Of a stretch of DNA of 64,000 nt, positions 1-64,000 are shown one piece after another. The DNA comes from Pseudomonadota bacterium. GTDB lineage: Bacteria; Pseudomonadota; Alphaproteobacteria; Micavibrionales; UBA2020. Within the stretch, counting starts at the first letter, position 1. Every line of letters begins with the position of its first letter. Under the pieces are notes generated by a model. The model did not search any database. It was not told the DNA's origin and worked only from the letters and a program-made list of their open reading frames with translations. Location: assembly GCA_023444705.1 (NCBI GenBank), contig JAEXMB010000095.1:762-64761 (forward strand), in the 5' to 3' direction. The position numbers and the translations under genes were made by a program.

Positions 1-62
1 GCCACGGCCTGCGCAAGGGCGGGGTGGTCAAAATCGGCAAGCCCCCTGCACCGGGCAGCTAG
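1..62 (+). CDS. 3' end of an unidentified CDS entering from upstream of the window (...HGLRKGGVVKIGKPPAPGS*)
   Basis: Frame 3 is open from the window edge to TAG at 60-62, with G/C-rich third positions. Too short to identify. Confidence 0.25.
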   Translation, partial: HGLRKGGVVKIGKPPAPGS

Positions 63-163
63 TATCCATAACCAAGCGCAGATTTAGTTATTCCAGTTGG
101 CTTTGACCCACTATATCTGGTATAGACAATGCCAGTAACACAGTATCTTGGGGGTTGCGCATC

Positions 164-610
164 ATGACATCACCGCTGACACTGGCCTTTGCCGCCGACC
201 ATGCAGGATTTGAACTCAAGGGCCTGCTGATCGCCTATGCCAAGGACCGCGGCTTTGCGGTCGTCGACCTTGGCACGCATAGCGGCGAGCGTGTGGATTA
301 CCCCGATTTCGGCGCGTCGCTCGCGCATGCCATTCTCGAAGACAAGGCCGATCTTGGCATCGGCATCTGCGGCAGCGGCATCGGCATTTCCATCGCGCTC
401 AACCGTTTCAAGGGCATTCGCGCGGCACTGTGCCACAACGCGCAGACCGCAACGCTGGCGCGCCAGCATAACGACGCCAACGTGCTGTGCCTTGGTGCGC
501 GTATCATCACTTTCGAAGAAGCGGCGGCATGCTTTGACGCTTTTCTTGACGCATCGTTTGAAGGCGGCCGCCACGGCGACCGCGTCGCCAAGCTGGAGAC
601 CCTGACATGA
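164..610 (+). CDS. rpiB: Ribose-5-phosphate isomerase B
   Basis: LacAB/RpiB family signature: [12 protein letters not shown]..., [28 protein letters not shown]. The ATG at 164 follows a GGGGG run. The track ORF begins at a TTG at 155. Confidence 0.9.
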
Positions 611-636
611 GCCTTGCACGCAAAGAGGTGGCAGAC

Positions 637-1917
637 ATGAACAACGCATTTTTCGGGCAATCGCTGCAAGACGCCGACACTGCCGTATTCAACGCCGTGC
701 AGGCAGAACTCAAGCGCCAGCAAGAGCAGATCGAACTGATCGCCTCGGAAAACATCGTCAGCCGCGCGGTGCTGCAGGCGCAAGGTTCGGTGCTGACCAA
801 CAAATACGCCGAAGGCTATCCCGGCAAGCGCTATTACGGCGGGTGCGAGCATGTCGACGTGGTCGAGCAACTGGCGATCGAGCGCGTGTGCCAGCTCTTT
901 GGATCAAAATTCGCCAACGTCCAGCCACATTCGGGTAGCCAGGCCAATCAGGCCGTGCTGCTGGCGTTGCTGCAGCCGGGTGATGTCGTGCTGGGCCAGT
1001 CGCTGGCCTCGGGCGGCCACCTGACGCACGGCGCCAAGCCCAATATGTCGGGCAAATGGTTTACGGCCGTGCAATACGGCGTACGCGAAGCCGATGCCCT
1101 GATCGACTATGACGAGGTCGAGCGCCTTGCCAAAGAACACAAGCCCAAGCTGATTATCGCGGGCGCTTCCGCCTATCCGCGCCAGATCGACTTCGCGCGC
1201 TTTCGCGCCATCGCCGACAGTGTCGGCGCCTACCTGATGGTTGACATGGCGCATTACGCGGGGTTGATCGCGGCGGGCATTTATCCATCGCCGGTTGCGC
1301 ATGCGCATGTCGTGACCTCGACCACGCACAAGACCTTGCGCGGCCCGCGCGGCGGCATCGTGCTGACCAACGACGAGGACATCGCCAAAAAAATCAACTC
1401 GGCCCTGTTCCCGGGCCTGCAGGGCGGCCCGCTTGAACACGTCATCGCCGCCAAGGCGGTCGCGTTTGGCGAAGCGCTGCAACCCTCGTACAAAACCTAC
1501 ATGCAGGCGGTGCTGGATAACGCGCGCGCGCTATCGGCAACGCTGGTTAAAGGCGGGCTGAACATTGTCTCGGGCGGTACCGATAGTCACCTCGTGCTGG
1601 TCGATCTGCGCCCCAAAGGCGTGACCGGCAAGGACGCCGAACACGCGCTTGAAGCCGCGCGCATGACCTGCAACAAAAACGCCATTCCGTTTGATCCCGC
1701 CAAGCCGACCATTACGTCGGGGGTGCGTCTTGGCACGCCGGCCGCAACCACGCGCGGCTTTGGCGTTGCGGAATTTACCCAAGTGGGCGAGTGGATCGTC
1801 GAGGTGCTTGACGGCCTGGCCAAAAACGGGGCCGAGGGCAATGCGGCGGTTGAACAGGCCGTGGCCGCGCGCGTGGCCGAGCTGTGCCGCCGCTTTCCGA
1901 TCTACGAAGGACTGTAA
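637..1917 (+). CDS. glyA: Serine hydroxymethyltransferase
   Basis: Full-length SHMT similarity: [39 protein letters not shown], and [14 protein letters not shown] containing the PLP lysine. I chose the ATG at 637, preceded by AAGAGGTGG, over the ATG at 607. Confidence 0.95.
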
Positions 1918-1923
1918 GCCGCC

Positions 1924-2397
1924 ATGAAGTGCCCCTTTTGCAACGGCGAAGACACGCAAGTCAAAGACAGCCGCCCCACCGAAGACAATGCCGCCATCCG
2001 CCGCCGCCGCGAATGCCCCAACTGCGACGCGCGCTTTACGACGTTCGAGCGTGTGCAGCTGCGCGAGATCACCGTCATCAAGAACGACGGCAGCCGCGAG
2101 CCGTTTGACCGCGACAAGCTGATGCGCTCCGTGCGCCTGCCGCTGCAAAAGCGCCCGGTCGATGCCGAGACGATGGAGCGCTGCGTCAACCAGATCGTGC
2201 GCGAGCTTGAACAGGGCAACGACGCCGACGCCACCACCAAGCTGATTGGTGAAAAGGTCATGCTGGCGCTGGCCAAGCTTGATCCGGTCGCGTATGTGCG
2301 TTATGCATCCATCTACAAGGACTTCCGCGAGGTCAACGATTACAACGCGTTCCTTGCCACCATCGAGGAAATCGCCAAAAAGGCAGGTAACGGCTAA
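1924..2397 (+). CDS. nrdR: Transcriptional repressor NrdR (zinc ribbon plus ATP-cone)
   Basis: [42 protein letters not shown] is the canonical NrdR N-terminus. An ATP-cone follows. Confidence 0.95.
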
Positions 2398-2927
2398 TGG
2401 TCAAGAAACTTCCCAATCCCGATCGCGTCGCGCCGAAAGTGATCGCGAAAGAGGCTGAAAAGCCCTCGGCCAAGCCGACCAGCGGGTCCGTCAAAGCGCA
2501 AAAGACCGCCGCACGCCTTGCCGCCGTGCAGGTGCTCTACCAGATGCGCCTGAACAATCAAGAAGCGGGCGACGCCGTGCGCGAATTCCTTGTGCATCGC
2601 GTGGGCTTTAATCTTGATGGCGACGTTTTTGTACCTGCCCAGCCGCAATTGCTGCAGGACATCGTTCTGGGCGTGGCCGAGCGCTGGGCCGACGTCAGCC
2701 AGATCCTTGAAACCGCCCTGCGCGACGGCGGGCGCGAGGAGGTCGAGGTCATCCTTGAATGCATCCTGCGTGCCGGTATTTACGAGTTGCTGGCGCATGG
2801 CAGCACCGATGTCGGCATCATCATCCATGACTACATGAACGTGACGACCGGATTTTACGACGGCAAAGAGCCCAAGCTGGTCAACGCCATCCTCGACAAG
2901 GTGGCGAAGAAAGTCCGCGTTTCCTGA
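2397..2927 (+). CDS. nusB: Transcription antitermination factor NusB with a Lys-rich N-terminal extension
   Basis: NusB core: AARLAAVQVLYQM..., ILRAGIYELL, VNAILDKVAK. The start overlaps the nrdR stop (TAATG). Confidence 0.85.
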   Translation: MVKKLPNPDRVAPKVIAKEAEKPSAKPTSGSVKAQKTAARLAAVQVLYQMRLNNQEAGDAVREFLVHRVGFNLDGDVFVPAQPQLLQDIVLGVAERWADVSQILETALRDGGREEVEVILECILRAGIYELLAHGSTDVGIIIHDYMNVTTGFYDGKEPKLVNAILDKVAKKVRVS

Positions 2928-2930
2928 TTT

Positions 2931-3626
2931 TCAAAGTCTGAAGCTGCGCTTCGCCGCCCCGTGCCACGGCGTATTGGGGGCGGGAATGTCGTGCGCGCGG
3001 CCTTCTTTTGCCGCGGCGGCATGCAAGACGCCAAGCGCTGCGGCTTCGATTTCGCCATTGCGCGTGGATTGCAGGTCGCACTTGATCTGGGTTGTTTGAC
3101 CGGATATATCGAGGCGGCTGAAATCAAGACCCGCAAGGTCTTCGGAGGTCAGGTCGAGTATGCCGCGCCCCGCGACCTTTCTGATTGCGCGCGATAGCTC
3201 CATCGCCTGATGGACATGCCTGCCGACCTCGCGCCGCGAGAGGGCTTCCAGTCCGTCCTGCGCCGCAAGGAAATCCGCGCTGTTCAATCTGGTATGTTCG
3301 ACGTCGAAAATGTTCTTATCGGGATTGCGTGCTTGCTCCTGCAACTGTTTGTGCAGGCGGTTCATGTTGCGCACGGCCTTGTCGACAATGTCTTCGTATA
3401 GCTCACATCCGCTGGCGGTAAGGGCTGTGGCATAAACGTCGACGCGCAATTCGTCGGCACCTGTGATGCCAAAACCCGTATAGGCATGCAGGCTGTCATG
3501 CAGGTCGGCGGCAATGCCGTCGGCTTCGCTCGGCAGGGCATAGATACGCTGGAATTCAGCGACCATGTCCGTGACGCTGACGCGTTTACCGGCTTGCTGA
3601 AAATGGTCGCGCAAAGGGGACATCAA
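2931..3626 (-). CDS. Hypothetical protein with a Coq4-like HDxxH-x11-E metal motif and a short pentapeptide-like tail
   Basis: 231-aa ORF with coding-like G/C third positions. It contains LHDSLHAYTGFGITGADE (nt 3450-3500) and EDLAGLDFSRLDISG near the C-terminus. I recognise no other family. Confidence 0.6.
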   Translation of the reverse strand: MMSPLRDHFQQAGKRVSVTDMVAEFQRIYALPSEADGIAADLHDSLHAYTGFGITGADELRVDVYATALTASGCELYEDIVDKAVRNMNRLHKQLQEQARNPDKNIFDVEHTRLNSADFLAAQDGLEALSRREVGRHVHQAMELSRAIRKVAGRGILDLTSEDLAGLDFSRLDISGQTTQIKCDLQSTRNGEIEAAALGVLHAAAAKEGRAHDIPAPNTPWHGAAKRSFRL

Positions 3627-3640
3627 ACACCGTTATATTA

Positions 3641-3654
3641 TTTGACATAATAAT
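3641..3654. repeat. AT-rich 14-mer TTTGACATAATAAT inside an 8-6-8 inverted repeat (3635-3656). An identical 14-mer recurs at 46984-46997.
   Basis: Read directly: atattatt-tgacat-aataatat. The same 14 nt occur in the intergenic region upstream of the prolyl oligopeptidase gene. Confidence 0.5.
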
Positions 3655-3711
3655 ATCAGAGCGTGCGGCACATGTCCAGCGGTGCGCGTGAGTTGCAGAT
3701 AAGACATTGAA

Positions 3712-4884
3712 TTATTTCGAAAGTCTGGCAAGGCCAGCTTCAAGGTCAGCCCTCAAATCCGCCACATCCTCAAGCCCGATGTGCAGGCGCAGGTTAAAGC
3801 CGTCCTCGCTCCACGGCTCGGCGGTACGGATGGGCCTGGGCTGTTCGGGGAACAGCAGGCTTTCAAAACCGCCCCACGAAAAGCCGATCTTGAATAGATC
3901 CATGCCGTCGAGCATCTGCGCGATTTTCGTGCGGTCGGCTTCATGCAACACGATGCCAAAGGTGCCGCTGGCGCCGGTGTAATATTTCTTCCAGTTGTCA
4001 TGACCGCGCGCGCCTTCGATGGCGGGGTGCAACACGCGTTTGACGGCGGGGTGCGTGGCCAGCCATTGCGCGATCTCAAGCGCGGCTTTTTGATGTTGCG
4101 CCATACGCACATGCAACGTGCGCAGGCCGCGGCTGGCAAGGTAGAGTTCTTCCGATCCGCCGCACAGGCCCAGCATCAGTGCGGCGCGCTTGACCGCAGG
4201 CCAGCTGGCTTCGTTGGCCGATACCACGCCGAGCATGGCGTCGGAATGGCCCGAGATATATTTGGTCGCCGACATCACCGACACGTCAATGCCGTGATCC
4301 ATCGGGCGGAAGTTCAGCGGCGTGGCCCAGCTGTTGTCAATCGCGGTTTTGATATTGGCCGCCTTGGCAGCGGCGGTGATCGCGCCCACATCCTGCACCT
4401 CAAACGTCAGCGATCCGGGGCTTTCCATGAAGACCAGACGCGTGGTGTCGCGAAACAGCTTGGTGATGTCGCCGCCGATCAGCGGCGGGTAGTATTCGAC
4501 GTCAACGCCAAAACGGCGCAGGATTTCCTCGCAGCTCTTGCGGCTGGGGCCGTAGCAGTTGTCGACCATCAGCACATGGTCGCCCGCCTTGGTAAAGGCC
4601 ATCAGCGCGGTCAAAATCGCCGACAGGCCCGAACATGTCGATACGCTGTTATGGGCGCCTTCGATGGCGGCAATCGCTTCCTCAAACGCGGCACTGCTGG
4701 GCGTGCCCGCGCGGCCATAGTGAAACGGCGTGTGGGGGACTTTTTCAAATTCTTCGTAGGTGTCAAAGACGATGGTCGACATGCGGTGCGGCGGCACGCT
4801 GACGGCGCCGTGATAACGCTCTGGGTGGCTGCCCGCATGGGTCAGCAGGGTCGCGGTCGGTGTCGGTGTCTTCGCCTTGGTCAT
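3712..4884 (-). CDS. metC: Cystathionine beta-lyase, PLP-dependent Cys/Met metabolism family
   Basis: Has the SATKYISGHSD PLP-lysine motif and similarity to MetC-type enzymes along its length. I chose the start MTKAKTP at 4884, because the upstream extension is Arg/His-rich junk. Confidence 0.85.
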   Translation of the reverse strand: MTKAKTPTPTATLLTHAGSHPERYHGAVSVPPHRMSTIVFDTYEEFEKVPHTPFHYGRAGTPSSAAFEEAIAAIEGAHNSVSTCSGLSAILTALMAFTKAGDHVLMVDNCYGPSRKSCEEILRRFGVDVEYYPPLIGGDITKLFRDTTRLVFMESPGSLTFEVQDVGAITAAAKAANIKTAIDNSWATPLNFRPMDHGIDVSVMSATKYISGHSDAMLGVVSANEASWPAVKRAALMLGLCGGSEELYLASRGLRTLHVRMAQHQKAALEIAQWLATHPAVKRVLHPAIEGARGHDNWKKYYTGASGTFGIVLHEADRTKIAQMLDGMDLFKIGFSWGGFESLLFPEQPRPIRTAEPWSEDGFNLRLHIGLEDVADLRADLEAGLARLSK

Positions 4885-4892
4885 GATGCTGC

Positions 4893-5732
4893 TTACCCTT
4901 CGTCCTTTTCCACCGGCATGCCCGGCGTGGTGGCCCATTCCGACCATGAACCGCCGTAAATGGCGGCGTCGGTGGTGCCGATTTCGTGCAGGGCCAGCGC
5001 GACGACGCATGCGGTGACGCCGCTGCCGCAGGTGCAGGCGATTTTGCCCGTTACCGGCACGCCTTCATGCGCGAAGTGTTGCCTGAGCGCGTCGGCGTTG
5101 TGCAGGCGGCCTGTCTCGGGGTCGATCAGGCTGCCGAAAAAGGCATTGTGCGAACCGGGGATGTGCCCCGACGCCATGCCCGGGCGCGGTTCGGGGATTT
5201 GCCCTGAAAAGCGGCGCGGGTCGCGCGCGTCCAGCACGGCAAAGCTGTTGTCGGTGATGTTGGCCAGCATATCCTCGCGGCGCTTGAACAGTTCAGGGCG
5301 CAAATGTGCCTTGAAAAACACGGGTTGCGGTGCTGCGGTTTTGGGCACCAGCGGCAATCCCGCCGCACGCCATGCGGGCAGGCCGCCGTCAAGCACGCGC
5401 ACGTTGTCGTGGCCGAACAGGCGCAACATCCACCACACGCGCGCGGCAGCAAAGGCCATGCCGGTCTGGTCATAGACGATGACGGTGTCGTCATTGCCGA
5501 TGCCAAGTTTGCCGACTTCTTCGGCAAAGACTTCGGCGGAGGGAATGGTGTGCGCCTGCGGCGCTGCCGTATCGGCGATAAGGTCGATGTCGAAATGCAC
5601 GGCCTTTTCGATGCCAAGGCCCGAAGGTGGCTGGCCGTAAGTCGCGTCGACAATGCGCACGTTGGGCTGGTGCAGGATCGCGGCCAGTTCCTGTGGGGAG
5701 ATCAGTGCCGATGCAGAAGCGGGTGCGGCCAT
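4893..5732 (-). CDS. sseA: 3-mercaptopyruvate sulfurtransferase (tandem rhodanese)
   Basis: Two rhodanese domains. The active-site loop is CTCGSGVTAC, typical of MST (CG[ST]GVTA). I chose the start MAAPASAS at 5732. Confidence 0.85.
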   Translation of the reverse strand: MAAPASASALISPQELAAILHQPNVRIVDATYGQPPSGLGIEKAVHFDIDLIADTAAPQAHTIPSAEVFAEEVGKLGIGNDDTVIVYDQTGMAFAAARVWWMLRLFGHDNVRVLDGGLPAWRAAGLPLVPKTAAPQPVFFKAHLRPELFKRREDMLANITDNSFAVLDARDPRRFSGQIPEPRPGMASGHIPGSHNAFFGSLIDPETGRLHNADALRQHFAHEGVPVTGKIACTCGSGVTACVVALALHEIGTTDAAIYGGSWSEWATTPGMPVEKDEG

Positions 5733-5733
5733 G

Positions 5734-6384
5734 TTATTTGCTCTCCGGCGACAGCCATTGCTCGCGCAGGTGTTCGCGGTGGCGGGCAAACCAGTTCAGG
5801 CCCAGTGCGGCCGCACCGTTGCGGATCAAGCCGGCGTCGAGCATCTCGAACACTTTTTCGGCGGGCAGCAGGTGGGTGCGGATTTCCTCGCCTTCTTCCT
5901 CGACGCCAAAGACGCCGCCGGCATCACTGCGTGCGATGCGGCCAATGAAGACATGGGCCAGTTCGTCAAGACAGCCGGGGCTGGTGAAGAACGAACCGAC
6001 GCTGACAAGGTCAAGCACCTCGCAGCCGGTTTCCTCAAGCGTCTCGCGCTTGGCGGCCTCGATCGGCGTTTCGCCTTCGTCAAGCATGCCTGCCGCGCAT
6101 TCAAGCAGGAAGGCGTTTTCCGGCTCGGCAATAAATGCGCCAAGGCGGAATTGCTCGTTGAGCATGATCTCGTCTGTTTCGGGCACATAAAGGACAACCA
6201 TCGCATAGCCGCCGCAGGAAAAAATCTCGCGCTCCATCTCGGGCGCGAAGCCGTCGAATTTCATGCTGCGCGGCTCGGCGCGCACGATGTCGAGGGTGTG
6301 AAAACCGTCAAACACGCGCTCGCGCGCGGTGATACGGGCGGTAGGCTGGGCGTGCTGGCCGGGCTGGGGGCGGGAAGAAGTCAT
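5734..6384 (-). CDS. Nudix hydrolase, ADP-ribose pyrophosphatase-like
   Basis: Nudix box GMLDEGETPIEAAKRETLEETG. NudF-like architecture with no C-terminal wHTH. Confidence 0.85.
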   Translation of the reverse strand: MTSSRPQPGQHAQPTARITARERVFDGFHTLDIVRAEPRSMKFDGFAPEMEREIFSCGGYAMVVLYVPETDEIMLNEQFRLGAFIAEPENAFLLECAAGMLDEGETPIEAAKRETLEETGCEVLDLVSVGSFFTSPGCLDELAHVFIGRIARSDAGGVFGVEEEGEEIRTHLLPAEKVFEMLDAGLIRNGAAALGLNWFARHREHLREQWLSPESK

Positions 6385-6575
6385 GGTATCGTCTTTCGCT
6401 GGTGTTTTCGGTGCAAAGCGTACTCCTCGGCAATGGGGCGATCAAGGGCAGTGGCACTGCACAAAACTTTACCTAATCACGGGATTTGCAACGTAAAACT
6501 GCTGGTTGGCGCTGGGGGGATCGGCTATAAAGGGCCATCCTTTATTTTTAGTCAGCAACGCGCGGGACCCCCAGC

Positions 6576-7619
6576 ATGGCCTTACCGGATATTCTTTATC
6601 GTGGCAAAACCAAGAACCTGCGCGGCAAGCCGGGTGCCAGTCCCTATATCATCGAATTTTCCGACCGCTACGACGCCTTTGGCTGGGGCGAGATGCCCGA
6701 CGAGTTGCAAGGCAAGGCGGCGGGCCTCGCCTTTCTGGCGTGGTTTTTCTTTGACCATCTGGGCAAACCCGAAAGCTGGCAGGACAACGCGCTCTTCGCC
6801 GCTGTAAATGGCGGCGCGCGTCTGCAACGCCTGCAACGCGACGGCCTTGCGCATCACATGCTGGGCCTTGCGGGTGGGGACCTGCGCCCGCTGTCGCTGG
6901 AACGTGAAATCCTTTCGCCCAGCAAGCTGTTGCTGGTCAAGCCGCTGGCCTATCCTCATGACAGCGTGCGCGACGACCAGCCTGCTGATCGCGTGCTGCC
7001 CTTCGCGCTGCAATTCACTTTTCAGGGCGACAAGCCCGCGATTGCGTTTGTCTCGGACGAGGATGGTAGCGCCATCTCTCCCGCCACCGCGACGTCGAAA
7101 GGCAGGTTGAGCGCGGCAGAGCTGGATGAACTCGAACTCCTCGCCAAGCTGGTGGCGTTGCGCCTGCGCGCGACCTGCAAGCAGGTGGGTGCGGATCTGG
7201 CGCAAGGCACACTGCATTTCGCGGTTACCGGTACGGCCGGTGCCAGCCCGCGCGACTTCATGCTGGTCGACAGCCTTGGCCCGGACGAGTTGCGCATGTA
7301 TATCGGCCAGACCGAGCTGTCGCAGGATGTGTTGTGCCAGGCCTATCGCGGCACCAACTGGATGACCGCGGTCGAAAAGGCCAAGGCGATGGCAAGCGAG
7401 CGCGGAGACCGTGACTGGAAGCGTATTTGCCAGGAAGAACTCAAGGCACAGCCGCCGCTGTTGTCGCCCATCGTCAAGGAAAAGGCCGCAATGGTGTACA
7501 AGAGCCTTGCGCGCGAATTCTGCCAGCGCCAATACGGCAAGCCTGTCTTTGCCACCGCATGGGAGCTGCCGCGCATGGTGGCCAGCCTTGCACCCCGCCC
7601 GCAAAAGGCATCGGCCTGA
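6576..7619 (+). CDS. Divergent SAICAR-synthase-like (PurC-fold) protein
   Basis: The N-terminus LYRGKTKNL...IIEFSDRYDAFGWG parallels PurC LYRGKAKTVY...LEFRNDTSA. LHFAV...MLVDSLGPDELRMY parallels PurC DFKLEFG...LGDEFSPDGSRLWD. At 347 aa it has long insertions and a C-terminal extension. Confidence 0.6.
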   Translation: MALPDILYRGKTKNLRGKPGASPYIIEFSDRYDAFGWGEMPDELQGKAAGLAFLAWFFFDHLGKPESWQDNALFAAVNGGARLQRLQRDGLAHHMLGLAGGDLRPLSLEREILSPSKLLLVKPLAYPHDSVRDDQPADRVLPFALQFTFQGDKPAIAFVSDEDGSAISPATATSKGRLSAAELDELELLAKLVALRLRATCKQVGADLAQGTLHFAVTGTAGASPRDFMLVDSLGPDELRMYIGQTELSQDVLCQAYRGTNWMTAVEKAKAMASERGDRDWKRICQEELKAQPPLLSPIVKEKAAMVYKSLAREFCQRQYGKPVFATAWELPRMVASLAPRPQKASA

Positions 7620-7645
7620 TTTTTTTTCTATAGGGGATAATGACG

Positions 7646-8140
7646 ATGAAACTTGAACAAATCGTCGCCGTCATGGTGCGTATTTTCACGGCTTATCTAT
7701 TTCTGGTTGTCGTGTTCCAGTACGGCATGACGCTGGCGACGCTCATCATGCAAAACCAGCATGTCGACCCCAAGGTCAGCATTGTTTTTGTGTCGACGTT
7801 CTTTGTCTTGCTGGCGATCATCGCACTGCTGTGGTTTTTAGCGGCGCGCGTGGGCAGGGGCATCGTACCCAAGAGCGCCGCGACTGCGGCAACGCCGGTT
7901 ACGATGGAACGTCTTGAGGTGCTGGGCTTTGCCTTGGTCGGCGCCTGGGCCGTCGTTTATACACTGCCCGATTTTTTGCAATACGGCTTCTATGTCTATT
8001 CCCTTGATGCGGCCAGCACCAAGACCAAGATCGGTCTTTACGGGAGCATGGCGCAATGCCTGCTGGGAATTGGCTTGATGGTCGGGGCCGCGCCGCTGGC
8101 GCGGGGCCTGCAAAAACTGCGCTCAAGCGCGGGTAAATAA
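7646..8140 (+). CDS. Hypothetical integral membrane protein (about 4 TM segments)
   Basis: Hydrophobic segments: VMVRIFTAYLFLVVVF, IVFVSTFFVLLAIIALLWFLAA, LGFALVGAWAVVY, CLLGIGLMVGAAPL. AGGGGA lies 8 nt before the ATG at 7646. Confidence 0.6.
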   Translation: MKLEQIVAVMVRIFTAYLFLVVVFQYGMTLATLIMQNQHVDPKVSIVFVSTFFVLLAIIALLWFLAARVGRGIVPKSAATAATPVTMERLEVLGFALVGAWAVVYTLPDFLQYGFYVYSLDAASTKTKIGLYGSMAQCLLGIGLMVGAAPLARGLQKLRSSAGK

Positions 8141-8141
8141 T

Positions 8142-8174
8142 AAAAAAGCCGCCCTCGACGGGGCGGCTTTTTTT
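8142..8174. terminator. Bidirectional rho-independent terminator between convergent genes
   Basis: The stem AGCCGCCC/GGGCGGCT (8147-8154 / 8161-8168) has loop tcgacg. It is flanked by an A-run on the 5' side and a T-run on the 3' side. Confidence 0.65.
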
Positions 8175-8189
8175 GTGCCTCATAACTGA

Positions 8190-8426
8190 CTAGCGTGCAT
8201 TGCCGAAGGGCGAGCCCTTTTTGATGCCATCCATTTTGACGGGTGCGGGGGCAAGGCGTGCCGCCGCGCGTGCCTCGTGACCGGCAAAGACCGAGGCGAG
8301 GTTGACCGTGGGGCCGCTGCTATAGGATTGTTGCTGCACGGGGGCGACAAAGTCCTGCACCATGCGCATCGCGGCTTTGCCTGAATCGACCACTTCGTTG
8401 AATACTGCTCTTAAACTGAAAGCCAT
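8190..8426 (-). CDS. Small hypothetical protein (78 aa from MAFSLRAVFNE)
   Basis: ORF with GGGGGA 5 nt upstream of the ATG at 8426. I see no recognisable family. Confidence 0.4.
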   Translation of the reverse strand: MAFSLRAVFNEVVDSGKAAMRMVQDFVAPVQQQSYSSGPTVNLASVFAGHEARAAARLAPAPVKMDGIKKGSPFGNAR

Positions 8427-8547
8427 GATGTCCCCCATAGGTTCGTGCTTCATTTAAATCCTATGCCGGAACTGTATCTATGTAAACCGTTTTTATCGAA
8501 AATATTTTTATCAAACGGCTGGGATCATTAAACCTTTTTTAAGGAAG

Positions 8548-10398
8548 TTAACCCGTGGCTTCAAGCCAGCGTTCTTCTTTTTCCGCTAACTGGGCGCACA
8601 GTGCCGCGTAATCAGCCTGGATTTTCTGCGCGCGCACCTGATCGGAGAAAAAGGCGCCGTCGGCCATTTGGACCTCGAGCTTTTCTTTGTCGGCGGTCAG
8701 CTTGGCGATGTCTTTTTCCAGCTTTTGCACGGCTTGCGGATTGATCTTTGCGGCGGGCGCGGGGGCGGCTTCGGCGGGTTTCTCACCTTTGCTTTCCGCC
8801 CGTGCCTTGGAGCGCGCGTTGCGGCGTTGCTGGATGACGTGCTTGCGGTAATCCTGCAGGTCGCCGTCAAAGGGCTCGCACGCACCACCTTCGACCAGCC
8901 ATAGGCGGTCGGCCACGCGCTCGACCATATGCGGGTCGTGGCTGACCATGACGACAGCGCCCTTGTAGGTGTTGAGTGCCTGCACCAGTGCCTCGCGCGC
9001 GTCAATGTCGAGGTGGTTTGTCGGCTCGTCCAGCAGCAACAGGTGCGGCGTGTCAAAGCTCATCAGCGCAAAGAGCAAACGCGCCTTCTCCCCGCCCGAC
9101 AGGCTGCCGATGGTATTGTCGGCAAGGTCTTTGGAGAAATGGAACTGGCCCAGGCGCGCGCGCACCTGCGATTCCTTGGTGGCGGGATTGCGCGCCATCA
9201 TCAGGCGGTACATTTCCATGTAGGGGGTGGAGGTAACGTCGAGTTCTTCGGTCTGGTGCTGCGCGAAATAGCCGATGCGCAGCTTGCCCGAGCGCACGTA
9301 TTCGCCCGCCAGCGGCGTCAGCTTGCCCGCGATCAGCTTCATCAGCGTCGATTTGCCGTTACCGTTGGCGCCCATCAGGGCAATACGGTCGTCAAGGTCG
9401 ATGTTCTGGTTGACGCGCTTGAGGATCGGCTTGCCCGCACTGTAGCCGATGTCGGTCGCACGCAGGGCCAGCAGGGGGGCGGGCAACTCGTCCGGATCGG
9501 GGAAGGCGAATTTGAGCGCACGCTCGGCGATGACGGCGTCGACGATGTCCATCTTTTCGATGGCCTTGATGCGGCTTTGCGCCTGACGTGCCTTGGCGGC
9601 ACTGGCGCGGAAGCGGTCGACGAAGGCCTGCATGTGCGCTTTGGCCGCCAGTTGTTTTTCGTGCATCTTTTGCTGCAGGCCCAGCTTTTCCGCGCGTTCT
9701 TTTTCAAACGTGTCGTAATTGCCGGTATAGAGCGTGAGCTTGGTCTTGTCGACGTGCAGCACGTGATCGACGCAAGTGTTGAGGATCTCGCGGTCGTGGC
9801 TGATGATCAGCAGCGTATGCGGATAATTGGCGAGGTAGCCTTCGAGCCACATGATGGCTTCAAGATCAAGGTGGTTGGTCGGCTCGTCAAGCAGCAAAAC
9901 GTCGGGTTCGACGAACAGGGCCGCCGCCAGCGCCACGCGCATGCGCCAGCCGCCGCTCAGCGAGGAAAAAGGCTGCTGCAATTGTTCTTCCGTGAAACCG
10001 AGGCCATTGAGCAAAACGGCTGCTTTGGCAGGGGCCGAGTAGAAATCAAGTTCGCCCAGGCGCGCATAGATGTCGCCGATTTTATAAGGATCGGTTTCGG
10101 TTTCGGCGGCGATGCGCAAGGCGGCCATTTCTTCATGCGCGTCGACGACCATGTCGATGATGGGTTTGTCGGTGTCGGCGATGTCCTGACGCACCATGCC
10201 GAACGTGCGGCGGTCGGACAACGTGATGGTGCCGCCGTCGGCGTGCAGGTCGCCTGCGATCAGCTTGAACAAAGTGGATTTTCCCGCGCCGTTGGGGCCG
10301 ACGACGCCGACCTTCCAGCCGTCGTTGATGGCGACGCTGGCCTCGTCGATGATGGTGCGGCCGCCGATGCGGTAGGTGAGGTTATTGATCGTCAGCAT
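8548..10398 (-). CDS. ABC-F family ATPase (tandem ABC domains, Uup/YheS-like, C-terminal coiled coil)
   Basis: Two Walker A motifs (GPNGAGKST, GANGNGKST), two signature motifs (LSGGWRMR, LSGGEKAR), no TM domain, and a Lys/Glu-rich tail. Confidence 0.9.
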   Translation of the reverse strand: MLTINNLTYRIGGRTIIDEASVAINDGWKVGVVGPNGAGKSTLFKLIAGDLHADGGTITLSDRRTFGMVRQDIADTDKPIIDMVVDAHEEMAALRIAAETETDPYKIGDIYARLGELDFYSAPAKAAVLLNGLGFTEEQLQQPFSSLSGGWRMRVALAAALFVEPDVLLLDEPTNHLDLEAIMWLEGYLANYPHTLLIISHDREILNTCVDHVLHVDKTKLTLYTGNYDTFEKERAEKLGLQQKMHEKQLAAKAHMQAFVDRFRASAAKARQAQSRIKAIEKMDIVDAVIAERALKFAFPDPDELPAPLLALRATDIGYSAGKPILKRVNQNIDLDDRIALMGANGNGKSTLMKLIAGKLTPLAGEYVRSGKLRIGYFAQHQTEELDVTSTPYMEMYRLMMARNPATKESQVRARLGQFHFSKDLADNTIGSLSGGEKARLLFALMSFDTPHLLLLDEPTNHLDIDAREALVQALNTYKGAVVMVSHDPHMVERVADRLWLVEGGACEPFDGDLQDYRKHVIQQRRNARSKARAESKGEKPAEAAPAPAAKINPQAVQKLEKDIAKLTADKEKLEVQMADGAFFSDQVRAQKIQADYAALCAQLAEKEERWLEATG

Positions 10399-11711
10399 CA
10401 GGCCACCGGTACTTTCTCGACTTCGGGTTCGATTGGATCGGGCGTGCCAAGCGGGGGCGGCTCGTGCGGGGCTTCGCTGTCGACCACGGTGTTGCGGAAG
10501 CTTGGCGACAGGCCACCCGTCAACGCCACCACCAGCAGCGTCATCGACCCGCCGAACAAAATCCCCGGCACAAGGCCGATCAGGCTTGCGACCGACCCCT
10601 GTACAAAGGCGCCGATCTCGTTAGAGGAAATAATAAACATTGAATTGATCGACGACAGGCGGCCCTTCATATGGTCGGGTGTCAGCAGTTGCATCAGTGT
10701 GCCGCGCATGATCATGCTGACACTGTCAAAGGCGCCGCCCAGCGCCAGCAGCGCTGCCGACAGCCAGAATTCACGGCTGAGGCCAAAGCAGATCATCGCA
10801 ACACCGTAACCTGTCACCACGAATAACAGGCGCTTGGCCACGATATAGCGCATGGGGCGGATGGCGAAGAACAGCGCGGTCAGAATCGCGCCGATAGCGG
10901 GAGAGGCGCGCAACATGCCGAGTTGCTCTGCGCCGACGTTCAGCACGTCATGCGCATAGGCGGGCAACATGGCAAGCGCGCCGCCAAACATGACCGCGAA
11001 CATGTCGAGCGCCATCATCGATAACAAGGTCGGGTGCCTGAGGATATAATTCCAGCCCGCGCTGATGCTCTTGATCGCAGGTTCGCGCGCATCCATGCGC
11101 GCGGGTGCGGGCTTGGGGCGCAGGGTAAAGACAAGGCAGATGGCCACGGCCATCAGCACGGCGGGCATCAGCCAGACAGTATGCACGCCGAACTTGCCGT
11201 AGACCAACCCCGCAATCGCAGGCCCAAGCACGGCCGCCGTTTGAAATGCCGAGCTTTGCCACGCGGCGGCGGAGGGCATGTCCTTGCGCTCGACAATGCG
11301 CGAGAGGATGATGAACGACGACGGGCTGACGAAGCCCCGCGCAAGGCCGGAAAAGAACATGCCGACGAACAGCATGCTCACGATGGTTGCGGGCGGCAGT
11401 GCGATATAACCGCCAGCGCAAAGCGTGAGCATCAGCGTGTTGAGACCAAGCGCGCCGACTGCCGCGATCAGAATTTTTTTTGGGTCGCCGTTATCGACGA
11501 CGTGGCCGGCGACAAGCGCGCAGCAGATGGCAGGGATGGCTTCGGTCAGGCCGATCAGGCCCAGCATGAAGACATCCTGCGTGAGTGAGTACATCTGCCA
11601 GCCCACGATCACGGCCTGGGCCTGCAATGCCATCATCACGGCGGCGCGCGTGATGATCAGGTTGCGAAAACTGGGCAGGCGAAGGGGCAGGGGACGGGCG
11701 GTGGCGGACAT
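10398..11711 (-). CDS. MFS transporter (12-TM type)
   Basis: Multiple hydrophobic helices in an MFS_3/EntS-like pattern. The stop overlaps the ABC-F start (TGATG). The start at 11711 (MSATARPL) is preferred, but the ATG at 11777 is possible. Confidence 0.85.
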   Translation of the reverse strand: MSATARPLPLRLPSFRNLIITRAAVMMALQAQAVIVGWQMYSLTQDVFMLGLIGLTEAIPAICCALVAGHVVDNGDPKKILIAAVGALGLNTLMLTLCAGGYIALPPATIVSMLFVGMFFSGLARGFVSPSSFIILSRIVERKDMPSAAAWQSSAFQTAAVLGPAIAGLVYGKFGVHTVWLMPAVLMAVAICLVFTLRPKPAPARMDAREPAIKSISAGWNYILRHPTLLSMMALDMFAVMFGGALAMLPAYAHDVLNVGAEQLGMLRASPAIGAILTALFFAIRPMRYIVAKRLLFVVTGYGVAMICFGLSREFWLSAALLALGGAFDSVSMIMRGTLMQLLTPDHMKGRLSSINSMFIISSNEIGAFVQGSVASLIGLVPGILFGGSMTLLVVALTGGLSPSFRNTVVDSEAPHEPPPLGTPDPIEPEVEKVPVA

Positions 11712-11823
11712 CGGGGCTCGGGTCTGTAAGGGCTTGGCGGGAACGGCGCCACTGTCGCATGGCACGGCGGCACGCACAACCTGCGCGGCGAAATAAATAT
11801 GCGGTTTTACTGCTTGGGCAGGG

Positions 11824-12426
11824 TTACTGCTTCATCGCCAGGCGCGAGATTTTCTCGATCTCTTTGGCGACCATTTTTTCAATGATGCCGGGCAGGTTCT
11901 GATCGAGCCAGGTTTTGAGCAGGGGGCGCAGCAATTCGCGCGTCATGTCTTCAAGCGTGACGTTGCCCACACGGCCGGGCAGGTCGCGCTCGACTGCAAC
12001 GTTGCCCGCAAGCAATCTCGCCATTGCATGCGCGGAAACGTCGGCGGTGATGTCCGACATCAGGCCTGCGCCGCTGTCTTGCACGGGGGCTTGTTGCTTG
12101 GGCGGCGTATAGGCGGGTGCAGGCGGTTCTTCGTGGTCCTGCAGGTCGATCACAGGCGCGCGCGCCGGTACGGCCTTGTCCGTCAGGTCGAGAATGTCTT
12201 CATCATCCGCATCGTCCATCGCGCTGGCAGGCACGGCGGGAAAGTCGTCAGCAGGCGGGGCCGGTTGCGGCGCCAGCGTGACGGGTGCGGGTTGCGGTGT
12301 TGCCGGCGCAGGCGCGGCAGGGGCCGCCGCCGCAGGGGCCGGAGCTGAGTCATCGGAAATGATCTGGCGGATGGATTCCAAAATCTCTTCGATGGAAGGT
12401 TCTTGATCTGTTTTTGGTTCTGCCAT
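11824..12426 (-). CDS. popZ: DUF2497 / PopZ-like pole-organizing protein
   Basis: N-terminal QEPSIEEILESIRQIISDD, a Pro/Ala-rich acidic linker, and C-terminal LRPLLKTWLDQNLPGIIEKMVAKEIEKISR. All three parts match the PopZ layout. Confidence 0.8.
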   Translation of the reverse strand: MAEPKTDQEPSIEEILESIRQIISDDSAPAPAAAAPAAPAPATPQPAPVTLAPQPAPPADDFPAVPASAMDDADDEDILDLTDKAVPARAPVIDLQDHEEPPAPAYTPPKQQAPVQDSGAGLMSDITADVSAHAMARLLAGNVAVERDLPGRVGNVTLEDMTRELLRPLLKTWLDQNLPGIIEKMVAKEIEKISRLAMKQ

Positions 12427-12496
12427 GATCCGCCGCTATGCTACTGGAAAAGCTGCTTATTCAGAAGTTTTAGAATATTTTGCGCACGAAAGCGAG

Positions 12497-13768
12497 TCAC
12501 TTTATTGATAGTGTGGCTGGCGTCTCGGTGTTCTGTAAATCAAGTGCCAGCTCCTGCCGTGCCAAAGGCGTGCTTGGCGGGCGGGCAAGCGCTTGATTTA
12601 ATTGCCCTGTCGCGGCAAGGAGGGCGAATTCCGCCTTGAGCGCGGCGTAATGCGCCGCAACTGCGCTCAAACGCGCCTGTTGCGCCAGTTTGGCAAAGGC
12701 GTCGTTATTGCCCATAGCCGACAGGCGGCTTTTGGCGGGCAGGCGGCCTTCGACGGCGGCCTGTGCCAGTTCGGCCTTGCGGGTTTCAAAACGCTCCTCC
12801 GCGCGCGCGCGGGTCAAATCGTCCCAGGCGGAGATTACGGCCTGGCGGATTTCAAGGCGGGTGGTGTCGATCTTCAGGCGCCCGCTTTGTGCGTCTTCAC
12901 GTACGCGCACGCGCATCAGTTTTTTCTCGCTGTCACCGCGCAGGGGGATGGTGGCGCGCAGGCCGATGATGCCGCTGTCCTCGCTGCCTGCATCGGTATA
13001 GCTGTCGGTGGTACGGTCCAGCGCGCCGCGCAGGTCAATGTCGGGTGCGTCCTCCCAGGTGAGCGAGCGCGACGACGCTTCAGCGGCGGCGCATTCGTAA
13101 TGGGCGCGGATCAGGGCAGGGTGACGCTCCTCGGCGATGTTAAGCGCGCTTTGCAGGCTGGCGGGCACCATTGGCTGGCTTGCGATGTCGCTCAGCGGGG
13201 TTTGCCTGTCGATGCCAGCCAGTTTTTCAAGGGTGCGGCGGGTGTCTTTGTATTCGCTTTCAATGCGGTAATGGGTGGTGTTAAAGCTGGGCAATAGCTT
13301 GCGTTGCGCATCCAGCGACAGGGCATCAAGATAAATGTTGGCAATCAGCAGGTTGCGTTGGCGTTCTTCATCCAGTTTCGCGGCTGTCTGTGCGCGCAGG
13401 CGGCTATCGGTGACCTGCACCTGCGCGCGGCTTTGACCGCTGCGGTAAAGCGGCTGGCGCAACTCCAGCGACAGCGTGCGCGCGTCAAGGCCGACGGAAT
13501 TGTTCAGCGGAACGGCCATGCCCTCGGCGTGGCGGACCTGCCCGCGCAGGTCGGGGATATATTGTTCGGTATCCGCGCTGTCGAGTCCAAGGAGGGTGAT
13601 ATGCTCCTGCTCGCGCGGGGAGAGGCGCTGAATGGCTTCGCTCAGGCTGACGGGGGCAATGGCGCGCGCGCCGGCGCCGATGTCAGCGGCGGCCTGTGTA
13701 GATAGGGCGATGAAGGCGACGGCTGTCGCGGCAAAGATCTGCAATGTCAGAGTTTTGCGATGCTTCAT
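12497..13768 (-). CDS. tolC: TolC-family outer-membrane efflux protein
   Basis: Has a signal peptide (…ALSTQAAADIG) and a two-repeat coiled-coil/beta layout. It occupies the conserved alphaproteobacterial position downstream of pcm, and its start overlaps the pcm stop. Confidence 0.7.
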   Translation of the reverse strand: MKHRKTLTLQIFAATAVAFIALSTQAAADIGAGARAIAPVSLSEAIQRLSPREQEHITLLGLDSADTEQYIPDLRGQVRHAEGMAVPLNNSVGLDARTLSLELRQPLYRSGQSRAQVQVTDSRLRAQTAAKLDEERQRNLLIANIYLDALSLDAQRKLLPSFNTTHYRIESEYKDTRRTLEKLAGIDRQTPLSDIASQPMVPASLQSALNIAEERHPALIRAHYECAAAEASSRSLTWEDAPDIDLRGALDRTTDSYTDAGSEDSGIIGLRATIPLRGDSEKKLMRVRVREDAQSGRLKIDTTRLEIRQAVISAWDDLTRARAEERFETRKAELAQAAVEGRLPAKSRLSAMGNNDAFAKLAQQARLSAVAAHYAALKAEFALLAATGQLNQALARPPSTPLARQELALDLQNTETPATLSIK

Positions 13769-14430
13769 TAAAACTCGAATTTAGCTGTGTCGCACAGGCC
13801 AGGCAGGGCGGGGGTACCGGCATCAAACAGCGCGCGGGTGACGAAATTGTCACCAAGGCGGGTGACGATGACGGCCTGGCCGATGCGGCTGTGCGGCTGG
13901 CGGATCACGGCCAGCAGGCGGCCGCCGTCGGCAAGTTGTGCGGCGAGCGTTTGCGGCACGCTGTCGACGGCGCCGTTGATGAGGATAACCTGATAGGGCC
14001 CCTGTTGCGGATAGCCCGCGCGCAGGTCGCTTTGGTGAATGATGGCGACGTTGAGGATATCAAGGTCGTGCAGGTGGCGTTCAGCCTCGTCGGCCATGTC
14101 CTTGCTGGTTTCAACGCCCACCACCGTCGCACCCAGCTGGGCCATGATGGCGGTAGAATAGCCGGTGCCGCAGGCGACATCCAGAATAAGGTCGGTCGGT
14201 GTGATCGCCGCTTCCTGAATCAGACGTGCCAGTACCATCGGCTCGGGCAGGTAGCGGCCGTTGCCAAGGGGGATATCCTCGTCGATATAGGCCATTGCCT
14301 GCAGGTGACGGGGGACGAAACGCTCACGCGGGGTGCGGCCCAGAATGTCGAGCAATGCGGGGTCGGTGACCTTGTTCGGCTTGATCTGGCCGTCGATCAT
14401 GTTTTTGCGTGAGATGTCTGCGGATGTCAT
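13768..14430 (-). CDS. pcm: Protein-L-isoaspartate O-methyltransferase
   Basis: SAM motif ILDVACGTGYSTAI and PIMT-like flanks. I chose the start MTSADISRK at 14430. Confidence 0.9.
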   Translation of the reverse strand: MTSADISRKNMIDGQIKPNKVTDPALLDILGRTPRERFVPRHLQAMAYIDEDIPLGNGRYLPEPMVLARLIQEAAITPTDLILDVACGTGYSTAIMAQLGATVVGVETSKDMADEAERHLHDLDILNVAIIHQSDLRAGYPQQGPYQVILINGAVDSVPQTLAAQLADGGRLLAVIRQPHSRIGQAVIVTRLGDNFVTRALFDAGTPALPGLCDTAKFEF

Positions 14431-14632
14431 GAAAAGCACTCGTGGAAAGATGATTTTGAGCGTGCAGACAATAATACACCCGCCGCGCAAGGCAAACCAA
14501 CAAAATCACTCCGACAAAATTGCATTTCCATATTTTTAAAGCGGGCCGCGAAAAACCGCTGGACGACTGGCGGGCGCTTCCGTATACAGAAGGCTCCTGC
14601 CGGGGTGACGCATGTCGCCCCTGTGTGTTGAT

Positions 14633-14706
14633 GGCGCGGTGGCAGAATGGCGATGTAGCGGATTGCAAATCCGCGAATGCCGGTTCGATTCCGGCCCGTG
14701 CCTCCA
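14633..14706 (+). tRNA. tRNA-Cys (GCA)
   Basis: Cloverleaf read by hand. Acceptor stem GGCGCGG/CCGTGCC has one G-U pair. The anticodon loop is TTGCAAA, the T-arm is GCCGGTTCGATTCCGGC, and CCA is encoded. Confidence 0.9.
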
Positions 14707-14958
14707 CATTTTCCCCGATGATGAAAGATCGAAGACAAAAAGCGCGCTGGCTGGTGGGAAAGGTGATATGCGCCTTCTTCGTGCGGGGCGCTCAAATCAA
14801 TCTATTGTAATATTATTTCGCAAAAAGAGTATGCATGGGTAGGTAATTACTTGTGCTTTTTTCGATTCTCCATAAAATATCCCCATTAATTCATAAAAGG
14901 CCGTATCCCGCAGCAGGGCTTGCAATCTGCGGGTGCAACCGGTGAAGGAGTGCTTGAG

Positions 14959-15648
14959 ATGTCGCCACGCATGCCGCACGGGCAGAAAAAGAAAACCGCA
15001 TCGCTGCGCACGCGCCTTGGTGCGATCCTGGGTGCGGGGGTTCTGGTGACGGCGTTTTCTACATCTGCCAGCCAGCCCGCGCCCGTCGTTGCACAGCAGT
15101 CGGCCCTCGCGCAGGATGCGGCGCTCAGTCCGCCGCGCGCAGAAGTGCCAAGCCGCACACTGTCTTTTCGCAACCTGCATACCGATGAAACGCTGACGGT
15201 TACCTATTGGCGCAACGGCGTTTACGACGATGCGGCGATTGCGCAGATCCAGCATCTGTTGCGCGATCACCGCCGCAACGAGGAACATACCGTCAACCGC
15301 GCGTTGCTTGACTACCTTCACGCTATCCGCGTCGAATTGCAGCCCAAATATCGCGGCAATGCGATGGTGTATGAAGTTGTTTCCGGCTACCGTGCGCGCG
15401 AAACCACCGATGCGCTGCGGCGCGGCGGTGCTGCTGTTGCACGCGATACCTCGCAGCACCAACTTGGCAACGCGCTCGATTTTCGCATCGAAGGTATTCC
15501 CTTGCGTGAGCTGCGCGATACCGCCTGGTGCATGCAGCGCGGCGGGGTCGGCTATTACCCCGAGGTGCACAATAACTTCGTCCACGTCGATGTGGGTCGC
15601 GTCCGCTTTTGGCCCGCCACGCGGACGCGCTGGCGCTGCATGAGCTAA
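14959..15648 (+). CDS. DUF882/YcbK (MepK-like) peptidase M15 family, murein endopeptidase-like
   Basis: LSFRNLHTDETL...YWRNGVYD..., SGYRARETTD, and HQLGNALDFRIEGIP...VGYYP..NFVHVDVG match the YcbK family. GAAGGAG lies 8 nt before the ATG at 14959. The N-terminus looks Tat/Sec-like. Confidence 0.85.
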   Translation: MSPRMPHGQKKKTASLRTRLGAILGAGVLVTAFSTSASQPAPVVAQQSALAQDAALSPPRAEVPSRTLSFRNLHTDETLTVTYWRNGVYDDAAIAQIQHLLRDHRRNEEHTVNRALLDYLHAIRVELQPKYRGNAMVYEVVSGYRARETTDALRRGGAAVARDTSQHQLGNALDFRIEGIPLRELRDTAWCMQRGGVGYYPEVHNNFVHVDVGRVRFWPATRTRWRCMS

Positions 15649-15739
15649 TATATTGATATTAATAAGATTATTGGCGGTTCAAATTCAGGGTTGCATCACG
15701 GGCAGAATTTGGTAAAAAGTCTGCCTTACATGCCTCTGT

Positions 15740-15814
15740 TCCTCGGTAGCTCAGTGGTAGAGCAAGCGACTGTTAATCGCTTGGCCGTAGGTTCGAATCC
15801 TACCCGAGGAGCCA
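15740..15814 (+). tRNA. tRNA-Asn (GTT)
   Basis: Acceptor TCCTCGG/CCGAGGA, D-arm GCTCAGTGGTAGAGC, anticodon loop CTGTTAA, T-arm GTAGGTTCGAATCCTAC, CCA encoded. Confidence 0.92.
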
Positions 15815-15851
15815 TTATCCCAAATCAGAAATGAAATGATCGCGCGCCGCG

Positions 15852-17822
15852 TTACAGCTGCGCGGCGAATATCTTTTTGAACATCGGCACCAGCATTTTT
15901 GCTCCGTGTATGCCGATGTGGTTGTCGTCGCTGTAAAGGGGCAAGCCATTGATCGACCCGTGGCAAACACCGCCGCTGCACAAGTAGGGCGTGGGGTCGA
16001 GAACATGAACGCCGCAGTTTTGCTGCACGGTCTTGAGTGTGCGGATCACGTCCTGCTGGCGTGCGTAGTAATCGGCCAGCGGCAGTTTGATATCCTCGGC
16101 TTTTCCTTCGAACATAATATCGCGGCTGATCTCGCGCGGCACGTCAATGCCAAATTCCGGCAATGGCTGCATCACATAGACAGGCCGGCCTTCATCCGCA
16201 AGGTCACAAAGCGTAGTGGCAAGGCGTTTAGTAAAGGCGGAGGGGCTTGCGGCGGTTTCGTCGCTCTGGGCGTCGACGAAGGTCAGGCCGACCGGCTTGT
16301 CGGGGCTTTCGTTGTAACCTTCGGTATAAACAGACATACGAAACGCGATGATGAGGGGGATATGGTCAGGCATGCTTTCGATGCGCGCCAAGGCTTTGCG
16401 GGTGAAATCTGGGCACATATAACTGTATTTTTTCGACTTCAGATAAGCGCCGGGAACAGGCGGGCATGTGGCCTGATAGGTGTGCCCGTCGCGCTGGTCG
16501 CCTGCCGCTGCTGCGAGAGCCATAAAGACAGATGACGCATGACTGTCGCCCCAGAGAATATAATCCGGATGTGCGGTAGCGTTGTTACAGGGGGCGGCAT
16601 CAAACACAAACGGATCTGATCCGCAAGGTTGGGGTTTGAGCGTTTTTGCGAGCATGACATCGCGCTCGATTTGCAAAACTTCTTTGCGCGCGCGCGCTTC
16701 AAATCCCTTTTCGCGGTCCGCGATTAGGCCGGCAGTTGCAACGCAGATAAAAAGGCAGACGAGTGCGGCGCGTTGCAGGCGTGGACCTGAAAATGCGCTT
16801 CTACGCAACGGCATTTCAATCAAGTAATAGGAGGCGCCCCCGAGAGCAGTGGACAAAGCAATGCCAAACAGATCCCAGCGCAATGCATGCTCGAGGCCGA
16901 AATGGCGCAGGGCGACCACGACAGGCCAGTGCCAGAGATAAATTGAATAAGACCACAGGCCAAGTGTCGCGACAGGTTTGTTGTCGAGCAAGCGGGGTAA
17001 TGGCGCCCTTGCCGCCAGCACCAGAGCGCAGCCCAGCGTCGGGATTAATGCGGCGCTGCCGGGCCAGACGGTATCCTCACCAAAAGCGATGATGGCGCCG
17101 ACAATCAGGGCCAGTCCTGTCAGGGCAACCGGCCATGCATGGCGCAGTGCGTTTAGATGCGCTGTCAGTGCGTAAACGAGGCCGCCTAATGACATTTCCC
17201 ACAGGCGCGCGGGAAGCAGGAAAAAGGTAAAAGCCGGGTCTTTGGGGGTATAGACCGTGCAGAAAACCAGCGAAGTGAGCGTCATTATCCCAAGGCACCA
17301 AGCCAGCTGACGCAAAGATACCGCCCCGCACCAGCGCCTGAGGGCAAGTAAAATGAAGGGATAGACAAGGTAAAACTGCCATTCCACCGATAAAGACCAG
17401 GTATGCAACAGCCATTTGTCTTGGGACAAGCTGTCGAAATAGCCACTTTCATTTTTGAAGATGAAGTTGGAGGAAAATGTCAGCGCCGTCGATGCGTGGC
17501 GCCCAAGTTGCTTATAATCACTCGGCGGCAGCCAATACCAGCCGGCCAGCAATAAAACAGCGCAAACCACAGTCAATGCCGGTAACAATCGGCGCGCACG
17601 GCTGGCATAAAAACGCCAGAGCGAAAAATTGCCGCGCGTAATGCCGGTATAGATGATCGCGGTCATCAAAAAGCCGGAAATGACGAAAAAGACGTCAACG
17701 CCGCTAAAGCCGCCGGAAAAGCCCGGCAGCTTGAAGTGGTATAGCATCACCGCAATAACGGCGAGGGCGCGCAGCGCATTGATATCGGGGCGGAAGTCCA
17801 TCTGTGCGGAGGGCTGTTGCAA
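15852..17822 (-). CDS. Acyltransferase family 3 membrane protein with a C-terminal SGNH domain (OafA/YrhL-like O-acetyltransferase)
   Basis: RPDINALRALAVIAVMLYHF..., VDVFFVISGFLM, about 10 TM helices, then a soluble C-terminal domain (ILWGDSHA). The start could instead be the ATG at 17801. Confidence 0.85.
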   Translation of the reverse strand: MQQPSAQMDFRPDINALRALAVIAVMLYHFKLPGFSGGFSGVDVFFVISGFLMTAIIYTGITRGNFSLWRFYASRARRLLPALTVVCAVLLLAGWYWLPPSDYKQLGRHASTALTFSSNFIFKNESGYFDSLSQDKWLLHTWSLSVEWQFYLVYPFILLALRRWCGAVSLRQLAWCLGIMTLTSLVFCTVYTPKDPAFTFFLLPARLWEMSLGGLVYALTAHLNALRHAWPVALTGLALIVGAIIAFGEDTVWPGSAALIPTLGCALVLAARAPLPRLLDNKPVATLGLWSYSIYLWHWPVVVALRHFGLEHALRWDLFGIALSTALGGASYYLIEMPLRRSAFSGPRLQRAALVCLFICVATAGLIADREKGFEARARKEVLQIERDVMLAKTLKPQPCGSDPFVFDAAPCNNATAHPDYILWGDSHASSVFMALAAAAGDQRDGHTYQATCPPVPGAYLKSKKYSYMCPDFTRKALARIESMPDHIPLIIAFRMSVYTEGYNESPDKPVGLTFVDAQSDETAASPSAFTKRLATTLCDLADEGRPVYVMQPLPEFGIDVPREISRDIMFEGKAEDIKLPLADYYARQQDVIRTLKTVQQNCGVHVLDPTPYLCSGGVCHGSINGLPLYSDDNHIGIHGAKMLVPMFKKIFAAQL

Positions 17823-17862
17823 GTCGGCGACCGTACGTAAAGAGAATGGACGGGTATAAAAA

Positions 17863-17936
17863 TGGAGCGGGTGACGGGAATCGAACCCGCACAGCTAGCT
17901 TGGAAGGCTAGAACTCAACCATCGAGCTCCACCCGC
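17863..17936 (-). tRNA. tRNA-Gly (TCC)
   Basis: The reverse complement folds as acceptor GCGGGTG/CACCCGC, anticodon stem-loop CTAGC-CTTCCAA-GCTAG, and T-loop GGTTCGATTCC. CCA is encoded. Confidence 0.9.
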
Positions 17937-18084
17937 GCACGCATAAAACATAACGTATTTTGCGTCAAAAACAAGAGGGTTGATTCCGGTAAATTTACGC
18001 GTCTGCGGGGTGTTATGCGGCGCCATCTGCTTGTAGAATAGTGCAATGCCGTCCGGCGATTTTCTGTTTTAAAGAGCCTGTTCA

Positions 18085-20496
18085 ATGCCGAGTGTTCCGC
18101 CAGCCCACAAACGCGTGCAAGACCTTCAGCAGGCGATTGCCCTGCATAAGGCGGGGCGTCTTGACGAAGCGGCAGCGACCTATAAAACGCTACTGAAAAA
18201 AGACGCGCGCGATTTCGAGGCCAATCTGTATCTAGGCATGGTTCTGGTCCAACAGCACGATTTCGATGCGGCTGTCTATCGCCTGCAAATGGCGACGAAA
18301 ATAAATCCGCAATCGGCGCTGGCGCACTGCAACCTTGGCGTGGCGCTGCTTTCGGCGGGGCGCTATGCGGATGCGGCCGCTGCATTCGCACAGGCGCTGG
18401 CGATCAAGCCTGGTTTTGTCGAGGCGCTGGTCAAATTGCCCCATGCGCTCCATCAGGCGGGGCACCACGCGCAGGCGCTTGAGGCCTATGACCGCGCGCT
18501 TGCCCTGCGCGAAGATGCGGGATTGCTCAACGACAAGGGATGCCTGCTGCGCGACATGAAGCGCTATGAAGACGCAGTTTCTGTGTTTCGCCGCGCGTTG
18601 GCGCTCTATCCCGATTATCTGGCGGCGCAACTCAACCTTGCGCACGCGCTGTTCGATGCGCAGGATTACGCCGATGCCGCCGAAGTTTACGGGCGCATTC
18701 TATCGGGCGATCAAGGCCATGCGGGTGCGCGTGCCGGTTATCTCAAAAGTCTGAAAGCGGCCGAGCGCGATGACCTGCTTGAAGCGGCGCTGATGCAGGC
18801 CTTGGCGCATAATCCTGACGATGCGATGGCGTGGCTTGATCTTGGCCATGTGTTGCGCAAGAAAAAGATGTTCGCCGAGGCGATCGACGCCTATGCGCGC
18901 GCCGCCGCATGTGACGGGGAAGAGCCGGAAGTGTTCTTTTACTGGGGATTGTTGCTCTATGATCTGGGCCGCTATGAAGGCGCGGTCGATGCTTACGGGC
19001 ATTTGCTGCGTCTGAACCCCGACAATGGCGCTGCTTATCAGGGTCGTGCGGAAGCGTTGCGTAGACTTGGCCGGGTTGAAGAGGCATTGGAAGATTTTCG
19101 CCGGGCCACGGCCTTGCTGCCAAACGATCTGTCGCTTGCGGTATCGGCGCTGCATGCGGAAATGAAAGTCTGCGATTGGCGCAGCTACCCCAAAGCGGCT
19201 GATCTCATCGCGCGCCTGCGCAGCGATGACAGGGCTGTCTTGCTGCCTTTTCCGCTGGTGGCGCTGCCTGCCAGTGCGCAGGACCAGATGCTCTGCGCGC
19301 AACGCTATGTGGAAAAGCGCATCGCGACACAATACGAGCCGTGGATGCAGGCGGATTACGGGCACAAAAAAATCCGCATCGCCTATGTTTCTGCCGATTA
19401 TCACACCCATGCCACACTGGTGCTGATGGCGGGCATGTTCGAACAGCATGACAAGGGCCGTTTTGAAGTCATCGCTGTGTCACTGGGGCGCGATGACGGC
19501 GGCGCTTTGCGCCAGCGCGTGGTCGACGCGGTCGATGAATTCATCGACGCCAGCCGCATGTCGGATGATCAGATCACGGCGCTGTTGCGCGAACGCGAAT
19601 GCGATATCGTCGTCGACCTCAAGGGCTTTACGATGGATTCCCGCGCCACGTTGTTTGCGGGACGTCATGCGCCCGTGCAAGTGGCCTATATCGGCTATCC
19701 CGGCACCTGCGCTTTGCCCAATATCGACTATTTCATCGGCGATGGGATTGCAATCACGCCGGAGATCGAGCCATTCTTCAGCGAAAAAATCGTCTATTTG
19801 CCGCACAGCTATCAGGTCAACGACAACAAGCGTTTTTTACCCTCACAGGTGCCGTCACGTACAGCGCAGGGCTTACCCGAAGACGCTTTCGTCTTTTGCT
19901 CGTTTAACAACAACTATAAATTCACGCCTGATGTTTTTGCGGTGTGGATGAATATCCTCAAGCGCGTGGACAAGAGTGTCTTGTGGATACTGCGCGACAA
20001 CCAGTTGATGGCGGATAACCTGTGTGCGGCCGCGCAGGCACAGGGCGTTGACCCGGCGCGCCTGATCTTTGCGCCCAAGGCCGAACTTGACGCACATATC
20101 GCCCGCCTGCCGTGCGCGGACCTGTTTCTTGACAGCCTGCCGTGCAATGCGCATACCACGGCATCAGATGCGCTGTGGGCGGGCTTGCCTGTATTGACGT
20201 GCCCGGGTGATACTTTCGCGGGCAGGGTGGCGGCAAGCCTGTTAAACGCCATTGAATTGCCGGAGTTGATCGCGGCGGACATGCGGGCCTATGAAGAACT
20301 GGCCGTGGCGCTGGCGCAAGATAAAGCGCGCTATCAGGCTCTGCGTGGCAAGCTTGCAGGCAAGCGCACCACAGCGCCGCTGTTTGATACCGTGCGCACG
20401 ACGCGCGCGATCGAGCGCGCTTATGAGGAGATGATGCGCCGCTTCCACGCAGGTCTTGCGCCCGACCACATCAGGGTTTCCGACGATCAGCCGTAA
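18085..20496 (+). CDS. TPR-repeat protein fused to a GT41 (SPINDLY/OGT-like) glycosyltransferase domain
   Basis: The N-terminal ~340 aa are tandem TPRs (AxxxYxxAL...P motifs). The C-terminal part matches the Glyco_transf_41 pattern: KIRIAYVSADYHTHA..., FCSFNNNYKFTP..., LFLDSLPCNAHTTASDALWAGLPVLT. Confidence 0.85.
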   Translation: MPSVPPAHKRVQDLQQAIALHKAGRLDEAAATYKTLLKKDARDFEANLYLGMVLVQQHDFDAAVYRLQMATKINPQSALAHCNLGVALLSAGRYADAAAAFAQALAIKPGFVEALVKLPHALHQAGHHAQALEAYDRALALREDAGLLNDKGCLLRDMKRYEDAVSVFRRALALYPDYLAAQLNLAHALFDAQDYADAAEVYGRILSGDQGHAGARAGYLKSLKAAERDDLLEAALMQALAHNPDDAMAWLDLGHVLRKKKMFAEAIDAYARAAACDGEEPEVFFYWGLLLYDLGRYEGAVDAYGHLLRLNPDNGAAYQGRAEALRRLGRVEEALEDFRRATALLPNDLSLAVSALHAEMKVCDWRSYPKAADLIARLRSDDRAVLLPFPLVALPASAQDQMLCAQRYVEKRIATQYEPWMQADYGHKKIRIAYVSADYHTHATLVLMAGMFEQHDKGRFEVIAVSLGRDDGGALRQRVVDAVDEFIDASRMSDDQITALLRERECDIVVDLKGFTMDSRATLFAGRHAPVQVAYIGYPGTCALPNIDYFIGDGIAITPEIEPFFSEKIVYLPHSYQVNDNKRFLPSQVPSRTAQGLPEDAFVFCSFNNNYKFTPDVFAVWMNILKRVDKSVLWILRDNQLMADNLCAAAQAQGVDPARLIFAPKAELDAHIARLPCADLFLDSLPCNAHTTASDALWAGLPVLTCPGDTFAGRVAASLLNAIELPELIAADMRAYEELAVALAQDKARYQALRGKLAGKRTTAPLFDTVRTTRAIERAYEEMMRRFHAGLAPDHIRVSDDQP

Positions 20497-20840
20497 GATT
20501 TTTTAAAGGCATCGGCATCAAAGCCAACGCGATAGGTCTTGCCGTCAAACACCAGCGGCCGCTTGATCAGAGAAGGATTGTCAAGTGCTGCCTTGAGCGC
20601 GCTGGCGGCGGTCATTTTCTCGCGCGCGGATTCGGGCAGGGCGCGCCATGTGGTACCCTTGCGGTTGATGACATCCTCCCAGCCAAGCTGGGCGATGGCG
20701 GCGGCGATGACAGCCTTGTCCGCTCCTTCTTTTTTGTAGTCGTGGAAGTCATAGGCGACTTTATGGCTGTCAAGCCATGTCATGGCTTTCTTCATGGTGT
20801 CGCAGTTCCTGATGCCATAGACGGCAAGTTTTTTGGCCAT
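20487..20840 (-). CDS. ArsC/Spx family protein (YffB-like)
   Basis: VYGIRNCDTMKKAMTWLD...YDFHDYKK...LINRKGTTWR is typical of YffB. The 3' end overlaps the convergent OGT-like gene by 10 nt. Confidence 0.85.
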   Translation of the reverse strand: MAKKLAVYGIRNCDTMKKAMTWLDSHKVAYDFHDYKKEGADKAVIAAAIAQLGWEDVINRKGTTWRALPESAREKMTAASALKAALDNPSLIKRPLVFDGKTYRVGFDADAFKKSYG

Positions 20841-20870
20841 CGGTTCTCTCCCGTCTGAAAGGTGTTGCGC

Positions 20871-22811
<1,941 letters not shown>

Positions 22812-23984
22812 TTACAGCCTGCCCATGCCCATCATGCGGCGCGGCGGCTTGGTTGAGACGGATGTGTCCGCTGGCGCGGCACTGCCGCCGATAATAACAC
22901 GATCACCTGCTTCAAGGCCGTCGATGACGGCGGCTTGCGTGCGGTCGCTGACGCCGACGATGATCGTGCGTGCCTGCGCTCCCTTGGGTGTGGCGACGCT
23001 GACTTCATAGGCCTTGCCGTCTTTGGTGTCGGCGTCGGGCTTGCGCTTGGTCAGGGCGCTGACAGGGATGATGGCGGTATCCTGGGCCTTGGCGGCGATG
23101 AAAAATATTTGCGCGGTCATGCCTGTCATCAGCTGGCCGTCGGAGTTGTCGACATCGACCAGAACGTTGTACAGCACCACGTCATTGATGGTTTCGGGGC
23201 TGGGCAGTATCTGGCGCACGGTGCCTTCCCATTTGCGCTCGCCCGCGCCCAGCGTGGTGAAGTAAACCGGCATGCCGACGCTCAGCTTGGGCACGTCGGC
23301 TTCGGCGACCTGCGCCTTGGCGGTCATCACGTCAAGCTTGGCGACCTGCACGATGACGGGTGCGGTCTGGTTGGCGTTGATGGTCTGCCCCTGCTTGACC
23401 GATTGTGACACAACGGTGCCGGTCATGGGGGCGTAGATTTTGGTATAGCTGAGATTGGTGCGGCTGCCGTCCAGGCTTGATTGCGCTTCCTCGATCTGCG
23501 CATCAAGCGATTTCAGCTTGGCGCTAGCGACGTCATGATTGGTCTGCGCGTCTTCCAGTACCTCGATACTGATAGCTTTGGTCTTCATCAGTTTCTGGTT
23601 GCGTGCCAGTTTTTGCTCCGCCTGTACCAGCAGGGCCTGTTGTTCGTCGCGCTGCGCCTGCAATGTGCGCAGGCGCGCTTCGTCGCCTTTGACCTGCGCT
23701 TCGTAGACATCGGGGTCGATCTCGGCGATCAGGTCGCCTTCCTTGACGGTATCGCCGACTTCGACCGCAAGGTTGACCACCAGACCCGAGACCTGCGCGC
23801 CGACGTCGACATAGTCCTTGGCCTCGAGTTTGCCCTGCGCGGTGACCACGCTTTCGATGTTGCCGCGGGTGATCTCGACACTGGTTTGTGCCGTGGCGGG
23901 AGGGGCGTTGCGGGTGCGCCACAGCCATAGGGCGCCACCGACAATGGCCGTCAAGATAATGAAAATAATCAGTTTTTTGCGCAT
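22812..23984 (-). CDS. macA: MacA-type HlyD-family periplasmic adaptor
   Basis: Membrane anchor MRKKLIIFIILTAIVGG, coiled-coil hairpin, lipoyl and beta-barrel segments. It lies directly upstream of macB. Confidence 0.85.
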   Translation of the reverse strand: MRKKLIIFIILTAIVGGALWLWRTRNAPPATAQTSVEITRGNIESVVTAQGKLEAKDYVDVGAQVSGLVVNLAVEVGDTVKEGDLIAEIDPDVYEAQVKGDEARLRTLQAQRDEQQALLVQAEQKLARNQKLMKTKAISIEVLEDAQTNHDVASAKLKSLDAQIEEAQSSLDGSRTNLSYTKIYAPMTGTVVSQSVKQGQTINANQTAPVIVQVAKLDVMTAKAQVAEADVPKLSVGMPVYFTTLGAGERKWEGTVRQILPSPETINDVVLYNVLVDVDNSDGQLMTGMTAQIFFIAAKAQDTAIIPVSALTKRKPDADTKDGKAYEVSVATPKGAQARTIIVGVSDRTQAAVIDGLEAGDRVIIGGSAAPADTSVSTKPPRRMMGMGRL

Positions 23985-24091
23985 TGGCGGCTCCGTCAAC
24001 GGTCTGCGGTCTTGCACCTATTATACGTGCAAACGCACGGCAAACCTGCGCCAAAGCTAATTTGAAATAAAATTAGTCAAAAACCGTCTTG

Positions 24092-24114
24092 TATATACTC
24101 ATATAGAGTATATA
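24092..24114. promoter_or_regulatory. Perfect 9-5-9 inverted repeat TATATACTC-ATATA-GAGTATATA, a candidate operator upstream of nadV
   Basis: Read directly. It lies about 80 nt upstream of the nadV ATG, in an AT-rich spacer of an otherwise GC-rich region. Confidence 0.5.
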
Positions 24115-24191
24115 TATGTTCATACTGATTATAAATAAGGCGCGATTCGTACCGCAAGCGGATGCACCAGCCACCCCAAGGAGAGACGCAC

Positions 24192-25775
24192 ATGACCATT
24201 CTTAATGCCCTGCGCAGCAATATCATCGACACCGACAGCTACAAGGTGTCGCACTGGCGCCAGTACCCGCAAGGAACGGAATATGTGTCGAGCTATATCG
24301 AGGCGCGCTCCAGCCGCTACGCCAAGGCGCTGGGCGAGGGGTATGACTTCGCGCAGTTTTTCGGCCTGCAGGCATTCCTGAGCGAATACCTCGCCAAACC
24401 CGTCACGCAGGACGATATCGACCTGGCCGAGCTGGTGTTTGAAATGCATGGCGAGCCGTTTAACAAAGAAGGCTGGCAGTACATCGTCGATGTGCATGGC
24501 GGCAAGCTGCCCATCGAAGTGCGCGCCTTGCCCGAAGGCACCGTCGCCAAGACCAGCAACGCGATGGTCGAAATCATCAACACCGATCCCAAATGCTTCT
24601 GGCTGACCAGCTATGTCGAGCCTGCACTGTTGCGTGCGGTCTGGTATCCGACCACGGTATCGACCAAATCGCGCGTGCTGAAGGAAGTCTGCCGCGCGTA
24701 TCTCAACGATACGGCAGACAGTGCCGACGGGCTTGATTTCATGCTGCACGATTTCGGCGCGCGCGGCGTCAGCTCGCTTGAATCCTCTGTTCTTGGCGGC
24801 ATGGCGCATCTGGTCAACTTCAAGGGCACCGATACGGTGATGGGCATGATGGGTGCGCTTGGTTACTACAAGCCGGAATTTGAAACCGAGCTGGCGGCCA
24901 ATGGCGGCGATGCGAAAAAAGCGATGATTGCCGTACTGCGTGACATGAAGGCGAAAGGCGAGGCGCTGCCCGCATTTTCGGTCGAGGCGTCGGAGCATTC
25001 CACCATGACCATTAAAGGGCGCGAAGGCGAGGCCGAACAGGTCAAGGCGTTGATCGACCGCGCCAAAACGGGGTGCATCGTATCCATCGTGTCTGACAGC
25101 TACGATTATTTTCATGCGGTTGAAAAGCTCTATGGCGATCGTTTCCGTGCCGACATCATCGAAGCGGGTAAAAACGGTGGTCGCGTGGTCATCCGTCCGG
25201 ACAGTGGCGATCCGATCGATGTTGTGGTGCGTACGCTGAAAATCCTCGAAGCCAAATTCGGCGCCACGGTGAATAGCAAAGGCTATAAAGTTCTGCCGCC
25301 CTATGTCCGTGTGCTGCAGGGCGATGGCATTGACTTTGACAGTATGTACAAGTTGCTGGATGAGGTGAAGGCGGCGGGCTACAGCGTTGAAAACGTGGTG
25401 TGCGGCATGGGCGGCGGTTTGCTGCAAAAACCGACGCGCGACGACCTTAACTTTGCACAGAAAGCCTCGGCGGCCTTCATCAATGGCCAGTGGTACGATG
25501 TGTACAAGGATCCCGCGACGGCGGATCCGAACTTCGTCAAGCGTTCCAAACGCGGCCGTCTGTCGACTGTATTTGACGGCGTGGCCTTCAAGACCATCCG
25601 CACCGCAGACCTTAAGGCGCATGAAAAAGACGCGATGGTGGCAGTGTTTCGCAACGGCGAGGTACTGGTCAAAACCGATCTTGACGCGGTACGCGCACGT
25701 TCGGAGCAGACGGCCAGTATCTTCGTCAACCCTACTGCCGTCGCCGTCAAACGTGCAGCAGGCCTGAAAAAGTAA
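24192..25775 (+). CDS. nadV: Nicotinamide phosphoribosyltransferase (Nampt/NadV family)
   Basis: IIDTDSYKVSHWRQYP..., HDFGARGVSS, VIRPDSGDP and LQGDGI are Nampt family hallmarks. AAGGAGA lies 7 nt before the ATG at 24192. Confidence 0.9.
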   Translation: MTILNALRSNIIDTDSYKVSHWRQYPQGTEYVSSYIEARSSRYAKALGEGYDFAQFFGLQAFLSEYLAKPVTQDDIDLAELVFEMHGEPFNKEGWQYIVDVHGGKLPIEVRALPEGTVAKTSNAMVEIINTDPKCFWLTSYVEPALLRAVWYPTTVSTKSRVLKEVCRAYLNDTADSADGLDFMLHDFGARGVSSLESSVLGGMAHLVNFKGTDTVMGMMGALGYYKPEFETELAANGGDAKKAMIAVLRDMKAKGEALPAFSVEASEHSTMTIKGREGEAEQVKALIDRAKTGCIVSIVSDSYDYFHAVEKLYGDRFRADIIEAGKNGGRVVIRPDSGDPIDVVVRTLKILEAKFGATVNSKGYKVLPPYVRVLQGDGIDFDSMYKLLDEVKAAGYSVENVVCGMGGGLLQKPTRDDLNFAQKASAAFINGQWYDVYKDPATADPNFVKRSKRGRLSTVFDGVAFKTIRTADLKAHEKDAMVAVFRNGEVLVKTDLDAVRARSEQTASIFVNPTAVAVKRAAGLKK

Positions 25776-25801
25776 GCTGATCTTGGCTAACCGTCTTCTG
25801 C

Positions 25802-25827
25802 CCCCGCCATGTTCGCGCATGGCGGGG
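25802..25827 (+). promoter_or_regulatory. Intercistronic perfect 10-bp stem-loop (CCCCGCCATG-ttcgcg-CATGGCGGGG) between nadV and the downstream fusion gene
   Basis: Read directly. There is no downstream T-run, so it is more likely an RNA stability, processing or attenuation element than an intrinsic terminator. Confidence 0.4.
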
Positions 25828-25863
25828 AACGGGAGAGCTTTACCCGCATAAAGGTATCACGAT

Positions 25864-27732
25864 ATGACACGTGCATTTGATGGAAAACTCGACACGAAAC
25901 TGGCCGCGGAAATGAAAGCGGCGGGTTTTGAATACGGCCTGTCGATCGGGCGCCGCGCGCCGTTGCACAAGATGCACATCGACTGCATTCTAGAAATCGC
26001 ACGCGCGGGGCTGAAGCCCGTCATTGTCATCGGCTCGGTCAATACGGCGGGTGACCCGCTCTATGATCCCTTGCGCAACCCACTGACGGTCGAAGCACAG
26101 ATGCAACAGCTGCGCGACGCCTTGCCGCCCGAACTCTATGCGCAATGCACCATCCTGACCTTGCCCGACCAGCAGGACGACGCTGTGTGGATGCAGAGCC
26201 TGAAAAAGCTGCTCGATGACAACGGCATGGCGGGCAAAGCGGTGATGCACTTCCGCGCCAAGGCGGCTGATGCTGCCACCACCTCTGCGGCGCGATGCAA
26301 GCCGCTGGGGGCATACAAGGAAAGCCTGATCGGGGCGGGCATCGGTGTGTGGCAGTCATATAACGAAAACCCGGCGGACGACAACATCAATGCGTCCGAT
26401 ATCCGTACCTTTAACCTCGCCGTACTCACCGACGCGCAATATGCGCTGGCGCCGCATCTGGCGCGTATGGCGGAACAGGCGCGGGTCATGCGGCTGACCA
26501 ATCCCGACGGCAAGGCGCTTGACAAGGCCGGCGTGCCGTTGACGATGCTCGATTTCAGCCTGGCGCGGCTTTACCGCGAAACCGGCACGCCTACGGGCGA
26601 GATCCTCAAGCGTGCGAAGCTGAACGGCACGGTCAGTCTTGAAAGCCTCACGGCGGCGGCGAAAGAAACGCTTGAACGTCTGAAGCGCGCGCCCATGATC
26701 ATCAGCCCGCAATACGTGCAAGATTATGCGGGGCAGGGGTTTGAGCCTATTGCGGCAAGCGTGGGCGCATTTCAAAGCGGCGAAACTTTCAGCGAACTAT
26801 TTTACGGAGATAATGACAACTTCGAAAAAAATACAGACCGCATCAAAGGCGCGCATGTCTATGTCGTGCAATCGACAGCCGCACCCGTGGGCGACAATAT
26901 CCAGCACCTGCTGCACATGATCCATACGCTGAAATACTATGGCGCAGAAAAAGTTACAGCTGTGCTGCCGTTTTCTGCCTATGCGCGCCAAGACCGCGCC
27001 TTTGGCCAGCGTTTTACTTCGGTGGGCGCTGACATGCTGCCCAGGCAGCTCAAGGCGGCGGGGGCTGACGCGGTGATGGGTGTAACCCTGCATTCCAAGG
27101 CCGCGATGGCATTCTACAGCGCTGCCTTTGGCAAGAATTTTAGCGCCATTTCCACGGCGCCCTTGCTGGCGCAACATCTCAAAGCGCTTGGCCTGTCTGC
27201 GGACAATGCGGTGGTCGGCGCCCCTGATGGCGGGGAGAAACTGCACGACGAAGGTATCGCGCGCGCACGCGATGTGGGCCAGTCGCTCAGCGCCGCGTTC
27301 AATGACCGTGCAATGTTTAAAATCTCCAAGGTTCATACCTCGGCCAGCGAAACAAAAGTCACAGCCTTCAGCGGCGACGTGACGGGCAAGACGGCAGTGG
27401 TGGTCGATGACATGGTGGATGGCGGCTCGACCCTGATAAATGCGGCGCGCGTGCTGAAGGCCAATGGCGCGAAAGAGGTGATCTGCTGCGTCACGCACGG
27501 TGTGCTGACTGCGGCGGGCGGCACGCCGGCACTGGTCAAATTGCTGGGCGCGCAGGACGACAGGGGGGTGCCGCTGGTTGCGCGCTTTGTGGTGACGGAC
27601 AGTGTGCCGGATGTTGCGGCCAAGGTCGCGGCACTGGCGCCGGAATTGCGCGCGCGTGTTGATGTTGTGCCGCTGGCGCCCTATCTGGCGCAGCAGATGC
27701 AGGCGCAGCACAAACAGCGCTTCGTGCGCTAG
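25864..27732 (+). CDS. Fusion protein: NadM-type NMN adenylyltransferase-like domain plus ribose-phosphate pyrophosphokinase (Prs) domain
   Basis: N-terminal GRRAPLHKMHIDCILEI compares with archaeal NadM GRFQPFHKGHLEVIKKI. VIVIGS...NPLT and INASDIR (ISxTxIR-like) also fit. The C-terminal part is Prs-like: VVQSTAAPVGDNIQHLLHMIHTLK, AVLPFSAYARQDR, VVVDDMVDGGSTL. Confidence 0.8.
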   Translation: MTRAFDGKLDTKLAAEMKAAGFEYGLSIGRRAPLHKMHIDCILEIARAGLKPVIVIGSVNTAGDPLYDPLRNPLTVEAQMQQLRDALPPELYAQCTILTLPDQQDDAVWMQSLKKLLDDNGMAGKAVMHFRAKAADAATTSAARCKPLGAYKESLIGAGIGVWQSYNENPADDNINASDIRTFNLAVLTDAQYALAPHLARMAEQARVMRLTNPDGKALDKAGVPLTMLDFSLARLYRETGTPTGEILKRAKLNGTVSLESLTAAAKETLERLKRAPMIISPQYVQDYAGQGFEPIAASVGAFQSGETFSELFYGDNDNFEKNTDRIKGAHVYVVQSTAAPVGDNIQHLLHMIHTLKYYGAEKVTAVLPFSAYARQDRAFGQRFTSVGADMLPRQLKAAGADAVMGVTLHSKAAMAFYSAAFGKNFSAISTAPLLAQHLKALGLSADNAVVGAPDGGEKLHDEGIARARDVGQSLSAAFNDRAMFKISKVHTSASETKVTAFSGDVTGKTAVVVDDMVDGGSTLINAARVLKANGAKEVICCVTHGVLTAAGGTPALVKLLGAQDDRGVPLVARFVVTDSVPDVAAKVAALAPELRARVDVVPLAPYLAQQMQAQHKQRFVR

Positions 27733-27736
27733 GGGA

Positions 27737-30724
27737 TCAGTAATCCCACTCCCAGAACAGGCCCGCACCCGCGCGCGCGTCCTGCCCGACCTCGCTTTCG
27801 ACCTTGATATTGGGCGTCAGCTCGATCTGCAATTTGGCATCGCCGCCTTTGTTGCCGCCGCCGACCTGCAGGTAGACGTTGTCCGACAGGTATTTTCCCG
27901 CACCGACCGATGTGCCGCCGTCTTCGGTGCTGTCGACGGACAGATCGTCAAGGCCAAAGCCGCTGCGCAGTTTGCCAAGCGGATCAAGGCCCTGACCGCC
28001 GCCTGAAAAACGTTGCAATGTCTGCGCCATCTGGATCGCCTGCGTGGGCGAGATATTGGCGCGGTCCTTGCCAAACAGGATATGCGACAGCACGTCTTCC
28101 TGCGGCAGGGCGGGGTTGCTTGTGAACGTGACTTTGGGTTTTGACGCGCTGCCGCCCAGAACGACCTGAGCGGTAATGTCGTCGACCTTGGTTTCCGCAA
28201 CGATGTCGAGATAAGGCGAGGGCGGAACGGCACCGATGAAGTCAAGACGCGCGCGCGCCAGCGTGAACTTGCGCCCGAACTCCTCATAGCGGCCGCGCAG
28301 GGATTGCAGGCTACCGTTGGCAACGGGGTCCTGTGCGGTGCCGCTGATGGCGATCTTGCCGCCAAATTCTGCATCAAGCCCCCAGCCGCGCACAAAAATC
28401 TGGCGCGGCATGTTGGCGGTCACGTCAAGCCTGAGCGCATCTAGGCCGGGCAGGGAAGAGTCGCGGCTTTGTCTTTTTTCGACGACATTCAGCTGCGGCA
28501 CAGACGAGCTGAACGTGGCAGGCAGGGTGATGTCGAGCCTGTCGCTGCCAATGGTGCCTGCCAGCAAATAGTTATTACGCTGCCCTGACAGGCGCAGGTC
28601 GGCATCAAGCACGCCATCAATTACCGGCATGGTCGATACCACCGCCGCACTGCGCGTGAACGGGTCGATCGCGGACATTTTCAGCGTCGCATCGACCGGC
28701 CAGCTGGCGGGCGCAAGCGTCAGGCGGCCGCTGGCTGCAAGCTTGCCCTTTTTCGCATCGCGCGCGCTCAGGGTGTCAATGGCGATGGCGTCTTTATCAA
28801 AACGTGCCTTGAGCGTGATGTCCTGCAAGGCAATCCCCGTGCCGCTGTCGCGGAGTTTGCCGCCGGAAATGTTCAGCGTACCCGCGCTGACGGGCGCAAG
28901 GGGGTTGCCGCTGGCGCTGGCGTTGAGGTCGGTATCGCCGCTCAGGGTCAGGCCCACGGGCAGAAAACCCGATAGCGCCGAAAGGTTGCCGCGCAACGCC
29001 GCCGTGGCATCCAGCCCTGTATCGGGCAAGGCGAAAGCGAAGGGATTGAGCGACAGCGTTATCGGCATGCGCGCGCTGATGTTGCCGCTGCGCAGGGCGC
29101 GGCTGTTGATCTTGGCGTCAAGGCGGGCCATGCCCTCGGCAATGCCCGCGGTGATATCGATGGACAGGGCGGGCGTGCCTTTGGGCAGGTTTGTGGGCGT
29201 AACGTGCGTGCTGGCCGCGATGACGGGGGCCGCCATGCTGCCCTTGGCGGTGATTGTGGTTTTCTCAAGCCGCAGGGGGGGTAGGCCACCTGCAAACAGC
29301 GGCCCTTGCAGACGGTCGGGGCGCAAGGCCGCGCTTGCCAGCGCAAGGTCCAGCGTCTGCATATCAATGCGGCCCGCTAGTGTCAGCTTGCCCGCTTTGC
29401 CAGCTGTGAGTGTGCTGTCGAGGTCTTCGACGCGCCAGTTTTCGCCGCTGTCGTCAAACAGCAGATTGGCACTGGCGGCGAGGGTGCTGTTGCTGAGCGC
29501 GTCTTTGGCGGACAGCGTGATGCTGCGGCTGCCATCGGGCGCGCCTGCAATCGGTGTTGTCGACAGCTTGACATCGCGCAGGTCGGCCAGATCGTGGCGC
29601 AGACGTCCGATGGCGAGGTTCAGCGTGGGGCCGTCAAACGACAGCGACGCATCCAGCGTTTCCTTGACCGGCACGGCATCGACTTGCGGTGCGAATTTCG
29701 CCAGCTCGCCAAAGTTGATTGCGGCGTCAAGCGCACCAGCCCACGTACCGTCGTCTTTCTGGCCAATATTGCCCTTGGCTTTTACACCGGGGCCGTCGGC
29801 GACAATGTCGCGGACGTCCAGATGCGCGCCGCGCTGGCGCAGGTTTGCGCTCAGGGAAACCGCCGCGTTGTCAGGCAGTGGCGCATGCAGCGAAAACGCC
29901 AGCGGCTCTTCGTCCTGCGCGGTGCGCGGCAGGGCCAGTTGCGCGCTCACGCTTTGGCTGAAGGTCGGCGTCGCCACGCTCAGGTCGTCGATGACGATGG
30001 CGGGGTGTTCGCCCTGCAAAACCAGCCGTGCGCGCAGCTCGCTGTCAAGACGTGAGTCGTCTTCGAGCAATCCGGTGGTGGAAAAAGACGCCTGCGTATA
30101 CAAACCGTCTTCGCTTTTTTCCGCCAGCAGGCGCAGGCTGGGCGACAGGACGGTTTGCGCCGTGCCGTCGCTGCCGATCATGGCCAGCTGGTTGATATGC
30201 AGGCCGTCAACAACGATGCGGCGCAGGGGCAGGCTGTCGAGCGTCTCTGCCAGCATTGCCGCATCGGGCAAGAGCGGGGCGGGTGCGCTGTCGTCGGGCG
30301 CGGCAGGCGCTGGCGCGGATGTTTCATGCACCAGCAGGCTGCGCACGCGCAGGTCAAGGCGCAACTCGCCATGCAGCAATCCGGCCAGTGCAGGGGTGAG
30401 CAGGATATTCTCGGCAACGATATAAGGCGCGCCGTTTTCCTGCACGCTCAGGCGTGACAGCGCAAGCTGGCTGGCGCCAAGGGCGCGCAGGCGGCCGACT
30501 TCGATCGTATAGCCGCTGTCTTGCGTCACTGCGCTCAGTTGTGCCGACAGCCATTTTTGCCCGGGCGCGGTCGAGGTCAGCACAAAGGCGCCGAGCGTCA
30601 GCACAATAAACGACACCATCAGCAATAGCATGACCACACTGGCCAGCGACAGCAGGCAGGCGAACAGCCAGCGCAAGGGGCGCGGCAGGGCGGGGATGTG
30701 CGCGGGCGTAAAGGGCAGTTTCAT
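27737..30724 (-). CDS. tamB: Translocation and assembly module subunit TamB (AsmA-like, DUF490)
   Basis: N-terminal anchor, long beta-rich repeats, and a DUF490 C-terminus (...YLQVGGGNKGGDAKLQIELTPNIKVESEVG...GLFWEWDY). Its start overlaps the tamA stop. Confidence 0.85.
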   Translation of the reverse strand: MKLPFTPAHIPALPRPLRWLFACLLSLASVVMLLLMVSFIVLTLGAFVLTSTAPGQKWLSAQLSAVTQDSGYTIEVGRLRALGASQLALSRLSVQENGAPYIVAENILLTPALAGLLHGELRLDLRVRSLLVHETSAPAPAAPDDSAPAPLLPDAAMLAETLDSLPLRRIVVDGLHINQLAMIGSDGTAQTVLSPSLRLLAEKSEDGLYTQASFSTTGLLEDDSRLDSELRARLVLQGEHPAIVIDDLSVATPTFSQSVSAQLALPRTAQDEEPLAFSLHAPLPDNAAVSLSANLRQRGAHLDVRDIVADGPGVKAKGNIGQKDDGTWAGALDAAINFGELAKFAPQVDAVPVKETLDASLSFDGPTLNLAIGRLRHDLADLRDVKLSTTPIAGAPDGSRSITLSAKDALSNSTLAASANLLFDDSGENWRVEDLDSTLTAGKAGKLTLAGRIDMQTLDLALASAALRPDRLQGPLFAGGLPPLRLEKTTITAKGSMAAPVIAASTHVTPTNLPKGTPALSIDITAGIAEGMARLDAKINSRALRSGNISARMPITLSLNPFAFALPDTGLDATAALRGNLSALSGFLPVGLTLSGDTDLNASASGNPLAPVSAGTLNISGGKLRDSGTGIALQDITLKARFDKDAIAIDTLSARDAKKGKLAASGRLTLAPASWPVDATLKMSAIDPFTRSAAVVSTMPVIDGVLDADLRLSGQRNNYLLAGTIGSDRLDITLPATFSSSVPQLNVVEKRQSRDSSLPGLDALRLDVTANMPRQIFVRGWGLDAEFGGKIAISGTAQDPVANGSLQSLRGRYEEFGRKFTLARARLDFIGAVPPSPYLDIVAETKVDDITAQVVLGGSASKPKVTFTSNPALPQEDVLSHILFGKDRANISPTQAIQMAQTLQRFSGGGQGLDPLGKLRSGFGLDDLSVDSTEDGGTSVGAGKYLSDNVYLQVGGGNKGGDAKLQIELTPNIKVESEVGQDARAGAGLFWEWDY

Positions 30725-32532
30725 CAGAACGCCTGCCCGAGGCTGATGTAGAACTGCACCTTGTCGGCGGTTTGGTCCTGATTGTTGAGCGGCGTTGCGA
30801 TGTCAAAGCGGATGGGGCCGACGGCCGTGTAGTAGCGCAGGCCCACGCCCGCGCCGACGGAAGTTTGCGAAAAGTCAGGCGTGCTTTCCTCGGTCAGGCT
30901 GCCGGCATCGACGAAGGCGACGGCGCCGTAATCCTCGTTGAACTTGTGGCGCAGCTCGACGCTACCTTCGGCCACGCCGCGCCCGCCGGTGGGGTCGCCG
31001 TTGCGCTGCGGGCCGATCGACTGATAGGCAAAGCCGCGCACCGACCCGCTGCCGCCGGTGTAAAAACGCTCATCCGCGGGCACATCGGCCAGCGTCGCGC
31101 CCTGGATGGCGCCGAGCTTGCCGCGCAAGGCCAGCACCGTATCGTCGCCGATGGGCTGGTAGCGCCGCACTGTGGCCGACATCTTCACAAACGGCGCTGC
31201 GGAGCCGAGGGTATTGAAGTAAGGCTCGGCCTCCGCCTCAAGGAACCAGCCGCGCCTGGCGTCGAGCGGATTGTTGCGGCTGTCATAGGCGATGGTTTGG
31301 GGAAAGGAGATCAGGCCGAAGTCTTTTTGTTCGAGCGTCAGATTGTCGTCGATCTGGCTGTAGGTGAAGTTGACGCCTGTACTGACGCTTAGGCGGCGCG
31401 TCAGCGTGCGGCTGACGGCAGCACCCGCACTGATTGATTTGCTTTCGTAGGCATCGGTGTCTTCTTTTTTGATGCCTGCGTTAAGTAACAGCTTTTGGTC
31501 GTCACGCAGAAAGAAAGGCGAGGTCAGCGTGGATTGCAGGCTTTGCTCGATCGACGACAGCTTCAGAACCACATCCAGCAACTCCGCCCCGCCGAGCAGG
31601 TTGCGGTGCTTCCAGCCCAGCGACAGGCCCGGCCCTTCGTCGCTGTAATAGGTCAGGCCGGCATTAAAGCTGCGGTGGGGGCGTTCGGTGACCTTGACGG
31701 TCATGTCAACGGCACCGTCCTTGCCGGGCTTTTTCGGCATGACAATATCAACGCCGGAAAACAGCCCGCTTTGAAACAGCGCGCCGCGCAGGTCTTCGAC
31801 CTTGCTCTGGCGAAAGCAATCGCCCGCATCCCACGGTACGTTCTTTTGCAGGTAAGATTCATTCACCGTCTGCTGTCCGGTGAAGGTGACCGCGCCCAGC
31901 TTGGCCTCGGGCCCTTGCGACAGCATGAATTCAAGGTCCGCCGTCTTGCGCTTGCGGTCGATGACGGCGGTATGGTCGATGGTGGTGCCATAGCGGCAGC
32001 TGTGACGGTCAAGGCGCTTTTGCACGTCCTCTTTCGTCTCCAGTACCGTTTTCGCATCCAGCGGCAGGCCCTTGAGGTCGGCCAGCATGGCAAGGTCTTT
32101 GCGCTCGCGTTCGTCGGGGTTACCGCCCTTGATGCTGACTTTGGCGATGCTATAGCGCGTGCCAGGGTCGAGCGCGAAGGCACCGTCCCATGTCTGCTTG
32201 CTGGGGGTAAAGGCGACGGTGCCGTCGTAGTAGCCGAGCGAGTGCAGCTTTTCGGTCATATGCTGGCGCATGGTTTCGCCCGCCTGCTGGGCGGCGGCGT
32301 CGACCTGCTTGTCGTCTTCGGGCAGGGTGATGGTTTTGGTTTCGTCCTTGAAATAGCTTTCGATGTCGCGGGCGATGTCTTCGTCGGCGGGTAGTCCGGT
32401 CAGGCTGTAATCGGGGCTGAAGAACATGCGGTCCAGACAGCCTGCCAGCATCAGGCACAGCAACAGCACGACGGCCAGCGCGAACGGCTGGCGGCAACGG
32501 GGCGTGCGGTGATGATCGATGCGGTGGCTCAT
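30724..32532 (-). CDS. tamA: TamA, Omp85/BamA-family outer-membrane protein
   Basis: POTRA-like N-terminal region and an Omp85 barrel (RFYTGGSGSVRGF..., C-terminal ...FYISLGQAF). Lipobox-like LMLAGC. I chose the start MSHRIDH at 32532. Confidence 0.85.
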   Translation of the reverse strand: MSHRIDHHRTPRCRQPFALAVVLLLCLMLAGCLDRMFFSPDYSLTGLPADEDIARDIESYFKDETKTITLPEDDKQVDAAAQQAGETMRQHMTEKLHSLGYYDGTVAFTPSKQTWDGAFALDPGTRYSIAKVSIKGGNPDERERKDLAMLADLKGLPLDAKTVLETKEDVQKRLDRHSCRYGTTIDHTAVIDRKRKTADLEFMLSQGPEAKLGAVTFTGQQTVNESYLQKNVPWDAGDCFRQSKVEDLRGALFQSGLFSGVDIVMPKKPGKDGAVDMTVKVTERPHRSFNAGLTYYSDEGPGLSLGWKHRNLLGGAELLDVVLKLSSIEQSLQSTLTSPFFLRDDQKLLLNAGIKKEDTDAYESKSISAGAAVSRTLTRRLSVSTGVNFTYSQIDDNLTLEQKDFGLISFPQTIAYDSRNNPLDARRGWFLEAEAEPYFNTLGSAAPFVKMSATVRRYQPIGDDTVLALRGKLGAIQGATLADVPADERFYTGGSGSVRGFAYQSIGPQRNGDPTGGRGVAEGSVELRHKFNEDYGAVAFVDAGSLTEESTPDFSQTSVGAGVGLRYYTAVGPIRFDIATPLNNQDQTADKVQFYISLGQAF

Positions 32533-32733
32533 GATGAAACCCTTATAACGCAAAAGGCAGGCTAACCCTATGGGAAAGATCGTTAAATTGACATACACAG
32601 TGTGGCGCGCGGGTATAAAATTATGAAAAAATAAAAAGCAGCCACCTTCAGGTTGTCTGCGGGGGCCGGCGGATTTAAGATATGATCCTGTTTTAATTCA
32701 AGATTCCCTGCCAGCAGGGGGCGAGAGGAAAAG

Positions 32734-33240
32734 ATGCCACGCAAGACTTCGCGCGCGCACCATCACCGCGCTGGCGCCGTAGCGGCCGCCACCCTTGTTT
32801 TCGCGCCTTCCGCCGGTGCCGATGAGGCTCCCCGCGCACCCGCGCTGACGCAGGGCGAGACCTGGTGGTATTCGCAAAGTCTGAATTCCGTGCTGGCGTT
32901 TCGTCCTTGCCCCGAGCGTAATTTATGCGCGCGCATCGTCTGGCACGCGGCGCACGACCGCCGCCTTGCCGATACGTTCGAGCCACAACAGCGCGGCGCA
33001 CCGCCCGCCAATGTCTGCAACTATCACCTGCAGGCACAGTTCAATCGCGTCAATGCCAACCGCTGGGATGGCCACCTTGCTATCCCGCGCCGCAACCTGA
33101 GTGCGGGGCTTCGCCTTGAGGTGCGCAGCGCCGCGGAAATCCGCCTGCACGCGCGCGCGGGCCTGCTGTTTCGCAGCGAAACCTTGCGCAACGTCCCCGT
33201 GGGCGACGCGCGTTACGCCAACTGCCGCCCTGTGCGCTAA
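32734..33240 (+). CDS. DUF2147-like periplasmic protein
   Basis: Signal-like N-terminus. The pattern G.W...C....LC.RIVW ... W.G.L ... resembles DUF2147. This is a weak, motif-level call only. Confidence 0.5.
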   Translation: MPRKTSRAHHHRAGAVAAATLVFAPSAGADEAPRAPALTQGETWWYSQSLNSVLAFRPCPERNLCARIVWHAAHDRRLADTFEPQQRGAPPANVCNYHLQAQFNRVNANRWDGHLAIPRRNLSAGLRLEVRSAAEIRLHARAGLLFRSETLRNVPVGDARYANCRPVR

Positions 33241-33268
33241 CGTCATCGAAAGCCCGCGCTGATCCCCC

Positions 33269-34132
33269 ATGTTTGAAACCCGCCTGATCGACGTCGCCGG
33301 ATTGCCTTTTCCGTGCCGCATTGCCGCCACGGTCTTTGCACCGCAGGAGCAAAGCCGCGGCGTTGTGCTGGCCGTGCATGGCCTCTCGCGGCAAAAGCGC
33401 GACTTCGACGATATGGCGGTATATCTGGCGCAGAGCGGCTATACGGTTTATTGCGTCGATGTGCCCGGGCGCGGCGGCAGCAGCTGGTTGCCATCTGCGG
33501 ATGATTACAATCTTGATACCTACGCCCGCGTGCTGGCCGCGCTGATCGACCAGCAGGGCTGGGGGCGCGTGCATTGGGTGGGTAGCTCGATGGGCGGGCT
33601 GATCGCCATGACTTTGCCCGCGATTGATCGCGCGGATGTGCTGCGCAGCCTGACGCTGATCGATGTCACGCATAAACCCAATGCCGCGGCTTGCGCGCGC
33701 ATTGCCTCTTATATGCCCGATACGCTGCCGCTGATCACGGACCGTGCGGCCTATCTGGCCTTCGTCAAGCAAAACCTGCCGCTTGGCCCCGTCGGCGAGG
33801 ACGTCTGGGCGCGCTTTGCCGATCATCAGCTGGTGGCCGTGCCGGGCGGGTATGTCGCGCACTTTGACCCCAACCTTGTGCCATTGGCAAAGCAGGTGCT
33901 GGCCGAAGGGATTGATCTGACGCAGGGTGTGGCCGCGCTTGATTGTCCGCTGTCGCTGGTGGCGGGGGAAATCTCCGACCTGTGCGGCGCGCGCGAAATT
34001 GCCGACCTGAAAGCAATCAAGCCGGACATGCCGGTATTTATCTGCGCAGGTGCGGGGCATATTCCGGCACTTGCCGATGATGCCAGCAATGCCTTCATCG
34101 CGGCCTTCCTGCATGATGCGGAGGCCGCATGA
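33269..34132 (+). CDS. Alpha/beta-fold hydrolase
   Basis: HGLSRQKRDFD..., nucleophile elbow VGSSMGG, and a C-terminal GAGHIP histidine motif. Confidence 0.8.
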   Translation: MFETRLIDVAGLPFPCRIAATVFAPQEQSRGVVLAVHGLSRQKRDFDDMAVYLAQSGYTVYCVDVPGRGGSSWLPSADDYNLDTYARVLAALIDQQGWGRVHWVGSSMGGLIAMTLPAIDRADVLRSLTLIDVTHKPNAAACARIASYMPDTLPLITDRAAYLAFVKQNLPLGPVGEDVWARFADHQLVAVPGGYVAHFDPNLVPLAKQVLAEGIDLTQGVAALDCPLSLVAGEISDLCGAREIADLKAIKPDMPVFICAGAGHIPALADDASNAFIAAFLHDAEAA

Positions 34133-37100
34133 TCCGCCGCACGCTTAGCAAAGCCGCCATCCTGACGCTTGAAATCGCGGGGCTTGTCGTTCTGACGGGG
34201 CTGGCTGCGGCGCTGGCGCTGATGCTGCGTCTGCAGCAAGGGCCGCTGCCGCTTGATTTCCTGACCGAGCGCATGGAGGGCGCGTTTGCGCGTTATCAAA
34301 ACGGCTTTGTCTTTGACATCGCGCGAACCACGCTGATCTGGGGCGGGCGCAATGATCCATTTATGCTGGAAATGCACGATGTGCGCGTGCGCCGCAGCGA
34401 CCAGACGCCCGTGGCGGTGGTTGGGCGCGCGCGCGTGACGTTGTCAAAGCGCGGGCTGCTGATCGGCCGCATCATTCCCAAGGAATTCTACCTCTACAGC
34501 CCTGTGGTGCGCGTGGTGCGCAACGCCGACGGCGCCTTTTCGCTCAATGTCGGGCATGGCGGCGACCTGTCGACGCCAGCCGCTGTTGAAAAAGCATGGG
34601 ATGACACGGTCGAGCGCGCGCAGGAAAACGATCCCGTCGCGCAAAAGCAATTCATCGCCACGCTGATGGAGCGCATGCGCAATCCCGAATGGCATGGGGT
34701 GCTGGGTGGTTTGAACCGCATCACCATCGACGATGCGGCCTTGGCCTATGACGACCGCGTACTGGGCGTGGTCTGGCGGGCCGAACGCGCCAAGATCGTG
34801 CTGGCGCGCGTGGACCGCGGTATCGTCGCCGATACGGTGTTCGAGGGCGATTTCGGCGCGGGCGCGGGCGCGCCGCATGCTGTTGTGCGCCTGCGCGCAA
34901 GCCATGTCTGGGAACGCGCGCAAACCAATATCGAAGCGTTTTTCAGCGGTATCAATCCCGCTGTACTGGCACGTCAGAGCGAAAAGCTGGCCGTCGTGCG
35001 CGACATCGACGTCGCCCTGAAAGGTCAGGCGACGCTGACGCTGGACGACACCATGCACCCCGAGCATGTGTCCGCCATGATCGGCAGCGACGCGGGGCGG
35101 TTTAATGCGCTCGATCTTTATCCGGCACCTGTCGATATCGCGGGCTTCGTCGTTTCCGGCACTTATGACCTCAAGACCGGCAAGGGCGACATCAGCGACC
35201 TGCGCATTAATTTCGGCGGGCCGCACATCAAGGCGGCGGCGCAGATCGCGCGCGCCCTGCCGCATACGGCACCGGACGGCAGCACCGTAGATGTGAACGG
35301 GCAGCTTGTTTCCCTGCAGGGGGTGCTGACAGATATGCCGATGGATGATCTTGGCCGCTTCTGGTCGGCCAAGCTGGCACCCGACGCGCAACACTGGGTA
35401 ACCACGAACCTCAAGGACGGCACGGCGCAGACGGCCAGCATCGACATGACACTGCTGCGCGGCGATGACGGCGCCGTCAGCCTGCAAAAGCTGGGCGGGG
35501 AGATCGCATTCAGCGGCCTGAGCGTCAATTACTTCCCGCCGATGCGCAAGGTCGAAAAGGTCGACGGCATAGCGACTTACGATGCCGACAGCTTTAATAT
35601 CAAGGTCAGCGCTGGCACGCTTGGGGACATCAAGGTCACCGGCGGCACGGTCGATATCACCGACCTTGCCCATAGCAAAAGCGAAGACAAGCACGCGCGC
35701 ATCGATATTGCCGTATCGCTGTCGGGGCCGCTGAAGACCGCGCTTGAGGTGATCGACAGCGAGCCATTGCGCTACCCGTCCAAGCTGGGGCTGAAAACCG
35801 ACGGAGTAAAGGGACAGGCGCAAACCGACGTCACATTCGGCTTTCCACTGCACCATGCCCTGCATATCGACGAGGTCGAGGTGAGCGCGAAATCGCAGAT
35901 TAACGATGCGGTGCTGCCCGCTGTTGCGCTCGGCCAGCCGCTGAGCGGCGGGCCGTTTGCCCTGACGCTGGACAAAGGGCACTTGAACGTCAAGGGCGAT
36001 GGGCGTTTTGGCGATGCGGGCATCAAGCTTGACTGGAACAAGAACTTCACCGACCAAAGCAAACCCGCGATGGAATTGGCTGCGACGCTGACCGCACCGG
36101 CGGATATGCTGCATCTCTTTGGCGTGCCTGCCATGCTCAAGCCCTCGGGCTTTTTGCCTGCGCAGCTGTCGCTGAGCCAGCGCCATGACGGTACGGCCAC
36201 GCTTGTGCTTGACGGTGACCTCGCGCCGCTTGGTTTCAGCGTTGATATGATCGGCGCCAGCAAAGGCGAGGGGCAACCGGGCACGCTGGCGCTCGAACTC
36301 GACATGAAAGACAACCGTCCCGTCAGTCTGCGCAGGATCGCGGTGGATTCACCGGCGCTCAGCGTGCAGGGGCGCATTGATTTCTCCGCCGCTACGGGCG
36401 GTGAAACCACCATCAGCCGCGTGGGTTTAAGCGCGCTGCGCTTTGGACAGAGCGACCTTAACGAAGTGGTGGCGTCCTTTGCGCCGGGGTCAGCGGCCTA
36501 TGATATTGCGGTCAAGGGCAGGCAACTCGATGCGTCATCATTGTTTGCGTCCGACGATACCCCCAATTCCGACGAAGCCGCGTCGCGCAAAGTCACGCCG
36601 CTGAGCCTTTCGGTTGCGGTCGACCGCCTGATCACCGGCGAGAACAAGGGGCTTGATGCCGTCACGCTCAGGCTGATGCGCAACGACTTTAGCCGTATCG
36701 AGCAACTGGAGCTAAACGCGACCGCAGGCGGCAAGCCCTTGCTGGTGCGCTATCTGCCTGCCCCCACGGGCGGCAAGGCGCTGCGTGTTGAGGCCGGTAA
36801 CGCAGGTGCGGCGCTTGCGGCGCTGGGTGTGACGTCGGCTGTGCAGGGCGGGCAACTGGTCGTGGATGGCCAACCCGCGGTCAAGCCTGACAACGCGCGC
36901 GAGACGGCGCGCGATCTTGACGGCACGGTGGTGCTAAGCAATTTCGAGGTGCGCGGCGCGCCGATCCTTGCCAAGCTGCTCAATGCAATGTCACTCTCTG
37001 GCATTCGCGACTTGCTTAATAACAAGGGCCTGTCGTTCAAGCGTGCGCGGGTGCGTTTTAGCTATCTTGACCGTGGCCAGCCCGCAACCGACCGCAACCA

Positions 37101-37401
37101 GCGTCTGGTGCGCCTGTCGCAGGGGCAGACCTCGGGCGCGTCGCTCGGGCTGATGTTCGAGGGCAATATCGATTTGTGGCGCAAGGTTTATGAACTTAAC
37201 GGCACCATCGTTCCGGTATCAGACCTCAATACCCTGCTTGATAAAATCCCCCTGCTGGGCGATGTGCTGACGGCGGGCGGAGAGGGCATTTTTGCCGCCA
37301 CCTACAAAATCACCGGACCGCAAAAAGACCCCGAGGTCAGTGTCAACCCGCTATCGGTGCTTGCACCCGGCGTCTTGCGCAAGATTTTCTTTGAAGATTA
37401 A
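34129..37401 (+). CDS. Large AsmA-superfamily / DUF3971-type envelope protein (YhdP-like)
   Basis: Single N-terminal TM (ILTLEIAGLVVLTGLAAALALML) and 1090 aa of beta-rich sequence. The C-terminus ...GEGIFAATYKITGPQKDPEVSVNPLSVLAPGVLRKIF is typical of the YhdP/DUF3971 family. Coupled by ATGA to the hydrolase gene. Confidence 0.8.
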   Translation: MIRRTLSKAAILTLEIAGLVVLTGLAAALALMLRLQQGPLPLDFLTERMEGAFARYQNGFVFDIARTTLIWGGRNDPFMLEMHDVRVRRSDQTPVAVVGRARVTLSKRGLLIGRIIPKEFYLYSPVVRVVRNADGAFSLNVGHGGDLSTPAAVEKAWDDTVERAQENDPVAQKQFIATLMERMRNPEWHGVLGGLNRITIDDAALAYDDRVLGVVWRAERAKIVLARVDRGIVADTVFEGDFGAGAGAPHAVVRLRASHVWERAQTNIEAFFSGINPAVLARQSEKLAVVRDIDVALKGQATLTLDDTMHPEHVSAMIGSDAGRFNALDLYPAPVDIAGFVVSGTYDLKTGKGDISDLRINFGGPHIKAAAQIARALPHTAPDGSTVDVNGQLVSLQGVLTDMPMDDLGRFWSAKLAPDAQHWVTTNLKDGTAQTASIDMTLLRGDDGAVSLQKLGGEIAFSGLSVNYFPPMRKVEKVDGIATYDADSFNIKVSAGTLGDIKVTGGTVDITDLAHSKSEDKHARIDIAVSLSGPLKTALEVIDSEPLRYPSKLGLKTDGVKGQAQTDVTFGFPLHHALHIDEVEVSAKSQINDAVLPAVALGQPLSGGPFALTLDKGHLNVKGDGRFGDAGIKLDWNKNFTDQSKPAMELAATLTAPADMLHLFGVPAMLKPSGFLPAQLSLSQRHDGTATLVLDGDLAPLGFSVDMIGASKGEGQPGTLALELDMKDNRPVSLRRIAVDSPALSVQGRIDFSAATGGETTISRVGLSALRFGQSDLNEVVASFAPGSAAYDIAVKGRQLDASSLFASDDTPNSDEAASRKVTPLSLSVAVDRLITGENKGLDAVTLRLMRNDFSRIEQLELNATAGGKPLLVRYLPAPTGGKALRVEAGNAGAALAALGVTSAVQGGQLVVDGQPAVKPDNARETARDLDGTVVLSNFEVRGAPILAKLLNAMSLSGIRDLLNNKGLSFKRARVRFSYLDRGQPATDRNQRLVRLSQGQTSGASLGLMFEGNIDLWRKVYELNGTIVPVSDLNTLLDKIPLLGDVLTAGGEGIFAATYKITGPQKDPEVSVNPLSVLAPGVLRKIFFED

Positions 37402-37620
37402 AGGCTTAAGCCTGATTTGACAGGGGAGGGCGCGGCGCAATAGAATGCAGCCTTTCCGGAGTTCGCGATGCCGCGTTTTTATTTCAAGATGCCTTTCACA
37501 AAAAGCCTTTCCTATGCGTTCGCCCGCGTGAGCGGGGCGGCTGTTTTGTTTACCAATATTGTCTGCCGCGCAGGGCATGACGGCGGGCGCACGGATTTGC
37601 GCCGTACTGTGGGGCAGGGC

Positions 37621-37941
37621 ATGAACAACCGCTACTCCTTTATCTGGTATGAGATGCGGCCGTTGCCCGATGACGCAACGCTTTACAGTATCGAGCGGTG
37701 TTCCTACACGCGCAACAGCTGGGCGGGGATCAGCGGCGCGCGCGTATATAACCAGCAACGCTACCGCCGTCCGCAGCTCAGCCCGCGTCATGGCGTTTAT
37801 TTCTCGCGTCACGAAGCGGTCGCGGAGATGAAGCGCCTTGAACAAAACCTGCTGGAAAAAGAAGGCTACGTTGCCGTCAGCAACACGCCTGCAGCGATGA
37901 AAGCCCTGAGCGTTCACAAGGTGCCGTTTTACGGGCGCTAG
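37621..37941 (+). CDS. Small hypothetical protein, possibly WGR-domain-like
   Basis: G/C-rich third positions from the ATG at 37621. SWAGISGARVY...FSRHEAVAEMKRLEQNLLEKEGY loosely resembles WGRIGxxGQ...F.s..eA...f..l...K..KGY. The track ORF starts at 37468, but that part looks non-coding. Confidence 0.4.
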   Translation: MNNRYSFIWYEMRPLPDDATLYSIERCSYTRNSWAGISGARVYNQQRYRRPQLSPRHGVYFSRHEAVAEMKRLEQNLLEKEGYVAVSNTPAAMKALSVHKVPFYGR

Positions 37942-37946
37942 GCGCT

Positions 37947-39188
37947 TTAGCCGACAACCACCAAAACATGTTTTTTCTTGCCGGCGGAAAGCTTGATTTC
38001 GCCGTTGACGAGGTGCGCCGTTGTGACGGGCATGTTGTCGTTGTCGATTTTCTCGTCATTGATGCGCGCACCGCCACCCGCGATCAGGCGGCGTGCCTCG
38101 CTGCCCGAGGCGGCAAGCCCCGCATCCTTGAACAGCGCATAAGCGGCAATACCCGCCGTCAGCGCGTCGATGCCTACAACATAGCGCGGCAAGCCGTCGG
38201 CGTTCGCGCCTTCTTCAAACGTCTTGCGGGCAGTTTCGGCGGCGGCCTCGGCACTGGCGCGGCCACGCACAAGCGCGGTGGCTTCGAGCGCGAGAATCTT
38301 TTTGGCTTCGTTGATCTCGCTGCCTTTGAGCTTTTCAAGTTTTTCGATCTCATTGATCGGCATCTCGGTAAAGATGCGCAGGAAGCGGCCCACATCGCCG
38401 TCCTCGGTATTGCGCCAGTATTGGTAGAAGTCGTAGGAACTGAGTTTTTCTTCCTTGAGCCAGACAGCGCCGCCCTCGGTCTTGCCCATCTTTTTGCCCG
38501 AGGCGGTGGTCAGCAGGGGGGCGGTGAGGCCAAAGATTTCCTTTTGCTCGATGCGGCGCGCAAGCTCCACCCCCTGAATGATGTTGCCCCACTGGTCTGA
38601 TCCCGACATCTGCAGGCGGCAGTTGCGGGTGCGCAACAGGTGCAGGTAGTCGTAACCCTGCAGGATCATGTAGTTGAATTCAAGGAAGCTCATCGACTGT
38701 TCGCGGTCAAGACGTTGCTTGACGCTATCCATCGACAGCATACGGTTCATCGAAAAATGCGTGCCGTAGTCGCGCAGGAAGTCGATGTAGTTGATGTTGC
38801 GTAGCCAGTCGGCATTATTGACGATTTCGATCGGGTCTTTTTCAAGGCCGCTGTTGAGAATTTTTCCCAGCACCGCGCTGATCGACGCGACGTTGCTGGC
38901 GATGGTCTGTTCGGTCATGACGGGGCGGGCGTCGTCCTTGCCCGTCGGGTCGCCGATCATGCCGGTGACACCGCCGACGAGGATGATCGGATTGTGGCCG
39001 CATTTCTTCAGCCAGCGCATCATCAGATAGGGGATGAGGTGACCGACGTGCGGGCTGTCGCCGGTGGGGTCGATGCCGCAATAGGCGGTGACGCGCTCGG
39101 ACGTCAGCAACGCATCCAATCCTTCCAGATTGGTGCATTGGTGGATGAACCCACGTTCTTGCATGATATTAAGGAATTCCGAGCGCAT
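37947..39188 (-). CDS. tyrS: Tyrosine--tRNA ligase
   Basis: HIGH motif (SPHVGHL), KMSKS motif (KKMGKT), and a C-terminal S4-like domain. I chose the start MRSEFLNIMQERGF at 39188. Confidence 0.95.
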   Translation of the reverse strand: MRSEFLNIMQERGFIHQCTNLEGLDALLTSERVTAYCGIDPTGDSPHVGHLIPYLMMRWLKKCGHNPIILVGGVTGMIGDPTGKDDARPVMTEQTIASNVASISAVLGKILNSGLEKDPIEIVNNADWLRNINYIDFLRDYGTHFSMNRMLSMDSVKQRLDREQSMSFLEFNYMILQGYDYLHLLRTRNCRLQMSGSDQWGNIIQGVELARRIEQKEIFGLTAPLLTTASGKKMGKTEGGAVWLKEEKLSSYDFYQYWRNTEDGDVGRFLRIFTEMPINEIEKLEKLKGSEINEAKKILALEATALVRGRASAEAAAETARKTFEEGANADGLPRYVVGIDALTAGIAAYALFKDAGLAASGSEARRLIAGGGARINDEKIDNDNMPVTTAHLVNGEIKLSAGKKKHVLVVVG

Positions 39189-39294
39189 GTCAGGCGGCCT
39201 CCGTCTTGGCCTTGGTGATGAAATCGGCTTATAATATACAGAGATGCCCACCCCCTGCCAAGGCGTGTTCCCGCGCCCCAAAAGGAGCTTTTTC

Positions 39295-40374
39295 ATGAAG
39301 ACCTTACGCGCCATCGGCCTGATGAGCGGTACCTCGCTGGACGGCGTGGACGCAGCCTTGCTCGATACCGACGGCGAGGGTTTTATCAAGCCGCTTGGCT
39401 GGGTGCATATCCCCTATGACGCGGACCTGCGCGAGCGCACCCGCGCGCTGTTCAACCGCGAACCTGACGCTGCCGTCGCGCGCGAGCTTACCCTTGTCAA
39501 TGCGCAGGCGGTCAAGGCGCTGCTGGAAAAATACGCCCTGTCGCCGGCGGATATCGATGTGATCGGCTATCACGGGCAGACCATCGCCCACGCCCCCGAA
39601 CGCCGCTATACCTGCCAGCTTGGCGATGGCCCGCTGCTGGCAGAGATGACGGGCATCGACGTCGTCAACGACCTGCGCCTGGCGGATGTGAAAGCGGGCG
39701 GGCAGGGGGCACCGCTGGTGCCTGTCTATCATCAGGCAATGGCGGCAGAGATGGAAAAACCCGTTGCCATCCTCAATATCGGCGGTGTCGCCAACGCGAC
39801 CTATATCGGTGCCAATGGCGAGCTGATCGCTTTTGACGTCGGGCCCGGCAACGCGTTGCTCGACGACTGGATGATGAAACATACCGACAGCCGCTACGAT
39901 CAGGACGGCGCCACCGCCGCGCGCGGAACGGTGAACGAGGCCGCGCTGGCGCAACTGCTGGCGGATGACTATTTCAGCCGGCCCGCGCCCAAGTCGCTCG
40001 ACCGTAATCATTTCTCGGTTGCGCCGCTGGAAGGACTGCCGCTGGAAGACGGTGCGGCAACCCTGGCGGCGTTTACGGTTGCGGGTGTGGCGCAATCGCT
40101 GGCGCATTTCCCCGCAGCGCCCAGGCAATGGCTGGTTGCGGGCGGTGGCCGCTACAATAAATTCTTCATGCAAAAGATGGCCGAAAAACTGGGGGTCCCG
40201 GTGTCGGACATCCACGCGTTCGGCTTTAACGGAGACGCGACCGAGGCCGAGGCCTGGGCCTACCTTGCCGTGCGCAGCCTGAAAGGCTTGCCCATTACCT
40301 TCCCGCTGACCACGGGCATCGAAGCACCAATGACGGGCGGGGTGCTGCATCAGGCCAGCACACGTGCTGCCTGA
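39295..40374 (+). CDS. anmK: Anhydro-N-acetylmuramic acid kinase
   Basis: GLMSGTSLDGVDAALL..., NIGGVAN, and similarity across the whole family. AAAGGAG precedes the ATG at 39295. Confidence 0.9.
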   Translation: MKTLRAIGLMSGTSLDGVDAALLDTDGEGFIKPLGWVHIPYDADLRERTRALFNREPDAAVARELTLVNAQAVKALLEKYALSPADIDVIGYHGQTIAHAPERRYTCQLGDGPLLAEMTGIDVVNDLRLADVKAGGQGAPLVPVYHQAMAAEMEKPVAILNIGGVANATYIGANGELIAFDVGPGNALLDDWMMKHTDSRYDQDGATAARGTVNEAALAQLLADDYFSRPAPKSLDRNHFSVAPLEGLPLEDGAATLAAFTVAGVAQSLAHFPAAPRQWLVAGGGRYNKFFMQKMAEKLGVPVSDIHAFGFNGDATEAEAWAYLAVRSLKGLPITFPLTTGIEAPMTGGVLHQASTRAA

Positions 40375-41369
40375 TGGAACTGATTGATACCACCGATGAC
40401 GGCATTGCCCGCGCCGCCGCCCATATGCGGGCAGGCGGCCTTTGCGCGTTGCCGACGGAAACCGTTTATGGTCTTGGCGCTGACGCCACCAATGACACGG
40501 CGGTGGCGCGTATTTTTGCCGCCAAGGGCAGGCCGCAGATCAATCCGGTCATCGTGCATTACCTCAACGTGCGCGATATGGCTGACGATGTTATGCTGCC
40601 GCCCGTCGCGCTTGAGCTTGCCTCGATCTTCTGGCCGGGTCCGCTGACGCTGATCCTGCCGCGCAAGGAAGGCTCACGCCTGTCTCTGCTGACCTCGGCG
40701 GGATTGCCGACACAGGGTGTGCGCTGTCCCGATCATCCTGTCGCGCGCAAGCTGCTGGCGGCGCTTGGCAAGCCGATAGCAGCGCCCAGTGCCAATGCCT
40801 CGGGCACGATGTCGCCCACCACGCCCCAGCATGTCATCAATAGTCTTGGCGATGCGGCAGAGATGGTGCTGGCGGGTGGCAAGGCGCGGGTGGGGCTTGA
40901 ATCAACCGTGGTCGACGTGACGGGCGAACGCCCCGTGATGCTGCGACCCGGGGCCGTGACGGTCGAGGATATCGAGCAAGCCCTTGGCATTAAAATCGAT
41001 GTCGAAATCGAAGCGGTCGATGACAGGCCGAAATCGCCCGGGCAGTTGCTCAAACACTATGCCCCCGATACGCCGCTGCGCCTGCGCGCGGTTGACGTCA
41101 AAAAAGACGAGGCGTTGTTGGCCTTCGGCAGCCTGAAATTCATGGGGGTTGAGGGCGGCGGTTTTGCGCGTGATCTGCCCATGCACCTGCGCCCAAATCT
41201 CAGCGAAAGCGGTGATTTGACCGAAGCGGCGGCGAACTTGTTCGCCATGCTCCATCAGTTGGACCAGCAGGGGGTGGCGCGCATTGCGGTGATGGATATT
41301 CCCAACGTCGGCCTTGGCATGGCAATCAATGACCGCCTCAAGCGTGCGGCCGGTGCGCAGGCCCTGTAA
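40374..41369 (+). CDS. L-threonylcarbamoyladenylate synthase (Sua5/YwlC type, with a Sua5 C-terminal domain)
   Basis: ALPTETVYGLGADATN, IFAAKGRPQINPVIVH and SANASG motifs. The start overlaps the anmK stop (TGATG). Confidence 0.9.
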   Translation: MELIDTTDDGIARAAAHMRAGGLCALPTETVYGLGADATNDTAVARIFAAKGRPQINPVIVHYLNVRDMADDVMLPPVALELASIFWPGPLTLILPRKEGSRLSLLTSAGLPTQGVRCPDHPVARKLLAALGKPIAAPSANASGTMSPTTPQHVINSLGDAAEMVLAGGKARVGLESTVVDVTGERPVMLRPGAVTVEDIEQALGIKIDVEIEAVDDRPKSPGQLLKHYAPDTPLRLRAVDVKKDEALLAFGSLKFMGVEGGGFARDLPMHLRPNLSESGDLTEAAANLFAMLHQLDQQGVARIAVMDIPNVGLGMAINDRLKRAAGAQAL

Positions 41370-41388
41370 ATTCAAAATCGCGCAAGGC

Positions 41389-42258
41389 TTATAACTTCAG
41401 CGCCGCCAGTTTAAAGGCCGGAAAGAACGCGCCGAGTTGATCCAGCACGTCTTTGAGTGCAGAAAGATCGGCGTGGTCCATCGGGCTGACGGCCTCGTTA
41501 TAATCAAGTTTGCCGTCATTGTTTTTATCGTGTGCCGCTATGATGTCATCGGCAAGGCCCGCCACCTCTTTGGCGCGGGTGGCAACGGCATCGATGGCTG
41601 CCGCATCAAGCACATGATGTTCGGCCAACGCGCCCAGCAAGGTGGCGCTGGCCAGACCGAGCTTGATTTCCACCAGCGACAAGGCTGCGTCGTTGTTATC
41701 GTCCATCGCCTTGAACAACACGCGCGCGCAATCTTGGGACAGGTTGCGCGGTGCCGTGGTGCTGGCGTCACCGCTGATGGCGCAGGCCTCGTCGATGCGG
41801 TCGATGTAGCGCATCACGCGCTGCAACGGTTTCGGAATGACAGCCGGGGTGTCGGGGCAATTGGTATAGTCCAGCGGCTGGTCGAGCGTCAGGCTCTCCC
41901 ATTCCATGTTTTTGCCCGTCTGCGCGGGCAGGCCGGTGCGCAGCACGCCGTCTTCCTGCCGCATGACGGCGGTGGTCGTACCGTCAAGGGCGAGAATCAG
42001 GTGGTCGGCCCCCGTGCCGCGGCGCACGTAGCGCCCCAGTTCCAGCCGGTCGGGGGCGGATTTTAGGTAAAAATGGCGGGTGAAACTCAGCGCTTCCTGC
42101 GTATTGGCGCAATCGGGTGCTGCCCAATGGCCCGCGATCTCGCTTTTGGCCCCTGTCTTCGCTTGAGATTCCACGGCATTGACGCTACAAATAGCGGCAA
42201 TAAGTAAAACACCCCCCAAGAGCTTAACACACTTCAGCGAAGCAGATTTCACGCGCAT
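41389..42258 (-). CDS. Secreted hypothetical protein with two EF-hand calcium-binding loops
   Basis: Signal peptide [31 protein letters not shown]. It has a canonical 12-residue loop [12 protein letters not shown] (nt 41494-41529) and a second loop [12 protein letters not shown] (41668-41703). Confidence 0.65.
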
Positions 42259-42259
42259 C

Positions 42260-44065
42260 ATGACCGACCAAAAACACATCCGGAATTTCTCGATTATTGC
42301 CCACATCGACCACGGCAAGTCAACCCTTGCCGACCGTCTCATCCAGACATGCGGCGGGGTAGAGTTGCGCGAGATGAAAGAGCAGATGCTCGACAACATG
42401 GAGATCGAGCGCGAGCGCGGCATCACCATCAAGGCGCAGACCGTGCGCCTGAGCTACAAAGCCAAAAACGGCGAGACGTATCAGCTGAACCTGATGGACA
42501 CGCCGGGCCACGTCGACTTCGCGTATGAGGTCAGCCGCTCGCTCGCCGCCTGCGAAGGCGCGTTGCTGGTCGTCGACGCCTCGCAGGGGGTGGAGGCGCA
42601 GACGCTTGCCAACGTCTATCAGGCGCTCGACAACAATCTTGAAATCGTGCCGGTCATCAACAAGATCGACCTGCCCGCCGCCGACGTCGACCGCGTCAAG
42701 CAACAGATCGAAGACGTGATCGGCATCGACGCATCCGACGCCATCCCGACCTCGGCCAAATCGGGCATCGGCATCGAAGACCTGCTCGAAGGCATCGTGC
42801 ATCGCCTGCCGTCGCCCAAGGGTGATCCGGCGGCACCGCTGAAGGCCCTGCTGGTCGACAGCTGGTACGACCCATACCTGGGCGTCGTCATTCTGGTGCG
42901 CGTCTTCGAAGGCACCGTAAAGGTCAAAGACAAACTGCGTTTCATGAGTACCGGCGCGGCTTACGAGGCCGACCGTGTGGGGGTCTTTACGCCAAAGCAC
43001 GTGATGACGGGCGAGCTGAAGCCCGGAGAGATGGGCTTTATCACCTGCGGCATCAAAACCATTACCGAGACCAAGATCGGCGATACCATCACGCTCGACC
43101 GCACGCCGACCGCGCAGATGCTGGCAGGCTTCAAGCCATCGGTGCCGATGGTATTTTGCTCCCTGTTTCCTGTCGACAGCAGCGAATTTGAAAAACTGCG
43201 CGAGAGCATCGGCAAGCTGGCGCTCAACGACGCATCGCTGCATTACGAGGCCGAAAGCTCTAATGCCCTTGGCATGGGGTTCCGCTGCGGCTTCCTTGGC
43301 CTGTTGCACCTTGAAATCATTCAGGAGCGACTGAGCCGCGAATTCAACCTCGAGCTGATCCCGACGGCGCCTTCGGTGGTCTATAAAATCCATCTCACCA
43401 ACAATACCGAGATGGAACTTTACAACCCCGCCGACATGCCCGACGTGGTGCGCATCAAGACAATCGAAGAACCGTGGATCAAAGCCACTATCATGGTGCC
43501 CGACGAATACCTCGGCGGTATTTTGCAACTGTGTCAGGAACGCCGTGGCGTGCAAAAAGAACTGACCTGGGTGGGCAGCCGCGCGATGGCGGTTTACCGC
43601 CTGCCGCTCAACGAGGTGGTGTTCGATTTTTACGACCGCCTCAAGTCGATCAGCCGCGGTTACGCCAGTATGGATTACGTGCTGGATGGTTTCGAGGAAG
43701 GCGACCTTGTGCGCCTGAACATCCTCGTCAACCAGGAGCCGCTTGACGCGCTGTCGATGATCGTCCACCGCAGTCAGGCCGAGCGCCGCGGCCGCCAGTT
43801 GTGCGAGCGCCTCAAAGACCTCATTCCGCGCCAGATGTTCAAGATCGCCATTCAGGCCACTATCGGCGGCAAGGTTGTTGCGCGCGAGGATGTCTCGGCG
43901 CTGCGCAAGGACGTGACCGCGAAGTGCTACGGCGGCGACATCAGCCGCAAGCGCAAACTGCTCGACAAGCAAAAAGAGGGCAAGAAGAAGATGCGCCAGT
44001 ATGGCAACGTCGAAATTCCGCAGTCGGCGTTTATCTCGGCCCTGCGCATGGATGACGGCAAGTAA
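42260..44065 (+). CDS. lepA: Elongation factor 4
   Basis: [34 protein letters not shown], and the LepA-specific C-terminal domain. I chose the start MTDQKH at 42260. Confidence 0.95.
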
Positions 44066-44650
44066 TCAGAAAAACGCTGTCGCGCCTTTGGACAGCAGGA
44101 ACGCATAAGCGGCGAGGATGGAACGCACATCCTCGAGCGCGTTGTGTTCTGCCACCGTATGCGTGATCGCCGCCCCCACGGTACGTGCCAGCGCCCCTGA
44201 ATTGACGCCTTTTTTAACGCCATAGGGCGCGCCGTGTTCCATGAACCACGGGCCGATGTCGCGCGTGTTGAAATCCGCTTCACCGCAGGCCATGCCGTTC
44301 CAGCACATATTCTCGCGGATCACGCCGGCGTCGTTGCCGTAGGCGGCGGCTTCGTCACGGCCGATGAAGGCACGGAATTGCGCCAGCGCATCGGTGAAAC
44401 CGAGCCCCTGCGCGTCGATTGCGCCCTGCGTGATGCCTGTCAGTTGCGTGAAGTAGTCCGACACCACGGGGTTTTTGACCGGTTTCACCAGCACGTCAAA
44501 GGATGCCAGTGGCTGCAATGTGGCGGCATCGACGCGCATGGCGCCGATTTGCACGACCTCGCGGAACTCGTTGGGGCCAGACCAGCGTCGTTCAAGCGCA
44601 CCGGCCCATGTGGTGAACTCGGTGTCGTAGAGGACGAAGCTGGCCGTCAT
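44066..44650 (-). CDS. DEDDh-family 3'-5' exonuclease domain protein
   Basis: Exo I YDTEFT and Exo III HNALEDV motifs, 194 aa. It abuts the lepA stop with no spacer. Confidence 0.75.
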   Translation of the reverse strand: MTASFVLYDTEFTTWAGALERRWSGPNEFREVVQIGAMRVDAATLQPLASFDVLVKPVKNPVVSDYFTQLTGITQGAIDAQGLGFTDALAQFRAFIGRDEAAAYGNDAGVIRENMCWNGMACGEADFNTRDIGPWFMEHGAPYGVKKGVNSGALARTVGAAITHTVAEHNALEDVRSILAAYAFLLSKGATAFF

Positions 44651-44658
44651 GTCTGCCC

Positions 44659-46908
44659 TTAGCGTTTGCGGTTGGCCTGAATTTTGACTTTGGATGGTTG
44701 CAGGCTTGCCTTATACGCGTTCTGGTCGATGGGGCCAAGGGTTCTTTCAAGGAAGGCATAAACCGCCGCCGTGCTTTGGAAGCGCAGCTTGAGGCTGCCG
44801 CCGCCGCCATGCCCGCCGCCCGCCGCAACGTTGAGGACCGTGACCGATCCACGGTCTTCGCGCGCCTGCAACAGCGCTGCCATTTTATAGCTGTGCCACG
44901 GCAGGACGCGGTCGTCATTGGCGTCGGTATCGATCAGGATCGGCGGGTGCTTGAAGCCTTTTCTGACGTTGTGGTACGGCGAGTATTTGGCGGCGGTGTT
45001 GAAGTCTGCCTTGACGTCGGGATCGCCGTAGTCGCCCTTCCAGCCAAAGCCGTAGTAGGAGCCGATGTGAAAGCGGTTCATATCGGTCACGGGAACTTCC
45101 GAGACGATGGCGCCGAACAGCTCGGGGCGTTGCAGGCCAGTGGCCAGCGTCAACAGGCCGCCATTGCTGCCGCCCTTGATGGCCAGACGCTTGGTGCTGG
45201 TATATTTGTTGTCGATCAGATGCTCCGCACAGGCGGCGAAGTCGTCAAAGACGTTTTGCTTGTTGTGACGGCGGCCCTGATCGTACCACTGCTGGCCGAA
45301 TTCGCCCCCACCGCGCAGGTTGGCCTGCACATACACACCGCCCGCGCGCACCCAGCGTGCGATACCGGCGGAAAACGCGGGTTCCAGCGCGACGTTAAAG
45401 CCGCCGTAGCCGTAAAGAATGGTGGCGGCCGTGCCGTCGAGCTTGGTATCGGGGTGGCGGATGACGGTCATCGGCACCTTGGTGCCGTCCTTGGACGTCG
45501 CATGGATGCGCTCGACAATGCAATCCTTGAGGTTGATCGGGCGGCGGCTGGCGCGGTATTCGGCCAGCGTATTGGTGGCGCTGTCGTATTTATAAATCGC
45601 GCCGTCTTCCTGAAAGCCGCTGAGCGAGACAAGACAGGTGGCATCATCCTGACGCATCTGGCCAAAGCTGATGGTGGTCATCGGCGGCAGGGGCATTTCG
45701 CCCTGTGCTTTGCCGTCTTTGTCGAACATGCAAATTTTGTCGGCGGTATCGTGGGCGTAATTGGCAAACAGCTTGCCCTGCCACGTCCACACGCTGTTGA
45801 GCAGATCGGTCGGATGTTCGCCGATCACGGTTTCCCAGTTTTCGGGGTGGGGGTTGGCGGGGTCAAAGCGCACCAGTTTCTTGCGCGAAGCACCCTGCGT
45901 GGTCAGGGCATAGATCTTGCCGTCTATTTCGGCAATAGGCGACAGTGTGCCGTTGCCGTAGGGGAAAACCTCGGTGAAGGCGTCGGTGCTGCCAATCTTG
46001 CGCATCAGCAGCCGGTTGGTGGTGTAGTCAAGCTGCGATTCATAAATCCACTCGTAACTGCCGTCTTCCTTGCTCATATCGCGCTTGAGCTTGAAGAAGC
46101 TGACGCGTGTCTCCGGCGTGGCTGGGCTGTAGACGACTTCGTCGGCGGCGATGTCGCTGCCCATGACGTGGCGCAGGACCTCAAAGCTTTTTTCAATGCC
46201 TTCAACGGGGCGGTTGTAGGTAAAGCTGTTGCCATCGGGCGCCCATTTGATGCCATCGCGCCATGAACGCGTGGCAGGGTAGGTGATGGGCAGATGTTCG
46301 CCCGTGGCGACATCCATGAAGTGGACGGTGTTCTCGTCGCTGCCCGCAACGCTGAGGGTATAGGCAAGGATCTTGGCGTCCTTGTTGAAATGGATGCCGC
46401 TGATGTCGGTCTTGCCGGTGGGGTCGATTTTCAGCGGGTCGAGCAACAGGCGGGCGGGCGCGTCGTAATCGGGGCTGTCCTTGAGGAACAATGACCAGCG
46501 GTCGGCACCTTCCTCGCGGCGCCAGCAGCTGTAAAGATCCTTGGCGATATAGGACGGCATGCTTTCGGCCATGCCTTTGGGCATGCTGTTGATCATGAAG
46601 TCGATCGTGCTGTCGTAAAAACCCTGCGACGCCTTGACGAAATCGGCAAAGCGCGCGTTCTGGCGTGCGACCCACGCCGTGGTGTCGGCGGATTTCAAAT
46701 CCTCAAGCGGGCGGAAAGGATCGGAAACGCGCGTGCCGTGAAGGTTTTCGACCAGAGTATTGTCGATGGGCGCATCAAGCGCGCGTTTGCGCTCTGCCGC
46801 GTTGATTTTGTATTCAAACGAGCGGTTGTCGTTGCCTGCGGCGGCGAAATCCTTGCGTGTCTTGGTGCGGCGGCTGGCGGTGATCTTGACTTTGGTGCGC
46901 TTGCTCAT
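44659..46908 (-). CDS. Prolyl oligopeptidase family (S9A) serine peptidase
   Basis: N-terminal beta-propeller region plus a catalytic domain with GGSNGGLL (nucleophile Ser) and C-terminal D/H motifs. The overall PEP-like length is 749 aa. Confidence 0.9.
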   Translation of the reverse strand: MSKRTKVKITASRRTKTRKDFAAAGNDNRSFEYKINAAERKRALDAPIDNTLVENLHGTRVSDPFRPLEDLKSADTTAWVARQNARFADFVKASQGFYDSTIDFMINSMPKGMAESMPSYIAKDLYSCWRREEGADRWSLFLKDSPDYDAPARLLLDPLKIDPTGKTDISGIHFNKDAKILAYTLSVAGSDENTVHFMDVATGEHLPITYPATRSWRDGIKWAPDGNSFTYNRPVEGIEKSFEVLRHVMGSDIAADEVVYSPATPETRVSFFKLKRDMSKEDGSYEWIYESQLDYTTNRLLMRKIGSTDAFTEVFPYGNGTLSPIAEIDGKIYALTTQGASRKKLVRFDPANPHPENWETVIGEHPTDLLNSVWTWQGKLFANYAHDTADKICMFDKDGKAQGEMPLPPMTTISFGQMRQDDATCLVSLSGFQEDGAIYKYDSATNTLAEYRASRRPINLKDCIVERIHATSKDGTKVPMTVIRHPDTKLDGTAATILYGYGGFNVALEPAFSAGIARWVRAGGVYVQANLRGGGEFGQQWYDQGRRHNKQNVFDDFAACAEHLIDNKYTSTKRLAIKGGSNGGLLTLATGLQRPELFGAIVSEVPVTDMNRFHIGSYYGFGWKGDYGDPDVKADFNTAAKYSPYHNVRKGFKHPPILIDTDANDDRVLPWHSYKMAALLQAREDRGSVTVLNVAAGGGHGGGGSLKLRFQSTAAVYAFLERTLGPIDQNAYKASLQPSKVKIQANRKR

Positions 46909-46968
46909 GGGGGCGGCTCCGGTAAGGAAGAAAAGAGGGAATGCCCATTGTTAACGAATTATTAATAA

Positions 46969-46997
46969 TATGTCAATTCATTTTTTGACATAATAAT
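46969..46997. repeat. Inverted repeat TATGTCAA-n8-TTGACATA containing the second copy of TTTGACATAATAAT (46984-46997)
   Basis: Read directly in the AT-rich spacer between pgi (3' end) and the prolyl oligopeptidase start. Confidence 0.5.
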
Positions 46998-47041
46998 TTA
47001 AAGGCGCAAAGGATATTGTTATTTAATTTCAATGGTAAAGG

Positions 47042-48550
47042 TCAGGCGCGAGGGCCAAGGATATGGCGCATGAGGCCCGTGGTGGAGCCGTCATGGCCAT
47101 CCACAGTGCCGCTGGCAAGTTCGTCACCGATGCGCGCCGCCATGACTTTGCCAAGTTCGACACCGAACTGGTCAAAGCTGTTGATGTCCCAGATCACGCC
47201 CTGCACGAAGATCTTGTGTTCGTAGAGCGCCATCAGCTGGCCGAAGTGATAAGGCGTTAGTGCATCGAGCAAGATCGTGACGCTCGGGCGGTTACCGGTA
47301 AAGTTCTTGTGCGGCTCGGCCATGTTGGTGCGGCCCTGCATCAGGCTTTCGCTTTGCGCCAGCAGGTTCGCCAGCAACATGCGCTGTTGCTCTGCCGTGC
47401 CGCCGGTGGCAGTGACGCAACCGATAAATTCAACAGGCACGGTGTCGGGCGACTGGTGCAGCCATTGAAAGAAGGTATGCTGGCTGTCCGTACCGGGCTC
47501 GCCAAAGACGATGGGGCCGGTCTTGGTGCTGACAGGCGTGCCGTCATGCGTCACGGCCTTGCCGTTGCTTTCCATGTCGAGCTGCTGTAGCCATGCGGGC
47601 AGGCGCGCCAGCGCGCTGTGATAAGGAATGACGGCAAGCGCCGGATAGTTGCAGTGATTGCGGTGCCAGATCCCCGCGAGCGCCAGCAAGACCGGCAGGT
47701 TGTCGCGCAGCGGGGTATGGCGGAAATGCGCATCCATCGCCTGTGCGCCAGCAAGCCATGCGTCAAATGCCTCGATACCCGCCGCAAACATGACCGAAAG
47801 ACCGATCGCCGACCACGCGCTGAACCGTCCGCCGACCCAGTCGGCAAAGGGAAAGATATTATCGGGCGCGATGCCAAAGGCTGCGACCTTGTCGGGTTGC
47901 GTCGACAGGGCCACGAAATGCGCGGCGATGGCGGCTTCGTCGCCTTTATAGTGGTCGATGACATGCTGGCGCGCGGTGCGCGCGTTGAGCATGGTTTCCG
48001 GCGTGGTGAAGCTTTTGGATGCGATGATGAACAGCGTTTCTTCAGGATTAACCGCCGCCAGCACGCGGGCAAGATCGCTGCCCTCGACATTGCTGACGAA
48101 GGATACGGGCATAAAAGGCGTGCCTTGCGCCGTGAGCGCCTGTGCGGCCAGTTGCGGCCCTGCATGCGAGCCACCGATGCCGATGTTGACGATATGGCGG
48201 ATTTTCTTGCCGCTGTAACCTGTGTGCGTACCGCCGGCGACGGCCGCGACCAGGGCGCGCATGCGGGCCAGCGTCTCGCGTACCTCGGGCGGGGCGGCAT
48301 CGCCCGCACGGCAGGCCGTGTGCAGGACCGCGCGGTCTTCGGTCGTATTAATGTGCTTGCCATCAAACATATCGGCGATGCGCGCAGGCAGGCCGCGCTG
48401 TTGCGCCAGTGCCAACAAGCCCGCGACATCATCATTGGCCATCGACGTCTTGGAAAAATCAAGCAGGATGCCGTCGTGAGAGCGGCTGTAGCGTTCAAAG
48501 CGCGCAGGATCGGCGGCGAACAAATCGGCGATGCGCACTGGCGCGGTCAT
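47042..48550 (-). CDS. pgi: Glucose-6-phosphate isomerase
   Basis: Full-length PGI similarity: GIGGSHAGPQ, SKSFTTPET, FDQFGVELGK. The start overlaps the stop of the upstream M16 gene (ATGA). Confidence 0.95.
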   Translation of the reverse strand: MTAPVRIADLFAADPARFERYSRSHDGILLDFSKTSMANDDVAGLLALAQQRGLPARIADMFDGKHINTTEDRAVLHTACRAGDAAPPEVRETLARMRALVAAVAGGTHTGYSGKKIRHIVNIGIGGSHAGPQLAAQALTAQGTPFMPVSFVSNVEGSDLARVLAAVNPEETLFIIASKSFTTPETMLNARTARQHVIDHYKGDEAAIAAHFVALSTQPDKVAAFGIAPDNIFPFADWVGGRFSAWSAIGLSVMFAAGIEAFDAWLAGAQAMDAHFRHTPLRDNLPVLLALAGIWHRNHCNYPALAVIPYHSALARLPAWLQQLDMESNGKAVTHDGTPVSTKTGPIVFGEPGTDSQHTFFQWLHQSPDTVPVEFIGCVTATGGTAEQQRMLLANLLAQSESLMQGRTNMAEPHKNFTGNRPSVTILLDALTPYHFGQLMALYEHKIFVQGVIWDINSFDQFGVELGKVMAARIGDELASGTVDGHDGSTTGLMRHILGPRA

Positions 48551-49935
48551 TCGGCGGGGTCCGCATCGCCAAGGCCGGGGGCGCGGTCAAGCATGATATC
48601 GACGTTGATGCCTTCGGGCTGGCCAACCAGAATGGTGGTCATGTGTGCAGGGTCAAGCAGGCGCTTGGCCATGTCCTGCACCTCGCCGGCGCTGACCGCA
48701 TTGATGCGCTTGGCGCGCGTCGTCAGCTCGTCCGGCGTCAGGTTGTTCAGGCGCAACGACAGCAGGACATCGGCGATGTCGCTGGTGGTGGTGAGTTCAA
48801 GCGGCAATGCGCCGATCAGGTACGACTTGGCGTCGGCCAGCTCCTGCTTGCTGACTTTCTGGGCTGCCATGCGCGCGAATTCGCTGCGGATGACGTCAAG
48901 CGCCTCGGGCGTTTTGGCGTTGCCGACAGACAGGGTCGTTTGCAGGACGTTGGCGTAATCCTGCGTCAGCAGGGTGCTGTAAATGCCATAGGTCAGGCCG
49001 CGCTTTTCGCGCACCTCCTTCATCAGGCGGCTGTCAAAGCCACCGCCGCCGAGGATATAGGCCATGACCTGTGCCGTATACCAGTCCTTGTCGGTGCGTG
49101 CGATGCCGGGCTGGGCGATGGCAATGTAGGTTTGCGGTGCGTCGACGGGCAACAGGATGGTCTTGCCTTCGTGGACGGGTGTGGCGGGCTGTCCTTGCGG
49201 GCGCGCGGCCTGTGCCGGCAGGGGGGCGAAGACCTTGGCGATCATCGCATGCGCTTCTTCCTTGGTCATGTCGCCGACGATGACGATGCTCAGCAGGTTT
49301 TGCGCGAACTGGCTTTTGACGAAATCGACAAGGTCGCGGCGGGTGATGCGCGCAATGCTCGACAGCGTGCCGCCGCCGGGCTGGCCGTAATAATGGCCTT
49401 CAAATACCATGCCATTGAAGGTCCGCGCCGACAGCCATGCGGGGTCGCCTTTGTTGGTCTTGATCTCTGCCGACAGCGCGTCTTTCATACGCGCGATGGC
49501 CTCGTCGTCAAAACGCGGTTGCGTCAGGGCAAGGGCCAGCAGGTCAAAGGCGAGGTCCTTGTGCGCGCTGGTGGTGCGCAGGCTGCCCATAAAGGCATCG
49601 CGCGCGGGGGCAAAGCCCATATAGATGGCGTTGTTGGCCAGCTGCGCCTGAAAGTCCTGGCTCTTGATGTCGCCAGCGCCTTCGTCGAGCAGGACGGAGG
49701 CCAGCTTGGCAAGGCCCGCTTTATCCTCGGGGTCGTGGATCAACCCGCCCGCAAAGGCGAACTTCATGGTGACGAGGGGCAGGCTGTGATCCTCAACCAG
49801 CCAGGCCTCGATGCCGGTGTCAGAGGTAATGCGGTCAACTTTGAAATTCGGCCCGTCTTTGGCGGCGTGCGCTGGCAGGGCAACCAGCAACAGGAAGGTA
49901 AAGGCCAGCAAGGCAGCGGTCGCGCGGATCATCAT
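48547..49935 (-). CDS. M16-family peptidase subunit lacking the HxxEH zinc motif (non-catalytic partner type)
   Basis: Signal peptide and M16 N/C domain architecture. I found no HxxEH motif. Confidence 0.85.
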   Translation of the reverse strand: MMIRATAALLAFTFLLLVALPAHAAKDGPNFKVDRITSDTGIEAWLVEDHSLPLVTMKFAFAGGLIHDPEDKAGLAKLASVLLDEGAGDIKSQDFQAQLANNAIYMGFAPARDAFMGSLRTTSAHKDLAFDLLALALTQPRFDDEAIARMKDALSAEIKTNKGDPAWLSARTFNGMVFEGHYYGQPGGGTLSSIARITRRDLVDFVKSQFAQNLLSIVIVGDMTKEEAHAMIAKVFAPLPAQAARPQGQPATPVHEGKTILLPVDAPQTYIAIAQPGIARTDKDWYTAQVMAYILGGGGFDSRLMKEVREKRGLTYGIYSTLLTQDYANVLQTTLSVGNAKTPEALDVIRSEFARMAAQKVSKQELADAKSYLIGALPLELTTTSDIADVLLSLRLNNLTPDELTTRAKRINAVSAGEVQDMAKRLLDPAHMTTILVGQPEGINVDIMLDRAPGLGDADPAE

Positions 49936-51350
49936 CGGTTCACCTCCGGCGCGGTCACGATGGGCGGTGGCGGCGCATTTGCCGCCGCAGGTTTTTTGCT
50001 GGCGCCTGATGGTGTCGTCAGAAGGCCGGTGATGGGCAGGTTTTCCGCGCGCAGGATGGTGTCGGCAGCGGCGTTGACGTCTTCGATGGTCAGCGCATTG
50101 ATGCGATCGAGCCTGTTTTGCACATAGTCGATGTCAAAGCCGCTGCACAGCGCGCGGCCAAATAGCAGGGCCGGGCCCTGCAGGCTGTCGAGGTAATAGG
50201 TGAAGCTTGCTTCCTTGCGGCTTTTGGCGGCGTTGAGTTCCTCAAGCGTCACGCCCTTGTCGCGCAGGCGCTTGATCTCGCGCTCGATGGCTTCTTCGAG
50301 CTTGGCGGGCGTGGTGTTGGGCGTGGGGCTGGCATAGACGACAAAGCTGGTGTCATTGAGGCTGATAGGGTCGTAGTTGACGCCGGCGGCGACGGCCAGC
50401 TTTTCTTCGACGACAAGCTTGCGGTACAGGCGCGAGGTTGCCGTGCCGCCGAGGATCTCGCCCAGCACATCGGCGGCGTCGCTGCCGCGCGGCGCGCGGT
50501 AGACCTTCATCACGGTGGGAATACCCGCGCGCGCGTCTTCAAGCACCAGACGCTGGGTGCTGATGACGGGGGCGGGGCGCGGGCGCTGGCGCGGCTCGAT
50601 CTCCGCCACCGGAAGGTCGCCGTAATATTTATAGGCCAGCGGCTTGAGTTCGGCAGCGGTGATGTCGCCCGCGACGATCAGGATGGCGTTGTTGGCGGCA
50701 TACCATTTCTGGTAGCTGTCAAGCGCATCCTCGCGCGTGAGTTCCTTGATCTCGTGCAGCCAGCCGATGACGGGCGTGCCGTAGGGATGGTTGATGAAGG
50801 CGGCGGCCATCATCTGTTCGTTGAACAGTGATTGCGGCTGGTTGTCCACGCGCATGTTGCGCTCCTCGATCACCACCTGGCGCTCCGACGCCACCACGGC
50901 AGGGGTGAGCTGGAGGTTGGTCATGCGGTCCGCTTCCATCTCCATCACCTTGGGCAGGTATTCACGCGCCACGTTCTGGTAGTAAGCGGTGAAGTCGTGG
51001 GAGGTGAAAGCGTTGTCGTTGCCGCCCAGTTTCTTGACGGTGGTTGAAATCGCGTTGCCGGGAAACTTTGGCGTGCCCTTGAACATCAGGTGTTCAAGGA
51101 AATGCGCGATGCCCGATTTGCCCTGCTGTTCGTCGGCGGCGCCGAATTTGTACCAGATCATATGAGAGACCACGGGGGCGCGGTGGTTTTCGATGACGAC
51201 GACCTGCAGGCCGTTTTCAAGATAAAATGTCTCGACCTCGAAGTTTTTTGCCTGTGCGGCGGCAGGGGCAAGCAACAGCAACACCAGCGCAAACATAGCG
51301 CAGGCGTGCGAAAGACGCAGGAGTGGCCTTGGTGAAAAAAGCGCGGTCAT
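49932..51350 (-). CDS. M16-family zinc peptidase (pitrilysin-like, catalytic subunit)
   Basis: HFLEHLMFKG inverted zinc motif and a signal peptide (MFALVLLLLAPAAAQA). I chose the start MTALFSP at 51350. Confidence 0.85.
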   Translation of the reverse strand: MTALFSPRPLLRLSHACAMFALVLLLLAPAAAQAKNFEVETFYLENGLQVVVIENHRAPVVSHMIWYKFGAADEQQGKSGIAHFLEHLMFKGTPKFPGNAISTTVKKLGGNDNAFTSHDFTAYYQNVAREYLPKVMEMEADRMTNLQLTPAVVASERQVVIEERNMRVDNQPQSLFNEQMMAAAFINHPYGTPVIGWLHEIKELTREDALDSYQKWYAANNAILIVAGDITAAELKPLAYKYYGDLPVAEIEPRQRPRPAPVISTQRLVLEDARAGIPTVMKVYRAPRGSDAADVLGEILGGTATSRLYRKLVVEEKLAVAAGVNYDPISLNDTSFVVYASPTPNTTPAKLEEAIEREIKRLRDKGVTLEELNAAKSRKEASFTYYLDSLQGPALLFGRALCSGFDIDYVQNRLDRINALTIEDVNAAADTILRAENLPITGLLTTPSGASKKPAAANAPPPPIVTAPEVNR

Positions 51351-51397
51351 GGTAAGCTCTGGTGGATGATCACCTGTGTAGCAGAAATGGTTGAAAA

Positions 51398-51796
51398 ATG
51401 AAAGAAAACAAGCGCCAAACCGTGAAAAAGCCCGCCCGCAAAGCAAAGGCTGTGGATAACACGGCGGATGTTCTGGATGATTTGCGCGCCCATTTGCGCC
51501 CGTTTCGCGGCAAGATCGACGCGCTGGATGATAAAATCATGGCGCTTTTGGCTAAACGCTTTGCCATTGTGCGCGCGGTCGGCGAACTCAAGGCTGCGCA
51601 TAATTTTCCCTCCTATATCAGCGACCGGGTGGTGCAGGTACGCGAGCGCAACGCCGCAACCGGTAAGAAATATGGAATTGATCCCGATTTCGTGCGCATG
51701 CTCTATAGCCTGATCATCTATCAGTCGTGTGCCGAGGAAGACATCATCAAGCACGCACAACGCACCAAGCGCGCCAAGGCCAAGAAGCAGAAATAA
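51398..51796 (+). CDS. Chorismate mutase (AroQ class) with a basic N-terminal tail
   Basis: LRPFRGKIDALDDKIMALLAKRFAIVRAVGELK... and RERNA... match the AroQ helical CM pattern. Confidence 0.8.
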   Translation: MKENKRQTVKKPARKAKAVDNTADVLDDLRAHLRPFRGKIDALDDKIMALLAKRFAIVRAVGELKAAHNFPSYISDRVVQVRERNAATGKKYGIDPDFVRMLYSLIIYQSCAEEDIIKHAQRTKRAKAKKQK

Positions 51797-53124
51797 TGGA
51801 ACACGACGTCAGCGATAGCGCGGGACTGGCCGCGCGCCGCGTCGCCTATGCGGCGCTCAACGATATTTTCTACCGCAAGCGCAGTCTTGACGAAGTGTTC
51901 GATGCGCGTGCGCAGACGGGGCAGGATTTCGCCGTGCTGGAGCCGCGCGACCGCGCCTTCGTGCGCCTGCTGGTCAGTGTCGTGCTGAAACGCGCCAACG
52001 AATTTGATGCGCATCTGGCAACTTTGCTGCATGAGCCGCTTGAGGCGCTCGCACCAGCGCAGATGCTGACGATTTTCCGTCTTGGCATGGCGCAGCTCTG
52101 CATTCTCAAAACGCCCGCGCATGCGGTGGTCGATACCTGTGTTGAACTGGCGGCGGCAGAAGGCATCGCGCACCACAAATCGCTGGTCAATGCGGTGATG
52201 CGCCGTCTGGTGCGTGAAGGCTATACGCCGCTTGACGACCGCGATGCGGGCCGCGCGATGCTGCCTGACTGGTTGTGGCAGGAATGGGTGCGCGATTACG
52301 GTGTTGAAACGTCCCTTGATATGGCGGCGTCGCTGCTTGATGACGCGCCAGTCGATTTTACCTTGCGCGACAATGCGGCGGAAAACGTCGAGGTCTGGGC
52401 GCAGGCCTTGCAGGCGCAGATTTTGCCGACAGGCAGTTTGCGCAAATCATCCGGCGGTTTTATTCCCTCGCTGGCAGGGTTTGATGAAGGTGCATGGTGG
52501 GTGCAAAATGCTGCGGCCGCCATTCCGGCCAAGCTACTTGATCTCAAGGGTGGCATGACGGTGGTCGATTTATGTGCTGCGCCCGGCGGCAAGACCGCGC
52601 AACTGGCTACGGCGGGCGCGCAGGTGATTGCGCTTGACCGCTCCGCCCCGCGCATGAAGCGGCTGGATGAAAATATGGCGCGGCTGAAGCTTGATGTGAA
52701 AACCGTCGTCGCCGATGGTGCCGTGTGGCAACCCGACGCTCTTGTCGATGCCGTGTTGCTCGATGCGCCGTGTTCCGCCACGGGTACTTTGCGCCACCAG
52801 CCCGATGCGCTGTGGCTCAAACAACCCGCCGATCAGGTGAAACTTGCAGCCCTGCAGTCGCGTCTGCTGGATAACGCATGGACAATGCTGCGCGCAGGCG
52901 GGGTGCTGGTGTATTGCACATGCTCCCTGCAAAAGGCGGAGGGCGAGCATCAGGTCGACGCTTTCCTTGCGCGCACGCCAAATGCCGAACGCGTGGCGCT
53001 GAGTGCCGCAGGGCTTGAAATGGCCGTCACCGCGCAAGGCGATCTGCGTATCCTGCCCCATTACTGGCGCGAGAGCGGCGGCCTTGACGGCTTCTATATC
53101 GCCTGCCTGCGCAAAGTTGCCTAA
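51796..53124 (+). CDS. rsmB: 16S rRNA (cytosine-C5)-methyltransferase RsmB/Sun family
   Basis: NusB-like N-terminal domain, SAM motif DLCAAPGGKT, and catalytic DAPCSATG and YCTCSL motifs. The start overlaps the chorismate mutase stop (TAATG). Confidence 0.85.
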   Translation: MEHDVSDSAGLAARRVAYAALNDIFYRKRSLDEVFDARAQTGQDFAVLEPRDRAFVRLLVSVVLKRANEFDAHLATLLHEPLEALAPAQMLTIFRLGMAQLCILKTPAHAVVDTCVELAAAEGIAHHKSLVNAVMRRLVREGYTPLDDRDAGRAMLPDWLWQEWVRDYGVETSLDMAASLLDDAPVDFTLRDNAAENVEVWAQALQAQILPTGSLRKSSGGFIPSLAGFDEGAWWVQNAAAAIPAKLLDLKGGMTVVDLCAAPGGKTAQLATAGAQVIALDRSAPRMKRLDENMARLKLDVKTVVADGAVWQPDALVDAVLLDAPCSATGTLRHQPDALWLKQPADQVKLAALQSRLLDNAWTMLRAGGVLVYCTCSLQKAEGEHQVDAFLARTPNAERVALSAAGLEMAVTAQGDLRILPHYWRESGGLDGFYIACLRKVA

Positions 53125-53196
53125 ACCTATGGGCAGTCTGCAACTTTTGTTCAAATAGGCGTTGCCCGATTCGCGGGCAGGTGTTATAAATGCCTT

Positions 53197-53856
53197 ATGA
53201 GTCAACGGGTTCGCATAGCTCCATCCATCCTGAGTGCCGATTTCTCCCAGTTAGGGGCTGAAATTGCGGCCATTGATGCTGCGGGTGCGGATTACATACA
53301 TCTGGATGTCATGGACGGCCACTTCGTGCCCAACATCACCTTCGGCGCGCCCGTGATCGCGCACCTGCGCAAGACCACCCAAAAGATTTTCGATGTCCAC
53401 CTGATGATCTCGCCGGTCGATGCCTTTATCGAGGACTTTGCCAAGGCGGGGGCGGACATTATTACGGTTCATCCCGAGGCCGGCCCGCACGTGCATCGCA
53501 CCGTGCAACTGATCAAGTCGCTCGGCAAGAAGGCGGGGGTTGCGCTCAACCCCGCAACGCCCGTGGATGTCCTCGACCATCTGATGCAAGACGTCGACCT
53601 TATTCTGGTCATGACCGTCAACCCCGGCTTCGGGGGGCAAAAGTTTATTCCGCTGCTCGATAAAATACAGGCGGTCCGCGAACGTATCTCGCGTTGCGGA
53701 CGGGCAATCGACCTGCAGGTCGACGGCGGCATAACGGCTGAAACCGCACCACAGGCCATACAGGCGGGGGCTGATGTCCTTGTGGCGGGAACAGCTGTCT
53801 TCAAGGAGAAAGACTACGCGCAGGCAATCCAACGATTGCGCGGGGTTACGGGGTAA
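53197..53856 (+). CDS. rpe: Ribulose-phosphate 3-epimerase
   Basis: [10 protein letters not shown]..., [29 protein letters not shown]. Confidence 0.95.
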
Positions 53857-53974
53857 ACCTCTTGCGCGACTTTCGCTTTTGAAACGGACAGGCGGCGGTG
53901 ATAGAGGGTGTGAGAGTTATCATGTAAGCGGATGAAAAGCCGCGCATGAAGGGGCACTGGGGATCTAAGGTTTA

Positions 53975-55642
53975 ATGGCAAATCTCGCCGACATCGGGTT
54001 AGTATATAAGGGGATTCGTCCGCTGCAAAAGCTGGGCGCGCAGGCGCGCGACCTGGCGGAAACCCTGAACTACCCGCTCAAGCGCATTCGCGAGGAAGCG
54101 CCGCGCCATCTGCTGGTCGTGCCGCCCGATCCGTGGGCGGGGGACTCCCAGCGCGGGCGCGACATGATCGCGGGCATTTTCCGTTTCGGCGGGCAGACCA
54201 TCGCGCGCGACAGCCTGTCGTGGGAGCCGCTGGGGGCCAAGCCCGAATGGCTGTACGACCTGCACAGTTTTGAATTTTTGCGCGACCTGCGCTCGGTCGG
54301 TGGCGACCGCGCACGACGCATGGCGCGCGAGATGGTGGCCAGCTGGCTCGATCATTACGTGAAACTCAGCGGCCCGACCGCGCGTCCTGACATCATCGGC
54401 GTGCGCCTGTCGAGCTGGATGTCCTTCCACGATTTCTTCTGCGCCTCGGCCGACGATACATTCCGCGAAAGCTATTTCATCAGCCTTGTGCGTCAGGCGA
54501 AATACCTGCAACGCGTTCTGCCCGGTCACCTGACAGGCATTTCGCTGATGCGCGCGCTCAAGGGGCTGGCTTATAGCGGCCTTGCGCTCGAAGGCGGGGA
54601 GGAGCGTCTGGAAAGCGCCTTCCGCCTGATCCTGCGCGAAATCCGCGATCAGATCCTGCCCGACGGTTGCCATGTCAGTCGCAACCCGCAATCGACCTTT
54701 GAATTTTTGCAAATCCTTGTCGATCTGCGCACGGCGCTCAACGCCGCGCGCCTGCCCATGCCGGATGAACTGCAACACGCCATCGACCGCATCGCGCCCG
54801 CCGTCAAGTTCTTCCGCCACGGCTGCGGGGCGCTGGCGCATTTCAACGGCGCGCAGGAAGGCAACCCGCATATCTGCGACGCCACGCTGATGCATTCGGG
54901 CGCGCGCGGCAAGGCGATGAAATCGCTGCCGCACGGCGGTTTTGACAAGATCTATCAGGGCCGCGCGCAAGTGCTGATGGACATCGGCCTGCCGCCCACC
55001 GCACCGAAATACAGCGAGCGCGCCCATGCGGGCCTGCTGTCGTTTGAATACAGCTACGGCAAGGACCGCGTGTTCGTGAACTGCGGCTCGTCGCCGCTCA
55101 AGGGCACATGGCGCGACATGCTGCGCACCACGGCCGCACATACCGCGCTGGTGGTTGATTGTCGCAATATCTTCCAGCTCGACGACAAGGGCCAATTGAC
55201 CGAAAAGGTCGAGCTGACCCACCGCAAGAGCGAAGATACGCGCGTGGCTTTGCTCGAGGCGTCGCATACCGGCTATCGCACACGCCTTGGCCTGATGCAC
55301 CGCCGCCGCCTGTGCCTGACCGACAATGGCGATGTGCTGTCGGGCGAGGATACGCTGGCCGGCCGCAGCGGCGTCCCCTATACCTTGCGCTTTCACCTGC
55401 ATCCCGCCATTCAGGCTTCGCTGGTGCAGGAGGGGAGCGAAGTGTTGTTGCGCGCGCGCAGCGGCATGGGCTGGCGCTTTACCGCACCCGGCGCCACGCT
55501 GGCGCTTGAGGAAAGCGTGCATGTGTCCTGCGGCGAAGCGCCGCGCCGCACCTTGCAGATCGTCATCAGCGGCGTGACCGCGAGCGAGAACGACCTGCGC
55601 GCCTGGGAGCTGAAGCGCGAGAAACTGGCGCCGTCCGCCTAA
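53975..55642 (+). CDS. Heparinase II/III-like family protein (conserved alphaproteobacterial)
   Basis: 555 aa, with the pattern DG.H.SRNP....L..L..L, then a HADAGSF-like stretch (AHAGLLSFEY). This is a motif-level call. Confidence 0.7.
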   Translation: MANLADIGLVYKGIRPLQKLGAQARDLAETLNYPLKRIREEAPRHLLVVPPDPWAGDSQRGRDMIAGIFRFGGQTIARDSLSWEPLGAKPEWLYDLHSFEFLRDLRSVGGDRARRMAREMVASWLDHYVKLSGPTARPDIIGVRLSSWMSFHDFFCASADDTFRESYFISLVRQAKYLQRVLPGHLTGISLMRALKGLAYSGLALEGGEERLESAFRLILREIRDQILPDGCHVSRNPQSTFEFLQILVDLRTALNAARLPMPDELQHAIDRIAPAVKFFRHGCGALAHFNGAQEGNPHICDATLMHSGARGKAMKSLPHGGFDKIYQGRAQVLMDIGLPPTAPKYSERAHAGLLSFEYSYGKDRVFVNCGSSPLKGTWRDMLRTTAAHTALVVDCRNIFQLDDKGQLTEKVELTHRKSEDTRVALLEASHTGYRTRLGLMHRRRLCLTDNGDVLSGEDTLAGRSGVPYTLRFHLHPAIQASLVQEGSEVLLRARSGMGWRFTAPGATLALEESVHVSCGEAPRRTLQIVISGVTASENDLRAWELKREKLAPSA

Positions 55643-55707
55643 TACACTGAAATAATTATAAAATCCGCCTTCATTGTTCCTTTACATATATATGGGACAA
55701 TGGCCGC

Positions 55708-56466
55708 ATGGAAATTCCGTCCGCCCATATCCAGCCCGCGCAGACCGAGCCTTTGTCCGTGACCGAGGCGGTGGCGCTGTTTGACCGCCTTGCCAATATG
55801 GACCATCTGGCTTTCGACTGGGCGAAAGAGGGGTGTTATGCCCGCGCGCATCTGATGTGCCGCGAGATACAGGACCACGGCCATATGCCCTCCAAGGCCT
55901 GGGCCTTTGAGCGCGACGGCGGCAAGCTGAGCCTCTCCACGCCCGAAAAAGGTATTGTCGAGTGGTGGTACCACGTCGCACCCGCCTTGCCCGTGCAGCG
56001 TGCCAGTGGCGAGGTGCAAATCTGCGTTTTCGATCCCGCGATCTTTGACGGGCCCGTACCCTTGGAGCAGTGGTCGCGTACCTTCGGCGGCCGGGCAGAG
56101 GAAACCTATGTCGCCGCCTTTGGCGTCGGGCCTGACGGTTCGCGCAGCGATTACCGCCCCGCCGATACCCGCGCGGGCTTTGAATGGAAAGGCATGCCCA
56201 CCGACGATACGACCGATGCCGATGCGGAACAGGTGGTCATCGCCAACCTCGGCATCATCAAAAAATACGGCGTCACGCCGCGCGTGGTTTACAGTACCGA
56301 AATCCGTGCGGAGGCCGAGGCCGCCTTTGGCCGCGCGCTGCCCAAGGAAGGCGCGCGCTGGGTGGCAATGCCCTTGCATCAGGCGCGCGAGGACGATAAT
56401 CATGAGATGGTCGCAAGGCTGACAGACAACATAGCCCCGACACCGCCACCTGTCAGAAAGGGATAG
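55708..56466 (+). CDS. Protein-glutaminase-like Cys-His-Asp (papain-fold) deamidase homologue with no signal peptide and an unknown C-terminal half
   Basis: EGC43YARAHLM / WWYH89VA / VFD109PAIF compare with the Chryseobacterium protein-glutaminase motifs DGCYARAHKM / WSYHVA / IIDPSLF. The codons are at 55834-36, 55972-74 and 56032-34. Confidence 0.7.
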   Translation: MEIPSAHIQPAQTEPLSVTEAVALFDRLANMDHLAFDWAKEGCYARAHLMCREIQDHGHMPSKAWAFERDGGKLSLSTPEKGIVEWWYHVAPALPVQRASGEVQICVFDPAIFDGPVPLEQWSRTFGGRAEETYVAAFGVGPDGSRSDYRPADTRAGFEWKGMPTDDTTDADAEQVVIANLGIIKKYGVTPRVVYSTEIRAEAEAAFGRALPKEGARWVAMPLHQAREDDNHEMVARLTDNIAPTPPPVRKG

Positions 56467-56472
56467 CGTTTC

Positions 56473-56676
56473 ATGATCAAAAGCACTGCCCGCATCCGCC
56501 GCATCATCGAGGAAAACGGCAAGACGCTTGTATCGTTTGACCGTCACGATGCGTACTTCCACGCCGAAGGCGACGTCGCCAAGGCCCTGCGTCAGGCGGA
56601 AGAACTGGGGCTGGTCGTGCATTTCACGTATGACGCCGATTTGAAAATTCTCGGTGTTGTGGCGCACAATCAATAA
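56473..56676 (+). CDS. Small hypothetical protein (67 aa) coupled to the deamidase-like gene
   Basis: The ATG lies 6 nt after the upstream TAG. The frame looks coding, and I recognise no family. Confidence 0.45.
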   Translation: MIKSTARIRRIIEENGKTLVSFDRHDAYFHAEGDVAKALRQAEELGLVVHFTYDADLKILGVVAHNQ

Positions 56677-56791
56677 TCTTTTCAATGCGATATTTATCGG
56701 CTGCGGGGGCTATCACAGGCCTCTGGCGTGAGCTATATTAAGCGGGTTCTTTTACCGCACGTTTATTCACGCGAGTCCGGAGGCTTTAGCC

Positions 56792-58264
56792 ATGTCCAAA
56801 CCCAGTGCCACCCCTGTATCCACCGCCATCACCACGCCCGTCACCAATCCCGCGACCGGTGAAAAACTGTATGATGTGATCCATGCGCTGCCGACCGAAG
56901 TCGATGCCGCCGTCGCGCGCGCCAAAAAAGCCTTCCAGGGCTGGAGCCGCGAAACCCCGCTGAAGCGCTCGCGCGTCATGTTCCGTTTCCTTGAGTTGCT
57001 CAACCGTCACCGCGACGAGCTGGCGGGCATCATCACCCGCGAACACGGCAAGACGATCGAAGACGCGCACGGCGAAGTACAGCGCGGCCTTGAGGTTGTC
57101 GAGTTCGTTTGCGGCATGCCGCATCTGCTCAAGGGCGAGTTCACCGAAAACGTCGGCACCGGTGTCGATGGTTACACCGTGCGCCAGCCGCTGGGTATCG
57201 TTGCGGGCATCACGCCTTTCAACTTCCCCGCCATGATCCCGCTGTGGCTGTTCCCCGTGGCTGTTGGTTGCGGCAACTGCTTTATCCTCAAGCCGTCGGA
57301 AGTCGATCCGGGTGCGGGCGAATTCATCAAGCGCCTGTTCGAGGAAGCGGGCGCGCCCGAAGGTGTCCTGCAAGTCGTCAACGGCGGCAAGGATGTGGTT
57401 GACGCCATCCTTCATCACCCCGATATCGCGGCGGTCAGCTTCGTCGGCTCGACCCCCGTTGCGCAATACGTTCACCAGACCGCCAGCCAGAACGGCAAGC
57501 GTGTGCAGGCGCTGGGCGGTGCGAAAAACCACATGGTCATTATGCCCGACGCGCCGATGGAGCAAGTCGTCGAAGCGCTGATGGGTGCGGCGTATGGTTC
57601 GGCCGGCGAGCGTTGCATGGCAATTTCCGTCGCTGTTCCCGTCGGCAAAGAGACCGCCGACCGCCTGATCGCCGCGCTGAAAGAGCGTGTCAATACCATC
57701 AAGATCGGCCCCGGTACTGAAAAGGGCATGGATATGGGCCCGCTGGTCAGCCGCAGGCATCTTGATAAGGTCTGCGCCTATGTCGAAGCCGGCACCAAAG
57801 AAGGCGCGACCCTTGTGGTCGATGGCCGCGAGGCGCCCGTGGCGAAAGAAGGCAAGGGCTATTTCCTCGGCGGTTGCCTGTTTGACAATGTCACGCCGGA
57901 TATGAAGATCTATCAGGAAGAAATCTTTGGCCCCGTGCTGTCGGTGGTGCGCGCGGACAGCTACGCCGATGCGTGCAAGCTGGTCGACGAACATCCGTTT
58001 GGCAACGGCGTTGCGATCTTCACCCGTGATGGCGGCGTGGCGCGCGACTTCGCGCAGCGCATCCAGACCGGCATGGTCGGCATCAATGTGCCGATCCCCG
58101 TGCCGATGGCCTTCCACAGCTTCGGCGGCTGGAAGCGTTCGCTGTTCGGAGATGTGCATATGTACGGCGTCGAAGGTGTGCGCTTTTACACCCGCATGAA
58201 GGCCGTGACCGCGCGCTGGCCCGAAAGCGTGCAGGCCGAATTCACCATGCCGGTATCGAAGTAA
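56792..58264 (+). CDS. mmsA: Methylmalonate-semialdehyde dehydrogenase (CoA-acylating)
   Basis: ALDH family with the MMSDH-type catalytic loop GERCMAIS, plus FPAMIPLW and the N-terminal [12 protein letters not shown]. Confidence 0.9.
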
Positions 58265-58268
58265 GCTG

Positions 58269-59024
58269 ATGACCGACAAGAAACCGCCGAAAAAACCTGC
58301 GGGTAAAAAGCCCGCAGGCAAGGCCTCCACCATCAAGAGCAGCAGTCCGAACGGTGGTCCGCGCGGCTTGCAAAAAACCGTGCGCGTCAAGACTCGCGCC
58401 AAGCGCAGCATTTCATCATCGCGCTGGCTGGAACGCCAGCTCAACGATCCTTACGTCGCGGCAGCCAAGGCGGAAGGCATGCGCAGCCGCGCGGCCTACA
58501 AGCTGATCCAGATGAACGAGGAGCTTGATTTCCTCAAAGCGGGGCAGAAGGTCATCGACCTCGGCGCGGCCCCCGGTGGCTGGACGCAGATCGCGGTCGA
58601 GATCGTCCGCCCTGCGGCAACTGGCGGCAAGGTCGTGGCGATTGATTACCTCAATATGGTCGACATCCCCGAAAGCACCTTTATCCAGATGGACTTTATG
58701 GATAACGACGCGCCGCAAAAGCTTATCGACGCTATTGGCGGCACCGCCGACGTCGTGCTGTCAGACATGGCGCCGCCGACCATCGGCCATAAAAAGACCG
58801 ATCACCTGCGCGTGATGGGTCTGGTCGAGGCCGCATATGAATTCGCGTGTGAAATCCTCACGCCCGGCGGCGTCTTCCTGTCCAAGGTCTTCATGGGCGG
58901 GACGGAGAAGGATTTACTTAACGCGATGAAAAAAGACTTCACCAAGGTCAAGCACATCAAACCCCACGCATCACGCGCCGACAGTTCGGAAATGTATGTT
59001 GTGGGCTTGGGTTTTCGCCGCTAA
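58269..59024 (+). CDS. rlmE: 23S rRNA (uridine2552-2'-O)-methyltransferase RlmE/FtsJ with a Lys/Pro-rich N-terminal tail
   Basis: SSRWLERQLNDPYV..., RSRAAYKLIQ, and VIDLGAAPGGWTQ...VLSDMAP...G. Confidence 0.9.
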   Translation: MTDKKPPKKPAGKKPAGKASTIKSSSPNGGPRGLQKTVRVKTRAKRSISSSRWLERQLNDPYVAAAKAEGMRSRAAYKLIQMNEELDFLKAGQKVIDLGAAPGGWTQIAVEIVRPAATGGKVVAIDYLNMVDIPESTFIQMDFMDNDAPQKLIDAIGGTADVVLSDMAPPTIGHKKTDHLRVMGLVEAAYEFACEILTPGGVFLSKVFMGGTEKDLLNAMKKDFTKVKHIKPHASRADSSEMYVVGLGFRR

Positions 59025-59109
59025 AATCAACGCCCTAGAGGTTTTTTAGCCTGTTTGCCGCACCGCACGCCATTGCGGGCGCGGCATGACACGGCGCAGG
59101 GGTCTGTCC

Positions 59110-60477
59110 ATGAAACGAAATTCCACCATCCGCACCGCGCTGGCGTTTGACGACGTGCTGATCGTGCCGTCGGAAACCGGCGTCAAGCCTGCGGATGTGC
59201 AGACGCACACACAGCTGACGCGCAACATTTCCCTGCACCTGCCGCTGGTTGCCGCGCCCTGCGCTCATGTGACCGAAAGCGCGATGGCGATTGCAATCGC
59301 CGAGCTTGGCGGCATCGGCGTCATCCACCGTCACATGCCGCTTGGCAAGCAGGTGGAGGAAGTGCGCCGCGTAAAACGCCGCCAGGCCCATGTCGTAACC
59401 ACGCCAATCACCATCTCGCCCGATGCCTCGCTGGCGGAGGCGATGGATTTGATGGCGACCTATCATGTGTCAGCCCTGCCGGTGATCGAGCAGCCCTCGC
59501 GCGCGGTTGCGGGCATCATCACCCGCCGCGACGTCAACTTTGTCGAGGATGCGGGCCAGCCGGTATCAACCCTGATGTCGCGCGAAGTCGTGACCGCCAA
59601 GCCCGGTGTCAGCCCTGACGTGGCGCGCCAGATCATGCACAAGCACCGCATCGAAAAACTGGTGGTGGTGGACGAGCAGGGGCGCTGCGCCGGTCTTTTG
59701 ACGCTCAAGGACATGGACCGCATCGCGCGTTCGCCCAAGGCCAGCGTGGATGCGCAGGGCCGCCTGCGCGTGGCCGCCGCCGTCGGTACGGGCAAAGAGG
59801 CGCTTGACCGCACCATTGCGATGGCCGATGCGGGGCTTGATGTCGTCTTCATCGACGTTGCCCATGCCCACACGCGCGAGGCGGCGGCGACCATCAGCCA
59901 GATCCGCCAGCAACGCGCCACCGACATTCAGGTTATCGCAGGCAACGTCGTTACGGCCGAGGCCGCGCGCAGTCTGATCGATGCAGGGGCCGACGCGATC
60001 AAAGTCGGCATCGGTGGTGAACCCCACGCACCCACGCGCCGCCTGTCGGGCGTTGGCGTGCCGCAATTACAAGCGGTGCTGGACGTGGTCGAGGCTTGCG
60101 ACATGCAGGACATTCCCGTTCTGGTCGACGGTGGCCTGATTACCGCCGAGCGTTGCGCCAAGGCGCTGGCAGCGGGCGGCCGCGCACTGGTGCTGGATAC
60201 GCTGTTTGCAGGGGCGGAGGAATCCCCCGGCCATGTCGTCTATCATGACGGCAGGCTCTATCGCACGCTTACGCCCAAGGCACCCGTTATCGCGGGGCTG
60301 GCCGATGCGTTGCGCCTTGACGAAGGCGACATTGATACCTCCACCCCCTATACCGGCCCGGTCGCGCATATGGTGGCGGGGCTGATGACGGGTATCGTCA
60401 CCGCAATGGCCTATGCGGGTGCGCGCGACATTGCGCAGTTCCGCAGCAACGCCGAATTTGTGCGTGTGACCGCATGA
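59110..60477 (+). CDS. IMP dehydrogenase/GMP reductase-family protein with a CBS (Bateman) pair but a degenerate catalytic loop
   Basis: ALAFDDVLIVPSE, EEVRRVKR, two CBS motifs, GNVVT and GVGVPQ are conserved. However, canonical GIGPGSICTTR reads GIGGEPHAPTR (60013-60039), the GSLGAM flap is absent, and the C-terminal ...ESHVHD segment is absent. Confidence 0.85.
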   Translation: MKRNSTIRTALAFDDVLIVPSETGVKPADVQTHTQLTRNISLHLPLVAAPCAHVTESAMAIAIAELGGIGVIHRHMPLGKQVEEVRRVKRRQAHVVTTPITISPDASLAEAMDLMATYHVSALPVIEQPSRAVAGIITRRDVNFVEDAGQPVSTLMSREVVTAKPGVSPDVARQIMHKHRIEKLVVVDEQGRCAGLLTLKDMDRIARSPKASVDAQGRLRVAAAVGTGKEALDRTIAMADAGLDVVFIDVAHAHTREAAATISQIRQQRATDIQVIAGNVVTAEAARSLIDAGADAIKVGIGGEPHAPTRRLSGVGVPQLQAVLDVVEACDMQDIPVLVDGGLITAERCAKALAAGGRALVLDTLFAGAEESPGHVVYHDGRLYRTLTPKAPVIAGLADALRLDEGDIDTSTPYTGPVAHMVAGLMTGIVTAMAYAGARDIAQFRSNAEFVRVTA

Positions 60478-61775
60478 CGCCCGCAGCACGCATACAGGCG
60501 GTCATCGAACTATTTGCCGAAGTCATCGACACGCCGCGTCCCGCCGATGCGCTGACCTCGGCCTATTTCCGCTCGCGCCGTTTTATCGGATCCAAAGACC
60601 GCCAGTCCATCATCACGCGCCTCTACCGCCTGATGCGCGCCTATTACCGTCTGTCGTGGTGGGTGCGCAAGGCCAACGTCGAAGTCAATGCGCGCACGCT
60701 GACCATCGCGGGCCTGATTTTGGACCGCGAGCATACGGCGAAATCCATCGGCATGGCTTTTTCGGGTGAGCGCTACGCGCCCGAGCTGCTCAAGCGCGGC
60801 GAGATGATGATGGCCGAAATGCTCGAAGGCAAAGACCTCGCCCCCCCCGAGATGCCGGAAAGCGTGCGTTGCGAATGCCCGCCCTGGGCCGAGGACAGCC
60901 TGCGCAAGGCGCTGGGTGCGCGCTTTGAGGAAGAACTCACCGCGATGCTGAGCGCAGCACCTATGGATGTGCGCGTGAATACCGTCAAGGGCAGACGCGA
61001 CGATGTACTGCGTCAGCTGCAAAAAGAAGGATTCGAGGCCGAGGCAGGCAAGCATTCCCCCAATGCCATCCGCCTGTTTGGCCGCCCGCATATCGTGCAG
61101 CACGAATTGTTCCGCGAGGGCGTGATCGAAATTCAGGACGAAGGCTCGCAAATGGTCGCCGTGGTGGCCGATGCCAAGCCGGGCGAACAAGTGGCCGATT
61201 TTTGTGCAGGTGCCGGCGGCAAGACGCTGGCGCTGGCCGCCAACATGGCCAACAAAGGTCGCGTGGTGGCGATGGATGTGCTGGGTGGCAGGCTCGAGCG
61301 TGCCAAGGAGCGTTTCCGCCGCGCAGGCCTGCACAACATCGAAACGCGCGCGCTGACCAGCGAGCGCGACAAATACGTCAAGCGCCATCAGGATCACTTC
61401 GACCTCGTGCTGGTCGACGCGCCCTGTTCGGGTACGGGTACGTGGCGGCGCGACCCCGACAAACGCTGGCGCCAGCTTGGCCCCGGGCTTGAAACGCTGG
61501 TGCCCTTGCAAAAAAGCATTCTTGAAAGTGCCTGCCGGATGGTCAAGCCGGGCGGGCGTCTGGTCTATGCGACCTGTTCTCTGTTGCCCGATGAAAACGA
61601 AGATCAGGTCGCCGCCTTTCTGGCCGCGCATCCGCAGTTCAAGCGCAGCGGCGACGACCTCAAGATGACGCCTGCCGCGCATAATACCGACGGCTTTTAT
61701 GCCGCTGTTCTGGTGCGCGACGCCAAAGCGAAAGAGAAAGAGCCTGCGGCCAAGACAGGGGACGGGGCGCAATGA
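60474..61775 (+). CDS. RsmB/NOP-family class I SAM-dependent RNA methyltransferase
   Basis: DFCAGAGGKT, DAPCSGTGTWRR and YATCSL motifs. Coupled by ATGA to the IMPDH-like gene. Confidence 0.85.
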   Translation: MTPAARIQAVIELFAEVIDTPRPADALTSAYFRSRRFIGSKDRQSIITRLYRLMRAYYRLSWWVRKANVEVNARTLTIAGLILDREHTAKSIGMAFSGERYAPELLKRGEMMMAEMLEGKDLAPPEMPESVRCECPPWAEDSLRKALGARFEEELTAMLSAAPMDVRVNTVKGRRDDVLRQLQKEGFEAEAGKHSPNAIRLFGRPHIVQHELFREGVIEIQDEGSQMVAVVADAKPGEQVADFCAGAGGKTLALAANMANKGRVVAMDVLGGRLERAKERFRRAGLHNIETRALTSERDKYVKRHQDHFDLVLVDAPCSGTGTWRRDPDKRWRQLGPGLETLVPLQKSILESACRMVKPGGRLVYATCSLLPDENEDQVAAFLAAHPQFKRSGDDLKMTPAAHNTDGFYAAVLVRDAKAKEKEPAAKTGDGAQ

Positions 61776-62644
61776 GCGACGCGCGCAAGACGTCAGTGAT
61801 CGAGCAGGCCGGCGCGCTGGCCAGTTTGCGCGATGCCCTGCGTCTTGAGGCTGAAAAAGTCGCGCATAGCTATCTGCGCGGCCCGCACGGGCGCAAACGC
61901 GCAGGCGCGGGTGAAAAGTTCTGGCAGTTCCGGCCCTATCATCCGGGCGACGTGCCGCGTGACATCGACTGGCGCCAGACGGCCAAGCGCGACGAGGTCT
62001 TTGTGCGTGAACGCGAACATGACGCGGCACAAACGCTGTGGCTGTGGTGCGACCGTACGGCTTCGATGGATTATAGCGGTTCGGGCAAGATACCGACCAA
62101 GTTCGAACGCGCCGAGGTGCTGGCGCTGGCCGCTGCCGTGCTGGCGCTGGAAGGCGGGGAGCGCGTGGGCGTTCTTGGCACCGGACAGCCCGCACGCAGC
62201 CATATCAGCGCGCTGGCGCAACTGCAAAGCCAGCTTGATGAGGCGCCCGCTCTAGATGCCGGCTTGATGCCCGCAGGCAGCCGCGGCGTCACGCTGCTGG
62301 CCAGTGATTTTTATGTCGACACCGCCGTCGTCGATGCGGCTTGCGCCAATTTGCGCGCGCGCGAAAGCCGCATCGTGCTGTTGCAGATCTGCGACCGTGG
62401 CGAGGAAGACCTGCCCTGGCGCGGGCGCGTGCGCTTTGAAGATGCCGAAGCAAGTGACGATGCCATGATGATCGACGACGTCGACGCCCTGCGCGCGGCA
62501 TACCGTGAGAAATTTCAGGCGCACCGCGCCGCATTGGCCGACATCGCGCAACGTCACGGCGGCGTTCTGCTGGCCGTGCGTACCGACGAAGCGGCAGGCG
62601 CTGTTCTGGCGCGCGTGATTGATGCAGTGACGGGGCAGGGATAG
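61772..62644 (+). CDS. DUF58 domain protein (vWA-like, usually MoxR-associated)
   Basis: GEKFWQFRPYHPGDVPRDIDWRQTAK... is the DUF58 signature. Coupled by ATGA to the methyltransferase gene. Confidence 0.85.
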   Translation: MSDARKTSVIEQAGALASLRDALRLEAEKVAHSYLRGPHGRKRAGAGEKFWQFRPYHPGDVPRDIDWRQTAKRDEVFVREREHDAAQTLWLWCDRTASMDYSGSGKIPTKFERAEVLALAAAVLALEGGERVGVLGTGQPARSHISALAQLQSQLDEAPALDAGLMPAGSRGVTLLASDFYVDTAVVDAACANLRARESRIVLLQICDRGEEDLPWRGRVRFEDAEASDDAMMIDDVDALRAAYREKFQAHRAALADIAQRHGGVLLAVRTDEAAGAVLARVIDAVTGQG

Positions 62645-62650
62645 CGCGCT

Positions 62651-64000
62651 ATGTTTGGTTCTCTTTCATTCCTGTTTCCCTGGTTGCTGGCGGCACTGGC
62701 CATTGTGCCGGCCCTGTGGTGGCTGTTGCGCGTGACGCCGCCGCGCCCGCAAGTGGTGCGCTTTCCGGCGTTTTTCCTGTTGCGCGATCTACAGGTCGCC
62801 AGCAAGGCGCCGGCACGCACGCCGTGGTGGCTGTTGCTGTTGCGCTGTTTGCTGGTGGTGTTTTTTATCCTTGCGCTGGCAGAGCCGATTTCGCGCCTGC
62901 AATCCGGCGTGCCGGGCCGCCCTGAGGCGCCCGTGTTGCTGGTCGTCGATAATGGCTGGTCAGCGGCAGTGAACTGGGACAAGCGGCTTGCGCGGATCAA
63001 GACCACGCTGGCACCGCTGCAACGCGATGACCGCGCTGTTTATGTTTTGCCTACTGCGGCAGCGCCCGATGCGGCGCAACCCGCACTGCTTGGCCCTATG
63101 ACGGCGGCGGCGGCGCAGGAGGTCGTGGCGGGCTTGCCGCCGCAATCGTGGCCCGCACAACATGGTGCGGCGGCAAAGCTGGTGGAGGGGATGTCTGGTG
63201 ACAGCTTGCCCGGCTACGCCGTGTTTTTCAGTGATGGCAGCAGCCGCAGCGCGATGGATACACAGGAAATGGTTGCGGCAATGGCCGCCACGGGGGCCGC
63301 GCTTGAACTGGTTGATGATGACAGCGTCAACCGCCCGGTCTTGTTGCGCCGTCTTGATGAAACGCCGGGGCAACTGGCCTTTGAGGTCGAGTTGCTCAAG
63401 CCGCGCGACCAGCAAACATCCATGATGCTTGTGGCAACGTCGGACAGCGGCGCGCTGATTGACGAGCTGCGCTTTGCCATCGCGGCGGGCGAGAAGACAA
63501 CGCGCGTCGACTGGCTGATGGACGAAGGCCTGCGCGAGAAAGTGGCGCGCATTTCCCTGCGCGATCCGCAAATGGCATCAACCGTCTATCTGACCGATGC
63601 GCAATGGCGCCAGCGTCCCGTCGGCATTGTGGCCGACAGCGGGCAAAAGGACAATGCAAGCTTCCTCAACGAAGTATACTACCTCAGGCGCGCGCTTGAG
63701 GGCGACAGCACGCTGGCGCTTGACAGTGTCGAGACGCTGATGGAACAGCAACGCGCGGTGATGATCTGGCCCGACAGCGCGCCGCTGTCAGCGCCGGAGC
63801 GCGCCAAGCTGCTGGAATGGGTAGAGCAGGGCGGTTTCCTGATCCGCTTTGCGGGCCCCACGCTGGCCGCCAATCCCGACGATGCGCTACTGCCCGTCAG
63901 CCTGCGCGCGGGCCAGCGCGCGATGGAAGGCGCCCTGACATGGGAAAAGCCCGTCACGCTGGGCGCGATTGCCGAAAGCAGCCCCTTTTACGGACTTGAC
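62651..64000 (+). CDS. BatA-like N-terminal double-TM domain / DUF4159-type membrane protein (partial, runs off the window)
   Basis: My own translation from the ATG at 62651 is open to nt 64000. It reads MFGSLSFLFPWLLAALAIVPALWWLLRVTPPRP..VRFPAFFLL...TPWWLLLLRCLLVVFFILALAEP, the aerotolerance-operon N-terminal domain pattern. The ORF is absent from the track only because it has no stop inside the window. Confidence 0.75.
   Translation, partial: MFGSLSFLFPWLLAALAIVPALWWLLRVTPPRPQVVRFPAFFLLRDLQVASKAPARTPWWLLLLRCLLVVFFILALAEPISRLQSGVPGRPEAPVLLVVDNGWSAAVNWDKRLARIKTTLAPLQRDDRAVYVLPTAAAPDAAQPALLGPMTAAAAQEVVAGLPPQSWPAQHGAAAKLVEGMSGDSLPGYAVFFSDGSSRSAMDTQEMVAAMAATGAALELVDDDSVNRPVLLRRLDETPGQLAFEVELLKPRDQQTSMMLVATSDSGALIDELRFAIAAGEKTTRVDWLMDEGLREKVARISLRDPQMASTVYLTDAQWRQRPVGIVADSGQKDNASFLNEVYYLRRALEGDSTLALDSVETLMEQQRAVMIWPDSAPLSAPERAKLLEWVEQGGFLIRFAGPTLAANPDDALLPVSLRAGQRAMEGALTWEKPVTLGAIAESSPFYGLD

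Follow-up and report, generated by a model that had tools for sequence, protein, structure and literature searches.

The salvage II pathway, the bacterial non-deamidating route, involves nadV with nadM(-Nudix) or with a prs gene; it takes the form of a nadM-nadV operon in Synechocystis and of prs-nadV operons in Shewanella, Acinetobacter and Chromobacterium (Rodionov et al. 2008, PMC2330246). Both arrangements are established, and the prs-nadV operons are dedicated ones with a second prs paralogue (PMC2330246). In phages, the NARP2 pathway of KVP40 uses NadV together with NatV, an NMNAT-Nudix protein (Osterman et al., bioRxiv 10.1101/2024.02.11.579819). The NARP1 pathway pairs a Prs-family protein, Adps, with a Nampt-family protein, Namat, which is defined by an aromatic clamp, GS[F/Y]xxx[Y/F] (PMC12774641).

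The locus described here lies in a 64-kb stretch of DNA (the window) from an uncultured alphaproteobacterium and most likely represents a well-known pathway in a new arrangement, not a new pathway. It most likely constitutes a two-gene chromosomal operon, with synteny conserved among relatives, in which nadV is followed by an ORF that joins a NadM-like to a Prs-like module (Table 1). The ORF listing bears out the gene order and the 88-nt gap (25776-25863) given in the preliminary description. The nadV start is more likely ATG 24192 than the upstream ATG 24162 (ORF 24162-25775, plus strand, 537 aa), because a predicted Shine-Dalgarno sequence, AAGGAGAG, lies 5 nt upstream of the former and the proteins predicted from the source scaffold and from relatives are 525-527 aa long. 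An earlier start at 24060 merely adds an AT-rich region upstream of nadV.

The locus resembles salvage II in its three proposed activities (PRPP synthetase, Nampt and NadM-type NMNAT), in a PRPP supply that would be committed to nicotinamide salvage, and in having a palindromic candidate operator upstream of the operon. It differs in that NMNAT and Prs are joined in a single chain, the NMNAT lacks the Nudix (ADP-ribose pyrophosphatase) domain found in bacterial NadM and instead has a helical extension of ~90 aa after its core, the NMNAT signature is GRRAPxHxMH as opposed to GRFQPxHxGH, and the Prs falls in a clade of its own. With NARP2 it shares the predicted use of Nampt and NMNAT to make NAD from nicotinamide and PRPP, and a GGGLLQ-type helix in NadV. 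However, NARP2 is phage-borne, whereas this locus is chromosomal and housekeeping-like, has its own PRPP synthetase and lacks the Nudix domain.

Table 1. Features of the nadV-fusion locus, in coordinates of the window
Feature	Position	Strand	Remarks
Candidate operator site 1	24094..24112	.	Perfect palindrome TATACTC-ATATA-GAGTATA, about 80 nt 5' of nadV start
Candidate operator site 2	24115..24133	.	Degenerate copy of site 1, TATGTTCATACTGATTATA, with 3 mismatches; 21 nt downstream
nadV	24192..25775	+	Nicotinamide phosphoribosyltransferase, Nampt type, 527 aa
Fusion ORF, NadM-like and Prs-like modules	25864..27732	+	622 aa
NadM-like module, whole	aa ~1-277	+	Core plus helical extension
Nucleotidyltransferase (Rossmann-like) core, aa ~20-185	25921..26418	+	Profile search against PDB, Foldseek, invariant residues
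GRRAPLHKMH	25948-25977	+	Within NadM-like core
INASDIR	26386-26406	+	Within NadM-like core
Helical extension, aa ~186-277	26419..26694	+	Helices 190-274, pLDDT around 90
Prs-like (ribose-phosphate diphosphokinase) module, aa 278-622	26695..27729	+	TIGR01251, 4s2u, Foldseek, clade
AYARQDR	26977-26997	+	Prs-like module
Catalytic-loop Lys489	27328-27330	+	Prs-like module
DDMVDGGST	27406-27432	+	Prs-like module

The covalent fusion of the two modules is genuine and conserved. We found 33 full-length homologues (43-90% identity) with both halves in one ORF, in Alphaproteobacteria MAGs from many samples, several of them labelled Micavibrio. Five contigs encode the identical protein, among them one ENA and one Logan assembly. 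An AlphaFold model of the full-length protein (pLDDT 88.4, pTM 0.80) has a confident junction, where a helix passes directly into Prs strand 1 with a pLDDT around 90. The preliminary description had allowed for two genes merged by a sequencing error near aa 270-290, and one relative at 81% identity (L009/L010) is indeed predicted as two separate genes (333 and 279 aa). This split is due to a single in-frame TAA that replaces the Gln336 codon, within the Prs domain and not at the junction. Together with the single-ORF homologues, the five contigs and the modelled junction, this leaves only a negligible chance that the fusion is an artefact of sequencing or assembly. All motifs quoted earlier were located in the 622-aa protein: GRRAPLHKMH (aa 29-38), IGS (aa 56-58), NPLT (aa 72-75), INASDIR (aa 175-181), AYARQDR (aa 372-378) and VVVDDMVDGGSTL (aa 512-524).

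The N-terminal module is nearest to the NadM-type NMN adenylyltransferases, of which it appears to be a divergent relative, since the profile search, the AlphaFold model (pLDDT 90) and Foldseek agree. Pfam finds only Prs domains in the fusion protein (aa ~323-551) and no match in the N-terminal module, CTP_transf_like included. NCBIfam gives weak NadM matches to aa 17-126 (E 2.7e-6), with scores of 15-27 bits against cut-offs of 127-409, so that every curated threshold is missed. A profile search of PDB gives NadM-type NMNATs as its 11 best matches (E 2e-4), the only sequence relatives found there, and Foldseek ranks the NadM-Nudix structures 2qjo (8.7e-8) and 2qjt first and archaeal NMNATs next. 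A profile search covering 1.84 billion representatives reached short NadM-like proteins with the GRFQPxHxGH signature at E 1e-12 to 1e-6. The module shares the fold of archaeal-type NadM (1f9a, 1ej2/1hyb; NadM-Nudix 2qjo, 2qjt) and keeps the GRxxP arginine, both histidines, IGS, NP(L/F)T, D...W and SxxxR, but it is only 15-19% identical to the solved structures, has methionine in place of the HxGH glycine and carries an extra helical domain. This extension, which is followed directly by the opening strand of the Prs fold, is missing from short NadM proteins and has no sequence match in PDB. It has a conserved motif, NPD...PLTxLDxxLxRLxxExG, with N213, P214, L219, D230, R235, E239 and G241 invariant.

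The glycine-to-methionine change is present as reported, and had been taken to put adenylyltransferase activity in doubt. That concern is weakened by the subfamily as a whole, in which the position varies freely (M, V, I, A, L or G) and both histidines and the arginine never change. The module could instead be a catalytically dead sensor of NAD, NMN or ATP that regulates Prs, with NadD or NadR elsewhere adenylylating NMN. The methionine, the scores below curated thresholds, a Prs half without the canonical C-terminal allosteric tail, for which a replacement regulatory element is conceivable, and the fusion of two non-consecutive steps are all consistent with such a role. We nevertheless consider it unlikely. 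Residues G29, R30, P33, H35, H38, G57, S58, N72, P73, D102, W109 and R181 are invariant between long and short forms, and the persistence among them of both histidines, the GRxxP arginine, the NP of NPLT, the tryptophan and the SxxxR arginine at 22-45% identity is typical of a catalytic site. A regulator specific for Prs would also fit poorly with the other contexts of the module.

The NadM-like module is mobile among NAD-gene contexts. It stands alone between nadV and a Prs-like gene in L005 (45% identity, E 2e-73) and alone upstream of NadE in L011, and it is fused to NadE in L006 and elsewhere to an IMPase-family domain, besides its fusion to Prs. Sister clusters in relatives encode a PncB-like and a PncA-like protein and the module with NadE, and carry the same Prs-like paralogue in the opposite orientation. 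Three components recur throughout: a PRPP-dependent pyridine phosphoribosyltransferase, the NadM-like module and the Prs-like paralogue. Among the genes mapped about 6 kb either side, these PncB-like/PncA-like/NadE clusters hold no other adenylyltransferase, which also speaks against a dead module. In the Francisella-type route, NaMN is converted to NMN by an NadE-family NMN synthetase, and NadM acts next. The sister clusters likewise pair a NadM-type with an NadE-family enzyme, although they lie outside the window itself, where NadE, PncA-like and PncB-like reference proteins have no match. If the NadM-like module prefers NMN, the sister clusters would work as in Francisella.

The C-terminal half is, as modelled, a complete PRPP-synthetase fold, in agreement with its first assignment. 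Foldseek aligns it with class I PRPP synthetases over ~345 columns (target-normalised TM-score 0.82-0.87), TIGR01251 matches at 165.8 bits (cut-off 113) and E. coli Prs 4s2u at E 2.9e-32. A motif alignment shows that ARQDR, the active-site histidine, the catalytic-loop lysine and DDxxDxxxT are retained. The half is closer to E. coli Prs (135 bits, 34% identity) than to an Adps-type protein (50 bits, 26%). Compared with canonical Prs, the catalytic loop reads K-V-H instead of K-R-R and the ribose-5-phosphate loop DGGST instead of DTGGT, six residues are inserted after PDGG, and the C-terminal SxSxxF-like tail is missing. Because of these features, its substrate and regulation could differ from those of canonical Prs.

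Clustering with housekeeping Prs had been named as a result that would speak against a dedicated enzyme. In the tree, the Prs half and the standalone paralogues of NAD clusters form their own clade, apart from both canonical Prs and phage Adps-type proteins. The half might still be the only, housekeeping PRPP synthetase of the organism, fused to an NMNAT, since there is no second prs in the 64-kb window and the Micavibrio-like MAG lineage may have a reduced metabolism. This appears improbable: the clade is seen only in NAD clusters, the score against PRK01259 (160 bits versus 297) is far under the cut-off, as it is for all equivalog models, and the candidate operator ahead of the half is common to other NAD genes. 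An organism with a single Prs could hardly tolerate the premature stop seen in the close relative, and nadV-linked second prs paralogues are documented (PMC2330246).

NadV is, judged by its sequence, an ordinary Nampt-type nicotinamide phosphoribosyltransferase, as the preliminary description held. It matches Pfam NAMPT_N and NAPRTase, NCBIfam PRK09198 (561.9 bits, cut-off 405), Xanthomonas Nampt 7yqo (E 1.3e-123) and human Nampt (E ~1e-116 to 1e-117), and it carries the Nampt-type motif GMGGGLLQKPTRD and GGGLLQK helix.

The identity of NadV bears on a NARP1-like alternative raised earlier, in which the Prs half would pyrophosphorylate ADP-ribose like Adps, NadV would join the resulting ADPR-PP to nicotinamide like Namat, and the NadM-like domain would do no more than bind an adenylylated ligand. 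The gene pair does resemble phage prs-nampt operons, and the curated models are blind to the difference: TIGR01251 accepts a Felixounavirus Adps-type protein and PRK09198 its Namat-type partner, just as they accept the proteins of this locus. The K-V-x and D-G-G features also recur in that Adps-type protein, where SKVRN and DDICDGGRT resemble SKVHT and DDMVDGGST. However, the aromatic Namat clamp is absent. Its aromatic positions are G and K in this NadV and in all cluster-linked NadV proteins (11/11), and Namat-type proteins split off in the tree with 100/100 bootstrap support. Adps-type proteins separate with 200/200 support and are 14-21% identical to the Prs half. The occurrence of the same Prs-like paralogue in PncB-like/PncA-like/NadE contexts also counts against it, because that set needs PRPP and a mononucleotide adenylyltransferase. 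Moreover, a two-step route would have no need of an adenylyltransferase module that retains all catalytic residues, and the gene order is the reverse of that in phage operons. Finally, the locus is chromosomal, syntenic and outside any mobile element, and no relative was found in viral contigs. We therefore regard the NARP1-like reading as unsupported and very improbable.

Comparative evidence from profiles, Foldseek and gene contexts favours the self-contained nicotinamide-to-NAD module proposed at the outset. On sequence and model evidence, the operon probably serves non-deamidating nicotinamide salvage and supplies its own PRPP. The Prs-like half would make PRPP from ribose-5-phosphate and ATP, NadV would combine it with nicotinamide to give NMN, and the NadM-like half would convert NMN and ATP to NAD. 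Channelling cannot explain the fusion, because the fused enzymes catalyse non-consecutive steps; its likely purpose would be to ensure that the first and last enzymes are made in equal amounts (1:1). Since both archaeal NadM and class I Prs form hexamers, a single assembly may bear both activities.

A tandem TATACTC-N5-GAGTATA operator common to the NAD clusters of the lineage probably mediates repression of the operon. A relaxed pattern (up to 3 mismatches) finds only the two sites in the 64 kb, with 0.2 expected by chance. The operator core is CT-N7-AG, as opposed to GT-N7-AC for NrtR in salvage II. The sequence is conserved over both NAD cluster types: site 1 recurs at the same position 5' of nadV in seven relatives (L003, L005, L009, L012, L013, L016 and L020) and in the divergent intergenic region between Prs-like and PncB-like genes in three (L017, L018 and L026), and a tandem second site is also present in L003, L005 and L009/L010.

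The nadV gene and the gene for the NadM-like::Prs fusion protein are separated by 88 nt, as the ORF coordinates confirm for the spacing between nadV and the 622-aa protein in the preliminary description. The motifs quoted there are also all in their places in that protein. For nadV, the ATG at 24192 (527 aa) is the more likely start, because AAGGAGAG precedes it and the protein is called at 525-527 aa both on the source scaffold and in relatives. The window is contained in a metagenomic scaffold of 218 kb (ENA ERZ28595206). The window holds no second prs, and it has no match to NadE, PncA-like or PncB-like reference proteins.

Genes and candidate operator sites of the NAD locus, in window coordinates
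Feature	Position	Strand	Remarks
ORF 1 (nadV)	24162-25775	+	537 aa from upstream ATG
ORF 2 (fusion)	25864-27732	+	622 aa
Candidate operator site 1	24094-24112		perfect palindrome TATACTCATATAGAGTATA, ~80 nt upstream of nadV
Candidate operator site 2	24115-24133		degenerate copy, 21 nt after site 1

The locus is chromosomal and vertically inherited, and is not the cargo of a phage or an island. Several lines of evidence lead to this conclusion. The flanking genes are housekeeping genes (macAB, tamAB, yhdP, glyA, tyrS, lepA, pgi, sua5 and anmK), and the order macB-macA / nadV-fusion / tamB-tamA is retained in relatives whose fusion proteins are 61% and 81% identical. The named genomes that encode the fusion family are Alphaproteobacteria MAGs throughout, three of them labelled Micavibrio and one Rickettsiales, and a search of IMG/VR viral contigs found no relatives of the family.

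The covalent joining of a NadM-like module to a Prs, as first described from the sequence, is borne out by the homologues. A search of 5.8 billion proteins returned 33 full-length homologues of 620-666 aa with 43-90% identity, together with four standalone Prs-like proteins. The alignment of the homologues is collinear through the module junction. The AlphaFold model of the whole fusion is confident (pLDDT 88.4, pTM 0.80), and at the junction the final helix of the N-module (aa 259-274) passes straight into strand 1 of the Prs fold (aa 278-280) with a pLDDT of ~90. The sole split version is found in a relative that is 81% identical and has the same synteny (L009:6001-7857 / L010:3234-5090). 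An in-frame TAA replaces the CAA of the nearly invariant Gln336 (VVQST), and the gene is called as two proteins of 333 and 279 aa. This stop lies inside the Prs domain and not near aa 270-290, where the preliminary description expected the seam if two genes had been merged. It could reflect a pseudogenised Prs half, read-through or a sequencing variant, and the two assemblies may come from one and the same sample. Given the full-length homologues, the collinear junction, the confident model and the position of this stop, we reject a merged gene or an assembly artefact as the source of the fusion.

The NadM-like character of the N-terminus is hardly visible to curated models. Pfam gave no hit on aa 1-300 of the fusion, PF01467 included, and recognised only the Prs domains at aa ~323-551. 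NCBIfam gave weak NadM matches on aa 17-126 (E 2.7e-6), far under the cut-offs: the best NadM score was 26.8 bits vs a cut-off of 409, and TIGR01527 scored 14.8 vs 181.2. The preliminary assignment was upheld when a profile was run on this half by itself, as a profile of 19 N-terminal domains matched NadM-type NMN adenylyltransferases alone in the PDB (1ej2, 2qjo, 2qjt and 1f9a; best E 2e-4). The modelled N-module (pLDDT 90.2, pTM 0.86) has a Rossmann-like core at aa ~20-185 and a helical extension at aa ~190-275. Foldseek agrees with the profile search, placing the NadM-Nudix of Synechocystis (2qjo, 8.7e-8) first, followed by that of Francisella (2qjt), the archaeal NMNATs 4yp7, 1hyb and 1f9a, and later PPAT, ATP sulfurylase and pantothenate synthetase. 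A word-index search with the N-domain found three proteins only, and it took an exhaustive profile search through 1.84 billion representatives to bring the family into view. This search gave 48 hits with E under 1e-30 and 72 under 1e-10, and it reached short GRFQPxHxGH proteins of 165-190 aa at 1e-12 to 1e-6. Among these representatives, the long NadM-like family amounts to ~50-70 clusters at 50% identity.

The motifs of the N-module include IGS, NP(L/F)T, D...W and a C-terminal SxxxR. Within GRRAPLHKMH, residues G29, R30, P33, H35 and H38 do not vary among the 19 family members or among 12 distant relatives of long or short form. Likewise, G57, S58, N72, P73, D102, W109 and R181 are invariant when the long forms are aligned with the short GRFQPxHxGH forms. 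Since the motif residues are invariant across this alignment, the ATP-binding and pyridine-nucleotide-binding signatures are intact. The glycine of HxGH is Met37 in the window protein, and the preliminary description saw in this replacement a reason not to take the activity for granted. The relatives weaken this doubt. The position is M or L across the fusion family and M, V, I, A, L or G in the wider long subfamily. Because it varies throughout the subfamily while both histidines stay fixed, the change from Gly to Met reads as a subfamily trait rather than a sign of decay. ATP sulfurylases have an HxxH without the glycine. The helical extension carries invariant residues of its own, and a profile search of aa 183-280 against the PDB gave no significant match (best E 0.16). 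A likeness of the extension to a helix-hairpin-helix, judged by eye, was dropped because no tool backed it.

The C-terminal half is a complete Prs-like protein, as described, and Foldseek confirms its two-lobe fold. Over ~345 aligned columns, this half reaches target-normalised TM-scores of 0.82-0.87 against the class I PRPP synthetases of Thermus, E. coli, Mycobacterium, Legionella, Bacillus subtilis and human. ARQDR, the active-site His410, the catalytic-loop Lys489 and D515/D516/D519/T523 are invariant. The subfamily model TIGR01251 is passed at 165.8 bits vs 113, and a phage Adps-type protein also passes it at 124.8; every equivalog or stricter model is missed, such as PRK01259 (160 vs 297). 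In BLAST, the half scored 135 bits against E. coli Prs (34% identical) and 50 bits against the Felixounavirus Adps-type protein (26% identical). The E. coli Prs sequence compared matches the 4s2u alignment over its residues 43-256. Phylogeny placed the Prs half with neither housekeeping Prs nor phage Adps, the two affiliations that the preliminary description had raised. In a small neighbour-joining tree, with phage references classed as Adps-type or Namat-type by operon structure and clamp motif, the fusion and the standalone NAD-cluster Prs-like proteins form one clade (200/200 bootstraps), the phage operon proteins form an Adps-type clade (200/200) and canonical Prs forms a third group. Identity of the Prs half is 28-31% to canonical Prs and 14-21% to the Adps-type clade. 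The clade has marks of its own: K-V-H in the catalytic loop vs canonical K-R-R, DGGST in the ribose-5-phosphate loop vs canonical DTGGT, insertions of 6 aa behind PDGG and of ~11 aa behind FxSGE, and a missing C-terminal SxSxxF-like tail. Judged by sequence, the Prs half is a distinct NAD-linked Prs paralogue because it has both its own clade and its own marks. The most parsimonious role for it would be the making of PRPP.

When all 26 retrieved loci were mapped by tblastn, two layouts recurred. In the first, nadV is followed by the module-Prs fusion and at times then by NadE. In the second, a Prs-like gene on the opposite strand is followed by PncB-like and PncA-like genes and the module with NadE. 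The module also occurs in other company. In one locus (L005), nadV and a standalone Prs-like gene enclose a free-standing homologue of the module (296 aa; 45% identity, E 2e-73). In another (L006), the module forms the N-terminal part of a 1182-aa NadE-family protein, with PncA-like and PncB-like neighbours and the same Prs-like paralogue on the other strand. In a third (L011), it stands alone, flanked by a PncA-like gene and NadE. Across the 26 loci, the N-module is always accompanied by Nampt or a PncB-like protein, plus a Prs-like protein and/or NadE. The constant trio is a PRPP-dependent pyridine phosphoribosyltransferase, the N-module and the Prs-like paralogue. Such a set is expected where PRPP comes from the Prs-like protein and the N-module adenylylates the mononucleotide. 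Gene context supports a predicted reaction in which the N-module would convert NMN (or NaMN) and ATP to NAD (or NaAD) and PPi.

Several variants of these arrangements were seen among the relatives. The second layout occurs in L006, L011, L017, L018 and L021-L026 and is absent from the window. Its genes encode a PncB-like protein of ~660 aa, a PncA-like protein of ~400 aa and an unusually long NadE of ~890 aa, fused or adjacent to the module. Such a cluster could take NaMN to NMN and then to NAD in the manner of Francisella, or it could follow the Preiss-Handler route. Where the genes are unfused (L005:2393-4591), genes for a tyrosine integrase and an AlpA-like protein are found ~1 kb before nadV, and this version may border an integrated element. 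Three relative proteins of 565-571 aa (P0047, P0050 and P0052) join the long NadM-like module to a C-terminal inositol-monophosphatase-family domain (PF00459). Two more distant ones of 586-613 aa (P0079 and P0080) have N-terminal SAM-methyltransferase domains fused.

The assignment of nadV to the Nampt family stands. NadV has the Pfam domains NAMPT_N (PF18127) and NAPRTase (PF04095), scores 561.9 with PRK09198 against a cut-off of 405, and resembles characterised Nampts such as that of Xanthomonas (7yqo, E 1.3e-123) and human Nampt (~1e-116 to 1e-117). Its three weakest PDB matches (~1e-60 to 1e-64), deposited as 'nicotinamide phosphoribosyltransferase', may be phage Namat. An insert of ~30 aa relative to solved Nampt structures (aa ~237-267; window 24800-24990; ANGGDAKKAMIAVLRDMKAKGEALP...) divides the PDB matches into two stretches, and is also present in the cluster-linked homologue of L015. 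The alternative raised in the preliminary description is that the pair acts as phage NARP1 does, in which Adps and Namat rebuild NAD from ADP-ribose through ADPR-PP. The adjacency of a Prs-like and a Nampt-like gene fits this reading, and so do passes of the generic models. Curated thresholds are useless as a discriminator, since phage Adps-type and Namat-type proteins also pass TIGR01251 and PRK09198. The selectivity-clamp helix of Namat, by contrast, is informative. In SpbetaL1 it contains F392 and Y396 within G390-S391-F392...Y396.T398-R399-D400 (PMC12774641). In three proteins of phage prs-nampt operons (Felixounavirus VpaE1, Staphylococcus phage K and Bacillus phage Bubs), the stretch reads GVGS[Y/F]x[Y]x[Y/F]xTRD. 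In the window NadV it is GMGGGLLQKPTRD, where G and K take the places of the aromatic clamp residues, and every cluster-linked NadV, like a KVP40-like Nampt, has GMGGGL[L/E]Q[K/Q]. A small neighbour-joining tree of NadV splits off the Namat-type proteins at 100/100. In NARP1, the Adps gene adjoins Namat, whereas the window Prs half adjoins a Nampt-type gene and falls outside the Adps-type clade. The constant trio is also hard to square with the two-step ADPR-PP route because that route needs no adenylyltransferase. On the clamp motif, the trees, the gene context and the viral contigs without relatives, we reject the NARP1 reading. For searches aimed at NARP1, a prs-nampt neighbourhood plus passes of generic models is insufficient for a call; the clamp motif cleanly divides Nampt from NARP1 systems among the sequences compared here.

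The two candidate operator sites are the sole matches to the palindrome in the window, where 0.2 would be expected by chance. The palindrome is kept 5' of nadV in seven other loci and in the Prs-like/PncB-like intergenic region of three. An NrtR operator was rejected because the core is CT-N7-AG vs GT-N7-AC for NrtR. The palindrome is a candidate operator and a lead toward a putative NAD regulator. Extra tandem copies also occur away from the NAD genes. Two perfect TATACTC-N5-GAGTATA copies lie just 5' of a Zn-alcohol-dehydrogenase-like ORF (L016:6245-6291), and three copies lie past the 3' end of an isoamylase-like gene (L015:416-478), which suggests a wider regulon of the putative regulator.

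The chemistry proposed for the nadV-fusion operon is already known, since both nadM-nadV operons and dedicated prs-nadV operons, the latter with a second prs paralogue, were on record by 2008 (PMC2330246), and phage NARP2 consists of Nampt plus NMNAT (bioRxiv 10.1101/2024.02.11.579819). Four features appear to be undescribed so far. One is the long NadM-like subfamily that lacks the Gly and carries a helical extension, and another is the covalent joining of this module to Prs or, in relatives, to NadE or an IMPase-family domain. The other two are the distinct clade formed by the Prs half and the lineage-specific candidate operator. A full-text literature search found no account of a NadM-Prs fusion, and the long NadM-like family has no Pfam or NCBIfam model. 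A broader proposal, which we hold only tentatively as a whole and consider rather improbable, is that the long NadM (GRRxPxHxxH plus helical extension) is the main or sole pyridine-mononucleotide adenylyltransferase of Micavibrio-like Alphaproteobacteria, displacing NadD, that the Prs fusion forms a hexameric salvage machine onto which Nampt docks, and that a repressor binding TATACTC-N5-GAGTATA governs the whole NAD regulon of the lineage. Under this proposal, the Prs partner would be a dedicated, differently regulated PRPP synthetase, and the Gly-less HxxH would be a working form of the nucleotidyltransferase signature.

The public annotation of the fusion proteins is 'ribose-phosphate diphosphokinase' and nothing more, and the adenylyltransferase step of NAD synthesis is therefore invisible in those genomes. 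NAD salvage would wrongly appear incomplete when the metabolism of Micavibrio-like bacteria and related uncultured Alphaproteobacteria is reconstructed. The fusions to Prs, NadE and the IMPase-family domain link an unannotated domain to NAD(P) metabolism, and the family offers a natural experiment on the drift of the (H/T)xGH signature of nucleotidyltransferases.

Rfam at gathering thresholds found three tRNAs alone in the window, with no riboswitch or RNA element 5' of nadV, and promoter and terminator scans of 23900-27900 showed no excess over shuffled expectation. The nadV/fusion intergenic region contains a GC-rich hairpin at 25802-25827 (CCCCGCCATG-TTCGCG-CATGGCGGGG) with a 10-bp stem and a 6-nt loop, without a T tract after it. 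It is unconserved, as the gene spacing is 11 nt in L003 and becomes a 4-nt overlap in L012, and it may serve to stabilise the mRNA or act as a partial attenuator. The 2-kb bin at 24001-26000 has a G+C content of 55.7% vs 60-64% across most of the window, which is partly due to the AT-rich promoter region.
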